The translations under genes were made by a program, and so were the position numbers. From a virus (Duplodnaviria > Heunggongvirae > Uroviricota > Caudoviricetes): DNA of 4,501 bases. The stretch lies in IMG/VR virus record IMGVR_UViG_2706794676_000009. The stretch is one strand, 5' to 3'. The notes under the pieces are model-generated. The model did no database searches. It worked only from the letters and a program-made list of their open reading frames with translations, and had not been told where the DNA came from. Positions 1-4,501 of this stretch are shown in pieces (positions within the stretch are counted from its first letter, which is position 1; each line of letters begins with the position of its first letter).

Positions 1-50
1 GGGAATATCTCCCCGGCAGCCTTCAGGGAAAAATATCATCAGATGGCTGC

Positions 51-404
51 TTAAAAAAAGAACAAATGGTAGTGTCCGCTATTGCCAGTACACCTCAATT
101 GCTCTGCGGCTTCGCTCAGAGCTGGCGTATGTTCCCGGCCTACTGATTCACACAGGTAATCAACGAAACCGGACACCAGTTTTCGTTCGCGAGGCGTGAT
201 CGCCCCACCGACCGGAGTCCAGTAATCGAAACCCAGTTGCAGGAGTTTGAAAAAACGCTTGTGGAATGCGTAGTTACACACACGCTTAAAGTCTGCGTGT
301 ATCCACTCACCTATTTTGATTTGATGCAGAAAATCGCAACTCTCCGGCGTCGCCGGGAGAAGTAATCCGGAAGAGGTTTGTTTGACCAGTTGTATATGTG
401 CCAT
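51..404 (-). CDS. small phage-type protein of unknown function (117 aa)
   Basis: Minus-strand ORF 51..446 from the track. The 446 end is only a TTG, whereas the internal ATG at 402-404 has GGAGAAAG about 7 nt upstream, so I place the start at 404. Stop TAA at 51-53. Translation MAHIQLVKQ...FHKRFFKLLQLGFDYWTPVGG... resembles small conserved nin-region proteins of lambdoid phages, but that family assignment is memory only. Confidence 0.5.
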   Translation of the reverse strand: MAHIQLVKQTSSGLLLPATPESCDFLHQIKIGEWIHADFKRVCNYAFHKRFFKLLQLGFDYWTPVGGAITPRERKLVSGFVDYLCESVGREHTPALSEAAEQLRCTGNSGHYHLFFF

Positions 405-442
405 CGGCTTTCTCCGGTGGCACGGTGTTACACAGCAGGAGT

Positions 443-730
443 TCAATCCTGCTCAAGATTGTAGATGAGTTTATTCTTCAGCAAAAGCAGAAAACCAGCC
501 TTAAAACCAATCTCTTTCAAAACCCGTAATGATGTGACAAATTCGTCCTCACGCAAAATAAAACCGTCCGTCAGAAGTCCATTACAAAAATAAAATAACA
601 CAGCACCGCTCTTCCTTTGTTGAGATTGCAAACATCTAATGCGGCAATGGCTGACAATCGCTCCATTCTCAACGCGCACAGCATAGAGGCCATTTTCACT
701 AAAAATTTCACGCAATTCTTCGATTTTCAT
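443..730 (-). CDS. hypothetical protein (at least 96 aa; N-terminus may extend into the N run)
   Basis: Open frame continuous from the N run down to TGA at 443-445. First visible ATG at 728-730 with GGAAGGA about 8 nt upstream; translation MKIEELREIFSENGLYAVRVENG... The frame is also open upstream of this ATG as far as the masked region, so the true start is undetermined. Confidence 0.45.
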   Translation of the reverse strand: MKIEELREIFSENGLYAVRVENGAIVSHCRIRCLQSQQRKSGAVLFYFCNGLLTDGFILREDEFVTSLRVLKEIGFKAGFLLLLKNKLIYNLEQD

Positions 731-787
731 CTTCAGAATCCTTCCAGATAAATAGCTCTCCCCTGTTCGGGGTCCATCCCTCTTCTC

Positions 788-1037
788 NNNNNNNNNNNNN
801 NNNNNNNNNNNNNNNNNNNNNNNNNNNNNNNNNNNNNNNNNNNNNNNNNNNNNNNNNNNNNNNNNNNNNNNNNNNNNNNNNNNNNNNNNNNNNNNNNNNN
901 NNNNNNNNNNNNNNNNNNNNNNNNNNNNNNNNNNNNNNNNNNNNNNNNNNNNNNNNNNNNNNNNNNNNNNNNNNNNNNNNNNNNNNNNNNNNNNNNNNNN
1001 NNNNNNNNNNNNNNNNNNNNNNNNNNNNNNNNNNNNN
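788..1037. other. unresolved or masked sequence (250 N)
   Basis: Uninterrupted run of n. It covers the 3' end of the hok-like gene and the junction to the next gene. Confidence 0.97.
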
Positions 1038-1141
1038 CGGATTCGTACCTCACAGAGGTCTTTCCTCGTTACCAGTGCCGTCACTATGACGGTTAAACAG
1101 ATGACGATCAGGGCGATTAACATCGCCTTTTGCTGCTTCAT
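1038..1141 (-). CDS. hokD: Hok/Gef-family type I membrane toxin, 5' portion only (3' end lost in N run)
   Basis: ATG at 1139-1141 preceded by AAGGAG 9 nt upstream. The 34 visible residues MKQQKAMLIALIVICLTVIVTALVTRKDLCEVRI, plus an unambiguous Arg from CGN at the gap edge, match my recollection of E. coli HokD (RelF) residue for residue and show the hydrophobic helix followed by the RKDLCE motif typical of Hok proteins. The symbol rests on recalled sequence, not a search. Confidence 0.75.
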
Positions 1142-1214
1142 AGCCTGCTTCTCCTTGCCTTTCGGCATGTAAGAGGCTAACCTACATGTGCAAAGCATGA
1201 AATTGGCCTCAGAT

Positions 1215-1249
1215 TAATGTTAAGCGTCTTGCCGGACGCGTAATGTTAA
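1215..1249. repeat. imperfect palindrome TTAAGCGTC-n6-GACGCGTAA (1220-1243) bracketed by direct repeats TAATGTTAA (1215-1223 and 1241-1249)
   Basis: Read directly from the sequence. Located in the hok 5' leader, about 75-110 nt upstream of the hok ATG. Confidence 0.5.
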
Positions 1250-1262
1250 CTGGGGCTTTTCT

Positions 1263-1299
1263 CTATCTGCCTTTTGGTGTTCATGCCTGAAGCAGATAG
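1263..1299. repeat. inverted repeat CTATCTGC-n21-GCAGATAG
   Basis: Perfect 8-bp arms at 1263-1270 and 1292-1299, read directly from the sequence. Lies between the candidate promoter and the hok ATG. Could be an RNA stem in the leader or a dimeric protein-binding site. Confidence 0.5.
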
Positions 1300-1317
1300 C
1301 CTCAAGCACCCGCAGTC

Positions 1318-1347
1318 ATTCTACTTACCTCGCCAATATGAAATCAA
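1318..1347 (-). promoter_or_regulatory. candidate sigma70 promoter for an independent hok transcript
   Basis: On the minus strand: -35 TTGATT (1342-1347), 18-nt spacer, -10 TAGAAT (1318-1323). It lies just downstream of the QueH-like stop and would give a leader of about 170 nt before the hok ATG. Pattern match only. Confidence 0.3.
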
Positions 1348-1368
1348 TCAGAAAGGTGCCCCATAAAA

Positions 1369-2055
1369 TCACTCCTTCTCTTCTTTACCGTAGTGGAGTT
1401 GACCAATTTTGATAAGAGGGCGTCCCTGAGATTTGCGGTGTAGATTGGTATCGCGCAGAGAATACACACAGCCACAATATTCCTGCTGATAGAATTTTTC
1501 GCGCTTGCTGATTTCAATCATACGGGACGAGCCGCCCTGCTTGCGCCAGTTATAATCCCAGTACACCATGCCCGGATAATGCGCGACGGCTCGCCGCCCA
1601 CAGTCGTTAACCTGCTGCATATTTTTCCAGCGTGAAATGCCCAGTGAACTGCTGATCACACTGAAACCATTTTCAGCGGCGTACAGCGCTGTCCGCTCAA
1701 AACGCATGTCAAAACACATGGTGCAACGGATCCCTCGTTCGGGCTCCCATTCCATTCCTTTGGCTCGTTCAAACCAGTTGTCTGTGTCGTAATCAGCATC
1801 AATAAACGGCACGCCGTGTTGTTCAGCAAAGCGAATATTCTCATCCTTACGAATTAAATACTCTTTCTGAGGATGAATGTTCGGGTTGTAGAAAAAGATG
1901 GTGTAGTCGATTCCCGAGGCCTGAAGCGCCTCCATCACCTCACCGGAACATGGAGCACAGCAAGAGTGCAGTAGTAGTTTGTTTGCCCCGTTTGGGAGCT
2001 CCAATTTGGGCCGTTTGAAATCAGCAACTGTCATAAATATGTTTATTGGGGTCAT
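1369..2055 (-). CDS. DUF208/QueH-like protein (candidate cobalamin-independent epoxyqueuosine reductase)
   Basis: 228-aa ORF, ATG at 2053-2055, stop TGA at 1369-1371. Motifs [11 protein letters not shown] near the N-terminus, [18 protein letters not shown] in the middle and [12 protein letters not shown] near the C-terminus fit what I recall of the QueH family (clustered Cys ligands for an Fe-S centre). No Shine-Dalgarno before either the first ATG or the second at codon 8. Confidence 0.5.
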
Positions 2056-2202
2056 AAAAATATCAAAGAGTGTAGCATTAGAACGGGGCTATCGGAAACA
2101 GATGTGTGACTGCTCCCCGCCCTTTCGGGTGGTCTCCTGATGATTTGAGGGTGCAGAAATCCCTCCGGTTAAGGATTAAATTTTTAACAGTGCTAAATTT
2201 AA

Positions 2203-2616
2203 TTATTCAGTTCTGGATTTTGTCGCCCTGCGTATCCGCGCTTTCGCGTTACGCTCAATCTGTATCAGCTTTTCTATATTTCTCCGCCTTTCCTGTTCCT
2301 CCTGGCGCAATAGCCTTACATCATCTGCCAGTCTGGTTTCTCTTTTTGCCACAGAGAGCATCCAGTCAAACGGCTCCACAACCGCACCGCAGATTTTACA
2401 GCGGACCTGACGCTCTTTTTCGTCAACCCGTACAGAGGCGTGATGGCAATATGGTCTTTCCGATGGCTCATAAAGAAAATTAACCTGATTACGAGGGTCA
2501 TCCTCTTTTACCGGAAATAAAACGATATTGCTTAACTCATCTTCTGGTTTTATTTCCATGCTCCTCTCCTTTGATGCGAATGCCAGCGGTAATTGAAGCC
2601 TGATAGCTAATTTCAT
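2203..2616 (-). CDS. hypothetical protein with putative zinc-ribbon (CHH...C-x2-C) and charged C-terminal helix
   Basis: ATG at 2614-2616 directly abuts the TGA stop (2617-2619) of the upstream gene, suggesting translational coupling. An alternative start at ATG 2557-2559 has a strong AAGGAG 6 nt upstream and would give 118 aa. Contains YCHHASVRVDEKERQVRCKICG and an Arg/Glu-rich C-terminus (RLLRQEEQERRRNIEKLIQIERNAKARIRR). Stop TAA at 2203-2205. Confidence 0.55.
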   Translation of the reverse strand: MKLAIRLQLPLAFASKERSMEIKPEDELSNIVLFPVKEDDPRNQVNFLYEPSERPYCHHASVRVDEKERQVRCKICGAVVEPFDWMLSVAKRETRLADDVRLLRQEEQERRRNIEKLIQIERNAKARIRRATKSRTE

Positions 2617-3039
2617 TCACAGTATCGCCTCCTGAAAATTACCCTGATAGAAAGCCAGTACACGCTGCATAGCTTCGCTCTTCCGGCACTCGCGACAGAT
2701 TATATTCAGGCGCCTGTCGTAGCGGCGTATTTCTCCGTCAGGTAATGACCAGATAAGGTCCGGATCAACAACAACCGGTTTCCTCACCTTTACTCTCGAG
2801 AGTTTTTTGCGGGCGCTTTGCCAGTCCTTGCGAGCCTGTTCAGACGGGAATAAGCCGTAGCCAGAATTATATACATCACCACTTGCGACCAGTTCTATGC
2901 ATAAGCGACCGACAGACGCACGACTGATACCTGTTTCATCTGACAACTGCCGAATCGTGACCCGACCGTCCTGATGCACGAGTTCCACAATTCGCGTCTT
3001 CAGTTCTTCCCGCTGTTCGGGAGTAAAAGGTTTCGCCAT
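2617..3039 (-). CDS. winged-helix/HTH DNA-binding protein (phage-associated, function unknown)
   Basis: ATG at 3037-3039 with a perfect AGGAGG 4 nt upstream, 14 nt after the DnaC-like stop. 140 aa; the N-terminal segment RVTIRQLSDETGISRASVGRLCIELVASGDV looks like a helix-turn-helix, followed by a basic stretch ARKKLSRVKVRKP. It might correspond to the Rac YdaW/DUF977 type, but that is an unverified guess. Confidence 0.65.
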   Translation of the reverse strand: MAKPFTPEQREELKTRIVELVHQDGRVTIRQLSDETGISRASVGRLCIELVASGDVYNSGYGLFPSEQARKDWQSARKKLSRVKVRKPVVVDPDLIWSLPDGEIRRYDRRLNIICRECRKSEAMQRVLAFYQGNFQEAIL

Positions 3040-3053
3040 AAATCCTCCTGAAA

Positions 3054-3723
3054 CTACTTAACAACCCTCGAATGGCTAACATTCGGACGCCAGCTCTCCC
3101 AGTTAAAATTCACCCAGCGNNNNNNNNNNNNNNNNNNNNNNNNNNNNNNNNNNNNNNNNNNNNNNNNNNNNNNNNNNNNNNNNNNNNNNNNNNNNNNNNN
3201 NNNNNNNNNNNNNNNNNNNNNNNNNNNNNNNNNNNNNNNNNNNNNNNNNNNNNNNNNNNNNNNNNNNNNNNNNNNNNNNNNNNNNNNNNNNNNNNNNNNN
3301 NNNNNNNNNNNNNNNNNNNNNNNNNNNNNNNNNNNNNNNNNNNNNNNNNNNNNNNNNNNNGATAGCTGCCGCTAAGTGATTCTTCCCGGTACCAGGTTTT
3401 CCGCTGAACGCAAAATTTGTACACCCGGTCATCAGTTCATCGGCGATGGATTTCGCCTGGCTTAACGCGTATCGCTGGCCGTCGTTCTGCACCTGGTAAT
3501 TCGCAAACGAGCATTTACGGTGCAACGGCTGGATGCCTGAGCGATTCAGAATTTTTTCCACCCGCAACTGGCGATTCAGGCGGTTGATCTCCTCGCTACG
3601 TTTCTGGCCTTCAGCAAGTTGCCACTCGCGCCACTCCGCTACCGTTCTGAATGGGGCGGTTACATGTGGCGGGGTCAGTCGGCGGATGCGTTCCAGAACG
3701 CCGCCTGTCGCAATATTTTTCAT
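3054..3723 (-). CDS. DnaC-like replicative helicase loader (AAA+ ATPase), interrupted by N run
   Basis: ATG at 3721-3723 with GGGGG 9 nt upstream, 6 nt after the initiator stop. N-terminal 121 aa end in the Walker A motif FSGKPGTGKNHLAAAI and follow E. coli DnaC closely (NRSGIQPLHRKCSFANYQV vs DnaC NRSGIRPLHQNCSFENYRV). After the gap, the frame ending TAG at 3054-3056 encodes WVNFNWESWRPNVSHSRVVK, which matches the DnaC C-terminus (WVIFNWDSYRSRV). The track's stop at 3103 is a frame artefact of the gap. The span is 670 nt, not a multiple of 3, so the gap length is not exact or there is an indel. Confidence 0.8.
3120..3360. other. unresolved or masked sequence (241 N)
   Basis: Uninterrupted run of n inside the DnaC-like gene, immediately after the Walker A motif. 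Confidence 0.97.
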
Positions 3724-4077
3724 GGTCCGTTACCCCCTGAAGCCTGGCGGGATCGCACTGTCCGGCAACGAGACGGTGTTAACCTGTCGGAGCAACGTCT
3801 CAGGCCGAACACCTTTCGGCGCGAACAGGCCCTGGTATTCATTGGCGATGCTGTGTCGAATCACCTGCTCAGGTGTAAAACCCTGCTGACGGAATTTTTC
3901 CAGTTCCCGTATCGCCCCGTTAGCGCCCTGCTCCGTTCGAATCGGTTTTCGCAATGCCTGTCTGAACCGGACCCACTCATGCCAGAGTGTTTCCGGCAAC
4001 CAATCGGGCAGCTCAATAGCCTCCGGCTCGAATTTTTTAGACGCTCGTTTTTGGCGAGGGGGAGATCAGTATTTAGA

Positions 4078-4098
4078 TCTTCCTCTTCCTCTTCCTCT
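4078..4098. repeat. tandem hexanucleotide repeat TCT(TCCTCT)x3
   Basis: Read directly from the plus strand. On the minus strand it encodes the acidic run EEEEED in the initiator linker. Confidence 0.85.
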
Positions 4099-4190
4099 GG
4101 TAACGCTTTTTGATCCGTTTGTGTAACGCTGGCAGCGTTACCTTTTCGTTTCAGTTCGCGTATTTTTGTTACTCGCTCGTTTGTAACCGC
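4099..4190. repeat. iteron-like cluster of GTAAC(G/C)C motifs, including a perfect palindrome GTAACGCT-ggc-AGCGTTAC (4123-4141)
   Basis: Core GTAAC or its complement GTTAC occurs five times in about 90 bp (4100, 4123, 4137, 4168, 4183), three times with flanking CGC. GGTAACGCT at 4099-4107 is repeated inverted at 4134-4142. The cluster sits in the linker-coding part of the initiator gene, as the lambda origin sits inside O. Confidence 0.4.
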
Positions 4191-4501
4191 CCGTTTTTTT
4201 TAGAGCTTTTTCCGTTATGACGTTCAAAGTTAGGTAGAGAAAGCCCTCCGTCATTTTCGACCAGCCATCCAACCTGAATTAACGCATCAGCAAAACCAGA
4301 CATAAAAGTGATGCGATCTATTGCACTTTTTGTAACGCCGCGAGCGTTACAATCTGCATTACCGTCTATCATTTGTTGATCCGCCCATGCCCAGAAGCGA
4401 ATAACCTGAGGTAGCCTGAGTTTAACGGACACTCCTTCCTGAAATAGAATGGCATCAGAAGGAGCTAATAATGAGCAGAAAAACCCAACGTTACTCTAAA
4501 G

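Follow-up and report, generated by a model that had tools for sequence, protein, structure and literature searches.

A probable complete hok/mok/sok type I toxin-antitoxin cassette, closely related to hokW-sokW, between queH and a rem-like gene of a lambda-like prophage

The toxin gene and its genomic setting

The window, i.e. the whole stretch of 4,501 nt that was analysed, covers part of the early-right region of a lambda-like prophage in which all genes lie on the minus strand (Table 1). A hok toxin reading frame is located between queH, the next gene upstream, and a rem-like gene, with an intergenic gap of 227 bp (1142-1368) separating queH from hok. Two stretches are masked by N (788-1037 and 3120-3360), the first of which hides the 3′ part of the toxin gene. 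In genome annotations only the toxin is tagged, as ‘hokD’, and nothing is entered for mok, Sok or the leader; as a consequence, intact loci of this kind resemble orphan toxins.

Table 1. Genes, RNA elements and masked sequence at and around the hok locus, ordered by position in the window
Feature	Position	Strand	Remarks
DUF1367 protein	51-404	minus	
Rem-like protein	443-733	minus	68% identical to K-12 Rem
Masked stretch	788-1037	minus	expected hok codons 35-51, 3′ UTR with fbi and terminator, projected solely from the FDAARGOS_943 locus
hok toxin ORF	1038-1141	minus	34 visible codons; SD AGGAG 1155-1151, ATG 1141-1139
mok frame, visible part	1038-1198	minus	ATG 1198-1196, in frame with hok; extension MLCTCRLASYMPKGKEKQA
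hok mRNA 5′ leader	1142-1311	minus	170 nt; predicted 5′ end at 1311, last base directly precedes the hok ATG
Putative Sok promoter	1155-1183	plus	−35 TTGCCT 1155-1160, 17-nt spacer, −10 TAACCT 1178-1183
dcb GCCUC	1173-1177	minus	predicted partner of the mok SD in processed mRNA; third helix of the Rfam structure
Sok antisense RNA	1190-1260	plus	71 nt by homology; ends mapped from the 933W/Sp5 sokW annotation
Sok-target hairpin	~1257-1205	minus	holds palindrome and direct repeats
mok SD GAGG	1207-1210	minus	8 nt upstream of the mok ATG; read directly
ucb	1252-1258	minus	anti-SD box within AAAGCCCC; partner of the mok SD in the full-length fold, of tac in truncated folds
Apical hairpin of the tac stem	1263-1299	minus	first helix of the Rfam consensus structure; 8-bp repeat, 21-nt loop
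tac GGGUGCUUGAGG	1300-1311	minus	mRNA 5′ end; invariant in 74 unique related leaders
Predicted hok promoter	1318-1347	minus	−35 TTGATT 1347-1342, 18-nt spacer, −10 TAGAAT 1323-1318
QueH	1369-2055	minus	PF02677, 220 bits
Small zinc-ribbon-like protein	2203-2559	minus	
DUF977 protein	2617-3039	minus	
DnaC/IstB-like ATPase, ydaV type		minus	

The visible N-terminus of Hok reads MKQQKAMLIALIVICLTVIVTALVTRKDLCEVRI, after which the reading frame enters the mask at position 1037. All 34 visible residues are the same as residues 1-34 of K-12 HokD, with a single nucleotide difference in 104, in agreement with the HokD-identical toxin start noted in the first-pass annotation.

The last 17 codons being masked in the window, a close relative, the locus of E. 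coli FDAARGOS_943, was used for positions 1038-3119 and for filling the first mask. This locus is 100% identical to the window over 1038-1420; between the two masks, four positions differ, and the span of the first mask is 6 nt shorter in FDAARGOS_943. The offsets shift to the left of the first and to the right of the second mask. Here, hok encodes 51 residues ending in VFVDYESRK, followed by a 3′ UTR with CCTCAACGCACCC and then by a hairpin with a T-run. The complete 51-residue protein of FDAARGOS_943 scores 81.1 bits on the Hok/Gef family model PF01848, for which the cut-off is 22. Projected onto the window, the stop codon would be expected at ~986, fbi at ~917-929 and the terminator hairpin at ~870-910, positions that are uncertain by ~6 nt because the relative is that much shorter across the mask. 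The fbi element lies 202-212 nt after the hok ATG in 96 of 102 related loci.

The leader, the mok frame and the Sok antisense RNA

In a promoter scan of positions 1038-1420, TTGATT-18-TAGAAT was the sole sigma-70-like site (one found versus 0.4 expected in shuffled sequences), located exactly where a promoter belonging to the toxin itself had been suggested before. Its −10 hexamer recurs in 92 of 103 related loci, and a match to the Rfam model RF01794 starts (at 1311) 7 nt downstream of it; by this spacing, the promoter agrees with the conserved 5′ end of the RNA. The match runs along the minus strand from 1311 to 1136 and covers the full model (positions 1-157) with 117 bits, compared to a gathering score of 59 (E = 3.9e-27). 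Hence the structured leader of the first-pass annotation belongs to the hok family by sequence as well as by structure. The ~170 bp of non-coding DNA given there for the region upstream of the toxin fit the transcribed leader (1142-1311), not the intergenic gap, which is actually 227 bp long. RF01794 bears the name ‘sok antitoxin’, but the hok AUG is aligned to its final three positions, and it also matches the leaders of K-12 hokC, K-12 hokB and 933W hokW on the strand opposite to the annotated sokC, sokB and sokW. Therefore, the model describes the hok-sense leader and not the Sok strand.

The elements known from this RNA family can be located one after the other along the leader; their roles, such as that of ucb, follow PMC9841398. 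The previously noticed 8-bp inverted repeat, CTATCTGC (1263-1270) and GCAGATAG (1292-1299), was recovered as the hairpin of the tac stem, which forms in the folds of nascent and of truncated RNA. The ucb box is nearly invariant among the 74 unique related leaders. The direct repeats TAATGTTAA (1215-1223 and 1241-1249) that flank the palindrome GCGTC...GACGC (1224-1239) are present as well and fall into the Sok/target hairpin.

The upstream in-frame ATG, considered as mok-like before, corresponds to the start of mok and is preceded by a Shine-Dalgarno sequence, GAGG, that 102 of 103 related loci share (the remaining one has GATG). The in-frame mok ATG itself is absent from 13 of the 103. The mok extension resembles annotated MokW (MLNTCRLASYVPKGKEKQA...) and MokC. 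We also considered whether a mok frame that continues into hok might be atypical and discarded this idea: mokC is in frame with hokC and mokW with hokW, as in the window, and mokB is out of frame with hokB.

On the opposite strand, the first-pass annotation had recognized no convincing Sok gene and had left the control of the toxin open. Neither statement can be maintained. On the plus strand, a promoter (1155-1183) and an RNA (1190-1260) closely match those of the validated sokW, and the position of the promoter equals that upstream of the annotated sokW, sokC and sokB. Judged from this position and from the near-identity to the annotated and validated sokW, a cis-encoded Sok gene is present; the control of the toxin is therefore no longer open and finds the standard hok/sok answer. 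The −35 element TTGCCT occurs in 82 and the −10 element TAACCT in 83 of 103 related loci, and the columns of the −35 element do not vary at all among the 74 unique leaders (entropy 0.0 bit). The predicted Sok RNA consists of a single-stranded 5′ tail of ~15 nt (1190-1204), a hairpin (1205-1257) that holds the palindrome and the TAATGTTAA repeats, and a 3′ U-run (UUU/UUUU), and it covers the mok Shine-Dalgarno sequence and start codon of the other strand. Its predicted fold has a free energy of −28.6 kcal/mol (z −4.9), which was reached by none of 200 shuffled sequences (computed from position 1191 and repeated from 1190).

Simple promoter and terminator scans of positions 1038-1420 returned neither the Sok promoter nor a Sok terminator. 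This is because the −10 element TAACCT is weak by consensus, matching it at only three of six positions, and because the hairpin is long and contains internal loops, which places it outside the scan rules; for the latter reason, the blank terminator scan was not taken as absence of Sok.

Taken together, positions 1038-1347 and the masked 3′ end very probably make up a complete hok/mok/sok type I toxin-antitoxin cassette of the prophage hokW/hokD type. By its sequence, it is a cassette of an already known kind and nearly the same as a characterised locus.

Predicted folds and control of the toxin

Three conformations, called closed, open and metastable, have been described for the hok mRNA of plasmid R1 (PMC9841398), and the folding of the leader suggested in the first-pass annotation yielded predicted counterparts of all three. 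A full-length mRNA model of 446 nt was built from the FDAARGOS_943 locus and minimum-energy folds were computed. In the closed fold, tac (nt 1-12) pairs with the fbi-like sequence CCUCAACGCACCC (nt 383-395), and the mok Shine-Dalgarno sequence pairs with ucb; this pairing of the two ends was seen in the model from the relative, the window’s own 3′ end being masked. Models ending at nt 345-355 gave the open fold with tac/ucb and SDmok/dcb pairing, in which the mok Shine-Dalgarno sequence (nt 102-105) pairs with nt 136-139. Other 3′ truncations resulted in the metastable 5′ hairpin, with tac paired just downstream, so that in these minimum-energy folds the open conformation is limited to some truncation points. 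The predicted folds reproduce the known closed and open conformations.

For the transcription starts, the 3′ processing, the cleavage by RNase III, the toxicity of this copy and its biological role, we infer the following from the family. The minus-strand promoter at 1347-1318 would give rise to a stable hok mRNA starting near 1311. As long as this RNA is full-length, tac at its 5′ end would pair with fbi in its 3′ part and ucb would hide the ribosome-binding site of mok, such that neither mok nor hok is translated. Slow trimming of the 3′ end would take off fbi and allow refolding to the tac/ucb and SDmok/dcb pairings, by which the mRNA would become translatable and, at the same time, accessible to Sok. 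Sok itself would be a short, unstable antisense RNA of 71 nt transcribed from the plus-strand promoter at 1155-1183. Pairing over the mok Shine-Dalgarno sequence and start codon (1190-1260), it would block the translation of mok and, through translational coupling, also that of hok, and the duplex of Sok and mRNA would be cut by RNase III. Once Sok synthesis stops, be it by loss of the element, by transcription shut-off or by induction of the prophage, Hok would be made and the inner membrane depolarised. Biologically, the cassette may serve the maintenance of the prophage and/or aid lysis after induction.

Three alternatives were weighed against a cassette that is controlled in this way. The visible residues of Hok are identical to those of K-12 HokD, and this might point to an operon of the relBEF type with relBE hidden under the mask or lying just beyond the window. 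In such an arrangement, relB and relE are found directly upstream of the toxin and there is no hok leader. Here, the toxin is preceded by 227 bp with leader and promoter and then by queH; the absence of relBE reported in the first-pass annotation was verified in this way, and the 6 kb flanking the FDAARGOS_943 locus on each side hold no relBE either. The mask, downstream of the start of hok, has a length of 250 nt and cannot accommodate relBE (~530 bp). In addition, no more than 14 nt upstream of the ATG are homologous to K-12, and Rfam finds no hok leader at K-12 relBE-hokD, while the window has the full leader. A hidden relBE was rejected already on the size and position of the mask, and the relBEF-type reading retains practically no probability.

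It is also conceivable that the cassette has its full architecture and is nevertheless a silent relic, either because the toxin does not reach a harmful level or because a lesion in the masked 3′ end disables this copy. The 3′ end of the window is indeed hidden, and the terminator region of FDAARGOS_943 is not of the same length as in K-12 and 933W. Moreover, the chromosomal loci hokA, hokB and hokC of E. coli K-12 were reported in earlier work, as cited in a survey (bioRxiv 10.1101/2025.08.07.668861), not to mediate post-segregational killing, and the activity of the present copy is therefore not guaranteed. On the other hand, no insertion element or frameshift is visible, and the reading frame, fbi and terminator are intact in FDAARGOS_943. 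Purifying selection is suggested by the conservation of all regulatory boxes in ~100 prophage copies, and the locus of Sp5, 94.6% identical, is active (PMC8621323). Considering both sides, we regard a silent relic as unlikely. Somewhat less improbable, although still doubtful, is that Hok is made mainly by read-through of the early-right (pR-type) operon of the prophage, comparable to K-12 hokD from the relBE promoter. Long transcripts made upon induction would then have no free 5′ tac, converging transcription would disturb Sok and the production of Hok would be timed to lytic growth. The orientation of hok, co-directional with the replication genes, queH and nin-like genes, would permit this, and a simple scan found no terminator-like site between queH and hok. 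[quoted passage not shown] Against read-through as the main source stand the conserved promoter of the cassette, placed exactly at the conserved 5′ end, and the location of the 933W/Sp5 cassette elsewhere in its phage; besides, read-through would add to the canonical control and not replace it. Hence, a hok/mok/sok cassette with its own promoter and a cis-encoded Sok RNA is the reading we prefer.

Distribution and relation to characterised loci

The 170-nt leader is present in 4,259 of 5,426 complete E. coli genomes (at a coverage of at least 80%). Its copies occupy 8,631 places, with a median of two and a maximum of eight per genome, and no annotated feature lies beneath them. The K-12-type junction of relE and hokD is rarer and was found in 1,173 of the 5,426 genomes. 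By these numbers, the arrangement in the window, which the first-pass annotation had set against that of K-12, is not unusual. Among 104 IMG/VR contigs that share the Shine-Dalgarno sequence and start of hok, 102 have the leader and two have relE; in 62 of the 102 leader-bearing loci, the encoded toxin equals K-12 HokD at each of the 51 residues. A recent survey likewise reported that hok is enriched in prophages (bioRxiv 10.1101/2025.08.07.668861).

An observation in its own right concerns the 5′ tail of Sok (1190-1204), which corresponds to codons 2-5 of mok. With a mean column entropy of 0.91 bit among the 74 unique related leaders, this segment is hypervariable, compared to 0.12 bit at the third codon positions of hok, 0.0 bit in tac and the Sok −35 element and 0.33 bit in the Sok hairpin. 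At least eight discrete alleles can be told apart, with types that include those of the window, of 933W and AACGGCAAAT. Tentatively, the tail may be a specificity determinant that was diversified into discrete alleles, with each of several co-resident prophage cassettes controlled only by its own Sok. If true, such specificity groups would keep co-resident hok/sok cassettes from regulating each other.

The relation to K-12 was studied in an alignment of the FDAARGOS_943 locus, 933W and the K-12 relE-hokD region, in which the 40 nt upstream of the ATG were compared directly. The visible Hok residues are the same in the relB-relE-hokD (relF) operon of the K-12 prophage Qin. Homology to K-12 begins 14 nt upstream of the hok ATG (position 1155 of the window) and what lies further upstream is the 3′ end of relE; in the other direction, the match continues through the reading frame, the 3′ UTR with fbi, the terminator and the region upstream of rem into the rem-like gene (68% protein identity). 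A search of the K-12 relBE-hokD locus with RF01794 did not find a hok leader. The stop in homology and the lack of an Rfam leader therefore identify K-12 hokD, on the level of sequence, as a cassette whose 5′ control region was replaced by relBE. As read from the alignment, the hok promoter, tac, ucb, the Sok target, the mok start and the Sok promoter have been replaced in K-12. Accordingly, the textbook K-12 relBE-hokD locus derives from this cassette by 5′ truncation and does not represent the reference state. The first-pass annotation had described K-12 hokD as devoid of the hok regulatory elements, and Pedersen and Gerdes are said to have stated the same in 1999; the alignment and the Rfam result agree with this. 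A usable open-access statement that K-12 hokD is without regulatory elements was not found in the literature.

The closest characterised relatives are the mokW-hokW-sokW loci of the phages 933W and Sp5 (VT2-Sakai). The two loci are identical to each other, mokW, hokW and sokW are annotated in 933W, and the window is 94.6% identical to them over 1038-1331; the comparison with characterised loci and with the K-12 junction proposed in the first-pass annotation thus placed the window next to hokW-sokW. Common to all are the hok −10 element, tac, the hairpins, the in-frame mok and the hexamers of the Sok promoter. Compared to Sp5 sokW, the promoter differs by one nucleotide of the spacer and the RNA by seven nucleotides, all of them in the 5′ tail, while the hairpin and the end GGGGCUUUU are identical. 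The seven substitutions fall into codons 2-5 of mok, such that the frame starts with MLCTC in the window and with MLNTC in 933W/Sp5. Further differences exist at the C-terminus of Hok, which reads VDYESRK in FDAARGOS_943 and VDYESEK in 933W, in the 3′ UTR, which diverges from 933W/Sp5 after fbi, and in the position within the phage: the cassette of the window is flanked by queH and rem in the early-right region, that of 933W lies next to L0136/L0139. Experiments established hokW-sokW of Sp5 as a type I toxin-antitoxin pair that helps lysis following induction (PMC8621323). HokW is toxic and is neutralised by sokW expressed from its own promoter, partly via RNase III and Hfq, and mutations in the sokW promoter abolish the antitoxin activity and unmask the toxicity (PMC8621323). 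Given that a 94.6%-identical copy was characterised experimentally and that this antisense-RNA system is among the best studied, the locus carries little weight as a discovery.

More distantly, the leaders of K-12 hokC (gef)/mokC/sokC and hokB/mokB/sokB have the same fold as the window (118 and 110 bits with the Rfam model), and the promoter boxes and the start of Sok are found at equivalent positions in sokC and sokB. The toxin sequences of hokC and hokB differ from the Hok of the window. The Sok hairpin is shorter in sokC and sokB, whereas the window and 933W share a G+C-rich insertion of ~16 nt at its tip. The founding member of the family is the plasmid-borne hok/sok (parB) locus of R1, in which tac/fbi and ucb/dcb pairing, the coupling to mok and the mechanism involving Sok and RNase III were established (PMC9841398); toxins of the HokW type are ~44% identical to R1 Hok (PMC8621323).

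Codon 47 of hok and the strand of the Rfam match

The Rfam family RF01794, named 'sok antitoxin', has as its target the hok-sense mRNA leader, and its match stops at the hok AUG. The model matched the window as well as the hokC and hokB loci of K-12 and the hokW locus of 933W, and in these matches none lay on the annotated strand of sokC, sokB or sokW. Since RF01794 thus recognizes the hok-sense strand and not that of Sok, a match serves as a marker of the leader and is on the wrong strand for the antisense RNA.

In L001, the closest relative (E. coli FDAARGOS_943), codon 47 of hok is UAC, followed by G, within CUACGAA, a motif similar to the anticodon loop of tRNA-Arg. For hokB, A-to-I editing by TadA was reported to recode tyrosine to cysteine, and a similar TadA site was described in hokC, hokD and hokE (preprint 10.1101/2025.08.07.668861). 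The motif is kept in L001, while its equivalent in the window falls under the mask.

Coordinates of the features in the window and in comparison loci
Feature	Sequence	Position	Strand
RF01794 match	window	1136-1311	-
RF01794 match	L004 (K-12, hokC)	502-654	
RF01794 match	L005 (K-12, hokB)	567-718	
RF01794 match	L002 (933W, hokW)	1599-1773	
Sok 5′ single-stranded tail	window	1190-1204	+
Hairpin-tip insertion	window	1224-1240	both
CUACGAA motif	L001	~5962-5968	
CUACGAA equivalent, masked	window	roughly 999-1005	
queH	window	1369-2055	-
IS1A copy and tRNA cluster	L001	3128-3825 and 2656-2966	
TCC/TCT-rich run	window	4078-4098	+
ORF start (MSRKTQRYSK...)	window	4471-4501	+

Prophage neighbourhood and right end of the window

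Directly upstream of hok, within the prophage early-right region, lies a gene for a full-length epoxyqueuosine reductase QueH (PF02677, 220 bits), a tRNA-modification enzyme that is phage cargo. In the L001 prophage, one copy of IS1A and four clustered tRNA genes (for Ile, Arg, Thr and Gly) are located between the nin-like and lysis genes, downstream of hok at a distance of ~2-3 kb. To the right of the second mask, the base-for-base match between the window and L001 ends, which could reflect either an offset shift as at the first mask or real divergence. Towards this end, the window contains a short run rich in TCC/TCT (TCTTCCTCTTCCTCTTCCTCT), and an ORF begins at its extreme end.

Variation in mok and Sok

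Among ~100 prophage copies (the window and L006-L125), the hypervariable stretch is the 5′ single-stranded tail of Sok, which also forms mok codons 2-5. The alignment columns of this tail have a mean entropy of 0.91 bit, whereas the third codon positions of hok reach 0.12 bit and both tac and the Sok -35 element 0.0. The tail occurs in at least 8 discrete alleles, that of the window being found in 4 of 103 loci, and these alleles may represent specificity groups of Sok. The in-frame mok start is missing in 13 of the 103 related loci due to a 2-nt deletion directly 3′ of the mok ATG; there, mok would need to use another frame, as at the hokB locus, or be lost.

Judged against the Rfam consensus, sokC and sokB, the tip of the Sok/target hairpin contains a G+C-rich insertion of ~16 nt (GCGUCUUGCCGGACGC), which the window has in common with sokW of 933W.

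Follow-up and report, generated by a model that had tools for sequence, protein, structure and literature searches.

QueH in the nin region of Escherichia coli lambdoid prophages, a probable cobalamin-independent enzyme of queuosine synthesis

The queH locus and its prophage setting

The window analysed here is a stretch of 4,501 nucleotides from a virus of the Caudoviricetes (IMG/VR record IMGVR_UViG_2706794676_000009). In the ORF listing of the window, an ATG-initiated frame encoding 228 amino acids occupies positions 1369..2055 on the minus strand. An earlier note on this DNA had given these coordinates, leaving the strand unstated, and had quoted three cysteine clusters in the 228-aa product; all three are present exactly as quoted (Table 1). 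The true start is most likely Met8, at window position 2034, which would give a 221-aa protein. Three observations lead to this assignment. Codons 2-7 of the 228-aa frame carry 1-4 non-synonymous changes in 14 sites among four copies, at a rate more than 20-fold that of the remaining gene, for which dN is 0.002-0.012 among the same four copies. The starts of the chromosomal queH homologues align with the second ATG (window 2034), and the residues preceding Met8 have no counterpart in these homologues. Finally, the PGAP annotation of the corresponding region of NZ_CP065613.1 likewise begins at the second ATG. The 221-aa product is identical to RefSeq WP_012421537.1, 'epoxyqueuosine reductase QueH'.

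Upstream of queH, the preceding ORF on the same strand stops at 2203, leaving the 147-bp spacer that the earlier note had described, as counted to ATG 2055; counted from Met8, the spacer is most likely 168 bp long. None of the sequences GGAG, GAGG or AGGA occurs within 20 nt upstream of ATG 2055 or ATG 2034. The absence of a Shine-Dalgarno sequence, also noted earlier, is therefore real, but it does not mark the gene as foreign cargo, as had been proposed. Indeed, an Erwinia-like chromosomal queH has no Shine-Dalgarno sequence either, and that of Providencia has only a weak AAGAA. Since a weak or absent Shine-Dalgarno sequence is common to the chromosomal homologues, it is a trait of the gene.

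Positions 1200-2250 of the window are 99.9% identical to E. coli FDAARGOS_944 (NZ_CP065613.1), where queH lies in a lambdoid prophage of ~30 kb integrated beside ybhA/modC. This prophage starts with genes for an integrase, an excisionase, RecE/Gam, repressor/Cro, YdaT and replication functions, including the DnaC-like ydaV. Its middle part comprises DUF977, a small zinc-ribbon ORF, queH, hokD, DUF1367, DUF1364 and a DUF1133 Q-like protein, followed by four tRNAs, holin, lysozyme, terminase, and head and tail genes. The gene queH accordingly belongs to the nin region of this lambdoid prophage, with the replication genes on one side and hok/sok on the other. The view of the gene as prophage cargo between a replication module and a toxin gene is thereby confirmed, with ydaV, DUF977 and the zinc-ribbon ORF on the upstream side and hokD and sok on the downstream side. 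The tRNAs of the prophage are Gly-UCC, Thr-UGU, Arg-UCU and a CAU tRNA. A link of queH to these tRNA genes was considered and discarded, as none has a GUN anticodon and none is a Q substrate. The pairing of queH with hok recurs in E. coli 042 and SCU-171. The cultured temperate phage HannyBb has it as well, but there ~370 bp of inserted DNA separate the queH stop codon from hok/sok. The hok/sok locus is a neighbouring module and not part of queH.

To define the boundaries of the insert, the window was aligned with E. coli 042, SCU-171 and phage HannyBb. Homology among these four contexts begins at ~2107, ~50 bp upstream of the first ATG. Beyond this point, two unrelated alternative flanks are found among the four contexts, and in most genomes the megablast match extends no further than window 2105. 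Because the shared homology starts near 2107 while the upstream flanks differ, queH is, by this alignment, a discrete cassette of ~740 bp (window 1369 to ~2107). The 147-bp spacer, which had been read as a sign of independently acquired cargo, is such a sign in part only: the proximal ~50 bp travel with the gene, and the rest belongs to the phage module. Rfam finds no riboswitch or known RNA in the spacer, the only hit being sok downstream.

Table 1. Features of the queH locus, in window coordinates
Feature	Position	Strand	Remarks
queH coding sequence, from the likely start Met8 to the stop	1369..2034	minus	221 aa; Pfam, PGAP, dN/dS and homologue N-termini
21 nt between ATG 2055 and the likely start	2035..2055	minus	Probably 5′ untranslated leader, not coding
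Cys cluster 1, HSCCAPCS, aa 30-37 (C32, C33, C36)	1945..1968	minus	Aligns with T. maritima C9, C10, D13
Cys cluster 2, RCTMCFDMR, aa 110-118 (C111, C114)	1702..1728	minus	Aligns with T. maritima C87, C90
Cys cluster 3, EYCGCVYS, aa 192-199 (C194, C196)	1459..1482	minus	Aligns with T. maritima C169, C171
TGCTACACT, extended -10-like element, putative native queH promoter	2069..2077	minus	34 nt upstream of the Met8 ATG
Conserved leader of the queH cassette	2035..2107	minus	Homology across prophage backgrounds starts near 2107
Distal spacer, part of the upstream phage module	2108..2202	minus	Shared with SCU-171 only; unrelated sequence in E. coli 042 and HannyBb
Small GAAA-loop hairpin in the distal spacer	2117..2132	minus	Spacer folding not significant (z = -1.2)
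hok/sok type I toxin-antitoxin (sok RNA and hok start)	1136..1311	minus	Rfam RF01794 (sok), 117 bits; hokD annotation

The conserved leader contains a candidate promoter element. The sequence TGCTACACT fits the extended -10 pattern TGnTAnnnT and shows no change across four different prophage contexts. Chromosomal queH has TGCTACA[AC]T 33-36 nt before its start in Scandinavium, Kluyvera, Enterobacter and Symbiopectobacterium. More generally, 18 of 77 homologous loci have TGnTAnnnT with its end 33-40 nt upstream of the start, as compared to 1.2% of random windows of equal size, and CTACACT is kept at the same place in several Erwinia and Pantoea loci. A generic sigma-70 scan called no promoter upstream of queH, TGCTACACT included. 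Because the leader keeps the same -10-like element as chromosomal queH, it is likely that a native promoter was captured together with the gene, with TGCTACACT as its putative element; expression in the lysogen would then be possible.

In its organization, queH recalls the morons and nin-region accessory genes of lambdoid phages, as it forms a separate unit of variable occurrence, inserted between phage modules that are conserved. It may further resemble a moron by its putative promoter and by a function that would serve the lysogen rather than the virion. Unlike morons, it shows neither a terminator of its own nor an atypical base composition: no terminator-like site was found after queH, and the GC content, 0.45-0.51, is as in the flanks, so that composition does not mark a recent acquisition. 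Moreover, the cargo is a housekeeping tRNA-modification enzyme and not a virulence or exclusion factor.

Family, fold and cysteine ligands

The earlier note had associated the protein with QueH, the cobalamin-independent epoxyqueuosine reductase, and had proposed a Pfam search, a structure prediction and an inspection of the metal ligands. Each of these analyses points to the same family. Pfam gives a single match, to PF02677 QueH (DUF208), with 220.6 bits against a cut-off of 23.5 (E = 1.9e-65), spanning profile positions 1-174 of 175, that is, a strong match over the full length of the domain. The family is characterised by a [4Fe-4S] cluster, an additional iron and the lack of cobalamin; in the window protein, Pfam finds no cobalamin-binding domain, nor any second domain. 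NCBIfam shows no match at E <= 0.01, yet PGAP labels the identical protein WP_012421537.1 as QueH; the name evidently stems from another type of evidence. A phmmer search against PDB sequences retrieves only the QueH of Thermotoga maritima (7lc5 and mutants, E = 5e-22).

An AlphaFold2 model was built from 25 homologues (mean pLDDT 76.5, pTM 0.77). When this model is compared to the PDB with Foldseek, the best five entries are all T. maritima QueH: 7lc7, 7lc5, 9d86 (C9S), 9deu (with queuosine) and 9dco (D13N), at E = 1.5e-11 to 4e-10 and with target TM-scores of 0.80-0.84 (0.82 at E = 1.5e-11). The next class, at ~1e-4, consists of LarE, TtuA, TilS and argininosuccinate synthetase, which are generic adenine-nucleotide alpha-hydrolase folds. 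The predicted fold thus matches QueH and no other family. With T. maritima QueH (PF02677; EC 1.17.99.6; PDB 7lc5, 7lc7, 9deu), the window protein shares the domain from end to end as well as the fold, at an identity of only ~30-33%. It differs from the T. maritima enzyme by a C-terminal extension of ~25 residues, common to proteobacterial QueH.

The conserved cysteines also align with those of the solved enzyme. C32, C33, C111, C114, C194 and C196 match T. maritima C9, C10, C87, C90, C169 and C171 residue for residue. To tally residues across the family, 1.84 billion cluster representatives were searched, giving 4755 matches at E <= 0.001, and the best 150 of these (37-82% identity) were aligned to the family profile. 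Among these best 150 of 4755, cysteine is found at position 32 in 116/117 representatives, at position 33 in 117/117, at position 111 in 136/141, at position 114 in 133/137, at position 194 in 77/78 and at position 196 in 78/78, so that each of the six aligned cysteines is at least 96% conserved. At position 36, the same set has Cys in 113/117 and Asp in 3/117. The window protein carries the family-consensus residue at all seven positions (C32, C33, C36, C111, C114, C194 and C196). It also keeps the near-invariant residues N57, N59, E65, Y66, R69, E106, R110, S141, K144 and Q191.

Position 36 deserves a comment. The window protein has Cys36 where T. maritima QueH has Asp13, for which the deposited mutant 9dco (D13N) carries Asn. 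Considering the consensus tally, Cys36 is the family norm in the aligned set and Asp13 the minority form; the exception is the T. maritima enzyme, not the window protein. As the solved enzyme has an Asp, the metal-site geometry of the 'CCAPC' majority is not directly represented among the PDB entries found. Details of QueH as an iron-sulfur epoxyqueuosine reductase, including the roles of individual ligands, were reportedly worked out by Zallot in 2017 and Li in 2021.

Altogether, Pfam, the aligned cysteines and the fold support membership of the QueH/DUF208 family, and none of the outcomes that the earlier note had named as refuting was observed. The gene very probably encodes an intact, canonical QueH, which would be catalytically active.

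Chromosomal relatives, selection and distribution

Outside E. coli, the window protein has its closest relatives among the chromosomal QueH proteins of a wide range of Proteobacteria. Identity reaches 92% with Scandinavium, 91% with Kluyvera and 89-90% with Enterobacter. It is 87% with Symbiopectobacterium, 86% with Erwinia, 83-86% with Providencia/Proteus, 82% with Serratia, 80% with Photorhabdus, and 76-79% with Sphingomonas, Stenotrophomonas and Rhizobium. The chromosomal proteins of Enterobacterales are near-identical to the prophage one and have the same length and start; their genes have no strong Shine-Dalgarno sequence and have TGCTACA[AC]T ~34 nt upstream of the start, as in the prophage copy. 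The settings differ. Chromosomal queH is found among housekeeping genes, for instance purL-queH-glrK-glrR-glnB-hmp-glyA in an Erwinia-like genome and tmcA-DUF441-queH-ECF transporter-purC in Providencia, whereas the window gene lies inside a lambdoid prophage, beside hok/sok. In Scandinavium and Enterobacter, queH is accompanied by dehydrogenase, DeoR, LysR and glycosidase genes, and no phage genes were seen in the neighbourhoods inspected. Four E. coli phage copies, each taken from a different prophage background, have dN/dS of 0.02-0.06 at dS of 0.09-0.27. By these comparisons, the window gene is a mobilised conserved housekeeping enzyme and not a fast-evolving paralogue.

Whether the host has queG had been raised earlier, together with the statement that enterobacteria normally reduce epoxyqueuosine (oQ) with QueG. 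In E. coli the statement is correct, as queG (K-12, b4166) is present in 5426/5426 complete genomes (at least 95% identity and at least 80% coverage). It does not extend to the many Enterobacterales that have a chromosomal queH, among which are Enterobacter, Kluyvera, Erwinia, Providencia, Serratia and Photorhabdus. Since queG is universal in E. coli, every host of a queH prophage also has the B12-dependent enzyme, and this queH coexists with queG in every E. coli genome carrying it. QueG of E. coli, which depends on cobalamin and Fe-S, catalyses the same reaction as QueH, from oQ to Q on tRNA. It is however unrelated to QueH in family and fold, needs B12, and is encoded by a core chromosomal gene. 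QueH is considered a non-orthologous replacement for QueG (PMC5372724). As a counterpoint to the explanation preferred below, the universality of queG would make QueH redundant whenever B12 is available, perhaps often in the gut.

The queH coding sequence is found in 995/5426 complete E. coli genomes (18%), as compared to 4352 genomes matched by the flanking hok region. Carriers almost invariably have one copy, on the chromosome, and three occurrences are on plasmids; O157:H7, O104:H4, APEC and UPEC strains are among these carriers. One partial match apart, no truncated queH occurs among 40 sampled matches. All the queH matches listed are annotated 'epoxyqueuosine reductase QueH'. Hence the identity of the gene is already known: RefSeq has the identical protein, under the name QueH, in about a thousand complete genomes of E. 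coli. The annotation on the phage side is different. A collection of 50,697 phage records contains one E. coli phage with queH, HannyBb, in which the gene is annotated 'hypothetical protein'. In PHROGs, queH belongs to phrog_3217, 'unknown function'. The phrog_3217 profile lacks the first Cys motif and opens at residue 34 in the numbering of the 221-aa protein, as would be expected if many phage genes had been called from an internal Met, with loss of that motif. Membership of a defence system was considered and discarded, as PADLOC returned no match. In the searchable library, a literature search for QueH/DUF208 with phage or prophage found no description of a phage-borne QueH, and no QueA, QueG or QueH homologues were reported in the viruses analysed by Hutinet et al. 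(2019; PMC6884629).

Possible role in the lysogen

Considering these data, the following scenario may be envisaged. The gene queH would have been captured from the chromosome of a relative within the Enterobacteriaceae, together with ~50 bp that comprise its leader and promoter, and the cassette would now reside in the nin region of lambdoid prophages. By homology, QueH would hold an iron-sulfur centre on the conserved cysteines. It would act, as established for its family, on nucleotide 34 of tRNA-Asp, -Asn, -His and -Tyr, where the epoxide of oQ would be reduced to the cyclopentene of Q in a cobalamin-independent reaction. Lysogens could thereby complete Q in two ways, one of them without B12, so that full maturation of their tRNA to Q would remain possible under a shortage of corrinoids or a block in their import. 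It is quite probable that the prophage gene is a canonical, functional QueH, captured with its leader, that would support B12-independent conversion of oQ to Q in lysogens; it would be active, may be expressed from its own promoter in the lysogen and might confer a fitness benefit. In particular, at 79-92% identity to chromosomal QueH, the window protein would likely reduce oQ to Q, as by complementation of queG.

E. coli does not synthesize B12 de novo. According to the title of Frey et al. (1988), as cited in PMC5372724, the conversion of oQ to Q in tRNA of E. coli and Salmonella is a reduction that depends on cobamide. Put together, these two circumstances make a B12-independent Q route the most economical account of what the prophage provides. 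One may go further and imagine a lysogenic-conversion gene which, from its own promoter, renders the final Q step independent of B12, of the corrinoid supply and of the BtuB importer; this fuller version is tentative. The earlier suggestion that the phage could control the queuosine status of the host tRNAs has to be narrowed. Because QueH acts only after the host Tgt and QueA, it can alter oQ versus Q, and such a shift is possible, but not G versus Q; the effect on decoding of NAU/NAC codons that the earlier note had proposed would be hypothetical.

Another possibility, which appears rather unlikely, is that queH is an auxiliary gene of the lytic cycle, transcribed only in the delayed-early rightward nin transcript after induction and tuning the Q status of host tRNAs to the translation of late phage genes. 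Such a role would suit its location, with the replication genes on one side and the Q-like antiterminator on the other, and its orientation, which is that of the early-right operon; the generic scan places no sigma-70 promoter or terminator on either side of the gene. However, the leader keeps the -10-like element of chromosomal queH at the same distance, which expression by read-through would not need. In addition, the conversion of oQ only would restrict a lytic use to a host already starved of B12, and the phage's own tRNAs are not Q substrates. Read-through in the lytic cycle and expression in the lysogen are compatible and not mutually exclusive. Expression in the lysogen could also be without consequence: queH would then be a functional enzyme of no benefit beside QueG, hitch-hiking with prophages and with the adjacent hok/sok. 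Such a redundant gene fits the presence of queG in every complete E. coli genome, the tight linkage to hok/sok in all contexts examined and the single E. coli phage with queH among 50,697 phage records. It fits poorly with the strong purifying selection, as the dN/dS values across four prophage backgrounds argue for sustained selection on the protein. The near absence of truncated copies in the sample and the occurrence in 18% of genomes, of diverse pathotypes, also speak against it. Altogether, a mere passenger is quite improbable.

The earlier note had given equal weight to a diverged DUF208 paralogue with another substrate. A 7-deazaguanine base in phage DNA or another epoxide would be examples of such a substrate. 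Phages do use 7-deazaguanine chemistry for DNA modification (PMC6884629), and the sole solved QueH has Asp13 in place of the Cys at position 36. This Cys is however the family norm (113/117 representatives among the best 150 of 4755), and the 80-92% identity to housekeeping chromosomal QueH, together with the strong purifying selection, contradicts the idea of a diverged paralogue. Furthermore, phage systems for 7-deazaguanine DNA modification comprise DpdA and the preQ0 synthesis genes (FolE/QueD/QueE/QueC), whereas none of DpdA, FolE, QueC, QueD and QueE is annotated in the FDAARGOS_944 prophage (NZ_CP065613.1), which renders a role in DNA modification unlikely. The survey of DNA-modifying viruses by Hutinet et al. 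(PMC6884629), without any QueA, QueG or QueH, and the PADLOC result weigh in the same direction. On these comparisons, a diverged paralogue is effectively excluded and would be extremely improbable.

Identifying the gene from its sequence adds nothing new in itself. The carrier aspect is under-appreciated; together with the possible physiology it is under-described, yet it is not surprising in kind. If the B12-independent route exists in lysogens, no earlier case of a phage contributing an enzyme dedicated to the tRNA-queuosine pathway would be on record, the 2019 survey of PMC6884629 having reported none, and ~18% of E. coli strains would differ from the others in the oQ/Q status of their tRNA under B12 limitation. 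In E. coli, a purely phage-borne tRNA-modification enzyme would duplicate the core QueG step, with an iron-sulfur centre instead of B12. Provided that queH is expressed in lysogens, it would offer a simple example of a prophage altering the epitranscriptome of its host.

Linkage of queH to a hok/sok module

On its 3′ side, queH directly adjoins a type I toxin-antitoxin module of the hok/sok kind, identified by an Rfam sok match of 117 bits, and this linkage is kept in all four contexts examined (the window, E. coli 042, strain SCU-171 and phage HannyBb). The hok ORF starts near window position 1141, on the minus strand, and extends into a masked stretch; ORFs spanning either of the two N runs carry X residues in their translations. 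In the cultured temperate phage HannyBb, an insertion of about 370 bp (L002, about 8690-9060) separates the queH stop codon from hok/sok. Its annotated ORFs are only tiny, and the three E. coli chromosomal copies lack it.

Features of the window and of related loci (L001, prophage of E. coli FDAARGOS_944; L008/L009, Providencia chromosome)
Feature	Location	Strand	Remarks
N run	window 788-1037		covers part of the hok region
N run	window 3120-3360		covers part of DnaC-like ydaV
hok/sok	window 1136-1311	minus	
Promoter-like site	window 1347..1318		TTGATT-18-TAGAAT, just upstream of hok/sok
Distal spacer	window 2108-2202	minus	two small hairpins
Hairpin CCACCCGAAAGGGCGG	window 2117..2132		within the distal spacer
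ORF upstream of queH	window 2203-2616	minus	137 aa
Four-tRNA cluster	L001 17271-17581		Gly-UCC, Thr-UGU, Arg-UCU and a CAU tRNA; downstream of a Q-like gene
queH locus	L008/L009 3265-10391		chromosomal, Providencia

Upstream region and prophage tRNA cluster

The distal spacer is common to the window and SCU-171, with unrelated sequence in its place in E. coli 042 and HannyBb, and it looks like a junction of phage modules. No significant folding was seen for this spacer (z = -1.2), nor does it contain a T-run that would point to a terminator. The 137-aa ORF lying upstream shows a weak match to a TFIIB-type zinc ribbon, under the Pfam cut-off, and is assigned to phrog_1621, labelled as of unknown function; PGAP places its start later, giving 118 aa.

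None of the four tRNAs clustered in the prophage L001 belongs to the queuosine family. The CAU tRNA is named Ile by PGAP, and only two of the four are present in E. coli 042.

queH in annotation resources and in other genomes

The queH gene (window 1369-2034) is unrecognised in phage-centred annotation. Its PHROG family, phrog_3217, is labelled 'unknown function'; the family profile begins only at residue 34 (of 221) and so leaves out the CCAPC motif. The HannyBb copy (L002 8001-8687) is annotated as a hypothetical protein.

Two contigs with queH homologues, L084 and L038, appear mislabelled: the record titles name Bacillus subtilis SK7B5 for one of them and Pseudomonas lundensis I31 for the other. 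They probably represent assembly contamination, since queH and its upstream region match a Stenotrophomonas locus in the SK7B5-titled contig and a Serratia locus in the I31-titled one.

Among the 1017 queH places found by searching complete E. coli genomes, three are on plasmids, which may be phage-plasmids, and the rest are chromosomal. In Providencia, queH is flanked on one side by tmcA (tRNA-Met cytidine acetyltransferase) and a DUF441 gene. On the other side are a gene for a PCC-domain protein and genes for a transporter of the ECF type that includes two ABC ATPases; this transporter might import queuosine precursors.

What the first reader, a model, noticed from the sequence alone, without database searches (positions are those of the whole stretch)
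2203..3039. Translationally coupled winged-helix plus zinc-ribbon gene pair directly after the helicase loader
Two small genes follow the DnaC-like gene. The first (140 aa) has a strong AGGAGG and an N-terminal HTH; the second (137 aa, or 118 aa from the internal start) has a CHH...CxxC motif and a highly charged helical tail, and its ATG abuts the stop of the first. I do not recognise either as a characterised family. The position, between the replication module and cargo genes, is where lambdoid phages keep small regulators, replication modulators and host-takeover or anti-defence factors, and a DNA-binding protein coupled to a zinc-ribbon partner is a common layout for such modules.
Basis: inference. 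Interest (0 to 1): 0.5.

Follow-up and report, generated by a model that had tools for sequence, protein, structure and literature searches.

The report
Ren-like gene, ea22 scar, zinc-ribbon gene
The two small genes are real, but they are two independent and very common prophage accessory genes (a Ren-like DNA-binding protein and an uncharacterised zinc-ribbon protein) that ended up side by side when the ea22 gene between them was deleted, not a dedicated coupled pair.

Summary
Both ORFs exist as described, on the minus strand of a Rac-type lambdoid prophage remnant flanked by IS600-like ends.

- **Gene A (2617-3039, 140 aa):** this is a catalogued family, Pfam DUF977 (1e-33) and PHROG 142 'Ren-like exclusion protein', which also holds lambda Ren. 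It has a confident winged helix and sits where lambda keeps ren, right after the helicase-loader gene.
- **Gene B:** it is real, but it starts at the internal ATG 2559 (118 aa), not at the ATG that abuts A's stop. It has a CxH...CxxC zinc knuckle and one long charged helix. It belongs to PHROG 1621 (function unknown). It has no Pfam family and no structural relative. About 1,580 sequence clusters match its profile.
- **The 57-nt spacer:** it is the in-frame remnant of a deleted ea22 gene, a 27-codon mini-ORF at 2537-2620. B normally follows ead/Ea22-like genes with a 23-nt overlap.
- **Distribution in 5,426 complete E. coli genomes:** A occurs in 3,617, B in 1,679, and the direct A-B junction in at least 1,040. 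Outside Escherichia/Shigella, B has other neighbours.

The 'coupled module' reading is not supported. The 'small early accessory factors' reading is. The functions of both genes remain inferred. Interest is low to moderate.

The parts
3054..3723 (-). ydaV, a DnaC-like helicase-loader gene. The middle part (3120-3360) is masked by N. The stop is TAG at 3056-3054.
   Evidence: The near-identical locus L001 annotates 'ydaV: ATP-binding protein' ending 14 nt before gene A. The N-terminal 121 aa carry a Walker A motif and give a weak IstB_IS21 hit. The coordinate offset against L001 is described.
3044..3053 (-). TTTCAGGAGG: the ribosome-binding block of gene A (AGGAGG at 3049-3044, 4 nt before the ATG at 3039).
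   Evidence: Read directly from the sequence. The decamer occurs twice in the window against 0.01 expected, each time just before a gene start.
2617..3039 (-). Gene A, 140 aa: a DUF977 / Ren-like protein. It has an N-terminal winged helix (residues 7-63), a basic helix (67-82), and a C-terminal part ending in the Ren-type motif NIICRECRKSEAMQRVLAFY.
   Evidence: Pfam PF06163 1.1e-33 and HTH_24 above its cut-off. PHROG 142 2.7e-44. Lambda Ren is also in PHROG 142 at 1.6e-41. The C-terminal 20-23 aa match lambda Ren. In the AF2 model residues 11-70 have pLDDT of 90 or more. Foldseek matches IclR/MarR/GntR winged helices with probability 1.0.
2628..2637 (-). Second copy of TTTCAGGAGG, inside the 3' end of gene A. 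In other prophages it serves as the ribosome-binding block of the next gene (ea22 or DUF4406).
2537..2620 (-). 27-codon mini-ORF (VNEISYQASITAGIRIKGEEHGNKTRR*), the in-frame remnant of a deleted ead/Ea22-like gene. Its GTG overlaps A's TGA (GTGA), and its stop lies 23 nt inside gene B.
   Evidence: Translation. Lambda Ea22 begins VSEINSQALREAAE and ends DAGIRIKGE*. Full-length Ea22-like genes upstream of B begin (M/V)S(E/K)I(D/N)YQALREAAE and end AGIRIKGEEH.NKTR(R/G)*. The homology shared by all B contexts ends 29 nt upstream of B's ATG.
2561..2570 (-). AGGAGAGGAG: the ribosome-binding site of gene B. The first AGGAG ends 6 nt before the ATG at 2559.
   Evidence: Conserved in every genomic context of B.
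2203..2559 (-). Gene B, 118 aa (PHROG 1621). It has an acidic N-terminal region carrying the conserved motif ELSNxVxFP, a small zinc knuckle, and one long helix that ends in the near-invariant basic motif IERNAKARIRR.
2389..2448 (-). Codons for the four invariant putative zinc ligands: C38, H40, C54 and C57.
   Evidence: The three Cys are invariant in 51 sequences sharing 21-50% identity with B, and H40 is kept in at least 90% of them. All four are invariant in A1. Short beta strands at 43-46 and 51-54 appear in the model. There is a sub-threshold TFIIB zinc-ribbon hit.
2209..2373 (-). Codons for the single long helix (residues 63-117). The last 28 residues carry a net charge of +8.
   Evidence: AF2 gives helix 63-117 with pLDDT 90-94 over residues 81-110. 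Charge profile. Conservation.
2560..2616 (-). The 19-codon 'N-terminal extension' of the 137-aa ORF. It is not part of gene B: it is the ea22 remnant read in another frame.

Best explanation
The region holds two independent, co-transcribed accessory early genes of a Rac-type lambdoid prophage. A gene deletion brought them together.

**Gene A** is the ren-position gene that closes the replication module.
- Shown: it is a DUF977 / Ren-like protein with a winged helix, a hypervariable recognition-helix region and a nearly invariant C-terminal half.
- Inferred, by analogy with lambda Ren: it acts on the phage's own replication or exclusion interface by binding DNA or partner proteins. It would protect the phage from Rex-type abortive exclusion that early or replication functions trigger. 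It is not a classical repressor.

**Gene B** is a 118-aa protein with a CxH...CxxC zinc knuckle, an acidic N-terminal peptide motif and one long helix ending in an arginine-rich patch.
- Shown: its usual upstream partner is an ead/Ea22-like gene, which it overlaps by 23 nt, so it occupies the slot that ea8.5 has in lambda. In this lineage ea22 was deleted in frame. A 27-codon remnant now bridges A's stop and B's start.
- Inferred, with low confidence: B is an adaptor or regulator of the same kind as the lambda exo-xis proteins. The zinc knuckle and basic helix would bind a nucleic acid or a host protein, and the effect would be on phage development or host physiology.

B is translated from its own strong ribosome-binding site. 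Any coupling to A would run through the mini-ORF, not through the abutting ATG.
For: **Gene A**
- Identity.
- It always lies directly after the last replication gene, whichever replication module is present: DnaC-like, YdaU-only or other. This is the position lambda ren holds after P.
- The wHTH recognition region varies between alleles while residues 54-135 are nearly invariant.

**True start of B**.

**Spacer is a deleted ea22**.

**Contexts of B**
- In 104 sampled copies: 49 after DUF977 (48 with a 57-nt gap), 42 after Ea22-like genes (34 with a -23 overlap), and the rest after NinG, RusA-like, HNH or other genes.
- Counts in 5,426 complete E. coli genomes: A in 3,617, B in 1,679, direct junction in at least 1,040.
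- Distant homologues sit in early regions of other phages and elements with no constant partner.

**Other**
- No promoter-like or terminator-like site lies between A and B on the coding strand.
- B has no hit in Pfam, PADLOC, PDB or BFVD beyond a generic zinc ribbon or coiled coil.
- Literature: Ea22 is reported as pro-lysogenic and exo-xis genes as modulators of the lysis-lysogeny decision (PMC7093339, PMC8614690; abstracts). Two-hybrid screens report contacts of lambda Ren with RexB, Rex proteins, O and Ea8.5 (PMC3224144; bioRxiv 10.1101/2021.04.19.439022).
Against: - No experiment bears on either protein. The link from A to lambda Ren rests on shared PHROG membership and a 20-23-residue C-terminal match, since lambda Ren does not score on Pfam DUF977. 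The mechanism of Ren itself is unknown.
- The direct A-B arrangement is frequent (at least 1,040 genomes) and combines one nearly invariant B allele with A alleles of 54-100% identity. That could reflect selection for the adjacency rather than a neutral scar.
- The mini-ORF is open in nearly all direct junctions, so some coupling of B to A is not excluded.
- The B model has only moderate confidence (pLDDT 75, pTM 0.40), and its oligomeric state was not modelled.
Confidence: 0.7

Rival explanations
1. A and B form a genuine two-protein module. The winged-helix protein and the zinc-ribbon protein work together, for example as a complex, and the direct junction was selected because it couples their expression.
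For: - The direct junction occurs in at least 1,040 of the 1,679 B-carrying genomes.
- The same B allele follows many A alleles at a constant 57-nt distance.
- The mini-ORF keeps start/stop overlaps on both sides.
- Rare in-frame A-B fusion proteins of 278 aa exist.
- In lambda, the zinc-finger protein Ea8.5, which occupies B's slot after ea22, gave a yeast two-hybrid hit with Ren (PMC3224144).
Against: - About four fifths of A copies have no B directly after them (5,014 A places against at least 1,040 genomes with the junction).
- 42 of 104 sampled B copies follow Ea22-like genes instead, some of them far from any DUF977, in the exo-xis region of Stx phages.
- No DUF977 was detected near B in the loci from other genera by tblastn with gene A, and none is listed beside the three distant homologues.
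- The Ea8.5-Ren hit came from a single vector combination, and the authors call that bait promiscuous. B is not homologous to Ea8.5 (hhalign probability 5.5%).
Confidence: 0.15
2. The pair is a toxin-antitoxin or anti-phage defence cassette, with an HTH antitoxin or regulator and a small effector.
For: The layout is a small HTH gene followed by a small charged protein, in a prophage cargo region next to hok/sok.
Against: - Neither protein gives a significant PADLOC hit. B has none at all, and A gives only weak matches to generic HTH regions (best E 0.0017).
- The two genes are inherited independently.
- A is at the ren position of the replication operon.
- B has no enzymatic or membrane domain.
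Confidence: 0.03
3. B is a nucleic-acid-binding regulator in its own right. It would be an arginine-rich-helix RNA binder or a zinc-ribbon transcription factor, acting independently of both Ea22 and Ren-like proteins.
For: - The last 28 residues carry a net charge of +8, with the near-invariant motif ERNAKARIR.
- The zinc knuckle gives sub-threshold TFIIB-ribbon matches.
- The family is widespread in early regions of many phages with changing neighbours.
Against: - No significant match to any DNA- or RNA-binding family or structure.
- The resemblance to arginine-rich motifs is by eye only.
- The charged helix could equally be a protein-binding single alpha-helix or a coiled coil.
Confidence: 0.25

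Closest known systems
Lambda Ren (gene ren, PHROG 142 'Ren-like exclusion protein')
   Same: - Same PHROG family (A 2.7e-44, Ren 1.6e-41).
- Same gene position directly after the helicase-loader gene.
- N-terminal HTH-type region: lambda Ren also hits MarR-type regulator PHROGs, and a winged helix is modelled here for A only.
- Shared C-terminal motif (N)IxxxECRxSxAMxRVLAxY.
   Different: - A is 44 residues longer, with an extra basic helix and a conserved middle segment.
- Lambda Ren does not reach Pfam DUF977.
- Pairwise similarity is limited to about 23 residues.
- The Rex-protection phenotype is known only for lambda Ren (from my own knowledge of Toothman and Herskowitz 1980) and is untested for DUF977.
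Pfam DUF977 (PF06163), including E. coli K-12 Rac YdaW and Salmonella 'LygF'
   Same: Full-length match at 116.5 bits against a 22.1 cut-off. RefSeq annotates the near-identical protein (99.3% aa identity) as 'DUF977 family protein' WP_001118169.1. Phage records call it LygF.
   Different: Nothing structural differs: it is a plain member. The family has no assigned function. The only full-text hit for DUF977 was an unrelated domain survey.
Lambda Ea8.5 (hybrid homeodomain / zinc-finger protein encoded just downstream of ea22)
   Same: - Same genomic slot, the gene after ea22.
- A small early protein with a Cys/His pattern of the same type (CxH(H) ... CxxC in its sequence) and a local look-alike: PCRHHEGVYVDEG against YCHHASVRVDEK.
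   Different: - Not homologous by profile comparison (probability 5.5%).
- In Ea8.5 some 55 residues separate the two halves of the Cys/His pattern (the paper describes a homeodomain-like fold). B has 13 residues there and then a 55-residue helix.
- No Ea8.5 structure appeared among the top 50 Foldseek PDB matches listed.
TFIIB-type zinc ribbon (PF08271) and DksA/TraR-type zinc-finger and helix proteins (e.g. lambda Orf73)
   Same: A small four-ligand zinc knuckle with short beta hairpins next to a long helix. The weak PF08271 hits are 21.1 bits for the 137-aa ORF and 21.5 for the 118-aa protein, and they recur in 6 of 51 relatives.
   Different: - The score is below the Pfam cut-off of 29 bits.
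- One ligand is His.
- There is no hit to the DksA/TraR family.
- The topology is reversed: the zinc knuckle comes before one long helix, not a coiled-coil hairpin before the finger.

Membership tests
Pfam DUF977 (PF06163), gene A | Whole-protein HMM score at or above the gathering cut-off (22.1 bits), covering the full model. | tested here: met
   116.5 bits, E 1.1e-33, model positions 1-134 of 134.
Ren-like exclusion protein (PHROG 142), gene A | Significant match to the PHROG 142 profile, which must also hold lambda Ren itself. | tested here: met
   A 2.7e-44; lambda Ren 1.6e-41.
Ren-like exclusion protein (PHROG 142), gene A | Direct sequence relationship to lambda Ren. | tested here: inconclusive
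   Only the C-terminal 20-23 residues align (BLASTP 3e-07; hhalign probability 87.7%). Lambda Ren does not hit Pfam DUF977.
Ren-like exclusion protein (PHROG 142), gene A | Gene lies immediately downstream of the replication (helicase-loader) gene in the early-right operon. | tested here: met
   14 nt after ydaV here. Directly after the last replication gene in 77 related loci carrying four different upstream gene types. Lambda ren overlaps the end of P.
Ren-like exclusion protein (PHROG 142), gene A | Protects the phage from Rex-dependent exclusion. | not testable with these tools
   Needs plating of a ren-minus phage complemented with gene A on a Rex+ lysogen.
Winged helix-turn-helix, gene A | Three-helix bundle plus beta wing, recognisable by sequence and by fold. 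| tested here: met
   HTH_24 at 26.0 bits against a 21.9 cut-off, and HTH_IclR at 23.1 against 22. AF2 gives helices 7-24, 29-36 and 40-53 plus a wing at 57-63, with pLDDT of 90 or more. Foldseek matches IclR/MarR/GntR/CadC with probability 1.0.
PHROG 1621 (function unknown), gene B | Significant full-length match to the profile. | tested here: met
   5.1e-56 for residues 20-136 of the 137-aa ORF. All 51 distant relatives also match.
TFIIB-type zinc ribbon (PF08271), gene B | HMM score at or above the gathering cut-off (29 bits). | tested here: not met
   21.1 bits for the 137-aa ORF and 21.5 bits for the 118-aa protein. The best Foldseek match is the TFIIB N-terminal domain at E 0.42.
Zinc-binding knuckle or ribbon in general, gene B | Four conserved Cys/His ligands in two pairs flanking a beta hairpin. 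| tested here: met
   C38, C54 and C57 are invariant and H40 is kept in at least 90% of 51 divergent relatives. Strands at 43-46 and 51-54. Metal binding itself was not tested.
Lambda Ea8.5 family, gene B | Profile-level homology to Ea8.5. | tested here: not met
   hhalign probability 5.5%.
Translationally coupled gene pair (A with B) | The stop of the upstream gene overlaps or abuts the true start of the downstream gene. | tested here: not met
   The true start is 2559, 57 nt after A's stop. The abutting ATG is lineage-specific.
Conserved two-gene module (A with B) | The two genes co-occur and stay adjacent across related elements and taxa. | tested here: not met
   The junction is found in at least 1,040 genomes, against 3,617 genomes carrying A and 1,679 carrying B. 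42 of 104 B copies follow Ea22-like genes. No DUF977 was found next to B outside Escherichia/Shigella.
Known anti-phage defence or toxin-antitoxin systems | Match to a PADLOC model. | tested here: not met
   B has no hit. A gives only weak matches to generic HTH regions (best E 0.0017).

The most novel reading that the evidence does not exclude
The B family is an uncharacterised class of early phage regulators. It combines a zinc knuckle, an acidic NVxFP peptide and an arginine-rich long helix, and about 1,580 sequence clusters match its profile with no Pfam model. It would act together with Ea22-type and/or Ren-type proteins on the lysis-lysogeny or exclusion decision, for example by binding RNA or a host factor. 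The frequent A-(deleted ea22)-B arrangement would then be a selected rewiring that puts B under the replication operon through a bridging mini-ORF.
Probability: 0.1. Interest if true: 0.55.

Novelty: new member of a known kind. Interest (0 to 1): 0.25.

Why it matters
As presented, a coupled DNA-binder and zinc-ribbon module, it would have been a candidate new regulatory or anti-defence pair. The evidence instead shows ordinary mosaic prophage architecture.

Three useful results remain:
- DUF977, present in two thirds of complete E. coli genomes, can be tied to lambda Ren by family, motif and position. That gives a testable function: protection from Rex-type exclusion.
- B belongs to a large family with strongly conserved motifs and no known function, and it rides behind ea22 in the slot of lambda ea8.5.
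- The 137-aa annotation used in some phage records is an artefact of reading an ea22 scar in the wrong frame.

Tried and rejected
- **PADLOC** on A, B and QueH gave nothing meaningful.
- **NCBIfam** gave no family for B and only sub-threshold HTH regulators for A.
- **PDB sequence searches**, single and by profile. B gave only coiled-coil noise such as keratin and GCN4. A gave a weak match to Z-alpha winged helices of PKZ (E 0.003). I rejected this as generic wHTH similarity. By eye, and from my recollection of the Z-alpha contact motif, the Asn/Tyr contact positions of Z-alpha read Gly/Ile in A.
- **Foldseek** of the B model against PDB and BFVD found nothing below E 0.29.
- **B against lambda Ea8.5** by hhalign was rejected at probability 5.5%.
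- **Origin of the spacer.** I first guessed that its 5' half was the start of the DUF4406 gene that follows A in other prophages. It is not. It matches the start of ea22.
- **The first whole-pair megablast** (22 genomes with at least 80% coverage) understated co-occurrence, because A alleles diverge at the DNA level. It was replaced by junction-specific and gene-specific searches.
- **Literature searches** for DUF977 and LygF found no functional study. LygF appears only as a gene label: the two Salmonella genome announcements among the hits were seen as abstracts and do not describe it.
- **One homologue search** timed out and was repeated.
- **Complex prediction** of A with B was not possible with the tools available.
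Full report
**Setting**

All relevant genes are on the minus strand. The window matches E. coli FDAARGOS_943 at 98.2-99.8% over the unmasked segments, and Shigella flexneri and E. coli chromosomes carry gene A at 100% amino-acid identity. In the annotated near-identical locus the gene order is: Cro/CI-type regulator, YdaT-family protein, a YdaU-position replication protein, ydaV (DnaC-like), a DUF977 protein, a 118-aa hypothetical protein, QueH, hokD, and then DUF1367/DUF1364/DUF1133. This is a Rac-type lambdoid early-right operon. Window positions 1-97 and 4407-4501 match the ends of IS600-type elements. They cut the DUF1367 gene and the YdaU-like gene, so the window is a prophage remnant bounded by IS copies.

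**Observation check**

- Gene A (2617-3039) has AGGAGG 4 nt before its ATG and starts 14 nt after the ydaV stop.
- The 137-aa ORF (2203-2616) does begin with an ATG that directly follows A's TGA.
- The internal ATG at 2559 gives 118 aa.
- The CHH...CxxC motif and the charged tail are present.
- Both are real genes, not chance ORFs.

**Gene A**

- Family. It is a full-length member of Pfam DUF977 (116.5 bits against a cut-off of 22.1). It also passes the HTH_24 and HTH_IclR cut-offs.
- Link to Ren. PHROGs places it in family 142, 'Ren-like exclusion protein' (2.7e-44). Lambda Ren, fetched from NC_001416, scores 1.6e-41 on the same profile.
- Limit of that link. Direct similarity to lambda Ren is confined to the C-terminal motif: NIICRECRKSEAMQRVLAFY against NLVFKECRQSAAMKRVLAVY (BLASTP 3e-07; hhalign probability 87.7%). 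Lambda Ren does not reach Pfam DUF977. 'Ren-like' is therefore supported at remote-homology level and by position, not by close similarity.
- Structure. The AF2 model has a confident winged helix (residues 7-63) and a following helix (67-82). The C-terminal 55 residues are of low confidence. Foldseek matches IclR, MarR, GntR and CadC winged helices with probability 1.0.
- Allelic variation. Residues 28-52, which include the recognition helix, fall into at least five very different types. Residues 54-135 are almost invariant.
- Position. In 77 related loci the gene always lies directly after the last replication gene, whichever replication module is present. This is what lambda ren does after P.
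- Prevalence. The conserved 3' half of the gene is found in 3,617 of 5,426 complete E. coli genomes, at 5,014 places.

**Gene B and its start**

Evidence for the start:
- All homologues, from 96% down to about 25% identity, start at the Met that corresponds to ATG 2559.
- PHROG 1621 aligns from residue 20 of the 137-aa ORF.
- PGAP annotates 118 aa (WP_001343130.1).
- The ATG is preceded by a conserved AGGAGAGGAG.
- The codon abutting A's stop is ATG in only 21 of 92 sampled copies. In the other DUF977-context copies it is GTG or GTA, and it does not exist in other contexts.
- The true gene is therefore 2203-2559, and 57 nt separate it from A's stop.

Conserved features:
- An N-terminal ELSNxVxFP motif.
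- C38-x-H40 and C54-x-x-C57.
- A DPFD-type turn.
- A helix whose end (L/I-x-x-E-R-N-A-K-A-R-I-R) is nearly invariant even at 25-30% overall identity.

Predicted structure and relatives:
- AF2 (pLDDT 75) gives a poorly ordered acidic N-terminus (net -5), two short strands between the ligand pairs, and a single 55-residue helix. The last 28 residues of that helix carry +8 net charge.
- There is no Pfam family, only sub-threshold TFIIB-ribbon hits, and no NCBIfam or PADLOC hit.
- No significant match exists in PDB or BFVD by sequence or fold.
- All related PHROGs (1621, 8538, 4865) are of unknown function.
- The family is large: 1,581 clusters at 50% identity match the profile at E of 0.001 or better, and 258 at 1e-10 or better.

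**The spacer is a deleted ea22 gene**

- In every context, homology around B extends only about 29 nt upstream of its ATG.
- In 42 of 104 sampled copies the upstream gene is an ead/Ea22-like gene. In 34 of those its last codons (…AGIRIKGEEH.NKTR(R/G)*) run across B's start, giving a 23-nt overlap.
- Lambda Ea22 itself begins VSEINSQALREAAE and ends DAGIRIKGE*. The full-length Ea22-like genes upstream of B begin (M/V)S(E/K)I(D/N)YQALREAAE.
- In the window, a GTG overlapping A's TGA (GTGA, 2620-2617) opens a 27-codon ORF, VNEISYQASITAGIRIKGEEHGNKTRR*, which stops 23 nt inside B. This is the first ~8 and the last ~16 codons of ea22 joined in frame.
- The same mini-ORF (VSEISYQ…, VSKISYQ…) appears in the other direct A-B junctions.
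- The 19-residue 'extension' of the 137-aa ORF is this ea22 remnant read in another frame. The abutting ATG arises from an AGT-to-AAT change in the second codon of the remnant (TGAGTG to TGAATG).
- Other prophages show the undeleted orders A-ea22-B and A-DUF4406-ea22-B, in which the gene after A overlaps it by GTGA.
- The decamer TTTCAGGAGG lies just before both A's start and the remnant's start. It occurs twice against 0.01 expected.

**Co-occurrence**

| Feature | Complete E. coli genomes (n = 5,426) |
|---|---|
| Gene A (conserved 3' half) | 3,617 (5,014 places) |
| Gene B | 1,679 (2,135 places) |
| Direct A-B junction (at least 80% of a junction-specific query) | at least 1,040 |

- About 62% of B-carrying genomes have the direct junction, but only about a fifth of A copies are followed by B.
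- In 80 viral contigs, 12 genome loci and the annotated records, B follows DUF977 in 49 cases, Ea22-like genes in 42, and NinG (-4 overlap), a RusA-like gene (-10), HNH or other genes in the rest.
- In Stx phages such as ArgO145, B lies in the exo-xis region with no DUF977 nearby.
- No DUF977 was detected by tblastn with gene A near B in Kluyvera, Erwinia, Pantoea, Photorhabdus, Klebsiella, Serratia or Enterobacter loci. The three distant homologues whose contigs I looked up sit in other early regions with no DUF977 among the listed gene families.
- The association is therefore frequent in Escherichia/Shigella, facultative, and explained by a shared deletion junction.

**How it most likely works**

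Shown:
- A and B lie in one transcription unit with no promoter-like or terminator-like site between them on the coding strand.
- B has its own strong ribosome-binding site.
- A is a winged-helix protein of the Ren family at the ren position.
- B is a zinc-knuckle and long-helix protein whose ancestral upstream partner is ea22.

Inferred:
- A acts like Ren. Lambda ren mutants become sensitive to Rex exclusion (my own knowledge of Toothman and Herskowitz 1980). Two-hybrid screens report contacts of Ren with RexB, Rex proteins and O (PMC3224144; bioRxiv 10.1101/2021.04.19.439022). The hypervariable recognition helix next to an invariant C-terminal half suggests an allele-specific target, either DNA or a module-specific protein, plus a common effector surface.
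- For B the best guess is an adaptor or regulator of the exo-xis type. It occupies the slot of lambda ea8.5, next to a gene family reported as pro-lysogenic (PMC7093339). Its conserved basic helix and zinc knuckle suit nucleic-acid or protein binding. This step has low confidence.
- The Ea8.5-Ren two-hybrid hit is a lead for a functional link between the slot and Ren. It rests on a single vector combination with a bait the authors call promiscuous, and B is not homologous to Ea8.5.

**Novelty and verdict**

- Gene A is a plain member of a catalogued family of unknown mechanism.
- Gene B is a plain member of a catalogued but uncharacterised phage family.
- Near-identical proteins are annotated in thousands of genomes.
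- The proposed 'translationally coupled winged-helix plus zinc-ribbon module' is not supported.
- What is modestly new is the reading of the junction as an ea22 deletion scar, the correction of B's start, and the link of DUF977 to Ren by family, motif and position.
- Interest is low to moderate. The B family, with its invariant motifs and wide spread, is the part most worth an experiment.

Noticed in passing
window 1-97 and 4407-4501: Both window ends match IS600-type (IS3-family) element ends at 100% identity. They truncate the DUF1367 gene (98-446) and the YdaU-like replication gene. The window is a prophage fragment bounded by IS copies, as is typical of Shigella-like genomes.
   Followed up: partly
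window 3120-3360 (also 788-1037): The N-masked runs do not have the length of the corresponding sequence in the near-identical locus L001: 241 N against 318 nt, and 250 N against 244 nt. The ydaV reading frame therefore cannot be followed across the mask, and the ORF listed at 3103-3723 ends at a false stop. The true stop is at 3054-3056.
   Followed up: partly
window 1136-1311 (-) and about 1040-1198 (-): A hok/sok type I toxin-antitoxin locus. Rfam sok scores 117 bits, and the HokD toxin ORF (MKQQKAMLIALIVICLTVIVTALVTRKDLCEVRI...) is partly masked.
   Followed up: no
window 1369-2055 (-): The prophage carries an epoxyqueuosine reductase QueH homologue (Pfam QueH 1.9e-65) directly downstream of gene B, a tRNA-modification enzyme carried as cargo. 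From my own knowledge, E. coli normally uses the unrelated QueG. PHROG 3217 lists the family as unknown.
   Followed up: no
window 2884-2958 (codons 28-52 of gene A); related loci L021-L100: DUF977 alleles fall into at least five sharply different versions of the recognition-helix region, while residues 54-135 are nearly invariant. The alleles recombine with four different upstream replication-gene types, with only partial covariation.
   Followed up: partly
window 2628-2637 and 3044-3053 (-): The decamer TTTCAGGAGG occurs twice (0.01 expected), each time as the ribosome-binding block just before a gene start. The same block precedes ea22 in other prophages. It may act as a junction for module exchange.
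   Followed up: partly
proteins P0383-P0386 (278 aa); P0040 (201 aa): A few genomes encode in-frame A-B fusion proteins, because A's TGA is changed to a sense codon and the 19-codon spacer frame stays open. P0040 is a B(1-85)/A chimera.
   Followed up: partly
gene B residues 36-48 (window 2416-2454) against lambda Ea8.5 residues 26-38 (L101:575-856): A local look-alike around the first zinc-ligand pair: YCHHASVRVDEK against PCRHHEGVYVDEG. Both proteins have a CxH...CxxC-type Cys/His pattern and both are encoded right after ea22. The profile comparison is not significant (probability 5.5%).
   Followed up: yes
gene B residues 6-16 (window 2512-2544) and the family alignment A2: A short N-terminal motif, [DN]-[VI]-[VI]-x-F-P-x-[RK], is conserved across the whole B family inside an otherwise variable, low-confidence acidic region. 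It looks like a short linear docking motif for an unknown partner.
   Followed up: no
loci L037, L048, L082: Some prophage contigs carry two copies of gene B 1.5-1.7 kb apart on the same strand. In L082 one copy follows DUF977 directly and the other lies further downstream. In L037 and L048 both copies lie further downstream of DUF977 (649 and 2,347 nt). Complete E. coli genomes carry up to 5 copies.
   Followed up: no

Follow-up and report, generated by a model that had tools for sequence, protein, structure and literature searches.

The 4,501-nt stretch of Caudoviricetes DNA analysed here (IMG/VR record IMGVR_UViG_2706794676_000009; hereafter the window) contains what appears to be a replication-initiator gene in pieces, directly upstream of a DnaC-like helicase-loader gene. 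This raises the question of whether the initiator gene is truly dead, or only appears so as the result of sequencing error. On the minus strand between 3730 and 4432, three successive frames each read as sensible protein, and the frame switches at two runs, T8 at 4194–4201 and G5 at 4058–4062 (as read on the plus strand), in agreement with the initial annotation of this DNA. Two readings had been offered there: a genuinely inactivated initiator in a cryptic prophage, or homopolymer under-calling in a draft assembly. The interval is almost certainly a recently inactivated replication-initiator pseudogene from a lambdoid (Rac-like) prophage of Shigella sonnei.

To define the ancestral gene, the region was compared by megablast with 5,426 complete E. 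coli genomes, of which 681 covered at least 80% of it. In the best-matching E. coli records, a 789-nt gene encoding a 262-aa protein is annotated between a cro/ydaT pair and the DnaC-like gene ydaV, and this intact initiator gene is found in many E. coli prophages. Alignment to the intact genes in two records (L001 and L002) identified a YdaU-like replication-initiator remnant at 3730–4406 (minus strand) that corresponds to nt 105–789 of the intact gene, with the stop codon at 3730–3732. At the protein level, the window fragments are 100% identical to residues 36–262 of the intact homologue, confirming that the three pieces are parts of one protein and not chance ORFs. As it stands, the remnant lacks the uninterrupted reading frame of a YdaU-like or PHROG 2509 family member, this having been broken by an IS600 insertion, a +2 change and a 10-bp deletion. 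When all three lesions were repaired (by removing two A, putting back TCCCCCTAAA and restoring the 5′ 104 nt), the protein was 100% identical to a 262-aa E. coli protein (P0031), and the repaired gene differed from the intact E. coli allele at a single nucleotide, a synonymous change in codon 88 (GGA vs GGT). With decay this recent, amounting to one synonymous substitution, the fragments still resemble good protein.

The first frameshift lies in a run of eight A on the minus strand (4194–4201; T8 on the plus strand), which is an A6 run plus two bases. At this site, intact genes have A6, in the context TCT AAA AAA CGG. A8 was found in none of the 132 complete E. coli genomes matching the site, the best identity being 97.5%, which corresponds to A6. 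A partial 136-aa protein (P0002) from a short contig labelled S. sonnei has an uninterrupted N-terminus with the sequence KSSKKKRAV, equivalent to an in-frame A9. The length of the A homopolymer therefore seems to vary between copies or strains (A6, A8 and A9), and, judging from the P0002 sequence, some isolates may carry an intact-looking initiator allele, possibly in another prophage.

The second frameshift lies at 4057–4063 (minus strand), the sole surviving copy of a 7-bp direct repeat, TCCCCCT. Here, intact genes read TCCCCCTAAATCCCCCT, while the window keeps one TCCCCCT; the deleted 10 bp, TCCCCCTAAA, comprise one repeat unit plus AAA, between the two direct repeats. At the deletion site, 549 complete E. 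coli genomes gave a match, always with the additional 10 bp present (89% identity); a match lacking them was found in no complete E. coli genome. Comparison with intact homologues thus overturns the earlier view of two deletions of like sign: the changes are opposite in sign, the A run being a +2 expansion and the G5 site a 10-bp deletion, and in neither case was a single base lost. Adding one base appears to mend each run because +2 and −10 are each −1 modulo 3. That simple repair does give a single ORF, as had been proposed (234 aa from the GTG at 4432), but the size of about 240 aa inferred from it does not hold, the true product being 262 aa.

The third and most disabling lesion, missing from the initial list, is an IS600 insertion. 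Similarity to intact initiator genes ends entirely at window position 4407, and 4407–4501 (plus strand) is the left end of IS600, an IS3-family element, with its terminal inverted repeat (TGAGGTAGCC...) and the orfA start codon at 4471. Positions 4408–4501 match, at 100% identity, sequence that more than 3,000 E. coli genomes annotate as IS600 transposase. In the gap-free assembly L003, the full copy is 1264 bp long (8763–10026), has the termini TGAGGT...ACCTCA, and carries genes that encode HTH_Tnp_1 and rve domains. It is flanked there by ...GGGAAGGT on one side and GGTTATTCGC on the other, at a site where the intact gene reads GGGAAGGTTATTCGC. The target-site duplication, GGT (ACC on the plus strand), lies at 4404–4406 on the minus strand, with its second copy beyond the IS, outside the window. 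Sequence identity, TG...CA termini, the 1264-bp length and the 3-bp target duplication all mark the element as IS600. In L003, the first 107 nt of the initiator gene sit across IS600 from the remainder, so that 1.26 kb separates the remnant from the promoter, the true start codon and codons 1–35.

The insertion also changes the reading of the upstream boundary. The piece that had been described as the N-terminal domain of the initiator is without its first 35 codons, because 4407–4432 belongs to the IS600 terminal inverted repeat; the upper 26 nt of the interval that had been assigned to the gene, including its presumed GTG start, are not initiator sequence. The 87-aa ORF of public annotations (4169–4432, minus strand) joins the IS600 end to initiator codons 36 to ~104: its GTG start (4430–4432) and first 8–9 codons (MSVKLRLPQ), down to 4407, derive from IS600, and its premature stop at 4169–4171 is produced by the +2 frameshift. 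The IS600/initiator junction is spanned by 0 of the 5,426 complete E. coli genomes, and a 34-mer over this junction has no match among species-representative genome contigs.

These lesions are fixed across assemblies. The IS600 junction, the A8 run and the 10-bp deletion were the same in 8 of 8 independent assemblies fetched (6 of them on contigs of ~4.8 Mb), and the exact 87-aa ORF occurs in 481 blocks of the public collection and on 492 public contigs. The names attached to this ORF are those of Shigella sonnei, e.g. FORC11_0721, and the 89-aa C-terminal ORF appears as FORC11_0720. A sequencing or assembly artefact, in which homopolymer under-calling fakes frameshifts in an intact gene, might be suspected given the two N runs in the window, the position of one break in an 8-base homopolymer, and the scattered one-base differences and split genes seen elsewhere in some of the assemblies L005–L010. 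However, the first lesion, at +2, would be an over-call and not an under-call, and the second is a 10-bp deletion between direct repeats and not an error of run length. Nor were the lesions absent from, or variable across, the assemblies, as would be expected of an assembly homopolymer error, in which run length alone is affected. The N runs had been taken as a sign of poor assembly; yet outside these runs the window agrees at 100% identity with two gap-free assemblies, L003 and L004. Homopolymer under-calling is excluded because the lesions are shared by eight assemblies, with the resulting ORF on 492 contigs, and are found in none of the complete E. coli genomes; the probability that we are dealing with an artefact is negligible. 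The alternative that the initiator was genuinely inactivated in a cryptic prophage stands, with intact homologues reading through both sites and the surrounding prophage being an IS-riddled remnant with no structural genes.

We also considered the possibility of programmed recoding, in which A8 would act as a transcriptional-slippage or ribosomal-frameshift site from which a functional product is made, or in which the short N-terminal protein would be the real product. Runs of at least eight A can cause RNA-polymerase slippage in enterobacteria, and the length of this run seems to differ between copies (A6, A8, and A9 in P0002). However, no conserved recoding signal is evident, because the intact homologues have A6 and a single frame that reads through both sites; a conserved slippery run with a two-frame organisation was not seen among them. 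The same read-through argues against the short N-terminal protein being the real product. In addition, slippage at A8 would leave the 10-bp deletion unrepaired, and would not regain the 35 codons and the promoter lost to IS600. Recoding is thus a very improbable explanation.

It is also conceivable that fragments of the gene have been exapted, with the 89-aa DnaT-C-like ORF (3730–3999) or the 87-aa IS600-fused ORF being expressed and modulating YdaV or the host DnaB/DnaT. Each of these ORFs has a start codon and some annotations list them as genes, AGGAAGGA is read in the sequence immediately upstream of the GTG at 4432, and the adjoining ydaV is undamaged, its product matching the E. coli protein at every residue. 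By contrast, the TTG start of the 89-aa ORF, at 3999, is without support, and the single synonymous change from the intact allele has left no time for selection to act on the fragments. Since recency alone predicts the same intactness, we consider exaptation highly unlikely, and retain the reading that the locus is a young pseudogene.

To assess what the ancestral protein was, the intact 262-aa sequence was compared with protein families. It matches PHROG 2509, 'replication initiation protein', over residues 1–262 (E 1.2e-89), and has partial matches to O-like and 'primosomal protein' PHROGs, among them PHROG 678, 'replication initiation O-like', over residues 77–236. One PGAP record carries the name 'phage replication initiator YdaU family protein'. 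This name was not reproduced from the HMM library, because NCBIfam gave only a far-sub-threshold DnaT match (NF002770, 16–17 bits vs a cutoff of 201), so that the protein as a whole does not fall within that DnaT family. Pfam returned no match for the intact protein or for the fragments, DUF1376 (PF07120) included. The label 'replication initiator' is thus a probable assignment that rests on PHROG 2509, the one PGAP name and the position upstream of a DnaC-like gene.

The C-terminal 93 residues (170–262; window 3733–4011, minus strand) form a DnaT-C-terminal-like domain, identified by phmmer against the PDB as homologous to the E. coli DnaT C-terminal domain (2RU8, E 9.5e-5; 9ZBT, E 3.2e-4), and the tail VNTVS-PDS-IPPGFRG is almost identical between the initiator and DnaT. 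In the window, the sequence of this domain is undamaged, in a frame that differs from that of the upstream part, and lies mostly inside the 89-aa ORF. Over the C-terminal 124 aa, the protein is 81% identical to a K-12-type YdaU (that of L008, listed with DUF1376), while the N-terminal parts of the two are unrelated. The initiator has in this the usual lambdoid mosaic of a variable N-terminal specificity domain and a loader-matched C-terminal domain. Between the two domains, a (GAGGAA)n hexanucleotide repeat at 4078–4098 (minus strand; 3.5 copies by Tandem Repeats Finder) encodes an acidic EEEEEE linker. The repeat count is 3 in the window, in L003, L004 and L008, and in intact E. coli genes, 6 in L005, L006, L007 and L009, and 7 in L010 (the stretch lying around 10330–10380 in L005–L010). 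It is therefore a variable-number repeat among assemblies carrying the initiator pseudogene.

This organisation can be set beside several known systems. The Rac ydaU-ydaV module of E. coli K-12 has the same order of cro, ydaT, initiator and DnaC-like loader, and the ydaV genes are related; it differs in that the K-12 YdaU is a DUF1376 protein, to which the N-terminal 140 aa of the present protein are unrelated (no DUF1376 match), in its in-gene repeats (GTAACGC here vs GATGTTCAAACA there), and in that the window copy is a pseudogene. A two-domain initiator beside a helicase loader is common to the present module and to lambda O/P, and in both, as with the lambda ori in the O gene, iteron-like repeats lie midway along the initiator gene, where the linker is encoded. 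Unlike in lambda, the present C-terminal domain is DnaT-like and its partner DnaC/IstB-like, not lambda P, and any origin function here is predicted from sequence. The C-terminal homology and the DnaC/IstB-like gene directly after the initiator make ydaU-ydaV a parallel of dnaT-dnaC in E. coli, although the resemblance to DnaT is limited to the C-terminal ~90 aa, and the present gene is a prophage gene, dead in this genome. A literature search found no work joining ydaU, ydaV and replication, and none that cites the assembly accessions. DopC/DopE have been described with the same architecture, which combines an O-like N-terminus and a DnaT_C motif with an IstB-like partner (PMC5509034).

The repeats mentioned above form a cluster at 4099–4352, without strand assignment, made up of a site at 4099–4107, a palindrome at 4123–4141, GTTAC-N10-GTAAC at 4168–4187 and a palindrome at 4330–4352. 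The window holds 6 copies of GTAACGC where 0.46 would be expected; 5 of them fall within the initiator gene, for the most part in palindromes. These motifs are candidate origin iterons within the initiator gene. At the equivalent central position of a K-12-type ydaU allele (L008 7528–7634), GATGTTCAAACA is present in 5 copies with 33-nt spacing, which suggests, by analogy with lambda O and its ori, that the in-gene iterons change together with the N-terminal domain. The +2 and −10 indels fall just outside the GTAACGC motifs and would not necessarily be destructive to such an origin, and the cluster neighbours an intact DnaC-like loader. One could imagine that the dead gene keeps a working origin, which a cognate initiator supplied in trans by a related Rac-like phage, whether incoming or resident, would fire, leading to local over-replication of the IS600-bounded 4.3-kb segment or to its escape replication; we regard this as a long shot.

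The neighbouring genes retain the arrangement of the intact module, with the order cro, ydaT, initiator, ydaV in L001, L002 and L003, and the initiator directly upstream of the loader. In the window, ydaV, the DnaC/IstB-like helicase-loader gene, lies at 3054–3723 (minus strand), partly under an N run, and begins 7 nt past the initiator stop. The initial description of the loader as intact-looking is borne out by the gap-free assemblies, in which ydaV encodes 248 aa (10710–11456 in L003), identical to the E. coli protein. A frameshifted helicase loader was considered and rejected: the apparent break in the ydaV frame arises because the length of the N run is unfaithful, the run of 241 N at 3120–3360 standing for 318 nt in the gap-free assemblies, where the gene is intact. 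Similarly, the run of 250 N at 788–1037 stands for 244 nt; as the N-run lengths are unfaithful, reading frames cannot be transferred across them. Further along the window are an intact cargo gene for epoxyqueuosine reductase, QueH (1369–2055, minus strand), and after it a hok-family toxin gene (around 1050–1200), partly under an N run. Outside the window, the ydaT-like gene encodes 101 aa in L003 (8273–8578) vs 140 aa in E. coli (L001 3398–3820), and the alignment of L001 with L003 over this gene has a single 1-nt gap. This gap may explain the shortening, apparently a further minor lesion in this decaying operon.

At the other end of the window, positions 1–97 (plus strand) are the right end of a second IS600 in the same orientation, which cuts short a DUF1367 gene (ORF 51–446) and joins it to an integrase fragment. 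The flanks of this copy are without a target duplication (AAT vs GTT); together with the joining of the DUF1367 gene to the integrase fragment, this marks an IS-mediated deletion or rearrangement. An IS600 copy thus stands at either end of the whole 4.3-kb segment; the two share one orientation, measure 1264 bp each and, in L003, differ from one another at 2 positions. The prophage around the segment is, in S. sonnei assemblies, a scrambled remnant that lacks structural genes and has no more of an integrase than a fragment. Among its parts are lysis genes, the holin gene carrying an IS, IS110-family and IS3-family elements, DUF977, a zinc-ribbon ORF, QueH, hok and Rem, as well as the truncated DUF1367 gene, followed by IS600 and the integrase fragment beside modC. 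A different arrangement is found in L008 (GCA_001248565.1; 7176–10264), where the same IS600 is preceded by a K-12-type ydaU and a truncated ydaV (241 aa), the 5′ ydaU fragment is absent before IS600, and different DNA (DUF1627 and others) lies past ydaV. This points to recombination of two Rac-like prophages via IS600 or ydaV homology. The initiator is only one of many defects in this prophage, and recency by itself would leave ydaV and the cargo intact.

Taken together, these data are consistent with the following history. The ancestral 262-aa protein would have comprised a presumed origin-binding N-terminal domain, a linker both acidic and basic, and a DnaT-like domain at the C-terminus. 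The N-terminal domain would have bound the repeats within its own gene, and the DnaT-like domain would have recruited YdaV-DnaB, presumably to deliver this complex of DnaB and the DnaC-like YdaV to the origin much as lambda O and P do. IS600 transposed into codon 36, duplicating GGT and placing 1.26 kb between the rest of the gene and its promoter, start codon and first 35 codons. Strand slippage would account for the change from A6 to A8, and slippage between the two TCCCCCT repeats, 10 bp apart, for the removal of one repeat unit, the three mutations being independent of each other. Autonomous replication from this module would have been lost as a result.

Whatever the order of events, the initiator pseudogene is a product of routine Shigella genome decay that is already present in hundreds of public assemblies. 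It shares with other IS-driven Shigella pseudogenes the insertion of IS600 with the 3-bp duplication typical of IS3 elements, the presence of further IS copies and the small frameshifting indels; we see no difference from that mode of pseudogene formation, of which this is a routine example. Its importance beyond annotation is small. For annotation, the locus illustrates how an apparently repairable homopolymer frameshift can mask other lesions, here a +2 change, a 10-bp deletion and an IS insertion, and how the comparison of intact homologues and independent assemblies settled the question of artefact with no need of raw reads. It is, for S. sonnei, a further documented case in which IS600 and slippage drove the decay of a prophage replication module. 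The two-domain initiator, with an architecture already described (PMC5509034), may be of modest interest for the study of phage replication modules and of the origin of dnaT-dnaC.
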